Assembly: GCF_000143415.4 (NCBI RefSeq)
Contig: NW_003314325.1
Location: 522,567-586,566, forward strand
Direction of reading: 5' to 3'
DNA: 64,000 nt
Source of the DNA: Selaginella moellendorffii
Lineage: Eukaryota > Plantae > Lycopodiophyta
Positions 1-64,000 of this stretch are shown piece by piece. The notes beneath the pieces were generated by a model. That model did not search any database. It was given only the letters and a program-made list of their open reading frames with translations, and was not told where the DNA came from. Numbering within the stretch: position 1 is the first letter of the stretch; the number at the start of each line of letters is the position of its first letter. The position numbers were made by a program, and so were the translations under genes.

Positions 1-149
1 GAAGAACATCATAATCCCATCAGAGAGAGCCGGAGGCTAGGGCGCTAGGGCGAGAGGATATAAAGCCCTATATATAGCCTTGTATTGGGCTTCCGTGAGT
101 ACATAGCCTGGGTACGTAGCCGAGCGTTTCAAGCGCAAAGAAAATGAGC

Positions 150-3100
150 TCTTGAGGCAGTCGACAAAACCTGTAGCTCCCCCCGCTCAAGGCCCGAAAA
201 GTCCCACGGAAGCTTTGCACAGCTCGTCCATCTACTGCGCTGTGAGCAAGGCCGCGAAGTCGACAACGGGAACACCTCCTGGCAGCCTTCGCAAGTCCAT
301 CCCTGTTCCTGACGCTCGATCCAAGCTGGTTGGCAATGCTGTCGCGGCAAAAGCTGTGGCCTCGAGCCACTTCGGGCATAAACACACCGAACAATCCTTT
401 TGCTGCGTCTATTGCCACTGCTACTGCTGGATTGCTTCCTTCTTCCAGACGCTGACGATCTGTGCTTTGCTTGCTCCAAGCACTCATCCCCGTGCACGCC
501 ACCGGTGGTTCATGCTCACTGCAGCTCCCACTGATTTTTCCAGCCCGGCTAAGTCGACCCCGTATTTTCCCAAACAGAGCTCTCATCATCCCAAGAGGAG
601 CTCCCGTCGCCTCGCAGTGAGATCTTCTGGTTGCATCTAACCATGGCCGGTTTCCTCTTCAATCTTCTTTGCCAGGCGAAGCCCCTCTCTCGTCTTCATT
701 GCAGCTTTATCCAGCAGGCCCTTCGAGAGGAGAGTCTTCCACCAGTTGTTCTGCCTTGCACCGAGCCACACCTTTCTCGTACGCCTTCGGAGATACCTTC
801 ACACAGTGGTTTCCGAGTGGAAAACGGAAATTGAATAAGAGTAGCATACCTTCAAAGTCGCACCTAGTGTGTTATCCGCCTTGAGCTGCTCCATTCCCTT
901 GGCAGAGTAAAGTGTAGACGGGAAGAGAAACTCCGCTTTGCATGTAACTTTCTGCCACGCCTCCCCCACGCCTCAGACATCCAGAGTCGTCCCTTCAAGG
1001 CTAGCAAGAGCATTGCAGCGTCGTGAGCATTCACGTTGAACCTGAACCAAGCTTTGGCCGACAAACCTCTCAATCACCTCGACCTCAAACCTGTCTGCTG
1101 GAACATACTCCCGGTGCTTGGTCTCCAAGACCCGCTGGTACTCACTTATAACCCGCATCTTTCTCATGAATCACGATAAGCTTCGTCATCTTCTTCCCAC
1201 TCAAAGCTTCCAAGTCTTGCATAGTCGGAGATAACACACCGGGCTGTGAGCGCTGGCTGACTTCACACGTGACGTATGAGCCGCAGATCACTTTCCTGTG
1301 CATGAAAGTATCACGGCATCGATGCAGCAAACGCGCCGGCTTTGAAAGTGTCGAGTTTCACCGCAAGTTGGGGAGAAGCTGTGCGTCGAAAGGCGACCAA
1401 ACCCCACTTTGTCTGAGGTGACGCTCCAAAATCTGGAGATGCCTTCACCTCACTCATCAAACACTATCTCTTTCACCATCCAGACACGATCAGAGTCACG
1501 GGCGTTCGGAATCTCAGCTGCTTCTCGATGCACTCGTTCTGAAGCCAGCACTTCTGTCTCGCCACTGTTGCCATACGTGCAGCTCGTTCATGCAGCTCTC
1601 GATCCTGGACCTTGTTTGGCTGACACCTTTGGCCTCGAGCTGCTTTTGTAGCAAAGCTAGTCCGCTCTGTTCTTTGCCGCGAACTCTAGCCATGAGAGTG
1701 TTCCCCAAGTTCGATATGACCGCTCTGTGACTCCAAATCATACCCGTAACGATCGGCCACCCATTCGGGATCCACGACGGTCACGCAGCTCAAAAACTCC
1801 CTCGACGAGCAGAAAAATACCAGCCCCAGTGGACAGTCTCCGGATGAATGTGAGCCTCTCGACCCAGTCGTATCCGATTCGCCCGTTGCCAGAAAACTGC
1901 CAGCTTCTCCATAAAAGCCGACGTGACGATCTTCCTGATTGTCTCGTCCTTCAGGTCTCTTATCTGTTCCTGGAAGCTCCTCAGTGACTTTGTGTTGATG
2001 CTGTACACGTCCAAGAGGTTGAACAGGTCTCCATGCCAATGAGATGGTCGTCGAACTTCGACGGTCGAAGATGATATCAAAGGAATGAGAACCAGACCAC
2101 AACTGTCGAGAATGTTCTTGGTGTTAATCCGAAGTTCCCAGTTCTTTACTTCATCATCCAGCCGCTGCAAACTCGTCATTGCATGCCTGATAGCGCTGAT
2201 GCTGGGAGGCTCCACGAAGTCAAAGTTTTCCACGTCCTATATGCCTAGTGCCAGAAGCTTGAGAACTACTATCCCCATGTGAGAACAGCAACGCCATGTC
2301 GTCAAAGTCTTCATCGTTGTACAATCTGTAGCTGACACCAGAACTCGTGCGACCTCTTTGAGTTGCGGAGCTTTGACTGATTGCCGTAAGCTCCAGCGTT
2401 GTCATCCCAGTCTGTGGATCAAAGATAGCTTGCTTTGACAATCCTGGATCCACCAAGTGCCTAGAAGCCGAGAAAGCGACATGGTTCAAGGAAGATCATC
2501 GTAAAAGAACTTAAGTACCTGATTCCTGGTATCGTCGAAGACGTCTCGGCGATATTTGTTGCAGAAACTATCTTTCTAGTACCAGCTGTTGCTGATCCTC
2601 TTCACGAAGCCTTCCATGAAGAAGCAGCACAAGCAGCGTATTTGCCAATCGTTTACAGACCCATTCGACATCCGCCTGGGACGTGAGGAAAGCCCATTGG
2701 CCTCCTTGTGGAGCTCGCAAACTCTTTCCATTGTCCTTGTATCGATGTTGGCATTCCCACGCAGTTCGTAGTGGATCTCAACCTAGTACTTCCAGGAACG
2801 ACAAGTGGTTTCGATGCCAAAGTAGTCGCTGAAGAGTTCCGCATCGGCTGTAGCCGACATGACAATGACTCTCAACATTCCCTCAGTACTGCTAGGAGTA
2901 CTGAAGGCTTAGGCTTAGTTCCTGTTCTTCGTCCACCACAATGCAGCTGAAACCGGTCGAGATTTCTAGTCGAGAGATAAAGTTGAAGCAGTACCAAGGT
3001 GCCAATGGAATTTATCTTCCCGTAACAGCCGTGACACGAGTCCATTTAGCAGTTCCCACTGAGCGACCGATTCTTGCATCCTCCTGGACTATTTCCCACA

Positions 3101-3625
3101 GTTCTAGTGAAAAGTTCTTAACTTTGTTGTTCCTCCTTCGTGCTATCGTCTTTAGGATACCCTTTACCGTGTTGCAGCTCCTCAAGCGACCAATTTAGGC
3201 AGTGAAGACAAACCTTTCCAAGGATCTCGCCGTTTTCTTGTTCGGACCACTGCTCGGATGAGCTACCCTGGGGATCCAAGGGCTCTTCCCTCAAGCGAAG
3301 ACCCAAAACTCCACCAGGGAGGCCGCAGCCTTGTCGAGGTAGCAAAGCTTTGAACCGCGGCTGGAATGATGGCGCCACACCGGCACCAACGCCTCATCCG
3401 GCGGCTGCGGTCCGTGAGTAGCAGCACCGCGTTGCGATCTCTCCAGCTCGATGAAAGCGTAGGCCCATGGATCGCTGCGCTGCCTGGGCACACACACGAA
3501 AGCGTTAGATTCCTACCAGGGAAGCGGCAAGCAAAAACTTCGACGATTCTACTGCCGCGATGATTCTAACGCCAAGATTCAGGCCAGAAATTTCTCATAA
3601 AATGCAGTCTTGCCTCTTGATCCAT
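150..3625 (-). pseudogene. DEAH-box RNA helicase with C-terminal RING/IBR (DEAH11/12-like), frameshifted pseudogene
   Basis: Fragments in shifting frames: helicase C (VDPGLSKQAIFDPQTGMTTL..ISQSSATQR), HA2 (FDFVEPPSISAIRHAM), RING remnant (GHSFCRD), IBR remnant (YRFC). Many frameshifts; ends approximate. Confidence 0.75.
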
Positions 3626-3918
3626 GGCGCCGATCGCCCGCCGCTTCCAGCTCCAGCAGCGCCAATGCGAACCCTAAAATCCTGGAACAAAAACGTTCGA
3701 GCGGGAAGGAGCTCTACCTTCCCAAAAAAGCAAGCTTCCATATCTTCTAGTGTAGGCTTTTTCCATAGCCATGATGAGTACATTGTTTAATTTCTCGTCT
3801 CTAGCTATAGATCTATAGATTACTAGACCAGTTTTAAATTAATGCGATAAACATGGAACAAAAACTAGTATTAGATTAGATTAACCCGCCCCAAACAAAA
3901 CCCCCCAACCGAGCTGCT

Positions 3919-3994
3919 AGTTATATGTTATTCTTATAAAGGTGGTGGATTTCTAATGTTACTGGCTTGCTCTAGAGCGTATGCTATCTCGATG
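3919..3994 (-). pseudogene. Fragment of the amidase last exon and 3' end
   Basis: Near-identical to 18923-18998 ([16 protein letters not shown]). Confidence 0.8.
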
Positions 3995-4475
3995 AGTGTT
4001 TTTCACTCTATTAATACCTTTCCTGGAATGTTTCTAACTTTTTGATTTGCTTAAGTGCTTGGATATTCTAAAATATTCTACCATCTAATTCTTATATTAT
4101 TATTATAATTTATCTGATTGCTAGTATATAGTTACTCAAAGAGTTCATTGTAGAGTATAATACCAAGTCATTAATCTAAAATAATCATGGAACTCTCACC
4201 AAAAAACCTAATTCTCTTCTAGTAAAAACTTTTAGAATTCTTTCAATTGAACTAATAAGTAAAACTGAACAGGAATAACACTACTATTTAACAAAATAAT
4301 AGTATTTTTTTCAGGTTAGGTTTTTAGATATAATATTTAAATATGAAAGTTTCATTGATGAATTTCTATATTATAAATCTATAATATTATATTTGTAATG
4401 CTCTAGTGGATTAATTACTTCAATGCCATAGGATATGGATTGGATTAATTACTTCAATGCCATAGAACATGGATT

Positions 4476-4635
4476 TGTGAGTGCATAGAATATAAAAATG
4501 TGTATATTCAAATAGCCTAAAAACCTTAATTTATATATAGAAGTGACTGTTATAAAAAACCAATCCAATAGATATCAAAATCATATTACGCTAATATCAA
4601 TATATGGCATCAAAGCCATACACTTGGACCTTACA
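4476..4635 (-). repeat. 3' LTR of element D (degenerate family-B LTR)
   Basis: TG..CA termini; colinear with the reverse complement of 33723-33896. Confidence 0.85.
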
Positions 4636-6172
4636 TTATCTCTTTCTCTAGGAAGGATGGAACGTACTTAAGATTCTTTGGTTAATAAACAAGAATATGG
4701 AAAAACTTCAAGAAGAGGTATTTAGATGGTGCAACTTATTCCTGATCCCTTTGTATGAAGCATTTCAACCACTATATATATGCATAATTTTTAAAGGATC
4801 GATCTATTAAATATCATGCTAAACTTCACAAACTTGCAATCCAATTTATCACAACACTCAATATGGTCATTTCCACTAAGTAAAGATTTTTTTAGACAAA
4901 CAATTGAGAAAACAAACTAATACTAAGTCATCCACTTTGTACTTTGTAGGTGGATGATAATGAAAGTTGTAGCACCATTATTATCTCATTTGTATGCAAC
5001 CCAAGTATTCAATAAACTTCACTCAAACCAGTAAAGAATGCTTATTAAATATTGCTTCTAGTATCTAGCTCATGACAATTGTGAACGTAAATTCAACTCC
5101 TTTGGAAGTATTAAATCATGATTATATAAGAGTTTTTATGGTGAAGCACTAATGAAACTTTGAACCTTGTGATATACACATACCAAAGAAATTATCCCAA
5201 TCTAAATGTTTAAAGTACATATACTTTGCAATCATTCATCTAAAAGTTTGAACAAGCTATTTTAGTAAACCATTTATCTAAACATTTTTGACAGTGTGGC
5301 ATATCTTTAGCTTAGACGTTAAAACATGAATGCATCAGCTATAAATTCAAGACCATTATTCGAAAGAATATACTCTGAACAAAAATGCTAAAACACCATT
5401 CAATTGAGGAGGAAATATCCAATAGTAGTTACAAATGCACTAGCAACAACACCAATTTTCACCTAGTGAGTCATATAATTGAAAACAATAATGACATATT
5501 TTTTGCGAATAATTGATCGTGGAAAAATCCCCATTAAATCAAATGCCATCAACTCAAATGGACTCAAATTTACAATTGACTCAAACCATCTTTCTGCAGC
5601 ATGAGCAGGAGTATTATTAACTTAATATCAAACATAACTATGCATATTCTAGATAATATCATGTTGCATTTTCAACCAATACAAAAATATATATAACTTT
5701 TCAGTCATACATTGATGTTCTATATGCCTACCTAGAATAGAAGAGTCATTGTAAGTGTGGAGAAAATATAGAATAAAGATTGAAAGCACCATCAATTATA
5801 AATGATCAGTCTTTATAAAATAATAAGGTTGTCTTTAATATGATATTAATATTGTAAATGCTGAAATGATAAGTTATTAACAAGTGATTTAAGATTCTCA
5901 AACCCATCATGAAGCAATTGAAACCACAATTCAATCTTTTGAGCTTTATGAACCTCAATAAGAGGAGGTAAATTTTACTCTACACCTTGTGGATATTGAA
6001 CATCAACTATAGTAGATTTGACTAAATTTTTTATGGTGATTCATTATGCTAAGACTAAGTTGGTACTTTGTTTCTTTGAGAGTTTGCCCATTGAAATAAA
6101 ATAACAGGCTTGTAAGGAACATGAAAAGAGAGCAAAAAGATAAGCAAAACTTGAAAAAGGGCATTAGCATCA

Positions 6173-6901
6173 CCATACAACTCCCTCAATGATGAATAAC
6201 CTCAAAATTATATATTTAAAACTTTAAAGTCCACTAAGTCAACCATATGAAGTACCATAGCATGATCACCTTTTAGTAATGTCTAAGAACCATATAAATA
6301 TACATGAAGCAAACTATTACTAAATATTCATTCTTTATCATAAAGTAATTTATCTCTACTAATTGTAATGTATGACTCATATATGCAATAAAATAACACT
6401 AGCCAAACAATCAAACCATACAACTCCCTCAATGATGAACAACCTCAAAATTATATATCTAAAACTTCAAAGTCCACTAAGTCAACCATATGAAGTACCA
6501 TAGTATAATCACCTTTTAGTAATGTTTAAGAACCATATAAATATACATGAAACAAACTGTTACTATATATTCATTCTTTATCATAAAGTAATTTATCTCT
6601 ACTAATTGTAATGTATGACTCATATATACAATAAAATAACACTAGCCAAACAATCAAACCATACAACTCCCTCAATGATGAACAACCTCAAAATTATATA
6701 TTTAAAACTTCAAAGTTCACTAAGTCAACCATATGAAGTACCATAACATAATCACCTTTTAGTAATGTCTAAGAACCATGTAAATATACATAAAGCAAAC
6801 TGTTACTAAATATTCATTCTTTATCATAAAGTAATTTATCTCTACTAATTGTAATGTATGACTCATATATGCAATAAGATAACACTAGCCAAACAATCAA
6901 T
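6173..6901. repeat. Tandem triplication of a 243-bp unit in the RNase H region of D
   Basis: ccatacaactccctcaatgatgaa recurs at 6173, 6416 and 6659. Confidence 0.9.
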
Positions 6902-7133
6902 ACATCCTTGAGGCTAATATAAAAAACATCCATATACAAAATGAAAAGTTAAAATGTAGTTAAGATACACTACACTTAGAACAGTTATCAATAGTGCAAG
7001 CAATCAAAGGGAACAACTTGAGAGACAATCTATAGAAATTCAAATATAAAAGGAAAGAGCCTATAAATAAAAGTGTACTTTTCTTTTTTAATTTGTTAAA
7101 GGTTTTGGGATATTTGGGGTTAAACATTCTTGG

Positions 7134-8295
7134 AGTAAGCTCTTAAATTTTTCCTTTCCAATTTGCCAGCTTACCTCGTCTATCCGTCCAACACTGCCTT
7201 GGCTTTTGCTAAGTTCCCTTGCCAAGGTTCTCGCCTATGGTACCAGCTCCTACTTGGTTTCAGCTACTCACTGCATGAGCAACGGAGTGTTAGCCATCCT
7301 TCCACGGATTCCCAAATCACTCCCAATCCCCCTCCCCGGGTTAGACTGGACTTAAGGTTCGGCTACACTCCCCGCAAGCACAAGCAGCCAAGCACACCAA
7401 GCTTCCAGGTTCCTAACATCCTTTGGTACCACAAGACTTGATCATGGGACCCTCTAAATCCCAAGTCTTGAGTGCAACACTTGCTTCGGGACGCTGGGGC
7501 GAAACACCGTGGCCTAGCGGCCCGGTATGGGTACCTCTCGCCCCCCACTTCCATCCCGAAGGAAGGCCCAAGCCCCTAGGAAGGGCGAGGACCAATGAGC
7601 CGCATGGTACTCAAGTGGGGCACCACTCCACATGAGCCGGAAGCACCGCAATCGGTTTCCCTTTCGGGAGTGGGAGCTGCTCTTGAGCACTTCCTTGGAT
7701 GGCCCCTCCGGCACCAACCAAGTCCATGCTCACTCCCACCCAAGGCCCTTCGGTCCCAGTCCCAACCTCAAGTCAGTTTGGGAGCCCCACTGGAGAGTCC
7801 CTTCTAAACTGGTTCCTGGACCTCACTATCCCTACTATACTTTTGGAACCCCCTGCAGCCCCCCCCCCCCTGGGAGACGCACGCTTTGGGCTTTCACCCC
7901 TTGACCCGTATTAGTATTTGGACTTAGTCTCTGGCTCGATCTCGGACCCGATTTCGGATCCGACTTTGGATTCGGGTTCGGACTCGATCACGGACTCGAT
8001 CTCGGACCCGATCTCGGACCTGATCTCGGACCCGACCTCGGACTCGACCTCGGACTCGGTCTCGGACCCGATTTCGGATCTCGGACTCCGTCTCGAACTC
8101 GGTCTCGAACTCGGACTCGAACTCGGTCCCCGAGTCGGTCTCGGACTCGATTCCGGACTCTATCTCGAACTCGGTCCTAGAGTCGGTCTTGGACTCGATC
8201 TTCGACTTGGTCCCATCCGATGAACTCTTTGTCATTTTGGTCATGCTTTCGGGGTTCCTTTAGCCTATGACACCTCGGCGAGTTGGTTCCTTACA
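7134..8295 (-). repeat. 3' LTR of A (1162 bp) with a (TCCGAG)-type hexamer array at ~7930-8210
   Basis: About 6 substitutions seen versus the other LTR; terminal base mutated (AGTAAG instead of TGTAAG on +). Confidence 0.95.
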
Positions 8296-8336
8296 ACTTC
8301 ACCACCCATAGAAGAAGTTCGATGCCCACATCGAAC
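8296..8336 (-). promoter_or_regulatory. PPT-like tract (ATGGGTGGTGAAGT) and adjacent GTTCGATG-N4-CATCGAAC hairpin of A
   Basis: Abuts the 3' LTR; the same arrangement occurs in C at 42719-42760. Confidence 0.7.
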
Positions 8337-8371
8337 GTCTCATTTTATCCTACGACTTGTTGACCATGTCT

Positions 8372-8612
8372 CCGGGGGCATCCCCCCACTTAGCGGTGTG
8401 CCTAAGTTAGCCTCCCCGGCCAAGAGCCCATGACAACGGAATATAGGTGTCCCTATATTCCTCACCTCACCACGCCCTAGTATAGGGTCGGGACTTGAAC
8501 CCAGCCTTGCTTTACTAGGGGGTTGGGACTCGAACCCAACCTCCGTAGAATACGTCTACGGATTCGACATCCACGCAGGGAGTCGGGCGTAGCTCCCTAC
8601 GCCTGGTCGACC
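8372..8612 (-). ncRNA. Conserved structured cis-RNA in the 3' UTR of A: GGAG hairpin, two T-loop hairpins, GACA-loop module
   Basis: Homologous to 43885-44291 in C, with compensatory base changes; wobble pairs are valid only on the minus (element-sense) strand. Confidence 0.65.
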
Positions 8613-9080
8613 TAGCTAACCCATGCTAATTAGCTCACCTTTGGCGCGCCTTCGGGTCCCAACATATGCCACTTGCTCAACTTTGCAAATTGATATTTTT
8701 AATTGAACTTTGCATAAGTACATAGAGTTCTGCCTTGCAGAAATTCCTCCACTAGATCTCGCGCGTTTGCTAGGTTCTCCTCCGGTTCCCATGTTGCTTC
8801 GCAGTGTGGAAATCCTTTCCACTTCACATGGAACTCTCTCACCTCGCGTCCTTGTCGCTTGCTCTTGCGCGCATTGAGGATGGCCTCGACTTCGTATTCC
8901 TCTTCCCCTTGGATAACCTCAGGTAAAGGTCTTACTTGGTCCTTGCGAAGCGGATCCTCAAAGTACGGCTTGAGTAAGTTCACATGGAACACTGGGTGCA
9001 TCTTCCCCATCTCTCGAGGAAGTCAGAGTCGGTAAGCCACTTTACCGATTCGTGCCTCAATCTCGTAAGGCCCCGCGAAC

Positions 9081-9132
9081 CTGCTTAAGGAACTCAAGAT
9101 CAATTCATTTACAGGAATACATGCATTTTTAC
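9081..9132 (-). other. 52-nt GT-AG intron in the integrase C-terminal region of A
   Basis: AG|GTAAAA...TTAAGCAG|G; removal gives KLTQRFAGPYE. Confidence 0.85.
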
Positions 9133-9550
9133 CTTTGGGTCAGCTTTCGGCTGATCCCACTTGGTAGCCTAAGGTTCTTGGTGTTCAGCCACACCTTCTC
9201 CCCAGCTTGGAACTCTACGTCCCGGCGCTTTAGGTTCGCGTACTTGGTTTGCCTTTGTTGAGCCCGTTCCAAGGAATCCCTCACTAGATTCCAAATGTTG
9301 AGTCTTTCCGCCGTGAATGCCTCCACTGCGGGTAACTCTCCATGATACTCGGCCACGCCGAGTTCCACAGGACCTTCAATAGCTCGCCCATTGATGACTT
9401 CCCATGGACTCACCCCGATACTCGAATGTGGTGAGTTGTTATAACACATTTCCGCAAGTCCCAAATGACTTACCCAATCGGTCTGGTCTCCCGAAACATA
9501 GCATCGCAAATAATCCTCCAGCTGCCTATTCACCCTTTCCGTTTGTCCGT

Positions 9551-9597
9551 CTGTCAAGAAGTGTTAGGACCACCAAACTTGACTTAATACCCCATAC
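9551..9597 (-). other. 47-nt GT-AG intron in the integrase core of A
   Basis: AG|GTATGG...CTAAC..TTGACAG|; removal gives AYHPQTDGQTERVN. Confidence 0.85.
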
Positions 9598-12323
9598 CTG
9601 TCTGTGGGTGATAGGCTGTGCTAAATTTCAACTTGGTGCGATACTGTTCCAGGAGGGTCCTCCAGAACCTACTAGTGAAGATCTTATCTCGATCTGAGAT
9701 AATCTCCTCTGGCCTTCCCCGCACTCGAACCACTTGTTCGAAGAACAGTTTCGCCACACCTTCCGCATCCACCTCCGTTGTGGTGGGTATGAAATGTGCC
9801 ATCTTCGAAAATCGATCCACCACCACGAATATCGCATCGAACCCCTCGCTTGGGGGTAGTCCCGTGATGAAGTCCATCGTGAGACATTTCCACGGACAAT
9901 CTGGAATTGGGATGCTTTGCAACAAGCCCCCACTAGCCTTAGTCACGGCTTTGACCTGCTGACATGTTGGACATGTCTTTACATAGTCTTAGACGTCCTT
10001 AGCCATATCTGGCCAATGGTACTTCCTCTTGAGTAAGCCCATCGTCTTGGGCACTCCGCCGTGTCCCGCAAGAGGTCCGTCATGACACTCTTCTAAGGCT
10101 ACCTTCCTTAGTCCACCTTCTGGAACATACACCCTCGTTTGCTTGTAATAAATGAGTCCATTGCGTTCCGCATAGCCCGTTTTCTCTTCCGTTGGCGGCT
10201 CACCTCTCTGGTGAGCTTCCCGTGCTTCCAGATTCCTCAACAACACTTCTTGTGCTAGACCATCGTTCTCATATGCTGTCCGCACATCGTCCCAGAAGGT
10301 TGCTGTTGCGCTGGAGATCGCCAACCTCAAGCTCGCTTTTCGACTTAGCGCATCTGCCACGATGTTGCTCTTTCCAGGCTTGTACAGAATCTCGCAATCA
10401 AACTCGGCCAAGGCATTGGCCCACCGACCTTGTTTCCCTCTCAGGTCGGGTTGTGACAAGAAGTGTTTCGTTGCCACATTGTCCGTGTAAACCTTGAAGT
10501 GTCTCCCAAGGTAGTGTCGCCACTCCTTGAGCGCCTTGACCACCGCAAAAAATTCCTTCTCATGGGCAGGCCACTTCCGTTGAGCCTTGTCCAACTTCTT
10601 CGAGAAGAACGCTACTGGATGGTTGTCTTGCTTCAAAACTGCGCCTAACGCAAAGTCCGAAGCATCCGTATCTACCTCAAAGTCCTTACCAAAGTCCGGT
10701 AATGCCAACACCGGAGCCTTCCTCAACTTCCCTTTGAGGTGGACGAATGCCGCCTCGCATTCCGCTGTCCATACCATCTTCCCTTTTCCCGTTTGATCCG
10801 TTAAGGGCAGGGCTACTCTCGAATAGTGTCTGATAAACTTTCGATAGTAGTTGCATAGCCCCAAGAACGCCCTCAACTCATGTACATTCGATGGTCGCTC
10901 CCATTCCTGGATCGCTTGGACCTTCTCCGGGTCCACCTTGAGCCCGTCCTGGCCCACCACATGCCCGAGAAACTTTACCTCTTGCTGAGCAAAGTCACAT
11001 TTGCTCTCTTTAGCATACAGTTTATGTTCCCTTAGTTTCTCAAACACCTTCGCCAAGTGTTCGGCATGCTCCTCTAGCGTCTCGCTATAGATCAGGATGT
11101 CGTCAATATAGACGACCACAAAGTGATCCAGATAGGGTACAAAGATGTGGTTCATCAACGCCGAAAACGTTGCCGGCACATTGCACAGCCCAAAGGGCAT
11201 CACCAAAAACTCAAAGCTCCCATACCTCGTTCGACAGGTTGTCTTCTCGACATCTTCCTTGGCTACCCTGATCTGGTAGTATCCTGACCTTAGGTCAATC
11301 CTCGAGAAGTATTTTGCCTTTCCCAACCTATCGAACAGGTCCTCAATCCTTGGCAACGGGTACTTGTTCTTCTTGGTATACTTGTTGAGCAACCGGTAAT
11401 CTATGCACATGCGCATAGATTCATCTTTCTTTTTCACAAATAATACCGGCGCCCCATACGGCGACTTGCTCAACCTAACATACCCTTTGCCCACCAACTC
11501 CTCTAGTTGGCACTTGAGCTCCTTGAGTTCTTTTTCGTTCAAACGATAGGGGGGACGAACCACCGCCTCAGCGCCCTCGACAAGCTCAATCTTATGTTCT
11601 ATCGGTCGTGCGGGGGGCAACCCCGCCGGTAGCTCCTCCGGCATGGTATCCTGGAATTGGTCCAACACTCGCTGGATCACTAAAGGCACTTCTTCCGTTC
11701 TTGTCTTTTTGTCACTCTTCACCGAGAGTAAGCACAAAAAGGCTGCCTTAGTTCCTTTAGTGAGTTGTCCTCTCGTGGACACCAGGTTCAAGCATGACTC
11801 TTTGGCCTTGCTTTGCCCTACCTTTAGATCCTGGGCCTCCACCTTAGATCTTCTTCCTTGGGCATTCGCCAATACCACACGGTTCCTACCTTGTCCATGC
11901 AGGGCTACCACGAACCGATTAAACCAATCCATTCCGAAGATCACGTCAAATCCCACCATGTCCAAGACGGTGAAATCCATGTCCACTTTCCATGTCCCCA
12001 CTTCGACTCTCGCTTGTCGAAGTACCTCATCGGTGCTTTGGCTACCCTGAACAAACTCTATAGTCCTTGGTTCGCCTAGCCGCTGCACCGTTAGTCCGGC
12101 TTGCCGGACTATGTCTGCAGCCACAAAATTATCCGAAGCACCCGTGTCAATAAGGATCTTAACAAAGCTACCTCCGAGCTTCCCTTGGAGGGCTAGTAGA
12201 TGTCGCGAACGACTCTCTACCAAAGTTGCTCGTGTAATGAGTAACTTTGAGTTAGGGACTGGATCACATACCTCAGTTTGGACTTCACCCGACTTGATGG
12301 CCATATTGGCTCTGGCCTTCTTC

Positions 12324-12517
12324 GGGTAGGGACATTCCCTCGAGAAGTGTCCCGCTTCGCCGCAGTTGTAGCATATGTTGTTTCCCACGCTGCTATACGA
12401 CTTGACCTTCTTATCCGTGGGGTAGGGACATTCCCTCGAGAAGTGTCCCGCTTCGCCGCAGTTGTAGCATACGTTGTTTCCCACGCTGCTATACGACTTG
12501 ACCTTCTTATCCGTGGG
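12324..12517 (-). repeat. 96-bp in-frame tandem duplication of the Gag zinc knuckle
   Basis: [15 protein letters not shown](V/I)[16 protein letters not shown] twice. Confidence 0.95.
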
Positions 12518-13610
12518 TTTGTCCTTTTTCGCTTGACTCCCCCACGTACTCGCTCGCTGGCCACCGGATTTGCCTTTCCGGAACCCCGAGGACTCATTCT
12601 TAGAGAAACTCCTTTTGAATTTCCCCTTGCTATACGTTCCCCTTGGTTTGGCCCCTTTGCTAAATGTGGATCCCGACCCTGTCGTGTTCCCCTTTCGCAG
12701 GTTATCGTTGAAATGCACCTTGATGGCCGCATCCAACGCTTCCTTGTAGTTGGTCGGGTTCCACCTCATCACCTCACCGCGAGCCCAAGTTTGCAAACCT
12801 GATATGAAGGCATGGAACGCATCCATATCCCCCATGTCCGTGACAAGTATCCTCTTTGCCATGAACCCATTCACATATTCCTGGATGGTTCCTGTCTGTT
12901 TCAGCCTACTCAGTTCATCCCTCAGATGCAGAGTGGCATTCGGAGGAACATATGTTGCACGGATCCTCGCCTTCATCATGTCCTAAGTGACCACCGGTCC
13001 TTCGTTGGCCTCCGTTGTTCTCCACCAAGACTTGGCATTATCTGCCAAGTATGGTTTTGCACATGGGACCTTCTCCGAGCTTGGTAACCGCAACGCTCGG
13101 AAGTAGTCCTCCATATCGTAAAACCAATCCTCCACCACCTTATAGTCATTCACTCCCTTGAAGACCGGTGGGGGCTTTGGTTTGTACTTGGGAACTGCCT
13201 GAGGGACTGATTCCACTTCGGTCTGTTCGACCTTGTCTGGTTTTGCCTCAGTCCCGGCCGAAAGATCCGCACCTTCTGCGCTACCAGCATCCGCAGTCTT
13301 TTTCTTTTTCTTCCGCCTCTCGTCACGCTTTAGCTTGCGTACGAGAGTTTCCAGCAGGGCATTGGTCTGTGCCAACTGTCCTTCTAGCACATCCAATCGA
13401 GCCTTGGACGACCGAACCTCGCCACCGGACTCCTGTTTGGAGGTTTCCTCACTGGAGTCCTCCTCATGCAAGGATTCCTCATCCATAGCCTCTTGTTCGA
13501 CCGGAGGCTCCAGCTCTGGCGGAGGTTCCGTCTCCACCTGGGTTCGCTTACGCCCTGCCCTTGCCATCTCCCAGCAATCCGCCTCTATCCTTCGCTAGAA
13601 CTGAGGAAAA

Positions 13611-13623
13611 GGCTCCGATACCA
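13611..13623 (-). promoter_or_regulatory. Primer binding site of A (tRNA-iMet type)
   Basis: TGGTATCGGAGCC, 2 nt inside the 5' LTR boundary. Confidence 0.9.
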
Positions 13624-13625
13624 AA

Positions 13626-14949
13626 TGTAAGCTCTTAAATTTTTCCTTTCCAATTTGCCAGCTTACCTCGTCTATCCGTCCAACACTGCCTTGGCTTTTG
13701 CTAAGTTCCCTTGCCAAGGTTCTCGCCTATGGTACCAGCTCCTACTTGGTTTCAGCTACTCACTGCACGAGCAACGGAGTGTTAGCCATCCTTCCACGGA
13801 TTCCCAAATCACTCCCAATCCCCCTCCCCGGGTTAGACTGGACTTAAGGTTCGGCTACACTCCCCGCAAGCACAAGCAGCCAAGCACACCAAGCTTCCAG
13901 GTTCCTAACATCCTTTGGTACCACAAGACTTGATCATGGGACCCTCTAAATCCCAAGTCTTGAGTGCAACACTTGCTTCGGGACGCTGGGGCGAAACACC
14001 GTGGCCTAGCGGCCCGGTATGGGTACCTCTCGCCCCCCACTTCCATCCCGAAGGAAGGCCCAAGCCCCTAGGAAGGGCGAGGACCAATGAGCCGCATGGT
14101 ACTCAAGTGGGGCACCACTCCACATGAGCCGGGAGCACCGCAATCGGTTTCCCTTTCGGGAGTGGGAGCTGCTCTTGAGCACTTCCTTGGATGGCCCCTC
14201 CGGCACCAACCAAGTCCATGCTCACTCCCACCCAAGGCCCCTCGGTCCCAGTCCCAACCTCAAGTCAGTTTGGGAGCCCCACTGGAGAGTCCCTTCTAAA
14301 CTGGTTCCTGGACCTCTCTGTTTACCTTTATAATTAGCTTCCAACTTGTGTTGTTAATGGAGTCGTGCTAGAGGATTGCTGGTTCACATGTCTGAGTTTT
14401 TGGTTGCCTCAGTTATACTCAATTATATTCTTTAGGCCAATTATAGTCTATAGACTTATTTTCCTCATGGCTAGATGGATAATCTCAAAAATTTATCCCT
14501 ACTATACTTTTGGAACCCCCTGCAGCCCCCCCCCCCTGGGAGACGCACGCTTTGGGCTTTCACCCCTTGACCCGTATTAGTATTTGGACTTAGTCTCTGG
14601 CTCGATCTCGGACCCGATTTCGGATCCGACTTCGGATTCGGGTTCGGACTCGATCACGGACTCGATCTCGGACCCGATCTCGGACCCGACCTCGGACTCG
14701 ACCTCGGACTCGGTCTCGGACCCGATTTCGGATCTCGGACTCCGTCTCGAACTCGGTCTCGAACTCGGACTCGAACTCGGTCCCCGAGTCGGTCTCGGAC
14801 TCGATTCCGGACTCTATCTCGAACTCGGTCCTAGAGTCGGTCTTGGACTCGATCTTCGACTTGGTCCCATCCGATGAACTCTTTGTCATTTTGGTCATGC
14901 TTTCGGGGTTCCTTTAGCCTACGACACCTCGGCGAGTTGGTTCCTTACA
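13626..14949 (-). repeat. 5' LTR of A (1324 bp) with a private 177-bp insertion at 14317-14493
   Basis: TG..CA termini; direct repeat of 7134-8295. Confidence 0.95.
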
Positions 14950-15969
14950 CTTGGGTTTGAATAATACTAGGCTAAGTGACCTCTTAGGAAGTTCAAATTT
15001 AGAAGCTTACAGATAGTTCTTTCAAATCTACAAGTGCCCTTTTACAATCTTTAAACTAAATGAAAAATGATGTTGATAACTTCAGTAATGCTTACAACTA
15101 TGCAATACGATCAAAAAAATAATCAATAAAATGATTGAGATATTACACCTTATCTAAAAAATATTGCACATCATTCATACACTTTGGAGTATAGAACTTT
15201 ATAACAACCACAAGTTTGTTATGATCAACTTTTAAATCTTCACAAAAAATATAGTACCTAAAATAAGTTATATCTTTAAACTCAAATACGCACTTTGACC
15301 TCTTTAGCTTCAAACTAAATTCCCACAACTTATTTAACACCTTGTAAACATCATAAATGTGCTTTTTTTACATCCCTTATGAGTGGATTAAAATATTATT
15401 GATGAAGTCACCAATCACTTTTGACATATTGTAAAGAACCTTATTTGCTAAAAAATTGCTAAAACATTGTTCAAATTGAATAATATCACCATGAACTTGT
15501 ATAAATCAAATAGTACAAAAAAGAATTTTAGGAACATCCTCTTTAGCCATTAGCATTTGCTAACATCTAAAATCAAATTTTAATTTGATGAACCAATTAT
15601 TTCTCTAAAAACAATCTAAAGTGTGAGGAAGAAGGGATATATTCAAGATAATCACATTGTTTAACTGACAATAGTTAATGTAAAATCAAATACTCCTTAG
15701 GCTTTGTCATAAAATAATGTTCATATATTCTGAGACTTTTGAATAATACCTTTTTCTAATATCTTTTTGACATTTGCATATATAATCTTTATCTCTTTTA
15801 ATAATTGATGCTAAATAGGAACCTTGATTGGACAAGCAATTATAATGTTGCTTAATTGATAATCAAGCCATTGTGATTTTTATATAATATCCTAGTGATT
15901 GTGAGCAATGTGTTTATGAAATTACTTACTTAAATGATAATTAACCCCAAAGTGGTTAATAATGATCTT

Positions 15970-17320
15970 GCAAAAAGCATCTGTGCCAATGACAAAAGCA
16001 CAGTATACTATAAGCTTGTCTTCTTCAAAGCCATCTCAAAAGAAGATGTCATCACAGATGATATCAGAGTACTAGGAACCACACCTTCTTGACCACACGC
16101 ATGAGCCTGGCAGTCGAGAATGATCTTGCCTAGCCGTGGCTCCACTCTAACCTTGGCCAGTTTTAATCCGAAGTTCATGAGCCTCCAGTTCTTCACTTCA
16201 TCATCCTTAGCTATGGCTTCCAACCACTACAAACTCATCATTGCGTGACTGATAGCACTGATGCTGGGAGGCTCCACAAAGATGGAGTTTGCCACATCAG
16301 TACCAGAAGCTTGAGAACTACTATCCCCATGTGCAAACGGGAAATTTCAAAAGTCCCCAGCAGCAGACACTAGAACTAGTGTGCCCTGCATGACCAGCTT
16401 CTTGAGTGGCAGAGCTTTAACTGATTGCCATAAGCTCCAGAGTTATCATCCCAGTCTGTGGATCAAAGATGGCTTACTTTGACAATCCTAGATCCACCAC
16501 GTACCTAGTAGCTGAGAAAGTGAGTATCAACTACATGGTTCAAGGAAGATCATCGTAATCGTTAAAGATGTCTCGGTGATATTTGTTCCAAAGACTATCT
16601 TTCTTGTACCAGATAATGCTGCCTTGAATACCAGTTGCTGATCCTCTTGACGAAGCCTTCCATGAAACAAGCGCGCATGGCATATCCGTCTGGGATGTGA
16701 AAAAAAGCTATATCTCCATCATCAACGTCCCTATGGAGCTCACAAACTCTTTCCATTGTCCTTGTTACATGGTTGTCGATGTTGGCATTCCTGCGCAGAT
16801 CTCAACTGGGTACTTCCTTCCAGGAACGACAAGTGTTCGATGCAAAAGTAGTCGCTGAAAAGTTCTGCATTGGCTGTAGCTGGCATGATGATGAGTCTCA
16901 AGTCCGACCATGCACGCATACATTCCTTCAGTACTGCTAGGAGTAAATCGATGCTCAGGCTTCGCTCGTGTGCTTCATCCACCACAATGCAGCTGAACCA
17001 GTCGAGATTTCTAGTCGAGAGATAAAGTTGAAGCAGTACGTGATCCATGGTGTAGACCATTTTGGCAAGGTCCTGTTGATCCCTGTATACAAGGTGCCAA
17101 TGGAATTTATCTTCTCGTAACAGCCGTGGCATTCTTTGGCAACCCGTCGAGTAAGAGCAAAAGCTGCTACTTTCCTTGGCTGTGTACAAAGGATGGACTT
17201 GAGAAACAACCATCACATAAATATTGAACGTCTTCCCAGACTAATCAACACAGTAACCTATAGATTAATGCAAAGAAACTAGATGATAAAAACTTCTGGA
17301 GGTTCAGGCCAGAAATCATG
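15970..17320 (-). pseudogene. Second, truncated DEAH helicase pseudogene
   Basis: CTQPRKVAA (motif Ia), IVVDEAHERS (II), IMPATA (III); colinear with ~2050-3100; frameshifts. Confidence 0.8.
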
Positions 17321-17475
17321 CGGGGACGATCGCTTCCACCTAAAACCCTGGGAGAAAAACGTTTGAGCGGGAACACGCCAAAAACAGTAACCTTTATAGC
17401 TCTCTAGTGTCACCCCGATGGTTTAATCTCCAAGGTCTAGATGCCTTTCCACTCCTATCTATTTTTACTTTATTT

Positions 17476-18473
17476 TCATTCATTCATTCGTATACTGTTT
17501 AGCAGAGAAGCATACTCAAACTCATCCAGTTCTCCTTTGCTCTTCAATTCTTCAATCAATGCTTCATCTGCAGCTGCATACCGGTTATACCCTGGAGGCA
17601 TTTCTTCCTTGGATTTGTATAACTCGAAGCCTAGGCCTGCGTTGAGAAATCCATCGAGTCCCTGAAAAGCTTCCCAGATTTGAGATGCAAGAGGGCGGGG
17701 TGGCTCAGGCACAATGAAGATTCCCAAGTCTGGATGTTTTTTGCAGATCCGTTTGAGGTTTTCGTATTCAATCCGTTGGACGCAGAAACGAGGATGGTAT
17801 TGCGGGAAGTCTGCTACCTGAACGATATAACCCACCTGAAAACGTACACAAATAAACATACAAAGAAACAGAGAATAGAAACTGATACAAACTCCAAGAT
17901 GAATTCTCTTCATTGGTCCAGTGTAAGTCCTCTCTGCCCAGTCCTCATTTCGCAGGGGATCTCTTGAACAGTGATAAGTATCGTGTCCCTTCGCTAGGCA
18001 GAGGTAGCATTTCTTTTGTTCATGAGCAAAAGGATCCACTCCAGGCTAAAAAAAAAAAAAAAAAAAAAAACAAAGAGTCAAAAATTCAATAAGTGAGCTT
18101 TCTTACCCCCTTGCAGTGTCTTTCCCAATGACCTCTCTGCTTACATCTTCTGCATTGGTCGACGAGTAATCCCTCCTTCTCACCGGGACGATGAGTTCCT
18201 ATGATCTCGTACCTGTTACAAACAAAAGCAAGTAAACATCAAACCATATAACCTTGCTTACCTTGCTTGCATACGATCGTAATCGTCCTCGATTGCAAAA
18301 ATGTCCACCTCCTTCGGCTTTTCCTTTGTGAACTTCCTGTTGCTGCTGCCGCCGTCGTAAGCCTTCTTGTGCTGCCCGTTGCTGTTGTTGCCGTCGTAAG
18401 CCTTCTTGTGCTGCCCGTTGCTGTCGTTGCCGTCATAAGCCTTCTTGTACTGCCCGTTGCTGTAAGCCTTCAT
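17476..18473 (-). CDS. Spliced protein with two CCHC zinc knuckles and N-terminal 13-aa repeats; start uncertain
   Basis: Exons give CRRCKQRGHWERHC and CYLCLAKGHDTYHC; GT-AG introns; KAYDGNxSNGQHK repeats. Confidence 0.5.
18337..18470 (-). repeat. 39-bp coding tandem repeat (~3.5 copies)
   Basis: taagccttcttg at 18358, 18397 and 18436. Confidence 0.85.
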
Positions 18474-18937
18474 TTTCGGAAAGAAAATGTCCAGAACCAA
18501 CAGGGAGCTATACCAGATCGATAAGAGTCCGTTCTTGTCCTGCGGTATTGAAAACCAGCTTTAATTCGTCATGTGTATCGAGGATCCCTTACCTGGACAA
18601 TACTATCAAAGAGAGCCTTGAGGAGAGCTTTGGAACGCGATGTAGGTACCAGATCGGCAAGAATTCCTGTAGCAGCCTGCTGTATTGAAAAGATACGATG
18701 GAAGGCCGTATCACGGAGGGCCTTGAGGAGCGATGTAGCTCCGTAGCAGTGCAACACGATCACAATCGGAGACGAGATTCTGGTGATTACTAGCACTCTT
18801 AGCTAATGCGGACCGCCAAACCCTAAACTTTATACCAAGTATATTTGTAAGTATCCACAGTGTAAAATCAAACGAACGGCCACTGCTGTTCCCGCTGCTG
18901 TGGAACGAAAACTAGTTAAGTCAGTTATATGTTATTC

Positions 18938-21280
18938 TTATAAAGGTGGTGGATGTCTAATGTTACTGGCTTGCTCTAGAGCGTATGCTATCTCGATAAG
19001 AACACCCTCGGAGCCTTTGTTTCCCAGGAAGCAAATCCCAAATGGAAAACCGGTGGGAGGAGCGTAGCCTGCGGGGATCGAAATGGCAGGATATCCGGCG
19101 ATGGCTGCTGTGAGCGAGATTGCCGACACCGCAGTTGGAGCCACCAGCGCGTGGAGATCGTGCGTCTGGAGCAAGTAATCGATCCCATTCTCCGTGAGGA
19201 ACTTGTTCCTTGCGAGAGCATCTTTGTATGCTTGCGACTGTTGATCCTCTTGCCGAGCTTGAGCTTCGATGAATACATCTTGGCCAAAACGATCTAGTTT
19301 CTGCACAGTTTTGTGTAAATTTTAGAGTTTTTTCAGCGGTTCCTACCTGGTCTGTGTGTTCCTCGTTGAATCTAATCACGTCCTCGAGGCTGCGAACTTT
19401 GCTTGTGGTGAGCTCGGACAGATACTTCTGAAGATCATGCTTGAAATCGATTTGTAGCACCAGATCCTCGTTCTTTGTGCTCACGATCTCTTCAGCGTTA
19501 GGCAGCTCCAGATCCTTGACAATCACTGCTCCTCTAGCTCTGTCCCAAAGAAAGAAAAGAAAAAAAGAGCAAAGATTTCAAAGCATGAACGAGGATACTT
19601 AAAACCCAGTCACTCACATTGCCAGAGAAAAGAGTTTCTCCATATCACCAGAAATATCTTTGATGACAAAGTATTCTCCAGCAAGCACGCCCAGCCTCTT
19701 CCCGCGAAGACCATCCCTTTTCAGAAACTGCTTGTATCCTCCTCTGGGAATGTATGCAGCCGCGGCAGTAGTAGCACTGTCGAGATCATCTACACCAACG
19801 ATCACGTCGAGAACTTCGACCGCATCTTTCATGGTTCTGCAAATCGGCCTGTGATAATCCAAGCGTTAAAAGCTGTAAAATTTCGTGATCATAACTCTTG
19901 ATTACCCGACTGAGTCCATATTATGCGAGAGCGGGATCACTCCCGCTCGGCTCGTGAGTCCAACCGTGGGCTTGATCCCGACGACTGCAGCAAAACTGGC
20001 CGGGTTGATTATCGAGCCATCGGTCTCCGTCCCGAGAGTGACTGTAGCCATGTTTGCAGAAACTCCGACTGCGGAGCCGCTGCTGGAACCGAAAGTTGTT
20101 TGGACTGGATCATATGGATTCTGTTTTCAACAACAATCGCAAGATCAGAAATGAAAAAAAGAATCAGCTTATACATACCATGGTTTGTCCACCACGGGGA
20201 CTCCACCCATGCGGAGCTTCTGTAGATCTGAAATACATCCACTCGCTAAGGTTGGCTTTGCCGAAGATGATCGCACCGGCGTCACGTAACTTCTTCACAA
20301 CGCCAGCGTCTCTTGGAACAATGGAATCGACCAGAGCCAGAGATCCAGCCGTGGTCTGGAGCTTGTCCTTCGTGGCGATATTGTCCTTGAGAAGAATTGG
20401 AATGCCGCGCAAGCCTACGACAGAACAGAAAAAAACACACAGAAAAATATCACAAAATTATATAAACTGAAATGCAAACCTTTGCAACTCTCGGCTCCGT
20501 GTTGTTTCCTGTAAGTATCGGCTTCATTGGCGAGCTCCAATGCATCGGGAGACACCTCGATCACGGCTTTGAGCTGGGGATTCAGCCGCGTGATCCGAGC
20601 AATGTAAAACTCCACCAGCTGTTTTGATGTTAGAGTTCCTGCTTTCAGTGCTTCTTGAATGTCTTCCACAGTGGCTTCTTCGATTTGGAATTGTGGAGTT
20701 GGAACAATACCGTCGGGCTCAAAGCTTCCAACCATTGTAAGCAGCACACGATCTTCACCATATTTTCCTTGGATCTTTTGCAAGTCACACTTGAAGTCAC
20801 CTTCTAGCATGCTGTACATTTGCGGAAGCCATCAAATATCAATCACACACTTCTTTGAAGCGAGCACTTACACTCTGTTCCCAAACTCCTCCTGGATAAT
20901 GGCCCTCAAAGTTTCAGAATAATGCACAATAACCTCTCGAAACCTTCGGAAAAACAGAGATATGAAACAGAAAGGAAAATGTTTTCGGAAGTGAAAACCA
21001 TGTACCTGTAGATTGTTGGGTCTTGAATGATCCCAGGAGCCAGTGAGCGAAGTGGGATGGCTTCCATGGCCCGAATGAGCTCGTCAGAGAGTGTAGGAAC
21101 CGCCATTTGCAAACGCTGGGCTTGCGCTCTGCAAAGCGGTGCCTGGCGGTGAAACAATTGAGCAGCATATAAATTCGTGACACCCATCTCTTGGGCAATC
21201 TGGTTGAAGCTCTTCCCTGCATTTTGCTTGGCTTCCAGAAGCCGCAGCACAAGCTCCTCTTTTCTCACATCTGTAGCCAT
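18938..21280 (-). CDS. Cyanase-like/amidase-signature fusion protein (~638 aa, 8 exons)
   Basis: Exons 21280-21006, 20943-20872, 20811-20480, 20414-20179, 20120-19906, 19848-19618, 19539-19347, 19300-18938 all splice in frame (GT-AG). Cyanase motifs DPTIYRFRE and IIQEEFG; amidase LKDN, GSSSGS, TETDGS. Confidence 0.85.
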
Positions 21281-21452
21281 AGCCCCTAAGTATTGAGTGC
21301 CAAGGGCTCGTCAAGTTATCCACTCCCACAAGTTAACTGCATGGTTAGGACAATTACCCTGGTTTAAAACTTTTAACATAAAAGGCTAAATTACAAACTA
21401 CTAAATTAATAAAGGGTAAAGGACTTATGTCTTGAAAAATGACAGACAGAGC

Positions 21453-22323
21453 TTAATCCTCAGCTTCGGTAAACTGAGCTTCTATGTAGATCGACTCAGT
21501 GTTCTCTTCTCCTTTCTCAATCATGGAAACTTTAAATTGAGCTAAATGCTCATCACCTGCAGCAAAACAGTATATGCATAAGATAAAAATTACTATTTTG
21601 TATCATCTTGTACCAAATGTGATTGAGCTGCCCGGGGGAACTGGAGTGACAGCTCCAGGTCTCACTCTCCTGTTATTAACGAAGGTCCCGTTGGTACTGT
21701 CTAAATCAGTTACCATAAGCATCGAATCTCTCTTCTCAAGCCGGGCATGTAATCCAGAAACTAAAACAAAATTGAGACGAAGAAATTACACATTATGTGA
21801 AACAATTACCTGTTCCAACTGGAATTACAATGTCTGCCTTGTCAGCCACACGTCCCACCGTGGCCGCATCCTATTAGCAAGATCAAACTCTAGATTATCA
21901 ATCTAAAGTAGACCCATCAAATAAAAAAAGTAGAGAGGTCATGGGTTTTTGACTTACAGTAGAGAGCTCAAATGCACTTGGCAAAGGAACTTCTTCGCCT
22001 ATGTGGCGGCAATCACCATCTCCTACACCCATTAAAATCTCATCAAAGAAAAAAAGAAGAAAGTCATGAGAAACACTCCTATTCTTCACACCTATGGGCT
22101 CGAGAAGCCATTTCGTGTCCACAGCAGCGGCAGCGAAAAGCCTCGCAAAACTGGAGCTTCGTTGCCAAATCCGCGTTTCCCTAGAATGTGTTTGCACCAA
22201 ATTTACATTCAATCCAATCGCTCCACCTCCACAGTGATTCCAAAGCGCGCGCGAGGAGGGCCACGACGAGGGCGCCACTGCCGGCCACGCCCGGGGATTT
22301 AGCTGCTGCATCAAAGCCGGCAT
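21453..22323 (-). CDS. FHA-domain protein, probably plastid-targeted
   Basis: Spliced: KWLLEPIGDGDCRHIG, TVGR, VSGLHARL, VTDLDSTNGTFVN; transit-peptide-like N-terminus. Confidence 0.85.
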
Positions 22324-22879
22324 TGTTCCAATCTACAGATTTTCACCTTATCTTCAGGCATCAACTGCCACGTCAAGTATACACGCCTACATGGCAAAAC
22401 ACGTGGCAGATATAGAATCCGAGCGTCGAACTGAGCCGTGGAGGTCACAAAGCGGCTCATAAGCTGTCCTCTGTAGAGGGCTCCCGTTTTCCTGCTTAGA
22501 TGCGAGCAAACTTACTAGCAAAATAGAATGGCTTGCTGTTTAAGTTCATAGTTTCATAATAACGTAAGAAGCCATAGAACTAAAGTTTAAGGTTATAGTC
22601 TGGACGTTGCGACAGCATTTATGTCTATGTTGGTCCCTACTCTCTGGTGAAAGTAGAGATCTGTTAGTATGAGAAGCACATAGCTTGATGTGCAGGAAAA
22701 CAAAGCGTCAAATTAAATCGCAGTAAGAACTAGCTAGACCGGAGATCCTGACCGGGAAGAATTCGCAGGTACAACAGCAAACACACGAAACCCTGCTTTC
22801 AGGGCGTCCCTGTAGATAGGAGCTAGTGGGAATATAAAAACTCACTTGCTGGTGAGTTCAGAAAATTGTTCGACTCTTT

Positions 22880-24980
22880 TCCAAAGACTCTGACGTCTCC
22901 ACTTCTCCTCAGAGGCCATTACGAGAGCAGCTACAAAAGAGAACGAACTACAAAATTTAAGTTCTTACCGTGTACGCAGCGATCGACCTCCAGATTGCAT
23001 TTATCTGAGCCAGAGATTATCAGGAGCCCGCCAGCTCCTGGTGGGATGAGGATTGTGCATAGGCATATCTTTTGTGCGTGCAGGCCCGTTGGCAGACAGC
23101 CCAGCCACTGGCTCAGTTGAGAAAAGCCTTTCAGCGTACAAGCGCCACAATCTCAAATAGGCATATAGGGTATTCAAAAAGCCAAAACCAATCCACCTGC
23201 AAGACAAAAAGATTTGGGAGAAGCACCTACATCAACAAACCAACAGGGAATATGGAAAACTTCCCTGGAACAAGAATCTAGACTTCATCCCGCTGGAGTC
23301 GGGATGACAGCAATGCGTGTCAGAAGCCCTCACACCAATCATCAATCGCCTCTGGAACACAGGCCTCCCGGAATCATGGACAGTTAACAGAGTCGTGCCC
23401 ATACACAAAAGGGGAGATCTGACCAACTATTGAACCATTGCAGTCTCCAGCATCTTCAAGAAAATCTTTGTGAAACAAGTTGAAAAAAAATATCAGCATG
23501 GGCTGAGGAAAATCAGATCCTGCAAGCAAGCAAGCTTCCGTACGCGTAAACATCAGGATCACGTGTTAATGGAACACACCAGACTGGGGTGGAGCAAGGT
23601 GTTCATCTTAGGCTTTGTAGATTTTGCTCAGTCATTTGACTTGGTCCCGCAAAACTTCGGAATTGATCAGCTCCTCCATTTGGAGGCACCCACTCCACTT
23701 GTTGCGGTGATTGTGGAGTTGTACAGGATAGTGAAACTCTAGATGTTTGCAGGGGATATAGTCCCTTCAACTATGGGAGTTTGACAAGGCTGTCCCTTGT
23801 CACCAACCCTCTTCACAATCTATATTGGCGCACTAGAGACAATGATCTAGGGAGAGAATTTCACAGTATACCAACTTTCTGGGATGTATCTCTTTCTGCT
23901 CCTCTATGCTGATGACTTCTTTTTAGCGGCACCAAATATCACAACCATACAACGCTTGTTTGACACACTCGCACAATTTTGCATGCAAGCGGGCACTCTC
24001 CAAAACACAGATTATGATCTTTGGCAATCCCCCACTCACACATGTCTCTACAATGGCAAACCAGTGCGAGCATACAAGTACCTTGGCTACACTCTACATC
24101 GCCAGGGACCTGGACACATGGGGTCAAAGAGAGTGAAAGCCGCACAATTTGCCTATTACAGTCTCTAATTGGATTGTCACAATAATGTTGTGACTAGCTA
24201 GAAGGCAAAACGGGCATTCTATTTTGCCAAGGTTTGAGCCATATGGGATACCTCAACATCCAATTCATCAACCACGAGTTCCAGGTGTGGCTGCAATCTT
24301 GGTCCGAGAAAGTGGTTTACTGCCACTAGATATCTTGGCATCGAAGAGGACCATTGTTCTTGTGAAAGCCTCTGGAAGAGATCGTTGGCCACTCAAGCAA
24401 TGGAAGATTCCATCAGCCTCATGTATTGGTGGCTGGTGGCACAAGTTAAAGGCATGGACCGAATCGCTGGGTTTGAATCTAGAACTGTCCGATCCATTTG
24501 ACGATTATCCAGTATGGATGAACCAGGCCATACAAAATTGGTTAGCATGTATAACTGAGGGCACCACAAAATATGCCATATACTGGGTGACACTTGGATC
24601 TCCATGGATATGCACAATCCTTGCTACCTACAGCTGTGGAGCACACGGTTTACAAGTGGAGTTTAGATGCCACATATCCCTTGAGAGCACTGTCTATGCC
24701 AGCAATGTGACCCTGGTCAGGTGGAGGTGTTCTCTATCAATGCCTAAGCTATCAACATCTACAGGACCAGACACCCCTCCCCTGGCAGCAGTGGGATCAA
24801 GCATCCATACTTAGTGATGGCCATTTGCAGCAAATCACATGGTACCTCCAGGGTGTGGACCACTTTGGACAAGACAACCAAGACAAAAGAGACTAAAAGG
24901 GAAGGAGCAATGCATTGCATTCATGTAGATAGAGTCCTATACTTTCTAGTTGGGCAGAAGTGGACTATAAACAACTCTAT
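22880..24980 (+). mobile_element. Degenerate, 5'-truncated non-LTR retrotransposon (LINE) RT
   Basis: VVPIHKRGD, FVDFAQSFDLV, QGCPLSPTLF, LLYADD; many stops and frameshifts; ends approximate. Confidence 0.75.
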
Positions 24981-25199
24981 ATATTGCTACTGCCGCTGTA
25001 ACCCTTATTGCTGCTGCTGCTGCCATAAGCCTTCCTCGAAAAGGACATGTCCAAAATAAGGTCTTAAAGATACAAGCTTTTCAAGAATCCCTTACCATAG
25101 ACCAAGCCTTGAGTATACCATATCGACAATAGCTTCCACGAGCTTTAATCGTTTGTAATGCACAAGATGAATTCAAGACTTTGGCAAACACAAACACAA

Positions 25200-26230
25200 A
25201 AAAGTCTCATGATCTGTGATGCAACAGACTGGAGATTTATTCGCTGGCATGCCCAAACACACCAACAGCCGTTTGTAGAGTTCTGAGATTGGGAACAGTA
25301 ATTTCAAGGAGGAAACCACAACTAGCTCAGCTTCACACATCAAACCTGTAGTTTCTCCACCTATTTGCAATTCTTGCTGGTTTTGGTGGCACTGACAGGC
25401 AAAGATTGAATGTCACTTCACTCTCCAGTAGCCTGGGCAAAATGGATGCCTCAATCAAGCAGTGGATCTGATGTATGTTGTGTTGTGGAATATGATCATC
25501 ATGGCATTTGAATTGTTTGAGCTATGGATGTGTTTGACCGCATATCTGGATGGTATTGGGTATACCATAGCTGCATATGAAGAAGATTTTTGAGACAATG
25601 CCCAAACACTATGCTTTCTTGTGGAACATGATCATTGCCAAGAATACTCAATCCAAGTAGCTTGTTAACACTACATCTGCCTTCCATGCAATGCCTGATA
25701 ATGCTTGGATGGCTACTGACAAGCTATGAATCATTTCAACTCACTCCAGCTTGAGGTAGTGATCCTAATGAGATCTTATTCTTTGTGGTTTTGATCACCT
25801 TTAGTCACATCAGTGAGTCCATGAAGCTTGGGAGAAGTTCATAGAAGATATGATTTCAAACTATGGCTTGCAACCTATGAGAGAACATGTATTGTTGACA
25901 GACTTGGGAGATCAAGATAGTTGCAGAGGAATTGATAAAGAGTATATAGCAATCTAAAATTGCCTGCTCAATGCAAAGCTATACAATGGTGGGAAGAGTG
26001 GCCATTGACAATCTTATACATATTGATCCAATAGCTTATGTTTCAAACATTGATGTCTTTATTAGACATATATAACATCCCAAACAGATCTTGTTTGGGA
26101 TCTCATTTAGACTTGTAGTATATCATGTATGTGCTAGCTAATTGATGTCACACAATAATATATTGTAGATATGAATAGCATCATAATTATGTGAGCACAT
26201 ATAATACTCAGGATAGGAGAGTACCATTGA
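25200..26230 (+). pseudogene. PPR (PLS-type) pseudogene, copy 1
   Basis: LFAGMPKH, VVLWNMII, VFDRI and IFETMPKH..LWNMII motifs with disruptions. Confidence 0.55.
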
Positions 26231-26730
26231 CACAATAACACCCCAAAAAGATTTGGAGCAGAAGATGATGTACTAAAAATTGAACTTCCAACCTTGATAA
26301 AATGTGCTATGATAGAGAAAGGGAGTGCAATGAGGATAAAAGAAGAATAGATCTGTAGATTTGTTAAAATTAAAGTCAATCTAAAGTACCAAGACAAATA
26401 ACAATAACCTATTTACCCATTTCCTCCAGTGCTATATGTGATATACAAGTATGCATGGATGAATCAGATTCAATCAGCATATGCAAGATTATCATAAATA
26501 GTCTGGATAATTAAATAAAAGCATAAGATTGAACCATAACAAATTCAAGTAAAATAATAGATGAATTATTCTTTTACTATAAAATATACTAGTATTTAGA
26601 ATATAAAATAAAATAATATATTCTTTTAGAATGTTTAGATATTTTTTATGGACAGTTTATATAAGCTATACAATATTTTGTTTTTGAGGTAGGAATTTTA
26701 TGTGAGAAATTTCTTAAAAAATCATAAACT

Positions 26731-27642
26731 ATGTACTTGCCTAGTGTACTTCAATTTTTCTTTTATTTTATTTTATTTTATGCTGATGAAATTCATTACA
26801 GAGAAAAAGATTTACTTGTTTTAAATCAAAATTTTACAGATGTTATTATATTTGCGATACTTCGTCTAATTAATCAAAATATTCCTCTTAATACTCCAAT
26901 ACCCATGGGACAAAGAATGTCTTCTAATCAAACTTATAATAATCCAAATCTGGGTTTTATAGATTTTAATGTACAAATATGGATGTTTAGTCAAGAAAGA
27001 GGGAGAAATTTTAGATGCAGACCAGATTTTGGAGACCTTAGAAACAGTGATGATATTAGGCATGATCTTGCTGAGATAATATTACAATATCGTCCTGCTT
27101 TTTTGCGTTTAGGATCTAGATTAATAGCATTAACAGTTGGAAATTATGGCATTTATTATTTTGTTAGAAATATTCCTCCTCGACAACTATTTGAAGAAGG
27201 CTCTAAAATATTTATAATACCTTTTGGCTATAATGATTGTCACATCTATCTTAATACATTAATTGGTAACACTTTATATAACAAACTATTACCTAAAACA
27301 TTTTTACAATCCTCAAATCAAAAGGCACATCTCTATTTAAATCATAAATGTGAATTAGTTTTATATGTTGGTAAGGTAAATAAATGGTCAATTCTAAGAA
27401 ATGGTAACAATTGTTATCTTGTAGTTCAACAAGATGGCAATTTAGTTTTCTATTCTGAAAATAGAATAGCTTTATGGTCACCAAATAAGTATTGTTATTT
27501 ATCTAATAATTGTATAATGAATACCTACCTTACTTTACATGATAATTGCATTCTAGCTTTTTATAAGGATATACAAGACTCATTTTCAAGGACTCCAAAA
27601 TTTGAATTACTTTGGAAAAGTGAAAATACCATATGTGAGTGA
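26731..27642 (+). CDS. Intronless AT-rich protein with an N-terminal hydrophobic signal and a C-terminal bulb-type (GNA) lectin domain
   Basis: 303-aa ORF; LVVQQDGNLVFY..ALWS matches the QxDxNxVxY mannose site; flanked by two degenerate subdomains. Confidence 0.7.
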   Translation: MYLPSVLQFFFYFILFYADEIHYREKDLLVLNQNFTDVIIFAILRLINQNIPLNTPIPMGQRMSSNQTYNNPNLGFIDFNVQIWMFSQERGRNFRCRPDFGDLRNSDDIRHDLAEIILQYRPAFLRLGSRLIALTVGNYGIYYFVRNIPPRQLFEEGSKIFIIPFGYNDCHIYLNTLIGNTLYNKLLPKTFLQSSNQKAHLYLNHKCELVLYVGKVNKWSILRNGNNCYLVVQQDGNLVFYSENRIALWSPNKYCYLSNNCIMNTYLTLHDNCILAFYKDIQDSFSRTPKFELLWKSENTICE

Positions 27643-28629
27643 CTTATATCATTATAAATATTTTTTTCCAATATTCCAAACCATATGTCTATTATTTAGG
27701 TAAATATTAAATAATCAAGTACTTAAATTGGAAAAAGTTAATCTCACTAATCAGATAAAAGAGATAATATTATTTCTTTAAAAGTTTTACTTAATATTAA
27801 TTTGTTAGATAGAATATTTATCTTTGTTGGCTATTAAAATTAAATCTGATGGATTCTATAAGGTTCACTCCAAAAAATAGTCACATTATAGCTAGCGTTA
27901 GCTATTCAGTTCAATTTAAATAAATAAATACAAATTGTTTAACTATAATAATTAATAAAATTAATGTCAAATTTTGATGTTTAAAAATGTAATCCACTGT
28001 GCACAACAATCCTCAAGAACCTCCTGGGCAGCTGGATTGTCCACCATGTGTGGAATTTGGGGCTGCTGGAGCGGCAGATCCTCATGGATAATCTCATCAG
28101 GAAGACAAACTTGAAAAAAATTATAACTTTTCATGAATGTACCACTAAAATATATGAACAAAAATACAAAATATATAATATACATACATATACAACAACG
28201 CATTTATAGTTTGGTCTCACTCTGGTCTCCTTCTTCTTCTAGCCAACATTACATTACAGGCTCTTTATAGGGCGTAATTTATCTAAGCAGGGGATGTGGT
28301 TGGGAGTTTAGGGTGCTGAAATTAAAAAAAGAAACAAATTTTATTTTTTTTTGTATTGTTTACAAAAATTACTGTCATGAGCATACACAGACAATGCAGT
28401 GTTGTAGGTAAAAAACTACCACGTCTAGTGGAAAATCACGTGGCTGTTATGGAAGTGCAAGCTCAGAGATCAGCAAGAAAATAATGGGCAAGAAAATCAT
28501 ATGTTATCTATAATAGAAACCTGATACGTTATGCAGTTTTATAATTATGCTTTAAAAGAATCACATATGGTTATGAGCTACTTAAAAACCGCAATAGAAA
28601 GTGAGACAAACTTGAAGACGAATTCTCTT

Positions 28630-28802
28630 CTCTCTGCCAAGTCCTCATTTCGCAGGGGATCTCTTGAACAGTGATAAGTATCGTGTCCCTTCGCTAGGCA
28701 GAGGTAGCATTTCAGGATAAGTAAGTTTTCTTACCCTTGCAGTGTCTTTTCCAATGACTTCTCTGCTTACATGTTCTGCATTGGTTGACGAGTAATCCCT
28801 CC
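28630..28802 (-). pseudogene. Fragment of the CCHC zinc-knuckle gene
   Basis: Matches 17930-18013 and 18095-18175 with an internal deletion. Confidence 0.7.
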
Positions 28803-29379
28803 TTAAAACGAGCGAAAAACAGTCGTAAGAGTTTGACTTACCATTGCAAGAAAGATCTCTCCCATGCGTCGAGCGTCCTCATCATCCTCGAAAAGTAAAT
28901 CACAATGTACAACATGAAAGGAAAAAAAATGGCCACCTGCGAATAATCCACCTACGGAAATTGAAACTTTCTTTTGCTGATGGACCTTCTCTTGGTGGCT
29001 CCAGAAGCAATCTGGCAACACACAAAAACACAAAAAATCTCAGTGATGCATGAACTGAGAAGCAAATCTTACGTACCATGAGCTCCCTGCAAGTTCCATG
29101 GCAATAAAAGGCAAGTTCATATACGTTTGTGCGCTGGTGACCACAACTAGCTTAACTTCACGCATCAAGCCCGTCGCTCAAATATAGAAGAATTATAATG
29201 GTGGTCCTGTTATATTTTCTATTTATCTTAAGCGGATCGAAGACACGGTTTCAGTATGCCATACCTATATACAATCCTCGTCAAGAATTCATTGCAAAGA
29301 GTCAAATTCCAGCCTAAAACCTAAAACGAAAAGGAAGCATGACGACATTGGCAGTAACGGTGTTGCTTCCAGCTCCTGG

Positions 29380-29990
29380 ATCGAGGCTCGAGCCGCCGTG
29401 CGTGATCCCTGCGAGCTCGCGCATCTAAAGCAGCTTCCGCATTGTCAAGCTTAATCTCAGCAGGCCGCCTGCGGCCAAGCTTAATAACCTGGATCCCTCC
29501 CGCGGCGATAGCGCCCTGATCGACGAGCAGTGCTGGAGCAGCCTCGAGTACCGGCGAGTGCTGACGGAGAGTGCTGCTTGGCAGATCTCTAGGAAGAGTG
29601 AGCTGGACTTGGTGGTGACAAATCCATGCGTTACTCTCGGCCCGGTGTTGCAGCCATAGCAAAACGCGAGCAGCTCTCACATCCTTCGTTTGATCAACAC
29701 GAAGTTTGAGCGATACTTGAACCGATTCCAGGCCTACGTTGCTTGGCTCATGTCGAGGCTTTCGAGCGGGAGGGAGCTCGCGGACGATACTTGCAGCGAG
29801 ATCTAGCGGCGCTGATCGATGCGCTGTGGGAGGTTGTGCCGCCAGAGGTGGCGGCGTGGTTACCGTCCAAGATGGTCACTGGCGGCGAGAGGGCGGTGAG
29901 TTTTGTCATCTCTACCGAGAAGATCCGCCAAGAGCTAGTTCCGGGCGCTCAAGGAGTGCTTGAAGACTCCGTGGAGCGTTAAAGAGAGGC
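29380..29990 (+). pseudogene. Cinnamoyl-CoA reductase/DFR-like fragment
   Basis: LDLVVTNPCVTLGPVLQP*QNASS..AHVEAFEREGARGRYL; stop and frameshifts. Confidence 0.65.
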
Positions 29991-30194
29991 TTGCTGGCGA
30001 TCTGGCGTTCCCTCAAGCATCGCCAGACTCTGGCATAAGCGAGATCAGAGCATATATCCATTATTTTTATGCTTTTTATTTCAAGTTTCAATCCCCAGAT
30101 GAAAACTGCATTGGCGCACATAAAACCAGCTCCAAAGATTTCTGTTGCAGCTATAACATCCCCTGGCTTGACTCAAGTGATATCCAACACAAGG

Positions 30195-30530
30195 ATAAGT
30201 GAGTTTTCTTAACCCCTTGTAGTGTCTTTCCCAATGACCTTATTTTCTGCATTCATCGATGAGTAACCTCTCCTTCCCACCGGGAAGTTCCTATGATCTC
30301 GTACCTGTTACAAACAAAAGCATGTAAATATCAATCTCAATCTTGCTTACCTTGCTCGCATGCGTTCGCTCTCAATTGCAAAAGTGTCCACCTCCGGCTT
30401 TTACTTTTGTGGTGTTCATTGCTGCTGCCGCCGTGAGCCTTATTGTAGTGCCCACCGCTGCTACTGCTTGTGTAAGTAGACCGGGCCTTGAGTACCAGAT
30501 CGACAATAGCAGCTTACACGAGCTTTAATC
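30195..30530 (-). pseudogene. Further fragment of the CCHC zinc-knuckle gene, introns retained
   Basis: Colinear with 18090-18360 and 18510-18565. Confidence 0.65.
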
Positions 30531-30589
30531 GTTTGCAACGCGATGTGACGGCACAAATAACTAGGTTATGAATTCAAGACTAACTGATC

Positions 30590-31530
30590 ATGACCCGGCA
30601 CAGTTCCAAGGCAACAGGAGGCTATGGACTAGAGATTCGTTTGCTGGCATGCCCAAACACACCAACAGCCGTTTGTAGAGTTCTGAAATTGGGAGCAGGA
30701 GAAAACCATGACTAGCTCAACTTCACGCATCAAGCCATTGCTCCACCTATTTGCAATTCTTGCTCGTTTTGGTGGTAGCTTTCACACTCCTCAATCAAGA
30801 AGTGTATGTTGTTTTGTGGAACATGATCATCATGGCAATTGATTGAGCAAGGATGTGTTTGATCGCATGTCTGGATGGAACTGGGTATACCACAACTCCA
30901 TATGGCCATCTTTCTTCTGCCAAGAAGATCTTTGAGACAAATACCCACACACTTGTGGAACATGATCATTGCCTAATTATTATGCTTAATTGTTAACACT
31001 AAATTTGCCTTCCATACAATGCTTGATAATGGTTGGATGGCTACTGGGAGAACGGTTGTGGGTGGACAAGCTATGGATCAGTTCAACTCACTCCAGCTTG
31101 AGATAATGATCCCAATGAGATCTCAGTTTTAATCACCTTTAGTCACATCAGTGAAGCTTGGGAGAAGTTCACAGAAGCTTATGATTTAACTATGGCTTGC
31201 AACCTATGAGAGAACATGCATTGTTGATAGCCTTGGGAGATCGAGATAGTTGCAGAGGAATTGATAAGGAATATGATGTTTTTGCCAGATATAGCAATCT
31301 AAAACTGCTTGCTCAATGCAAAGCTGTACCATGGTGGGATCTTGTTTGGGATCTTTTAGACTCCTAGTATATCTTGTATGTGCTAGCTAATTTATGTCAT
31401 ACAGTAATATATTGTGGATATAAATAACATCATAATTATGTGATCATATATAATGGCAAGACATTGAGGATAAGAGAGCACCATTGACAAATCACACCCT
31501 GCTAGGAGCTGGCCACAATCCACGTCGAGA
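30590..31530 (+). pseudogene. PPR pseudogene, copy 2
   Basis: Colinear with 25200-26230. Confidence 0.55.
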
Positions 31531-32108
31531 AGCTCTGATCTTGCATCTGGGACGATCAATTTTACAAACAAGATTGGAAGGAGCAAGAGTAACATTGCTA
31601 TGTGAAAGACAATGTACCAAAAATTGAATTTCCAACCTTGATCAAGAATAACAATGTGCTATGACAGAGAAAGAGAGTGCAATGAGGATAAAAAACGAAT
31701 AGATCTGAACATAACTATAGCCAAAAAAATAAATTTGATCTAAAGTACCGAAATAAAGAACAATAGAAATGTTTTCAACTCTTTCCTCTACTAAAATTGA
31801 GTGCTATATGTGACTAAATTATTTAAGGGTTAAACCATTACTTGTATACAAGCATGCATTGATACATCCAGTGTGCATAATAAATTAGAAGCATAAGATT
31901 GAACCCATAACCTCATGATAAATTTGAGTAGATGAATTGCCTTTTTACTATAAAATATACTCACAAAGGAATAATTAGAAAATAGAATAAAATATTATAT
32001 TCCTTTAGAATGTTTAGTTAGTTTTGATGGAGAATTTATATATGCTATAAATTTTTTGTTTTTGATGTAAGAGTTTTATGTGAGAGATTTCTTACAAAAT
32101 CATAAAAT

Positions 32109-33011
32109 ATGTATTTGTATACTGTACTTAAATTTTTATTTTATTTTAGTTTATTTTATGCTGATAAACTTCTTTACAGAGAAAAATATTTACTTGTTAT
32201 AAATCAAAATTTTACATTATATTATATTTGGGATACTTCGTCTAATTAATCAAAATATTCCTCATAATACTCCAATACCCATGGGACAAGGACTGTCTTT
32301 TAATCAAACTTACAATAATCCAAATCTTGGCTTTTTAGATTTTCATGTACAAATATGGATGTTTAGTCAAGAAAGAGGGAGACATTTTAGCTGCAGACCA
32401 GATTTTGGAGAGCTTTGAAACAGTGATGATATTAGGCATGATCTTGCTGATATAATATTACAATATTGTCCTACATTTTTTATTTTAGGATCCAGATTAA
32501 TAGCATTAACAGTTATGGCATTTATTATTTTGTTAGAAATATTCCTCCTCAGAAAATATTTGAATAAGGCTCTAAAATATTCATAAAACCTTTTGGATAT
32601 AATGATTGTCACATCTATCTTAATACATTAATTGATAACACTTTATATAACAAACTATCACCTAAAACATTTTTACAATCCTCAAATAAAAAGGCACATC
32701 TCTATTTAAATCATAAATGTGAATTAGTTTTATATGTTGGTAAGGTAAATGAATGATCAATTCTAAGAAATGGTAACAATTGTTATCTTGTAGTTCAACA
32801 AGATGGCAATTTAGTTTTCTATTATGAAAATAAAGTAGCTTTATGGTCACAAAATAAGTATTGTTATTTATCAAATAATTGTATAATGAATACCTACCTT
32901 ACTTTACAAGATAATTCCATTCTAGCTTTTTATAAGAATACACAGGACTCATTTTCAAGGACTCCAAAAGTTGAATTATTTTGGAAAAGTGAAAATACCA
33001 TGTGTGAGTGA
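32109..33011 (+). pseudogene. Pseudogene copy of the bulb-lectin gene
   Basis: Colinear with 26731-27642; TGA near 32415, deletion/frameshift near 32513, further stops. Confidence 0.85.
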
Positions 33012-33897
33012 TTTATATCATTATAATTTTTTCCAATGGTGGACATAGTGCTATACTTTTTAATCAAGGTAAATATTAAATAAATAAAAGTACTTAAATT
33101 GAAAATATTTAATCTGGTGTTACTAATCAATTACAAGAGATATTATTGTTTCTTTTAAAGTCTTACTTAACATTAATTTGGTTTGCAGATAGAATATTTA
33201 TCTTTAGATGGTTATTAAAATAAAATCTTAAGGGCCAAGATGGATTCTATAGTGTTTATAAACTGTTTTACTCTTTAAAAAAATCTCTTTACCAAAACTT
33301 TACCATTTGCATGTTTAGATACATAACCAAGCACTTTACATTTACTTGGGAAGGAAAACACAAATCATCAAATACTTTTCTTGGTGACTTCTAGAATGTA
33401 TTACATCCAGACTCTACCACAATGAACTTTTGGAAGTGATAGAATGTTAAATGAAGTAATTGTGTGTAAGATTGGAAGAGGAAGAGAGGATCGATTATAG
33501 AGAAACATTGCTCTTTATATATCATTTTTGGGCAATTGTTGCCTCATCCAATTTTATGGACCTTGAAAATGAAAATATCTGATATGATCCATCTTTAACA
33601 TGGTATGTAGTTATTGATTCTCCCTTAGCATTTACATATTTATTATTTTAATTAATTTACATTATAAAAACAAATTAACAATTTACATTATATTTAATAA
33701 TTTATATATTTAAATATTGCTATGTGAGGGCCAAGTGTACGGCTACGATGCCGTATACTAATATTAGCGTAGTGGATTTTGGTAGCCGTCGGATTGGTTT
33801 CAATCCGGACCACTCGCTCCTGTATATAAGCTAGGGTTTTTGGGTTAATTGATATGCACATTTCTGTATTCCCTTTCCATATTCCATGCACTCACAT

Positions 33898-33913
33898 TGG
33901 TGGAGGTGAGGGG
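33898..33913 (+). promoter_or_regulatory. PBS of B, tRNA-Ala-like
   Basis: TGGTGGAGGTGAGGGG is complementary to ..CCUCCACCA-3'. Confidence 0.7.
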
Positions 33914-34129
33914 CACCTTTGATTGTCCCTGGGGAGTGCTTGGATTTGGGATTTCGGTTTAGATCTAGCTTTTGCATTGTCTAGATCTAGCTTTTTCCAT
34001 TTCCTTTCTTTTGTTCTTTCCTTTCAGGATTTTGGTTTAGATCTAGCTTTTTGCATTGTCTAGATCTACCATTTCTTTCTAGCTTTTTGTCATTTCTCTT
34101 CTTTTGCTCTTTCTTTCTCATTCATTTTC

Positions 34130-35062
34130 ATGGCCGATCCGCAATCTCCTCCTTTGACTCTAGAGCAGCAGTTGGTTCAATTGCTTGATGCTATGCGCCT
34201 GCAATTGAACAACCAAACTCAGTTGATGGCGGCGTTCACGGCACATGGTACAACTCCTCTTGCTTTTGGTGCCAATCCTCGCGTTCGGCCGGAGTTCTTT
34301 CGTGGGAATCCTGGGGATGATGTGTACCATTGGTTCGATCACTTCACGGTGATTGCCACATATCATTCTTGGGATGATGCTCGGTGTTTGCGTGAGTTCC
34401 CCACATGTCTTCAAGGGACGACATTGCAGTGGTACAATGGATTGAGCGCAGCTACTCGTGGCGATTGGAGTGTTCTTCCGGACGTCTTCAAACGCGCCTT
34501 CGGACACGCCGACGATTGTGATGATGCCTTCCAACAATTGCATCGTCTTCGCCAAGGGCCATCTGAGTCGGTGATGCAATTTGGCGTTCGTTTCCGAAGT
34601 CTTTTGCTTCGTGCGGAGCCAAATATGTCGGAGCGGATCAAGCTAGGAATGCTATGGCCAGCACTTCATCAAGATCTTGTCGGACTTGTGCATGCACTTG
34701 CTCCTGCCACTCTTGACGATGCTCTTCGCTTAGCACAACGTTATGAGACGTCGCCTCTTCCACTTCTTGCTACACGTCCTTCAGCTCCACTTCCTATGAG
34801 TGATGGTCCTGTTCCCATGGAGGTTGATGCTGCTGCTACTCGAGTCCAAGGACAAGGGCGAGGACGTGGTCGTGGCCGTGACATTCGTTGCTGGGCGTGT
34901 GATGAAGTTGGTCATACTTATCGGCGTTGTCGGCGCTTTCCGGATTGGCGACCTCCATTTCCTAGGTGGAGACCTTGGCGTCAGCAACGTCCCGTTGGTG
35001 CTGCTGCGGTGGAAGGTTTGGATACCGAGGTGCATTCGGGAAACGAGGAGTCGCGCGAGTAA
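34130..35062 (+). CDS. gag: Gag of element B
   Basis: 310 aa; LRQGPSESVMQF, PMEVD, CWACDEVGHTYRRC knuckle. Confidence 0.9.
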   Translation: MADPQSPPLTLEQQLVQLLDAMRLQLNNQTQLMAAFTAHGTTPLAFGANPRVRPEFFRGNPGDDVYHWFDHFTVIATYHSWDDARCLREFPTCLQGTTLQWYNGLSAATRGDWSVLPDVFKRAFGHADDCDDAFQQLHRLRQGPSESVMQFGVRFRSLLLRAEPNMSERIKLGMLWPALHQDLVGLVHALAPATLDDALRLAQRYETSPLPLLATRPSAPLPMSDGPVPMEVDAAATRVQGQGRGRGRGRDIRCWACDEVGHTYRRCRRFPDWRPPFPRWRPWRQQRPVGAAAVEGLDTEVHSGNEESRE

Positions 35063-38000
35063 TGGAGGGACCTTGCGCGAATAAGTTAGTGACCCCTCCA
35101 TCTTTCTTTCGGGAGTATCATCAAGGGGTTCACTCGGCACCGGTTCATCCAGTGTTTACTTTCCAAGCTCGTTTTTATAACAAGAGGTCTCCTATTCTTC
35201 TCTCCGTGTTGGTTGATACAGGTTCGAGTTTATCTTATATTGCTCGACCTGTTGCCACACGTTGTCGTCTACACTTGCGTCGTGCGGCGGATCCAGTTTT
35301 CATTCTTTATGGCAACGGCCGTACACATGCATGTGCACGAGATGAGGCGGACCTGGTTGTGCGTGTGGGCGATCTCGAGCTTGAGTTGCAGTCGTTGCGG
35401 GTGGTGCCGAGTCAAGCTTTTGACCTCATTCTTGGTATGGATTGGTTGCAGCACAATCATGCCAAGTGTGACTTTGAGGCTTTTCCCCCTTGTCTCATAC
35501 TTCCTTATGTTTCATCCATTCCTCTCACTTCTGTACCTCTTCGTCCCTCTACTTCTACCTTTGCTTCCATTACTTTTGTTCCCCCATTATTTCCTCTTGT
35601 GTTTCCATCTTGTTCTGCTCTTCCCTTTTCCGATCCCTCCGATGATCTTTGTGTTGCAGCTGTTGATCAGCTCATGAAGGAGTATTCTAATCTCTTTGAA
35701 TTTGACCTATCGTCTGGGGCCAAGATTTCCACACGTCATCCCATTCCAACCGGGGATGCTCGTCCAATCAAGGTTCCTGTTCGTCGTCGGTCACCCAAGG
35801 AGATCAAGATTTTACGTGCAAACGTCAAGGAGATGTTGGAGAAGGGTGTTATTCGGAAGTCGCGGAGTCCTTGGGCATGTGAACCTCATCTTGTGACGAA
35901 GCCTGATGGGAGTATTCGTTTCTGCATCGACTATCGTCCGTTAAATGAAGTGACGATCCCGGACGTGTACCCTCTTCCTCACACTGCTGATCTCTTGGAT
36001 CGTCTGGGGCGAAGTCGTTGGTTCACCAAGCTAGATCTTGCTTCTGGGTATTGGCAAGTACTGATGGCTGAAGACGATATTCCTAAGACTGCTTTTCGTA
36101 CACCATTTGGTTTGTACGAGTTTTTGGTGATGCCGTTTGGTTTGAACAATGCTCCAGCAACTTTTCAGCGAATGATGGACGAGGTTCTTTGCGATATGCC
36201 AGAGGTGACGGCTGACTTCATTGATGATGTCTTGATCCACTCGGAGGGGACGTGGGAGGAGCATGTTCGTGATGTTTGTAAAGTGTTGGATCGGCTACGC
36301 GACGTTGGTTTAAAGCTGAAGCGGTCGAAGTGCGTGTTTGGGTCCAAAGACACAACTTATCTTGGGTACCGTATTTCTCGTGAGGGTTTGCAAGTTGATC
36401 CTGACAAACTTGTGGCTGTTCTAAAGTTCCCTACTCCGAAGTGTGTGAATGATGTGCAGCGCTTTTTGGGTAAGGTGCAGTATCTCGGTCGTTTTGTGGA
36501 TCATCTTTCCGATCGCACTTTACCATTGCGAGCGTTGCTGAAGTCATCAACGTCATCTTTCATCTGGTCTCCCGATTGTGAGCGGGCGTTCGTGAATCTC
36601 AAAGAGCTATTGACGACTCCTCCGGTTTTGGCATATCCTGACTACACTCGACCTTTTATTTTGCGCGTGGATGCTTCTGACATTGGTCTTGGAGGTGTGT
36701 TGATGCAAGAGAGCTCGAGTGTGCCTGGTCAGCGCCATCCCATTGCATACATAAGCCGTACATTACAACCAGCGGAGATGAACTACTCCACGACGGAGAA
36801 AGAGTGTTTAGCAGCAGTCTGGGGTTTCGAGAAACTTCATGCCTATCTACATGGTTCTCGGACGTTACTTGAAGGTGACCATGCTGCTGTTACTTCATTA
36901 TTGAAGCGGAAGAACCTGGTTGGTCGTACGGCTCGATGGGCTTTGAAGCTTCAGATATATGATTTCGATGTTGTTCATCGCCCAGGGAGTTCTATGGCTG
37001 ATGCTGATGCCCTTTCTCGAGCTCCTCTTCCTTCTCCATTCTCTTCTCATGTTTCTAACGAGCCTGTTGTTCTAGCCTCTGTGGATTTTCTAGACAAGGA
37101 TTCTGTGCCGTCGGCGGTTGTTGTACTTGACGTTCAGTGTCCACAGGGCGTAGAGCAAGATCTACCTTCTCTGGATGAGGTTCGCGAGGCTCAAAAGATT
37201 GAGCCGTGGATTCGAAGGCTTCGAGATGGGTTTGAGAATCCTGCATCACTTGCTGATGACTTGCCTTTTCGGCATTTACATTCTCAATATCGCCTTGAAG
37301 ATGGCCTTCTTTATTTTGTGGGGACGGATCCTGATGCTCATTTACGGCTGGTGGTGCCTTCGGTGTTTATTCCGCGGTTTCTCCATGCCTACCATGATTC
37401 TCCTATTCTAGGTGGGCATATGGGACACCATCGTGTCACCGAGAAGTTGCGCAGATCTTTCTGTTGGCCAGAGATGCGACGTGATATTATCCGGTATGTG
37501 CGTAGCTGCGTTTGGTGCCAAGCTCGTAATACTCCCCCTTGTGCTGCGGAAGGACGGTTGGAGTCAATTGCAGTTTCTCGTCCGTTTGAGTTGGTGGCGT
37601 TTGATCTTATGGGACCTTTTCCGCGATCGACTGCTGGCAATGAGTATGTTATTATTGCTTCTGACTACTTGACTCGTTAGGTGGAAGTTGGTGCTCTTGC
37701 TAGTGCCTCTGCAACTGCTGTTGGATACTTCCTCCTCAATCGAGTGGTGTTCCAGCATTCTTGTCCAGAACGGATTCTTTCGGATAATGGTCCTGCATTT
37801 ATGGCTGAGGTATTTCATGTTTTGACATCTCGGTTGGGGATACGCCACACTTTTACGAGTGCTTATCATCCACAATCAGACGGTCTGGTGGAACGGCTCG
37901 TTCGGACATTCAAAGGGATGATTGCGAAGTATGTGAACTTTCAACATTCGGATTGGGATGGTTATTTGCCATCTCTTCGGTATGCTTATGTCACAGGGGT

Positions 38001-38526
38001 GCAGAGTTCTGTTGGTGCTTCACCATATAAACTTCTATATGGTCATGATCCAATATTACCAACAGAGCTAGGTTTACCTTCGCGATTGCCACGAGCTCCT
38101 GATGCTAGGTCATGGGATCAATATTTGACAAGCATTCTTCCACTTGTCCGAGCAGAGTCTGCTGAACACTTAGGCCGCGTACAAGTGGGACAACAACGGC
38201 GCTACAATTCCCATCATCGTCCACCAGCGGAGTACAAATTGGATGATTTGGTGTTAGTCCGTTTTCCCCATCTTACGGTGCGTGGTTTATCTAAGGGGCT
38301 CCTTGCGCAGTGGAAAGGACCGTATCGGGTGTTGCGGCAAGTTGGACCACAAGTTTATGAGGTTCGGCATGACGTTCAGCAGGCTGATCCTCCGGAGATT
38401 GTGCATGTGCAGCGGTTAAAACGCTTCATACAGAGGGATCAGGAGCAGTTAATACCGTCTACAGATCCACCGATGCCTCCTCCTGACGTTCCTCCAGATC
38501 CCGGCCCATCTACAAGAGAACCCTGA
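34966..38526 (+). CDS. pol: Pol of element B (PR-RT-RH-INT), with one in-frame TAG at 37678-37680
   Basis: LVDTGS, FIDD, DAS, HHCC, D-D-E, GPY; -1 frame relative to gag. Confidence 0.9.
35038..35100 (+). promoter_or_regulatory. -1 ribosomal frameshift signal: G GGA AAC plus H-type pseudoknot
   Basis: Heptamer in the gag frame; 6-nt spacer; S1 TCGCGCGAG/CTTGCGCGA; S2 TGGAGGG/CCCTCCA. Confidence 0.85.
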
Positions 38527-41500
38527 CGGCCTTCCATTATTCCGAGAGGAGGGGATGATGTGAGGGCCAAGTGTACGGCTACGATGCCGTATACTAATAT
38601 TAGCGTAGTGGATTTTGGTAGCCGTCGGATTGGTTTCAATCCGGACCACTCGCTCCTGTATATAAGCTAGGGTTTTTGGGTTAATTGATATGCACATTTC
38701 TGTATTCCCTTTCCATATTCCATGCACTCACAGCTATAAAATGCAGTTATCCTGTAAAGTATTTATGGTACATTCCTTTATTAGTTAAATAAAGACTGTG
38801 ATGGCTACAATGCCGTATACTAATATTAGCGTAGTGGGATTTTGGTAGCCATCGGATTGGTTTCAATCCGGACCACTCACTCTTGTATATAAACTAGGGT
38901 TTTTGGGCCAATTAATATACACATTTTCTATATTCTCTTTCCATATTCCAAGCACTCACATTGGTGGAGGTGAGGGGCACCTTTGATTGTCCCTGAGAAG
39001 TGCTTAGATTTGGGATTTTGGTTTAGATCTAGTTTTTGCATTGTCTAGATTTAGCTTTTTTTCATTTCCTTTCTTTTGTTTTTTCCTTTCAGGATTTTGG
39101 TTTAGATCTAGCTTTTTGCATTGTCTAGATCTACCATTTCCTTCTCGCTTTTTGTCATTTATTTATTTTTTGCTCTTTCTTTTTCATTCGTCTTCATGGC
39201 AGATCAGCAATCTCCTCCTTTGACTCTGGAGCAGCAGTTGGTACAATTGCTTGATGCTATGCGCTTGCAATTGAACAACAAAACTTAGTTGATAGTGGCG
39301 TTCACGGCAAATGGTACAACTCCTCCTACTCTTGGTGCCAATCCTCGCGTTCGGCTGGAGTTCTTTCGCGAATCCTAAGGATGATGTGTACCATTGGTTC
39401 GATCACTTCACGGTCATTGCCACATATCATTCTTGGGATGATGCCCGACGTTTGCGTGAGTTTCCCACGTGTCTCCAAGGGACGGTGTTGCAGTGGTACA
39501 ACGGTTTGGGCGCAGCCACTCGTGGGGATTGGAGTGTTCTTCCGGATGTCTTCAAGCGTGCCTTCGGACATGTCGATGACTGTGATGATGCTTTCCAACA
39601 ATTGCATCGTCTTCGCCAAGGGCCATCTGAGTCAGTGATGCAGTTTGGCGTTCGTTTCTGAAGTTTTTTGCTTCGTGCGGAGCCAAATATATAAGAGTGG
39701 ATCAAGCTAGGAATGTTGTGTCTAGCACTTCGTCAAGATCTTGTCGGACTTGTGCATGCACTTGCTCCTGCCACCCTTGACAATGCTCTTCGCTTGGCAT
39801 AACGTTATGAGACGTTGCCTCTTCCACTTCTCGTTGCACGTCCTTCAGCTCCTCTTCCTATAGGTGATAGTCTTGTTCCAATGGAGGTTGATGCTGTTGC
39901 TGCTCGAGTCAAGGACAAGGGCGAGGACGTGGTCGTAACCGTGATGTTCGTTGCTGGGCATGTGACGAAGTTGGTCATACTTATCGGCATTGTCAGCGTT
40001 TTCCGAATTGGCAACCTCCATTTCCTGGGTGGAGACCTTGGCGTCAGCAACGTCCCATTGGTGCTGCTGCAGTGGAAGGATTGGACACCGAGATGCATCC
40101 AGGAAACGAGGAGTCACGCGAGTAACGAAGGGACCTTGCGTGAATAAGTCAGTGACCCCTCCATCTTTCTTTCGAGAGTATCATCAAGGGGTTCACTCGG
40201 CACCAGTTCATCCAGTGTTTACTTTACAAGCTCGTTTTTATAACAAGAGGTCTCCTATTATTCTCTCCGTGTTGGTAGATACAGGTTCGAGTTTATCTTC
40301 TATTGCTCGACCTGTTGCCACACATTGCCGTCTACACTTGCGTCGTGCGGTAGAACCAGTTTTCATTCTTTATGGCAACGGCCGTACACATGCATGTGCA
40401 TGGGATGAGGCAGATCTGGTTGTGCGTATGGGCGATCTTGAGCTTGAGTTACAATCATTGCGGGTGGTGTTAAGTCAAGCTTTTGACCTCATTCTTGGTA
40501 TGGATTGGTTGTAGTGCAATCATGCCAAGTGTGATTTTGAGGCTTCTCCCCCTTATCACATACTTCCTTATGTTTCATCCATTCCTCTTACTTCTGTCCC
40601 TCTACTTTTACCTCTGCTTCCATTACTTTTGTTCCCCCACTATTTCCTCCTATGTTTCCATCTTGTTCTGCTCTTCCCTTTTCCAATCCCTCCGATGATC
40701 TTTGTGTTGTAGCGGTGGACCGGCTCATGAAGGAGTATTCTAATCTCTTTGAATTTGACCTATCGTCTGGGGCCAAGATTGCAACACGTCATCCAATTCC
40801 AACCGGGGATGCTCGTCTAATCAAGGTTCCCATTCGTTGTCGGTCACCCAAGGAGATCCGGATTTTACGTGTAAATGTCAAGGAGATGTTGGAGAAAGGT
40901 GTTATTTGGAAGTCGCGGATGTAAGCGACTAAATTTTCCATTCTACTTTAGTCACTTAACCACACCTCTGACCACTTGGAGGAGTCTCATTCACAACCTC
41001 CATAAATCCAATCCAGGACTTGGGACTTGCTAGCCCCGAGAATGGCATCCATGCCACTCAACATTTGCCCTTGGTCCAAGTGCTCCATGTGTCCGATCCC
41101 ATGACCGACACTCAAAGGTACCACCGACATAGCAGCCCATTACGCTAAGGCCATGCCCAATCACCTTTGCCACACTGGTAGTCCAATACCACTTGCATCA
41201 CAGTCTTGGCTCTCCAAGTCTGGGCCATCTGTCCATGAGTGGTCATCCTAGATCCACTCCTTAGCATCCTTAGGATGCCCATAGACCGGGGGAATCGCCT
41301 TCCCCAAAGTCCCTTTGTCAGTTCCTACCAAGTCCCTTTCTGCCCCTGGCCATGTTTGCCAACACTGCCACTGGATCGAGGCCCACAGGCCCGATCACTA
41401 AGTCCCACGGTCCTCTGGGACTTCCTCACCACACGACTGTGTCCTTGGTCACTACCCCAGAGGACTGCTCCTCTTCCTTTCCACAGTCTAGGCCTTTGGG

Positions 41501-41919
41501 ACAACATTTCGGAACACCGTGGCCTTACGCGAGCCACCTGGGTACTCTCCCCGCCTTTCGCCTTTAGGTGCTCTAGCCATGGGCTTAGAGCGAGGTTCCG
41601 TTGAGCCACGCCTGGTATCCAAGTAGGTAGTGCCACCCACACTTGGACTGGGAGCATCGGCCAGTCGATCTCCCGGGGGAACTAGAGCCGGCTCTTGAAC
41701 ACTTCACCAAGCTACCCTGCTTGTCGGTTCGTATTCACTCTAGTCTTGGACTTCCCAGTGGTCAGTTCCTCACCCAACATTGGGTCTAGCCTTCCTGGGC
41801 CAAACTGGCCTTTCCTGGCCAAACTGGCTCCACTGCAGTCCTCCCCCTTACTATACTTTTGGAGCTCACCAAACCCCCCAGGGTCTGGGAGACGAACGCT
41901 TTGGGCTTTCACCCTCTCA

Positions 41920-42023
41920 GGCTCCGGACTCGGACTCGGACTCGGACTCGGACTCGGATTCGGACTCGGACTCGGGCTCGGGCTCGGTCTCGGCCTCAGC
42001 CTCGGTCTCGGTCTCGGTCCTGA

Positions 42024-42055
<32 letters not shown>

Positions 42056-42485
42056 CCGGTCTCGGTCTCGACTTCGGACTCCATCTCGGACTCCATCTCG
42101 GACTCCATCTCGGACTCCATCTCGGGTCCATCTCGGGTCCATCTCGGACTCCATCTCGGACTCCATCTCGGGTCCATCTCGGACTCCATCTCGGACTCTC
42201 TCTCGGGTCCATCTCGGGTCCACCTCGGACTCCATCTCGGACTCCATCTCGGACTCCATCTCGGGTCCATCTCGGACTCCACCTCGGACTCCAACTCGGG
42301 TCCATCTCGGGTCCACCTCGGACTCCACTTCGGACTCCATCTCGGGTCCATCTCGGGTCCACCTCGGACTCCACTTCGGACTCCATCTCGGACTCCATCT
42401 CGGGTCCATCTCGGACTCCACTTCGGACTCCAACTCGGGTCCATCTCGGACTCCACTTCGGACTCCAACTCGAGTCCATCTCGGA
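41920..42485. repeat. Hexamer/12-mer array (GGACTC, GGACTCCATCTC) in the 3' LTR of C
   Basis: Seen directly; counterpart at 47770-48377. Confidence 0.95.
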
Positions 42486-43884
42486 CACTCCCACGTGTCA
42501 TGTGTTGGTCCTTTTGGGTCCCTTTTTGGAGCCTCGCTTTTTGCTCGCTTCGTGCTTGTTCCTCAAGCCCTTCTTTGGGAGTTCCACTCCTGCTCTTGAC
42601 TTTTCAAGTCGGAGCTTTTGGTCCAAATGTGTTACGCTCGTTTGGCTCTCGCTTCAGCCACTACCACGTGGCACCCTTTCCGGCTCCACTTTGGGGCCTA
42701 GGGATTTTGTGTCTCACAACTCCACCACCCATAGACGAAGTTCGATGTCCTCATCGAACGGTAAACCCTTTCATAAAGTAACACCCACACGTATTACCAT
42801 TTCCATCCTTGGCACCTAGCCAATCTTTGTCTATGGTTTGACACCAAAGGCTCACCATGCCTTGTCCATCCTTTAAGGAGCGTAGTCTCTCCAACTTAGA
42901 GACTGATTGGACCACATGTAATGGTTCTCTCCTTTTATTGGTTTAGTTCTCGCTAAACCTCTTAGAGACCCTTCTCTAAGTCAATCCCACTACTCCTTCT
43001 CGAGTAGTCTCAATTTCCATCGATATAACCTCTGCACTTTGGAACTTTGAATTTTGACTCCTTGGAGTCAATTTCCTAGGTGTCTCCGACACCTTGCCTT
43101 GCACCTTTTGTGCAACTCCACTTCCCATCCTAGGAAGTTCTCTACTCGAGGGCACCATCATCCTCTCTTCTATTTCGTGCCAAAGTTCCAGTTATCATAC
43201 TTTGTGCTAGGGCTGTTCATGGCCCTATCATTTGGCTACCTTACCGCTCCCTCCCTTGGAGCTTCCACTTTCGCCAAATCGGAGCAATTCGGAATCCATC
43301 CTTGGAAACACACTTCCTTTCCCGCAATTTGTTAGCGTCCAACACATTAGTGTTCCTCGCCTAACTTTGTCACTTGGATTCCTTCCCAGGGATTCCACGG
43401 CCCTATCTTGGCCACTCATCTTTTGCTCCTATCCGTTGATTGTTGCACCGAGCAACATCGAATCTCTACCTCCCTCCTTGAGGTATTCTTTTGATTCCAT
43501 AGCAAAGGCTCTGCTTTGCCAAGACTAGGGTGTTCACCCTTAGTAAGTCTCTTTTAGCATCTTCTGCTGTGGGCTCTATCCTCAGCCCAACTTTGTGACC
43601 CTCTCATGGGTCTCTTTAGAGACTACTTTCCTTGGACACACTATGCCATCGCGATGACATAGCTCATTTCCCTAAGGTGCTTTTCCCACTTGGTCACCTT
43701 GACCAAGCCACACCATCATCAATAGTTCAAATCAACACTTTGAACTAGGAACCTTATTCCTTAACCCAAACAAGGACCTTGTCCTTATTTAGCCACAAGA
43801 TCACCTAGTGATCTCACCTCGGCACCTTAACAAGTTTGCCAATAGGTACTAGGTCTTCCAGACCTTTAACTTGTTAACTACGAC

Positions 43885-44291
43885 CCCGAGGGCATCCCCC
43901 ACACTTGGCGGTGCGCCCAAGCCAGCCCTTCCGGCCAAGGGTCCATAGCAACTGAGATTAGGTGTCCCCATCTCACTCACCATGTCCTTGGTGCCACTTG
44001 CACCAAAGCGTTCAAGTTAGATATGCCGAGCTTTCACACTAAGCAATCTAACCGTGCATCACGACTCCGAGGCATCCCTCGCTTGGCGGTGTGCCCAAAC
44101 CAGTCTCCCCACTGAGAGTCCATGACCACCGAAATATGAGTGTCCTCATATTCCAAACCATCACCACGCCCTAGTGATTTGGGACTCGAACCCAAGCACT
44201 AGAGGGTCGGGACTCGAACCCAACCTCCGTATATGCATCTACGGACGGCATCACACAAGATGCCTGGCGTGACTCCCCACGCCGGTGCACC
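43885..44291 (-). ncRNA. Structured cis-RNA of C: T-loop module plus two GACA-loop modules
   Basis: Homology and covariation with 8372-8612. Confidence 0.65.
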
Positions 44292-47200
44292 AACTTATTT
44301 TTAAAGCGCGCTACAGATCACAGCTTAGGAACCTAGTTCCTCCACACTGCCAAGTCCTCTCACTTGACATGTCTGTGATCATGCATGGACTCCTCCATGC
44401 TCGGCCCCATGGCCCACCCTTTTTGAAGTTATCACCTTCAACTAGGGTATTTGTTCCCCCGATGTGCCAATTTCGCTTGGCAAGTCCTCCGACCACTGTA
44501 ACATGGTTCCTGCATAAGCGTGAAAGCCCTTGACTATCAACTTTCGTTCAAAGCCCTATCTTTGAACACTCGGGAACTACTTCCCTAACCTTGATAGCCT
44601 TGCCTCATGGCAAGCTTCAAGACCACGCTTCTGCTGCGCCACTCTGATTTCGCGCGTTCTATGAACCATTTACACTTGGCCTTTCTAGGTACTAAGCTAC
44701 CTAGAATCGTCTTTGGGAACCTTGAAGGAACTCTGTCCCTCAACTTGCCAAGGCCTCCCTTTTTGCAAGCCTTCAAAATGCCACATAGTCTAACATGGAC
44801 AATTCCATATTTTAGACTCTCCATGGCATTACGGTTGCTAGCGGCAACACCCTCGAGCCCCCACTTGATTCTCCACTCCCAGCTGGCATAACCAACCTTG
44901 GTTATGCCCTTTGATTCCTATGATTCGGTTCTATCCCCTTACTTTTTGCTTTTTGGCTTCACACCTTTCCTTTGGTCATTCTCCTCCAGACCAGGGGGAT
45001 AGCTTTGCACTTTCTATCACGCTTTAGCAAGTATTCTTAGGGATGAACCTACCCAATAGCCTATGGAGTGGTTCCTTAATCCGGGTATGCTCACCTTATA
45101 ATCCCACACACTGGGATTACATTGTTGCTTATGGGCCTTTACATGGCCATCACTAGCCTTGCCAAAATTCTATTTTTGGCTTTGTCCAACTCGGGTAGAC
45201 AGTCCTCTCCTGTCTCCGCAACCTTGGACACTTGGATAGCACCTTCTATCCATCATTCGCTAGGGACTTAGTCCCTTGGGCTTTATCCATTGCCCTCACG
45301 ACATCAAACACCACCTTCTGGTGTTCTAGAGTATCCGGGTGTCCCAATGATGGCTTTCTTGACAATGAATATTTCCTTTTATGACATTGACTTACTATAT
45401 CGCAACACAAGCAACTTATCCCTCGTAAGGGTATATCCAACTTCCTTATGCTATTAAGAAGTCTTGGGTAGCTACCTTCTACCCGTTTAACCAGTTATTT
45501 TGCACCTCTTGCTTAGTTGCCTCATAGTTGTCAAGTCTTACAACTCATTGCTTGGTGCTTTCACACCCTCATCATTATCTGGGTCACCACACTCCAACTG
45601 CATGCTCTGCAGCTTAGGCTATGCCATTCCCATTTCCATTGGGATTCCTTTGGCAAGGGGTTCTCATGAACCCACCAACATAGCCTCAAGGTATCACACC
45701 TTGGCACATATGGTGTCTCCACACCATCGGCTCCACGAGCCTACCTCTATGACATTTCCCCTTCGTGTCTAAGTCTTTGCCAAGACCAACACCGCTGTTT
45801 CTCATGCCAACCATCCGTTAGCACTGCCCTATAGAGGTCACACACAACTTTATGTCAAAGTTGTTTTCTTCTGGGAACACCTTTCCCATAACTTTAGCAT
45901 GGCATATTTTGCCATCGATGAGATACCCTCTGTTCTCATCCTTGGATCATATGATCCCCCCCCATCCTTTATGGGGTACAACACACCTCAGTCCAAATGC
46001 TTCCATCAGTCCTTTTAGGACCATCCGTTGACTCTACTTGAGTCATCCAGCAGTTTTGGACTTGGTTAATCCACAGACCCGTAAGGTCCTACTTGTGAGG
46101 CACTAGCTCACTGGAATACACTTCTTGCATTCCTGTCCTATTCAAAAGGACTATTTTCACAAGTGTTACTCCGACACTTGATTTTGTTCTCTGGGGCAAC
46201 CTTTGCCCCTTAGGACTACTTGTCCATATGATGAGAACACCAACTCATCCACTTAATACACCCCCAACTCCTGGGGTTGTTCCAGCATTTATTAGAGGTA
46301 GCCCCGGCTACCATTTCAAGGACTTAAGTCCTCTTCCGTATTTGACCTTCCACGGTCATTACCTTTGGTCTCACATTCATGAGCACTAACCTCAACTATA
46401 TGAGGATAATCTTGTGACTCCTTTATTGTTTTGGAGTCTCTATCTTTCCCGTGATCCCAACTTTAGTTGTTTACCACAACAACCTTAGCCAATTTGCTGA
46501 GACAAATGCTCATCCGGATCACATCCTCAACTCAATGAGGAAAACCTTGCACTGTTCCCAAGATCCCAAAGTCATTCCATTATTGGCCCTTTTCTATCCA
46601 CCACCTCGTCTACAAGTTCACACATGAACTGTAATGGAGAGCCATGTCTTCCCGACTTGCTACTCCTCAAGGATAGGCCCACTCCTCGGACCTTCCGATG
46701 CCAACACTAGTGGTGATATACTTGAGCACCAATAACAGTCGGACTAAGGAACAGCTCCGATACCAAATTGTAAGTGACTGAATTTTCCATTCTACTTTAG
46801 TCACTTAACCACACCTCTGACCACTTGGAGGAGTCTCATTCACAACCTCCATAAGTCCAATCCAGGACTTGGGACTTGCTAGCCCCAAGAATGGCATCCA
46901 TGCCACTCAACATTTGCCCTTGGTCCAAGTGCTCCACGTGTCCGATCCCATGACCGACACTCAAAGGTACCACCGACATAGCAGCCCATTACGCTAAGGC
47001 CATGCCCAATCACCTTTGCCACACTGGTAGTCCAATACCACTTGCATCATAGTCTTGGCTCTCCAAGTCTGGGCCATCTGTCCATGAGTGGTCATCCTAG
47101 ATCCACTCCTTAGCATCCTTAGGATGCCCATAGACCGGGGGAATCGCCTTCCCCAAAGTCCCTTTGTCAGTTCCTACCAAGTCCCTTTCTGCCCCTGGCC

Positions 47201-47769
47201 GTGTTTGCCAACACTGCCACTGGATCGAGGCCCACAGGCCTGACCACTAAGTCCCACGGTCCTCTGGGACTTCCTCACCACACAACTGTGTCCTTGGTCA
47301 CTACCCCAGAGGACTGCTCCTCTTCCCTTCCACAGTCTAGGCCTTTGGGACAACATTTCGGAACACCGTGGCCTTACGCGAGCCACCTGGGTACTCTCCC
47401 CGCCTTTCGCCTTTAGGTGCTCTAGCCATGGGCTTAGAGCGAGGTTCCGTTGAGCCACGCCTGGTATCCAAGTAGGTAGTGCCACCCACAATTGGACTGG
47501 GAGCATCGGCCAGTCGATCTCCCGGGGGAACTAGAGCCGGCTCTTGAACACTTCACCAAGCTACCCTGCTTGTCGGTTCGTATTCACTCTAGTCTTGGAC
47601 TTCCCAGTGGTCAGTTCCTCACCCAACACTGGGTCTAGCATTCCTGGGCCAAACTGGCCTTTCCTGGCCAAACTGGCTCCACTGCAGTCCTCCCCCTTAC
47701 TATACTTTTGGAGCTCACCAAACCCCCCAGGGTCTGGGAGACGAACGCTTTGGGCTTTCACCCTCTCAG

Positions 47770-48377
47770 GCTCCGGACTCGGACTCGGACTCGGACTCGG
47801 ACTCGGACTCGGACTCGGACTCGGATTCGGACTCGGACTCGGGCTCGGGCTCGGTCTCGGCCTCAGCCTCGGTCTCGGTCTCGGTCCCGATCTCGGTCTC
47901 GGTCTTGGTCTTGGTCTCGGTCCCGGTCTCGGTCTCGACTTCGGACTCCATCTCGGACTCCATCTCGGACTCCATCTCGGACTCCATCTCGGACTCCATC
48001 TCGGACTCCATCTCGGGTCCATCTCGGGTCCATCTCAGACTCCATCTCGGACTCCATCTCGGGTCCATCTCGGACTCCATCTCGGACTCCATTTCGGGTC
48101 CATCTCGGGTCCACCTCGGACTCCATCTCGGACTCCATCTCGGACTCCATCTCTGGTCCATCTCGGACTCCACCTCGGACTCCAACTCGGGTCCATCTCG
48201 GGTCCACCTCGGACTCCACTTCGAACTCCATCTCGGGTCCATCTCGGGTCCACCTCGGACTCCACTTCGGACTCCATCTCGGACTCCATCTCGGGTCCAT
48301 CTCGGACTCCACTTCGGACTCCAACTCGGGTCCATCTCGGACTCCACTTCGGACTCCAACTCGAGTCCATCTCGGAC
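47770..48377. repeat. Hexamer/12-mer array in the 5' LTR of C
   Basis: Three more hexamers and two more 12-mers than the other LTR. Confidence 0.95.
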
Positions 48378-51300
48378 ACTCCCATGTGTCATGTGTTGGT
48401 CCTTTTGGGTCCCTTTTTGGAGCCTCGCTTTTTACTCGCTTCGTGCTTGTTCCTCGAGCCCTTCTTTGGGAGTTCCACTCCCGCTCTTGACTTTTCAAGT
48501 CGGAGCTTTTGGTCCAAACGTGTTACGCTCGTTTGGCTCTCGCTTCAGCCACTACCACGTGGCACCCTTTCCGGCTCCACTTTGGGGCCTAGGGATTTTG
48601 TGTCTCACAGCGGAGTCCTTGGGCATGTGAACCTCATCTTGTGACGAAGCTTGATGAGAGTATTCGTTTCTGCATCGACTATCGTCCGTTAAACGAAGTG
48701 ACGATCCCAAATGTGTACCCTCTTCCTCACACTGCTGATCTCTTGGATCGTCTGGGGTGAAGTTGTTGGTTCACAAAGCTAGATCTTGCTTTTGGGTACT
48801 GACAAGTATCGATGGCCAAAGAAGATATTCCTAAGATTACTTTTCGTACACCATTTGGTTTGTACGAGTTCTTGGTGATGCCGTTTGGTTTAAACAATGC
48901 TTCAGCAACTTTCTAGCGGATGATGGACGAGGTTCTTTGCGATATGCTGGAGGTGACTGCTGACTTCATTGATGATGTCTTGATTCAATCGGAGGGGACG
49001 TGGGAGGAGCACGTTTGTGATGTTTGTAAAGTGTTGGATAGGCTACGCGACGTTGGTTTAAAGCTAAAGCAGTCGAAGTGCGTGTTTGGGTCCAAGGATA
49101 CAACTTGTCTTGGGTACCGTATTTCTCGTGAGGGTTTGCAAGTTGATCCTGACAAACTTGTGGCTATTCTAAAGTTCCCTACTCCGAAGTGTGTGAATGA
49201 TGTGCAGCGCTTCTTGGGCAAGGTGCAGTATCTCGGTCGTTTTGTGGATCATCTTTCTGACCGCACTGCACCATTGCGAGCGTTGCTGAAGTCATCAACA
49301 TCATCTTTCATCTGGTTTCTGGATTGTGAGCGGGCGTTCGGGGATCTCAAAGAGCTGTTGACGACTCCTCTGGTTTTGGCATATCTTGACTACACTCAAC
49401 CTTTTATTTTTCGCATGGATGCTTCTGACATTGGTCTTGGAGGTGTGTTGATGCAAGAGAGCTCGAGTGTGCTTGGTCAATGCCATCCCATTGCGTATAT
49501 AAGTCGTACGTTACAACCAGCGGAAATGAACTACTTTACGACAGAGAAGGAGTGTTTAGCAGCAGTTTGGGGTTTCGAGAAACTTCATGCATATCTACAT
49601 GGTTCTCGGACGTTACTTGAAGGTGATCATGCTGCTGTTACTTCATTATTGAAGCGGAAGAACTTGGTGGGTCGTACTACTCGTTGGGCTTTGAAGCTTC
49701 AGATATATAATTTTGATGTTGTTCATTGCCCAGGGAGTTCTATGGTTGATGCTGATGCCCTTTCTCGAGCTCCTCTTCCTTCTCCATTCTCTTCTCATGT
49801 TTCTAACGAGCCTGTTGTTCTAGCCTCTGTGGATTTTCTAGACAAGGATTCTGTGCCGTCGGCGGTTGTTGTACTTGACGTTCAATGTTCACAAGGCGCA
49901 GAGCAAGATCTACCTTCTCTTGATGAGGTTCGCGAGACTCAACAAATTGGGCCGTGGATTCGAAGGCTTTGAGATGGGTTTGAGAATCCTGCATCACTTG
50001 CTGATGACTTGCCTTTCTGGCATTTCCATTCTCAATATCGCCTTGAAGATGGCCTTTTTTATTTTGTAGGGACGGATCCTGATGATCATTTACGATTGGT
50101 GGTGCCTTCTATCTTTATTCCACGGTTTCTCCATGCCTACCATGATTCTCCTATTCTAGGTGGGCATATGGGACATCGTCATGTAACCAAGAAGCTGCGC
50201 AGGTCTTTCTATTGGCCGGAGATGCGACGTGATATTATCCGGTATGTGCGTAGCTGTGTTTGGTGCCAAGCTTGTAATACTCCCCCTCGGGCTGTGGAAA
50301 GACAGTTGGAGTCAATTTCAATTTCCCGTCCATTTAAGTTGGTGGCATTTGATCTTATGGGACCTTTTCCACGGTCAACTACTGGCAATGAGTATGTTAT
50401 TGTTGCTTCTGACTACTTGACTCATTAGGTGGAAGTTGGTGCTCTCGCTAGCACCTTTGCAACTGCTGTTGGATACTTCCTCCTCAACTGTGTGGTGTTC
50501 CAACATTCTTGTCTAGAGTGGATTCTTTCGGATAATGGTCCCGCATTTATGGCTGAGGCATTTCATGTTTTGATGTCTCGGTTGGGGATACGCCACACGT
50601 TCACGAGTGCTTATCATCCACAATTAGACGGTCTGGTGGAACGGCTCGTTCGGACATTCAAGGGGATAATTGCGAAGTATGTGAACTTTTAGCATTCAGA
50701 TTGGGATAGTTATTTGCCATCTCTTCGGTATACATATGTCACAAGGGTGCAGAGTTCTGTTGGTGCTTCACCATATAAACTCCTATATGGTCATGATCCA
50801 ATATTACCAATGGAGCTGGGTTTACCTTTGTGATTGCCACGAGTTGCTGATGCTAGGTCATGGAATCAGTATTTGATGAGCATCCTTCCCTTTGTCCGAG
50901 TAGAGTCTGCCGAACACTTAGGCCATGTACAAGTGGGACAACAACGATGGTACAACTCCCATCATCGTCCACCTGTGGAGTACAAAGTGGATGATTTGGT
51001 GTTAGTCCGTTTTCCCCATCTTACGGTACGTGGTTTATCTAAGGGGCTCCTTGCGGAGTGGAAAAAACCGTATCGGGTGTTGTGGCAAGTTGGACCACAA
51101 GTTTATGAGGTTCGGCATGACGTCCAGTAGGCCGATCCTCCAGAGATTGTGCATGTGCAGTGGTTGAAATGTTTTATATAAAGGGACCAGGAGCAGTTAA
51201 TACCACTTACAAATCCGCCGATGCCTCCTCTTGACGTTCCTTCAGATCCCGGCCCATTTACAAGCCTTGATGATCTTCCATTATTCCGAGAGAAGGGGAT

Positions 51301-52155
51301 GATGTGAGGGCCAAGTGTACAGTTACAATGCCGTATACTAATATTAGCGTAGTGGGATTTTGGTAGCCATCGGATTGGTTTCAATTTGGACCACTCGCTC
51401 CTATATATAAGGTAGGATTTTTGGGCTAATTGATATGCATATTTTCTGTATTCTCTTTCCATATTCCAAGCACTTACAAGACTAGATAATTTCATTAAAG
51501 GATTATTTATCCTAAATTCTATAAATTTTTTTAAAAAATTAATCCTATTTGTCCTTTTCATTCTTATAATTTGATGATAAATCCTTGTGCTTAACAAAAA
51601 TCTTCTCTGAATTATTGCAACTACTTTGTTGAAAAATGTCATTCCTGATAATCTATATTTTTAGATTTGAGTTTGATTATTTATTATTCCAAAAATAGTC
51701 ACATTTATAGCTAACATTAAAAATCAATTTTAAAAACTGATTAAATAATATTCTATAATCTAGAAAAGTCAATTTTTAAATATAAAATAATTTAAAATGG
51801 TTAATAAAGCTAATGTTAAATATTTAGAACTATTGTTAAACTTGCACAAGACAATCCACAAAACCTGGTTGTCAATGCGCGGAATTTGGGGCTGCTGGAG
51901 CGGCAAATCCTCATGGACAATCTCATCTAGGTCAAAATATAGCTTTTCATGTGCAAAATATCATATACCACGTGGCATTTATAGTTTGGTTCTCATAACC
52001 TTTATAAAGAGCCTGTAATGAGACCGAGTTTAGGCGGTTTTGGATCGTTTATGAAAATTACCGTGTATAACAAAGTGAATCATGCAAAGCGACTTGCAGT
52101 GTTGTGAACTAACACGTCAGGTACTACACGCCTACGTGGCAAAAACACGTGGCAG

Positions 52156-55100
52156 TTATGGAAGTGCAAGCTCCGAGATGAGCTCTTTGAAACCTTCCTC
52201 CTCGCGAATGAATTCCACCCAGCGAGCGTTGATCCGGACTCTCTCCACGCACTGGCTCACTGTTCGCTCGATCGCCAGCATCCCATGCTGGCGGAAAAAC
52301 TCTTCAATCTCGTCGGCCTTTTCCTGGCTCGAAAACTGGGCAAAGAAAGAAGAACGAGAATTTTCACAACCAAGTTCGAGGTCACTGAGATTACCGAAGT
52401 TGTAGTGGTGACGAAGCGACTGATAAGAAATCCGCTGTCACCCCATCGACTGCGGAGAAGGCTCCAGTTTTCCTGCTTACACGGTTATGGTCTAGCAAAG
52501 CATGTAGTGTTTGTACCTTTAGCCAAGACCAGGCAGTCTCGCGGCCTTCCCTGCGAACTCCACCGAGTACGAAAAACGCATCCTGGTTACGAACCTGCGC
52601 GCAAAAATGCGAGTTTGCTTGCAAAGCGAACAATGAAAACTGGTATCCAGCTTACTTCGTCCGTAAGTATCAAGTTCAATGCTTCCCGAACGACTTCAGT
52701 ATCACTTGACGCCGCAAGGCATGCTGCAACGGGAGATGTTAGTAAAACCGGAGTCGTGCCAGAGAACAACAGTACATAGAATCCGTGTTCGTTCCTGGCC
52801 CAGGTCTGTTTCCCTGTAGATCTGGAGCAATGCATCATATCCAGATTTGTCGGCAGCGGTTACGCTTCGCATTACAGCCGAGTATGCAGCCTGCAACGCA
52901 ACAGAGGATTAAAAAACGCCAGTAAAAGTCGGCAACACTTACCTTTCTTATGTCTGCAGGTAGCCTCGAAGTATTTCTATCCTTCAAAAACTCGTAAAAA
53001 CGCTCTTTGGCTTCGATGACGGTTGGTTCATGGCCAAAAAGCACAAGAGCCAACATAAGATCCCCTCGGAGCATAGAGACGAGGTCACTTTCTCCGGGAA
53101 CAGCGTCCCATCCAACGTTTCTGAGCAAAACAAGCACAGGTATAAAATATTATTTTTGAAAGCGGCTCGTTACTTGGCTGGAGCGAGAAGCAGTCTTGAG
53201 AGGAAGCCTTTTGTATCTTCAGCAACAGCAGGAATAGCGTCGGCCAAAATCCATGATACACCTCTCGACACCTGTGACGATTATTTTCAGTTCCGGACAA
53301 CAAACAACGATCCCTTACTGTAATAAGGTGGCCCAGGACAGCTGGATCAGCCTCAGCGCTGTAAGCTTCCATCAAAGACAGTAAAACTCGCATTGGTTCT
53401 CGACAAGCTTTACACAAAGCGTAAATATCATCCAGAACACCTGAAAGAAAGAATTTCAGCACACAATCCGAAGCAATAAGTAAAATTTACCAAATCTATC
53501 GTCAGGCTGGAGATATCCTCCAGATATTGCAGACCGAAGACTCGCAGCTAGATGATCGTCATACTGGACTCTGTAGAAGCCTGTTTGGCCGACGTTGAGT
53601 TTTATCCACTTCCCTTTGGATTTTGTGTCCACTTCATGAGATATCGGGATTCGAGCGGATGTGCCTCGGACCAACGAAGTTTTGTACGAATCATATGAGT
53701 TGCAACACAAGGTGAGGGGTATGACCCACTCACCAAAGCCTGGTTGTCCGGTTGATAGAAACTGGGACTGCGCACGAAAAAGATTAATATTGGAAAGGGA
53801 GAGCTGACTTTACCTGATGAAGCTCAAGAGCATCGCCAACTAGCTTGACAGCCAAAACAGGGTAACCCTTCTGTTTTGTCCAGGAATTCATCAGCTCTTT
53901 AACCGGTTGTCCTGACTCTGATGAAAGAGAATCCCACAAATCCTCTGTTGCAGCATTCCTATAAGCAAACTTTTTGATATACGATGCAAGCCCTTTCTGA
54001 AAGAAAAATTCAGTATTTTAAGCAATCCGGTAAACCACTCTACCTGAAAAGTCTTAGCACAAAGGTAAGTTTGCAGCATACGAATGATAGATGCACCCTT
54101 TTTGTAGCTGATAGCGTCAAAAATCTCGTCGATCTCACGAACGTGACCAACTTCAACCTCAATTGGATGGGATTCAACAAGGCCGTCCAGTCTATAAGCG
54201 TCAACAGTCAGCTCGTTGAATTGAGTCCAGACTTTCCATTCCGGAAATAAGTAGTCTGCTGCCAAGTAACTAACCTGCAAAACATTTTCCATTCTAGAAG
54301 TTAAACTTATTCTCTAAGCAACCAGCTTACCCAGGTTGCAAAACCTTCATTTAGCCAAAGATGCGTCCACCATTCCATTGTAACAAGATTTCCAAACCAC
54401 TGATGAGCAAGCTCGTGAGTGACAACAACAGCAACCTGAAAATGCACAACACTCGGTAAAGACACCAAACAATGAACTAGAATGTAATACTCGTTGCTTG
54501 TTCGCGGCAGCCGAATGCTTCTCATCAAAGAGAAGAGCAGTCTCACGGTAAGTAACAAGGCCATAGTTTTCCATTGCTCCAGCTGCGAAGTCAGGAATAG
54601 CCACCATATCCATTTTAGGAAGGGGATACGGAGTCTCGAAGTATCTGAAGTAAAATCAAGATTTAGGAACATATACAATTTGTTTTGAACGTACTCCGTA
54701 TAAAAAGGAAGTGTTTCCACAGCCACACCGAGCGCAAATTTCCCTAGTTCAGCTTTTCCTGGCAAAGTATAAACACGAACACTCGTGCCTGGAAGACCAA
54801 GTTAAATGCATGCTAACAACATACGAAAGGGCATACCATCTCTAGTAGTCCCTTCTAGATAGCTCAGCTCTCCAACGACAACAGCTACCAAGTACGTAGA
54901 CATAATTGGAGTTACTTGAAACTCTACAACTTTAGAATCCCCCGACATTTTCTCGTTTTCCACGGGCATGTTTGACAACACCACGCGATCTGCCGGAGCT
55001 TCAATAACAATCTTGAAAGTAGCCTATGAAACAAAGACGAAAACTAAAAAACATAAGCACCAGAGCTGAAAAAAAATTCTACCTTGAAAGACGGCTCGTC

Positions 55101-55856
55101 CCAGGACGGGAAACACCTACGAGCATCAGCAGGCTCGAACTGTGTCACAGCCATGTTTCTCTTCTCGTCACCAACACTGTACGAGCTGCGATAGAAACCT
55201 TTCATCTGATCGTTCAAGGTTCCTTCGAAGCTCATGGACAACGTTCCCTGTCCAACGGGTAAGGCTTCCTTGAATTTCATCACCAGGATCTCATGGTCGG
55301 TTACTAGATCAAGCGTTGCCGGTTTCAACACCTGAAAGGCAACGAGAAACCCAGTCAAAACCACGAACAAAATCGAAAAGAAAGAACCAAGGAACCAAAC
55401 GATAATCATACACATCGTCGAGGTTTCAAGGTCCAAGCGATCGAAAACAAGAAGCCAGGCCAGAAGTTTATTCTTGTAAGAAATACAAGGCACAAGACAA
55501 GCCACCAGAGCTGGACGGGGGTTTAACCACCATCACAATCCTCATAGTACCTGACTGGAACCAGTTGGCCGGAACGAGACCGATCCATCGCGAACCTTCA
55601 AATCGGCAGCATTGATGATGATCTCGTCCACACCCTCCACAACTTCCACATCCACCGAGAGATCCCCATCAAAGACGCACGCCTGGAGGTCGGGCTTGAG
55701 GCGGAGATTGTAGTGACGAGGAAGAACACTCGTTGGGAGCCTGGGAGACCCCTTGACAGCACCACCACTTTCGTCGTTATCCCTCATTCTAGCGAAGAAG
55801 ATCGCGGTTGCGAGCACCAGAGCAGCAAACGCAGCGGCAGCGAATCTAAATGCCAT
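52156..55856 (-). CDS. APM1: Aminopeptidase M1 (puromycin-sensitive type), multi-exon
   Basis: [50 protein letters not shown]; many short GT-AG introns. Confidence 0.92.
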
Positions 55857-56199
55857 GCATACACACACTATTAGCAAGAAATCTCGAAAGTAATCGAAGG
55901 CACAGGAAGCAAAAGAACCTCAAAAGCCGCGGCGGCGTGACAAAATCGAGATTTCCCGATCAGTGAACCAGCCTCACCGCGAAATGCAAGAACTTGACGC
56001 ACAGGCAGGTACAGATAATGAAGAACATCGAGTAGAAGAGACGAAGAGACATCGCTCGCGAGAAAGATTTCCGGAATTTCACCCAGAGACCACAAGGAAA
56101 CGGCAGAGACGACGAAGAGCAAGAATCCTAGCTTACACGGCAACGGGCAAGCTCCGCACGGATCAATCCAAGCGCACAAGCCAAGACCTAGGAGAAAAC

Positions 56200-56290
56200 C
56201 CGCAAGAACCCTAAATCCTTCGTTAGCTGTTACCCGTTTATATATACGCCGGCCGGTGACACGTGGAGGGCATCCACTGCTACACGTGGC
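56200..56290. promoter_or_regulatory. Divergent promoter core between APM1 and the methyltransferase
   Basis: Telo-box-like AACCCTAA (~56207), TATATATA (~56239), two CACGTG G-boxes. Confidence 0.45.
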
Positions 56291-56611
56291 AGGGCCTCGT
56301 TTGTGGATAAACTCCATGGTTGTTCGAAATGCTGCCACTGGTACCTGGGAATAGAAAGCGCGCATTTAAAGTTATCGGTTTGAGATTCCCGCGCTAACTC
56401 AAAGCTTTAGATAGAGAGAGGCAATAGATAGGGTTGAGAAAATTCTTCCATAAATCCCGAAGAACCGGGAGCGATCGATCGATCTACTGCTGCAACTGGC
56501 AGGTAAGAAAATCTCGGCAAAGATCGGTACGTTTATTAAATTCTATACCCTTTGTTTGGTAGCTGCTTGCCTTGCCGGTTTGCTTGCTCCAATCGATTGA
56601 GTAGCGCGGCT

Positions 56612-58291
56612 ATGGCGCCGAATGCTCGACCGAGCAAGGGATTTCTCTATGGATCTGTGTTGAGGGCGGGGTTGTCCGCCATGGAGGCCAATCTCGTGCC
56701 CGACTTTGTGCTGCGCAGGGCGACGAGAATGCTGCTCGCGTCGCGCTTGCGGGAATTGCGACGGCATAGCGTAGAGGAGGAGTTAAACGAGCTCATGAAA
56801 TTCGCCAAGTGTACGTAACTTTTTTTTTTTCTTTGTTTATTTTTTCGAAGTTTCAGTGCTAGCTCGGTGGTTTCTTCGCATTTTTTTTCTTTCTTGAGCT
56901 TCTAGGAGTTCTGAAAGTTTTTTTTTTTTGCAGCTCTCAAACAGATGCCAATCGCCATCCATACCGACGCTGCGAATTCTCAGCACTATCAAGTTCCCAC
57001 CGAGTTTTACAAGCTAGTGCTTGGAAAGCACCTCAAATACAGGTTGAGATTTTTGTCTTTGTTTTTTCTTTCTTCCTTGTTCTTTTCAGTCATGACAAGT
57101 TTTCTTTCGGTTTTAGCTGCGCGTACTTTTGCAAAGATTCGTACACGCTCGATCAAGCTGAGGAGGCCATGTTGGAGCTTTACTGTGAAAGAGCACAACT
57201 TAAGGACGGGCAAGTGGTGTTGGACCTTGGATGTGGATGGGGATCGCTATCCTTGTACATAGCTGAAAAATATCCTGCCAGTCGAATCACCGGCGTTTCG
57301 AATTCTGCGACACAGAGAGAGTTCATTGAAGGAGAATGCAGGTAAGTGAAAGCAAACCTTGTGACTTTTGTATAACTCTCCCTTATCTCAAAACAGCAAG
57401 CGAGGACTGTCCAACGTGAAGGTTATCGTTTCGGATATAAACGACTTCCAGGCGCCAGAGAAATTCGACCGGATCCTCTCGATAGAAATGTTTGAGGTCT
57501 GACACTTTAACTCCTTATGCTACTTTTCTCTGACGTTTCTCCTCTGTCTGTATGGATCAGCACATGAAGAATTATCAAAAGCTTCTCAAAAACATCGCAT
57601 CATGGATGAAGCCAGATTGTCTTCTCTTCGTTCACATTTTTTGCCACAAGAACCACGCTTACCATTTCGAGGTAGAAACACTGTTTTGTTTTGGAGGTGA
57701 ATTATTTCTAACGTCATTCAAATGAAGGACACTGGAGACGACGACTGGATGGCAAGATCCTTCTTCACAGGTGGAACCATGCCCGCAGATCCATTGCTCC
57801 TTTACTTTCAGGTAAAACAAAAGCAAAAGCTCTCGTATTTGCAAAAACAGTCTCCAAAACTCATTTCTTTTGTCTTCCATGTTTTGCTACTCCAGGAGGA
57901 TGTCTCGATTCTACATCATTGGCGCCTCAGCGGAACTCATTATGCTCGAACCAGGCACGGTTTTCTCGCTCTCCTTTCCTTTTGCTTTTCCTCTCCTGCG
58001 TGTTTTATGTTCTCATAGCTACCTCCAAGGAAGCTACTAACTTCGAGCTCTCACTCATTCCAATGCAGTGAGGCCTGGCTAAAGCGAATGGACCAGAACC
58101 TGAGCTCGATTCGTCCCATCTTTGCTAAAGCCTATGGCGAAAGCGACGCCAGCACTAAGTGGCTCGCCTTCTGGAGAACATTCTTCATAGCAGTAGCGGA
58201 GCTGTTTGCCTTCGACAATGGCCAACAATGGATCGTCTCGCACTACCTTTACAAGCTCAAGGCCAGCGACATGGACGCCAATGCTACATGA
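56612..58291 (+). CDS. SAM-dependent methyltransferase (coclaurine N-methyltransferase/CFA-synthase-like), multi-exon
   Basis: ANSQHYQVPTEFYKLVLGKHLKY, VLDLGCGWGS, SIEMFEHMKNY, FFTGGTMP, WRTFFIAVAELF. Confidence 0.9.
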
Positions 58292-59059
58292 TATCAAAGA
58301 ATCACGGCAATCAGGTGCGTACCACTGCTGATCATACTAGTTTTTCTTTTTTCCTTTATTTTTTTGCGTAGATTCTCCCAAGGTGCAGGCACCAATATCT
58401 CTCTTTTTCGTGGTTTCTTTAGTTCGTCCATCGCTCAGGCTGGCTACAAGGTCCCTTTAAATTTTCTTCCATTCGGTCAGGTATCAACTCTAAAGGCAAC
58501 GACCGGCTCTTTGTTTACCACTATACTAAATCTTTTTCTATTCGTTTCGTCGCAGGAGTTACGACATTGTGATGTCATTCGCGATCCAACGGTGCCCGCC
58601 CAAATAGAAAACAACAGGCAAAACATAAGCTTCCACAGCCCAAATAGAAAACAACAAACAAAAACGTAAGCTTCCACACACGCCCGCACTGTGCATGTGA
58701 AGCTCATGGTTTTAATAAACTAATCACCACTCCATCATTGAAGGAACCATGGTCTGATATAATGGAAGGGACAATGAATACCCTTTGGGTTCTATAGTCG
58801 AATATCCAAAGATCTTCGAATTCTTCATGTTTTCTAGAACTTGGCTGTACAGAGAAACCGAGCCTGGAGATCTTCCGTACGGACGCGAGATCTTCCAGTT
58901 TTTCTTTCCTTGTTTTTCCTTTTCCGCCAGCATCATGAAACATGAATTACGGGGAAAAGGAAATCGCGCCAAGGAACGAAAGAAGTTTTCTTCCAAGAGT
59001 TTTTTTTTTTCCTCTGCTTTTCACCTGGCCGTGATGGAAGAGGTGGCGGCGAAGAAGAT

Positions 59060-61138
59060 TTACCTCGCGATTCCGATTCCTCCTCCTCGTCCTCCTACCA
59101 ATCCCCAGCACTCCGAAAGCTCTCCAGACGACTGCCGATCAATCAGCAGGCCCTCATCATCTTCCAGAAGAGCATCAACCTGGAACAAAATCCGCCATAC
59201 CCAAGTTTCAGTCCAACACGGAAGGAAGGCGAGGAAGCCCGTTCCTAGGAATAAAGTTTCCAAAAGCGGGGAACAAAGATAAAACAAAAAGAAGAAAACA
59301 TGAACACTTGGATTCTCTCCCTCTCAGAGCTGGGAGCTTTAGAACTTTAGAGAGGAAGAAAAAGAGAAGAAAAAGAGAGCTTGGAATGGAATTGGAATTG
59401 CTTACCTCATCTTCATATTCGCCGCCAGCTCTCATCTTACTTGTCCTGGCTGAGCCCGATGCCCCCGACGACGCGACGGATGAATCAACCACGTCTTCGT
59501 TTTTGGCAAACCGGCCGCGGACACGAGGGCGGCTGTCCGCAAGCGTCTTTCGGCACGCATACTGCCACAGTGAAGACAAACCACGTATTAAATATCGAGG
59601 CCCGGCAGCACGAAAGCGAGCGAATTATGCGTGAATGGAAACTCCACTGACCTTGATTTTCTTGTTAAAGTTCCGCTCGGATCGCTTCTGGCGGTATCTG
59701 TGAATCCGCTCCTTGCGCTCGGCGAGACTGTATCGTCCAATTTTAAAACCGCATTCGTCCTGGCCTTCAGATTGCAAGGAGGTGTTCATTCTCTGATGCA
59801 GGAGGAAGCAGTCGCATTAGCTACCTTAGCCTATTTTAACTCGGCAAAGTAAGGACAGACGACGAAAGAAAACGAAAGAGCATACGGAAAGACGATGCAA
59901 TATTATATGTCCACATAATCAGCAGAGAATCAGGCCGATAAAGACACCCATCAGACGAAAAAGAATGCGAAATGCAGCATCACAGTGCAAGGACTGTTTG
60001 AAAAAACTTTTCTAGATTGGCCTGCTAAGTTAAAATCACTCGAAAGCTGCAGCGAGCAAACAGAAAAACAAGCAACAAAAGAAGAAAAAAGAAAAACGAG
60101 AAACAAAAGCCCAAGAGACTGGTAATGAAAATTTCGTACCTGGATGTCACCGGTGCTGCAAACTCTCCTCATGCTGTTACTGCAAGGCGAGAAGCAGCCG
60201 GAGCTGGGGCTCCTCCTCATCACATCGATGTCAATTCCATCCCCTTCCTTGACTTCGAGGAGCTGCGAAAGAGATGGAACAATGGAGCCCGAGCAAGCGT
60301 GGAGGCCTTGCATGGTCGAATCCAAAGCGGAAGTTCCATTAGTCGCTGCGCCTGGCGTCGCTGAGGAAATCTAGAACAAAGGAGAAAGAAAAAGTCTCGT
60401 GAGCAAAGGAAAGCTATATCGTGAAAGATTTTACGCTGGGAAGTTGTCCAAGAGCGTGGCTGCTATAGCTCCTTTGCATCACATAAGGCCGCCTGGAAAC
60501 GTCGCCGCCATGGCCGCCAATTCCCCCATAGACGAGAGAGCCCCCCAATGGCGAGTCGTAGAGGCCGGCTTTGCCACTTCCACTGTTCCTGAGGATGCCA
60601 TCCTTGGAATCCACCACCACCACCGGAGGCAATTCCTTGCCAATCTGATGCTGCTTCTTGGGCGAGGCCAGCGGCGACGAGGAGATCCTCTTGTTGGAGA
60701 GCGGCGTCGCCGCAATCAGCTGGTCCAGCGAGAGCGAATTGAGCTCCTCGGAGACGGCAGAGAAGGAAGGCTTCCGGGTGGGCGATGAGGAGGAGATTGC
60801 CTGCTTACTCTCGTCTTGGATGTGGGCGCCATTGTAATGCTGTGGCAACGCGCCCAGGATGTCGGTGCCTTGGAAATTTGTGCCCGCAATGCCGTCAAGA
60901 TCGTTGTCGAGATCGTTCTCCTGCGAGCAAGCCGGCACAGAGATCGTCAAGAACGGGGAGGAAGAAAGAGGGCATGCATGCACGAAGAAGCCTAGACTAA
61001 AAATCCGAAAGGATTTCCTACCAGGAAGACGAGATCGTCCAATTCGATCATGGAGTGATTGTTGTCTAAAAATGTGAGCGGCTCCAGCGCGTACTGGCTG
61101 CTTAGCATCGACAATTCGCTTTCGGTCATTGCAGCCAT
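59060..61138 (-). CDS. CCT-motif family protein, multi-exon
   Basis: RYRQKRSERNFNKKIK|YACRKTLADSRPRVRGRFAKN; MRRVCSTGDI; MQRSYSS. Confidence 0.85.
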
Positions 61139-61975
61139 GGCGCTCAATGGAAAGAACTAACAAAGAGGAGAAGGAAAAGATTCAAGGAAGGATTCTAGAG
61201 AGGAGAAAGAAAGAAGAGGCCAGAGAAAGCTTTTCAGCGATTGAATCGATTCAACAAAGACGAGCTCTTGGCGAGAATTTGCTATCCCGCTGCTCCATTC
61301 TCGTCGAATTCCGGATTCTAGCTAGGGCTGAGTGATCCATGCACAAGACCGCGCCGGCAATCCACGAAATCTGGAGCACGTCGAGAATTCCAGCGCCTAG
61401 AGGAAGGATTCGTGGAATGCAGGCGATTGGAATTCACGAAGAACCCTAAGAGCAAGAGCGCTGGCACATTGAGAGAGATATATTGTCGCTGGCTATATTG
61501 TAGGAGAGCTGGCTGTATTTGGCTAGAGGAGGTTTTGGAGGGAGTTTTAGCGGAAAGTTGCCACGTGTGCGGCTGGCCAATCTGGCGGACAGCTTGGCAA
61601 GGCTAGGTTCTCTATCTCTCTCATGCATTTGGCCAGATTACAAGGACTCTTCGTATTCTAGGGCTCTTGGGGATTTCGAAGAGCTCTATAGTGGAGGACG
61701 ATCGCGCTACCGAGCTAGAGTTTGCCGAGCTAGCCGAGGTAAGAGAGCTCTAAGATCTCCTTTGCTAGAGCAATTCCCTACACAAGTTTTTCTCTGAGAA
61801 ATTGCTTGGATGACAATGAAGGATGCGCGGCTTGGATCTCTAGTGGCCGCATTTTCACGAATGAGAGGTAAATCGCTATATAATCTTCCCCTGCTGATAG
61901 ATTTCTCTTGCAGGGCGTGAGTTTCTTTTGAGCAGGAACTTCGAAGGAATACAAAAGAAGGAAAATTCTTTGCGA

Positions 61976-63977
61976 TCAACAGAGAAGCCGCCTAGTTCTC
62001 CTGGAAGACATGTCCGACCTCATCCTCTTGCAAAGCTTCTCCAGCTCCGACACCTTGGCCTGCATCTTGTTGATATCCGACTTGAGCTCTTCGTTTTGGC
62101 GAATGATCAGTCCAAACTCGGGCGATGGCTGATCGACAGCGCTAGGAGCGGCGGAAGGATGATTCACCGCAGGTACTGGTGCTTCTTTGTATCTCGAGCT
62201 GTCACTCACTCTCAGTCCTTCCTTGAAGAAGCAGTGATCGATGGTGTCTCTGAGCTTGGCTTGCTGGAGAAGAAGAATCTGGAGTGCCAATCGTGCTGGG
62301 AACCGTGGGTTTTGCGCAGCATGCTTGCATCCCTCGAACGACAGCTTCTGGTAATTCACCACCTTGCAAAGTTCCATGGTTTCGGACTCCGAGACTGCTG
62401 GATGTGCCTGCTCCATGCGACAAACGTTCCATGGTGAGCGAGCTTTTAGTTGCAAAGTTTCTTCTTCTAACGTGAGTTTGCAACAGGAAAGAAGAACACT
62501 TACCTGCAGATACAAATCCAAAGCTCGGTAGAGCCCGTCGTGCATGAGCCTGGCCGAGTCCGGCAGTGCTTTGGCCACTGACTTAAACTTGAAAGGCTTA
62601 AGCTGTGGATCCGCTGCGATCTCCACCAGGTATTTATCAATCAGATCCGCAACTTTTGTCAGCGAGTGCTCGAACTTTGTCAGGGCCCTACGGAAGGACG
62701 ATCCTGACGGTGGCTGAGAAGCCATGATAGGACCGTTGATTGGAGTTGGGAAAGTCATCTCCGAGAAGATGTCTTGATCGCTCAGGAACCTGTCAATCAG
62801 CCTCAGGACGAGATCAACGTCGTAGAGAGAGCCACTTCCAGTCGGCCGCAGTGGAATGACGATGTCGTCCAGGGAAGCTTTGTCCAGCTGGTGGCCGATC
62901 ATCTTCTCCAGCTGCTTCCGGCACGAACGTCCCGAGTTGAGAGCCGAAGTAACTCGTAGCAATCCAAACAGAGAAGAGCAGGGAGCCGAGCCGTGATCTA
63001 AGTGTCCCAGCAGTGCGATGACCGTCTCCAGAAGCTCACGCTGGACCTTTTGCGTGTACTTCTGGAGGATGTGCTCGTCCCTGGTGGTGGAAGCGGTCGA
63101 CCTCTGGTGGTGGGAATGGTAGCCGAGCGTTGGGAGCGCGGTCTGGACGTAGTGAACCAAGAACCTGGCCAGGATCCGGTTGTCCATGTTGTTGGAGATC
63201 ATCGCCTTGACAATTCTCTCCATGAGATACATGGAGAGCGAGCAGACGTCGTCGAACCACCAAGTTCTCGAGAGGCGTTTGTTGTTGGCGCTGCTGCTCT
63301 GGTTTGAAGATGAATCCGGAGAGGTGGAGCTCGTCGGACTCTGGCAAGTGGAGCTGATGGTGGAGGCTTTCCAGGCCAGGGACTCGACGCACCTGTGGAC
63401 GATGTGCGTCTTCTCCGCGTAAGGCAGCACGGGCTCGCAGCTCCGGAGGATGAGCAGCACCTCGTTCCAGCTCCAGAACACCAAATTCTGTAAGAAGTTC
63501 TCGGTTTCTTTGATCAGATTCCTGGGACTAAACTCCTCTGTCATTTCCATGTACTCGGCGATGCAGCGGAGGAGAGAGACGTTGGCGGCCGTAATGTGGA
63601 AGCCTCCGCCGCGTGGAGATCCGCTCGAGTGCCAGTAGCAAAACCGAGCTGCGAGCTCGAAAGCCTGCGGGCCTCCTGGAAGATCGTGAAAGGCAACACG
63701 CAAGGCATTGACGCGACAAGCTGTGAGAATCGTTGTTCCTCGGATGATCTTGGCGAGGCGTCCACATCTATTGACCAGAGGATCCTAGAGCAAAGAGAGA
63801 TCAAAGTAAGTCAAAGTTTTCTATCGCTCGTTTGTTCACGCTAGGTGTTGGATGGATTCTATCTAACTGGTGTCTACTCACTTGTGCCAGGACGAAAGTG
63901 TGCTCTCCGTTCACTTCGACCTCCAGGAGCCTGTGCATTGGATCTTCGAGGAAGAGCTCCTGCTGCTTGTTCTTCAT
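61976..63977 (-). CDS. BTB/POZ-NPH3 family protein; start may lie beyond the window
   Basis: LPGGPQAFELAARFCY, WWFDD, YDVDLVLR, HDGLYRALDLYL, HAAQNPRFP; C-terminal coiled coil. Confidence 0.92.
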
Positions 63978-64000
63978 CGTCCCCGCGTCGCCCTCTACCT

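Follow-up and report, generated by a model that had tools for sequence, protein, structure and literature searches.

Plant cyanases (AtCYN, OsCYN) and E. coli CynS (PDB 1DW9) share a two-domain fold (PF02560 and PF21291; a five-helix N-domain, then helix H6 and a two-stranded hairpin), and the plant enzyme is a standalone protein. The active site sits between dimers and uses an Arg, a Ser and the backbone of an Ala, the cyanase Glu forms a salt bridge with the Arg of a different subunit (PMC7801690), and the canonical site requires four subunits of the decamer as well as the Ser (PMC3070753, PMC7801690). In the AtCYN mutant S117A, activity fell from 2.286 to 0.040 U/mg (about 2%) and the decamer was lost (PMC3070753). 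Among the cyanase matches inspected, the only other clear multi-domain protein was a SPRY-cyanase transcript of Acetabularia acetabulum (P0008), with SPRY at the N terminus, cyanase at the C terminus and no amidase. Allophanate hydrolase (PDB 4ISS, 4GYS) combines an amidase-signature domain with a small C-terminal domain, unrelated to cyanase, that completes the reaction on the carbamate-type product (carbamate/CO2/NH3 chemistry), and Toc64-III/OM64 combines a plant amidase-signature domain with an unrelated TPR module, the amidase being the dead part (PMC8393822).

A gene on the reverse strand of the window (the 64,000-nt stretch of Selaginella moellendorffii DNA analyzed here) joins a cyanase-like module to an amidase in a single reading frame (Table 1). 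The exon model was set from splice consensus and was afterwards borne out by RNA contigs and RefSeq; an exhaustive list of in-frame GT-AG combinations at the locus came to 12,240 models and was unusable for choosing. All seven introns (62, 60, 65, 58, 57, 78 and 46 nt) were GT..AG, the eight exons joined in frame to 1917 nt encoding 638 aa, and the product was letter for letter RefSeq XP_002984896.2 ("probable amidase At4g34880"). Exon 3 was read from the cyanase-like end through PTPQ into the amidase N terminus without a stop; a sequence-only reading of this DNA had described just such a read-through from cyanase-like exons 1-3 in a gene of eight in-frame exons and ~638 aa, and both statements held. 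An in-frame stop lay 10 codons 5′ of Met1 with no further ATG between them, and the protein was of a cytosolic type, without an N-terminal signal sequence. Both haplotypes carried the 638-aa gene, and RefSeq models both alleles at this length. An Rfam scan across the window gave no match.

Table 1. Features of the fusion gene and its mRNA, in window positions
Feature	Position	Strand	Remarks
Spliced mRNA extent	18828..21294	-	Public RNA run contigs; short 5′ UTR, 3′ UTR about 70-110 nt
Fusion gene, complete coding region	18938..21280	-	8 exons, 638 aa; ATG 21280-21278, stop 18940-18938; matches RefSeq XP_002984896.2
Exon 1	21006..21280	-	Cyanase N-terminal helical domain and start of C-terminal domain; aa 1-91 and 2 nt of R92 codon
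Exon 2	20872..20943	-	Helix H6 with R92, E95 (E95 = 20936-20934); remodelled loop begins, G113 N114 R115 = 20882-20874
Exon 3, junction exon	20480..20811	-	Remaining cyanase beta-hairpin, 4-residue linker and first 70 amidase residues
Codons M117 L118 E119 G120 D121 F122	20793..20810	-	L118 in place of catalytic Ser; E119 in place of Ala with substrate-binding backbone
Linker PTPQ, aa 153-156	20691..20702	-	Between V152 (last cyanase-derived) and F157 (first amidase-aligned)
Amidase-signature part, peptide-amidase type, aa 157-638, exons 3b-8	18938..20690	-	Alignment to peptide amidase 1M21/5AC3, profile matches and ESM Atlas match
Exon 4	20179..20414	-	Splice model and RNA contigs
Exon 5	19906..20120	-	Splice model and RNA contigs
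Exon 6	19618..19848	-	Splice model and RNA contigs
Exon 7	19347..19539	-	Splice model and RNA contigs
Exon 8, including stop codon	18938..19300	-	Splice model and RNA contigs
Catalytic Lys236 codon	20386..20388	-	Alignment to peptide amidase 1M21
cis-Ser317 codon (GSSSGS signature)	20085..20087	-	Alignment to peptide amidase 1M21
Nucleophile Ser341 codon (TDGSI)	20013..20015	-	Alignment to peptide amidase 1M21

The fusion mRNA was recovered as single contigs of 1870-1999 nt in public RNA runs from four studies (X1, X4, X7 and X11), each running from the start codon through the 3′ UTR with 7 of 7 introns removed and 0-5 mismatches. These spliced contigs span the junction, contrary to the case of transcripts never crossing it that would have refuted the sequence-only reading; the gene is genuine and is expressed as one mRNA. 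The contigs also confirmed the letters of the M117-F122 codons, including Leu118.

Pfam placed both expected families on the one protein, as the sequence-only reading had proposed: Cyanate_lyase (PF02560) matched aa 84-146 with 65 bits in haplotype A and 61.8 bits in haplotype B (cut-off 25; the canonical cyanase of the same genome, described below, scored 97.6), and Amidase (PF01425) matched aa 181-577 with 260 bits (cut-off 27). The CYNS_N profile scored 17.6 on the fused module, below its cut-off of 27.1, and the canonical cyanase was likewise without a listed CYNS_N match.

Residues 157-638 form a Pam-type amidase-signature enzyme. They aligned end to end (aa 157-636 with Pam 6-490, E = 1e-102) with peptide amidase of Stenotrophomonas maltophilia (PDB 1M21/1M22, 5AC3), and they share the Lys/cis-Ser/Ser triad of Pam and the plant At4g34880 ("FAAH4") group, intact here as K236 (LLKDNI), cis-S317 (GSSSGS) and S341 (TDGSI). 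The two Ser are 24 residues apart, as in Pam (S202-S226 in the numbering of Labahn et al. 2002). GatA was more distant (E = 1e-42) and the remaining amidase-signature subfamilies weaker still; allophanate hydrolases matched over the N-terminal half of the amidase domain only (E = 1e-21 to 1e-28), and the fused protein ends with the amidase, with no additional C-terminal domain of their kind. The NCBIfam equivalog PRK08137 scored 475 bits, below its cut-off of 534, from profile position 28, a shortfall that mainly reflects distance, the model being bacterial. In the ESM Atlas, the amidase part had a TM of 0.97 to a streptophyte amidase cluster. Where bacterial Pam-family profiles have about 27 or more leader residues, the fusion has a 156-residue cyanase-like module, and the nearest plant amidase cluster representative (479 aa) starts without any such extension. 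A search of bacterial and archaeal genomes with the amidase part found no related loci. From its intact triad, the amidase looks catalytically competent.

Residues 1-152 were predicted to form a full cyanase fold (AF2 pLDDT 87.3, pTM 0.80) with helices H1-H6 and the long beta-hairpin; pLDDT dropped to 56 for the linker region (aa 151-160). The 18 best PDB matches of this model were all cyanases (TM 0.71-0.83), and the ESM Atlas model gave a TM of 0.89 to plant cyanase models. The module was 41-52% identical to plant cyanases over the same two-domain fold at full length, and the Arg and Glu of the site were present (YRFRE, R92 and E95).

The rest of the active site differed. At the Ser of the catalytic Arg-Glu-Ser set (E. 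coli R96, E99, S122), both haplotypes and the RNA contigs show Leu118 in the fused module, and the loop that is otherwise invariant as GDGIMSAIDF reads GNRVMLEGDF, with Ser replaced by Leu, Ala by Glu and 6 of 10 residues altered. Canonical cyanases also keep the GK(F/Y)LP motif, whereas the module reads GSFEP, with two invariant residues (K145, L147) altered. The sequence-only reading had called the Arg/Glu pair and the amidase triad intact and the Ser lost through a change of GIMSA to RVMLE, and each of these calls was upheld. Of 43 positions conserved in at least 95% of 113 canonical eukaryotic cyanases, 31 were kept; the 12 lost include the 100%-invariant D114, G115, I116, S118, K145 and L147, and also A119 and I120. 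By conservation class, 72% of the most conserved and 67% of the next class were retained, as against 24% and 12% among variable positions. Because essential active-site residues are lost, the cyanase part is probably a noncatalytic add-on rather than half of a two-in-one enzyme.

A separate canonical cyanase gene (SmCYN, P0197) with the Ser intact was located on another scaffold of the same genome, as the sequence-only reading had suggested looking for; it encodes 161 aa with the motif GDGIMSS. It surfaced with a canonical fern cyanase as the query, while the 141-aa fused piece gave 14 candidates with two fern matches and no SmCYN. The two cyanase introns of the fused copy are common to SmCYN at the same positions and phases (intron 1 splits an Arg codon in phase 2), and DNA homology between the two genes stops 2 nt short of the CYN exon 3/intron 3 boundary; in the fusion, the 482-aa amidase stands where CYN has its short last exon. 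In trees, the fused domain fell within land-plant cyanases (support 94/92) on a very long stem of 1.55 substitutions per site, compared with 0.62 for SmCYN and a median of 0.14, and a clade of the fused domain with SmCYN was not rejected (AU p = 0.37). The fusion may have arisen when a DNA-level duplicate of the plant CYN gene, with introns 1 and 2 still in place, became linked to the amidase start exactly at the exon 3/intron 3 boundary. A tandem CYN-amidase pair at the canonical CYN locus was considered as the source and rejected: the neighbors there are OPT, eIF3 and KNOX, and no amidase is among them.

When exon 1 was the query of an exhaustive HMMER search, the best 150 of 276 matches contained one protein longer than 400 aa, XP_002984896.2 itself, and a word-index search of 351-1116-aa proteins with the fused cyanase domain returned only the query itself. 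Literature searches that paired cyanase with Selaginella, an amidase, a fusion or PF02560 turned up no account of the architecture. The chimera therefore looks lineage specific and so far occurs, within the databases searched, only in S. moellendorffii, in line with the sequence-only reading; with one protein in both searches, the architecture is not one already common in databases.

With somewhat more confidence than doubt, we favor reading the gene as a lineage-specific, expressed chimera in which the amidase is active and a pseudo-cyanase serves for self-association or as another noncatalytic module. The module appears to keep its fold and the inter-subunit Arg-Glu pair; genuine cyanases adopt this fold solely as intertwined dimers, which assemble into a pentamer of dimers. 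The Ser/Ala loop that binds substrate is lost. The module has therefore most likely ceased to break down cyanate, a task that would fall to the separate canonical CYN gene, and self-association through it would give an amidase that is dimeric or larger. Because the AtCYN Ser-to-Ala mutant forms no decamer, a dimer is the one safe expectation and a decameric scaffold is in doubt. The sequence-only reading had allowed two functions, channelling and a pseudo-enzyme for oligomerization or sensing; the lost Ser and the changed loop and GK(F/Y)LP motif lean toward the pseudo-enzyme or oligomerizing role, while channelling of cyanate or carbamoyl compounds through the fusion found no support here and is unlikely.

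The cyanase part may instead be a neutral passenger, a functionless leader whose active site decayed after fusion and whose frame is kept open only by the amidase, which we consider unlikely. The haplotypes differed at 6-7 amino acids in about 156 cyanase-like residues versus 4-5 in 482 amidase residues, and pN/pS was 1.75 for the cyanase-like part (6 nonsynonymous, 1 synonymous) versus 0.63 for the amidase (Fisher p = 0.012 to 0.08, according to where the boundary is set), a comparison that rests on 16 exonic differences and is suggestive only. It fits relaxed constraint as well as a fast-evolving functional module. An open cyanase frame is expected regardless, since it shares one ORF with the amidase that follows it, and the very long stem branch, the loss of six invariant positions and an architecture from a single species all agree with decay. 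Substitutions were nevertheless unevenly spread across the conservation classes, the haplotypes were identical at all 31 conserved positions that are retained, the full cyanase fold is still predicted with high confidence, and an unfolded leader of 150 residues would probably be deleterious. A cyanase still active through a variant site, in a true bifunctional enzyme, is most improbable: Arg92, Glu95 and the overall fold are retained, but the Ser that is invariant in 113 of 113 canonical sequences is Leu here, the neighboring D, G, I, A and I are altered too, Ser-to-Ala cyanase mutants lose activity (PMC3070753, PMC7801690), and the genome has a canonical CYN gene.

Enzymes of one pathway are often joined by gene fusion, and a new use for the pocket can be imagined. 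Formed by the retained Arg92 and Glu95 and the new Leu118, Glu119 and Arg115, a remodelled anion pocket might bind or convert a small carbamoyl, ureido or carboxylate compound that the amidase consumes, produces or is regulated by, by analogy with the two domains of allophanate hydrolase; loop residues other than Arg and Glu were replaced and not deleted, and allophanate, biuret-related and urethane hydrolases are among the relatives with an amidase signature. We consider this quite unlikely, given a canonical site that depends on four decamer subunits and the Ser, a loop residue that varies between haplotypes (N114, N/T), a sign that constraint on the new loop is not tight, an amidase far nearer to peptide amidase than to allophanate hydrolases, and no conserved family to reveal selection for a new site. 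Allophanate hydrolase remains the precedent for channelling, although the accessory domain of the fusion is without its catalytic Ser. It is likewise a long shot that the fusion is a "Rosetta stone", in which plant At4g34880/Pam-type amidases share the nitrogen-salvage route of cyanase (e.g., for carbamoylated or ureido compounds) and the remodelled Selaginella pocket binds or processes a substrate or product of the amidase in a new two-site enzyme on a cyanase-type oligomer. It is very unlikely that the fused ORF is a minor form and that transcription or translation mainly begins internally (Met142) to yield the amidase by itself. The first JGI annotation, which split the locus, assumed such a product. 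Contigs do not reveal transcript starts, and a shorter transcript or a Met142 start is compatible with them; yet 4 of 4 runs showed one spliced contig from 5′ of Met1 to the 3′ UTR with no alternative piece listed, exons 1-3 are without a stop of their own and therefore cannot form a separate gene, and RefSeq has moved to the full length for both alleles.

Each half comes from a familiar family, and RefSeq already lists the sequence, with the cyanase part masked by its name there; the combination was absent from the other proteins and the literature searched. If the pseudo-cyanase is a scaffold, the fusion would be a clean natural case of an obligate-oligomer enzyme fold reused as an assembly module for another enzyme, and the mirror image of Toc64: there the amidase is dead, whereas here, judged from residues, the dead part would be the added cyanase, next to an active-looking amidase. 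Through a possible link to cyanate/carbamoyl metabolism, it also offers a handle on the uncharacterized plant At4g34880 amidases. The 638-aa model corrects the older gene models (EFJ14145/EFJ14146), which divide the locus in two and begin the amidase at MVGSFEP.

The fusion gene of Selaginella moellendorffii is a real, expressed chimera in which a complete cyanase fold is joined to an intact amidase of the Pam type (peptide amidase of Stenotrophomonas), and it exists beside an intact canonical cyanase gene (CYN). Three-frame reading of window positions 18800-21400 gave eight open segments on the minus strand that were joinable at consensus GT..AG sites, and the resulting coding region occupied exactly the coordinates first proposed. 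The seven introns are 46-78 nt long, the coding sequence is 1917 nt (638 aa), and Met1 is preceded, ten codons upstream, by an in-frame stop, the interval containing no ATG. The product, anticipated in the sequence-only reading as about 638 aa from eight in-frame exons, is identical throughout to RefSeq XP_002984896.2, named 'probable amidase At4g34880 [Selaginella moellendorffii]'; an allele of equal length (XP_002985952.2) is present on second-haplotype scaffold GL377635. The first JGI annotation divided the locus between two models, one partial and cyanase-like (141 aa), the other an amidase (486 aa). Both alleles were cut in this way (GenBank EFJ14146.1/EFJ14145.1 and EFJ13130.1/EFJ13129.1), with the amidase beginning at Met142, and UniRef entries derived from that annotation carry the same split. 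Because both alleles appear there as two proteins, UniProt-based architecture searches would miss the fusion.

Exons of the fusion gene (window positions)
Exon	Position	Strand	Basis
1	21280-21006	minus	GT..AG joining of open segments
2	20943-20872	minus	GT..AG joining of open segments
3	20811-20480	minus	GT..AG joining of open segments
4	20414-20179	minus	GT..AG joining of open segments
5	20120-19906	minus	GT..AG joining of open segments
6	19848-19618	minus	GT..AG joining of open segments
7	19539-19347	minus	GT..AG joining of open segments
8	19300-18938	minus	GT..AG joining of open segments

Seventeen public runs contained at least half of the locus's sampled 31-mers (shares about 0.53-0.68, the upper values being near that expected of an intron-less copy). 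Contigs of four runs, each from a different study, were aligned to 18800-21450; every run gave one contig of 1870-1999 nt that extended from the 3′ UTR (18828-18920) to 21215-21294, at the longest 14 nt upstream of the ATG (one run). All seven introns were missing exactly where the model places them, and mismatches numbered 0-5; removal of intron 6 was visible in the alignment, a repeat being skipped near that joint. The cyanase-amidase junction, which had been read as continuous, lies within exon 3 and is spanned by a single spliced contig in each of the four runs. Exons 1-3 lack their own stop codon and therefore cannot be a separate gene. At the Leu118 codon the RNA letters equal the genomic letters, so there is no editing back to Ser.

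The full-length protein matched Pfam Cyanate_lyase at aa 84-146 (65 bits, cut-off 25) and Pfam Amidase at aa 181-577 (260 bits). Residues 8-148 could be aligned to solved cyanases (E = 1e-16 to 1e-19). An AlphaFold model of the cyanase-like part, built with 91 homologues (pLDDT 87.3, pTM 0.80), contained an N-domain of five helices, helix H6 and the long two-stranded hairpin; in the linker the confidence dropped to 56. All of its top 18 PDB matches were cyanases (TM 0.71-0.83), and the ESM Atlas model was concordant (TM 0.89 to plant cyanase models). The C-terminal part aligned over its whole length with Pam (1M21, 5AC3) at E = 1e-102; alignments to GatA, FAAH, allophanate hydrolase and other amidase-signature enzymes were far poorer. 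Lys236, cis-Ser317 and Ser341 are all in place, as had been noted for the triad. Judged by bacterial Pam-family profiles, in which the match begins at profile position 28, the cyanase-like domain stands where the amidase's secretion signal would be; the closest plant cluster representative (479 aa), which aligned over aa 159-638 and has no N-terminal extension, does not confirm such a replacement for plants. The Arabidopsis namesake, At4g34880, is functionally uncharacterised (PMC8393822; PMC3699661).

The fold is complete and the substrate-binding loop is destroyed. Of the 43 positions at least 95% conserved in 113 canonical eukaryotic cyanases, the fused domain retains 31; in the 80-95%, 50-80% and variable classes it retains 22 of 33, 13 of 54 and 3 of 25. 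The corresponding counts for the canonical Selaginella cyanase are 40, 27, 21 and 3. The twelve losses are clustered, not scattered. The active-site loop GDGIMSAIDF reads GNRVMLEGDF in the window allele and GTRVMLEGDF in the other, GK(F/Y)LP reads GSFEP, and D114, G115, I116, S118, K145 and L147, all 100% invariant in canonical cyanases, are lost. Arg92 and Glu95 are retained and the catalytic Ser is Leu118, in agreement with the sequence-only reading. A fungal cyanase has its active site at the interface of adjacent dimers within the decamer; Arg, the side chain of Ser and the backbone of the Ala that comes next hold the ligand, and a salt bridge links Glu to the Arg of a different subunit (PMC7801690). 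In Arabidopsis cyanase, S117A lowered activity from 2.286 to 0.040 U/mg and shifted elution from ~211 kDa to ~63 kDa, as did E94L (PMC3070753). Since the ligand-holding Ser is Leu and the following Ala is Glu, conservation and mutant data together make canonical cyanase activity of the fused domain very unlikely.

The separate canonical gene, whose presence had been left to be checked, encodes 161 aa with the loop GDGIMSS on scaffold GL377728, where the neighbours are unrelated genes with no amidase among them. It has three introns: intron 1 in the Arg codon of YR and intron 2 in the Ile codon of GDG-I-MS (both phase 2), matched in place and phase by the fusion gene, and intron 3 after ..LPHIVQ. 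DNA homology stops 2 nt short of the CYN exon 3/intron 3 boundary, past which the fusion gene runs via PTPQ to F157, the first residue aligned with mature Pam. The shared introns and the end of homology therefore point to a DNA-level duplicate of CYN that shed its short last exon and was joined to the amidase at an exon boundary. Maximum-likelihood phylogeny placed the fused domain inside land-plant cyanases (support 94/92) on a stem of 1.55 substitutions per site (canonical Selaginella 0.62, median 0.14), and a clade with the canonical Selaginella cyanase was not rejected (AU p = 0.37). The tree is consistent with a duplication specific to this lineage and rapid change thereafter.

There are 16 exonic and 6 intronic differences between the alleles, and 11 amino acids differ (7 in aa 1-158, 4 in the other 480). 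A proposed per-domain dN/dS comparison, run as Nei-Gojobori pN/pS between alleles, gave 1.75 in aa 1-156, from 6 non-synonymous changes and 1 synonymous, against 0.63 in the amidase, from 6 and 3; for the difference in non-synonymous density, Fisher p was 0.012 or 0.08 depending on linker assignment. These values suggest that the cyanase-like part is at present less constrained, but the counts are too small to tell relaxed from adaptive change.

Between the proposed roles of substrate channel and pseudo-enzyme, the latter is taken as likelier, and a pseudo-enzyme conferring self-association is, by a modest degree, the probable role of the cyanase module, because in every solved cyanase the C-terminal hairpin depends on an intertwined dimer for its stability, and the Arg-Glu pair that connects subunits is kept. 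A full decamer appears doubtful given the S117A result. Alternatively, and with less probability, the module may be a neutral passenger held open by the downstream amidase; against pure decay, changes along the long branch spared conserved sites of the fold, and the 31 conserved positions that were kept are the same in both alleles. It is more improbable still that the module offers a neo-functional site, for binding or processing, that is coupled to the amidase. The contigs do not reveal transcript starts, and Met142 is a candidate additional internal start, but a mainly unfused product made from it has little probability; continued cyanase activity, with the loop destroyed, has least of all.

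Searched exhaustively by HMMER with exon 1, 1.84 billion representatives yielded 276 matches; among the best 150 of these, only the S. moellendorffii fusion protein exceeded 400 aa. A word-index search of proteins of 351-1116 aa, scored over aa 1-160, returned only its own cluster. No second cyanase-amidase protein came up among these matches, drawn from collections that may not include transcriptomes of other Selaginella species, and the architecture was not described in any paper found; the claim of a lineage-specific chimera stands to this extent. The inspected longer matches were read-through gene calls, bar one Acetabularia acetabulum transcript (P0008, EukProt; 371 aa, N-terminal SPRY 88 bits, C-terminal cyanase 58 bits), the only other clear cyanase fusion among them. 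The closest exon-1 matches (P0002-P0004 and relatives, JGI/ENA metagenome proteins; 55-58% identity) are mis-annotated first exons of plant cyanases: called in prokaryotic style on eukaryotic (moss-like) contigs, they read beyond ..PTIYR into the intron, and some are labelled 'XRE-family transcriptional regulator'.

Upstream on the same strand lies an FHA-domain gene (PF00498, plus a Yop-YscD_cpl match; window 21450-23210, minus strand, locus coordinates L001:4070-5829) with separate RNA contigs starting at 21367-21377. It ends ~170 bp before the fusion-gene ATG, so the fusion-gene promoter must be very compact. Downstream is a zf-CCHC-type gene (17520-18500, minus strand, L001:8801-9758) whose 5′ coding part contains a 39-bp tandem repeat (18339-18463, 3.2 copies, 93% matches) encoding a repeated ..NSNGQHKKAYDG.. 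unit. A 12-bp tandem repeat at 14601-14855 (~22 copies, 74% matches), which leaves long reading frames open in both directions (rich in Ser/Asp on one strand and in Arg/Asp/Val on the opposite one), is probably low-complexity DNA rather than a gene. Blocks of very low G+C (0.26-0.28; background 0.45-0.53) occur at window 4001-6000, 26001-28000 and 32001-34000.
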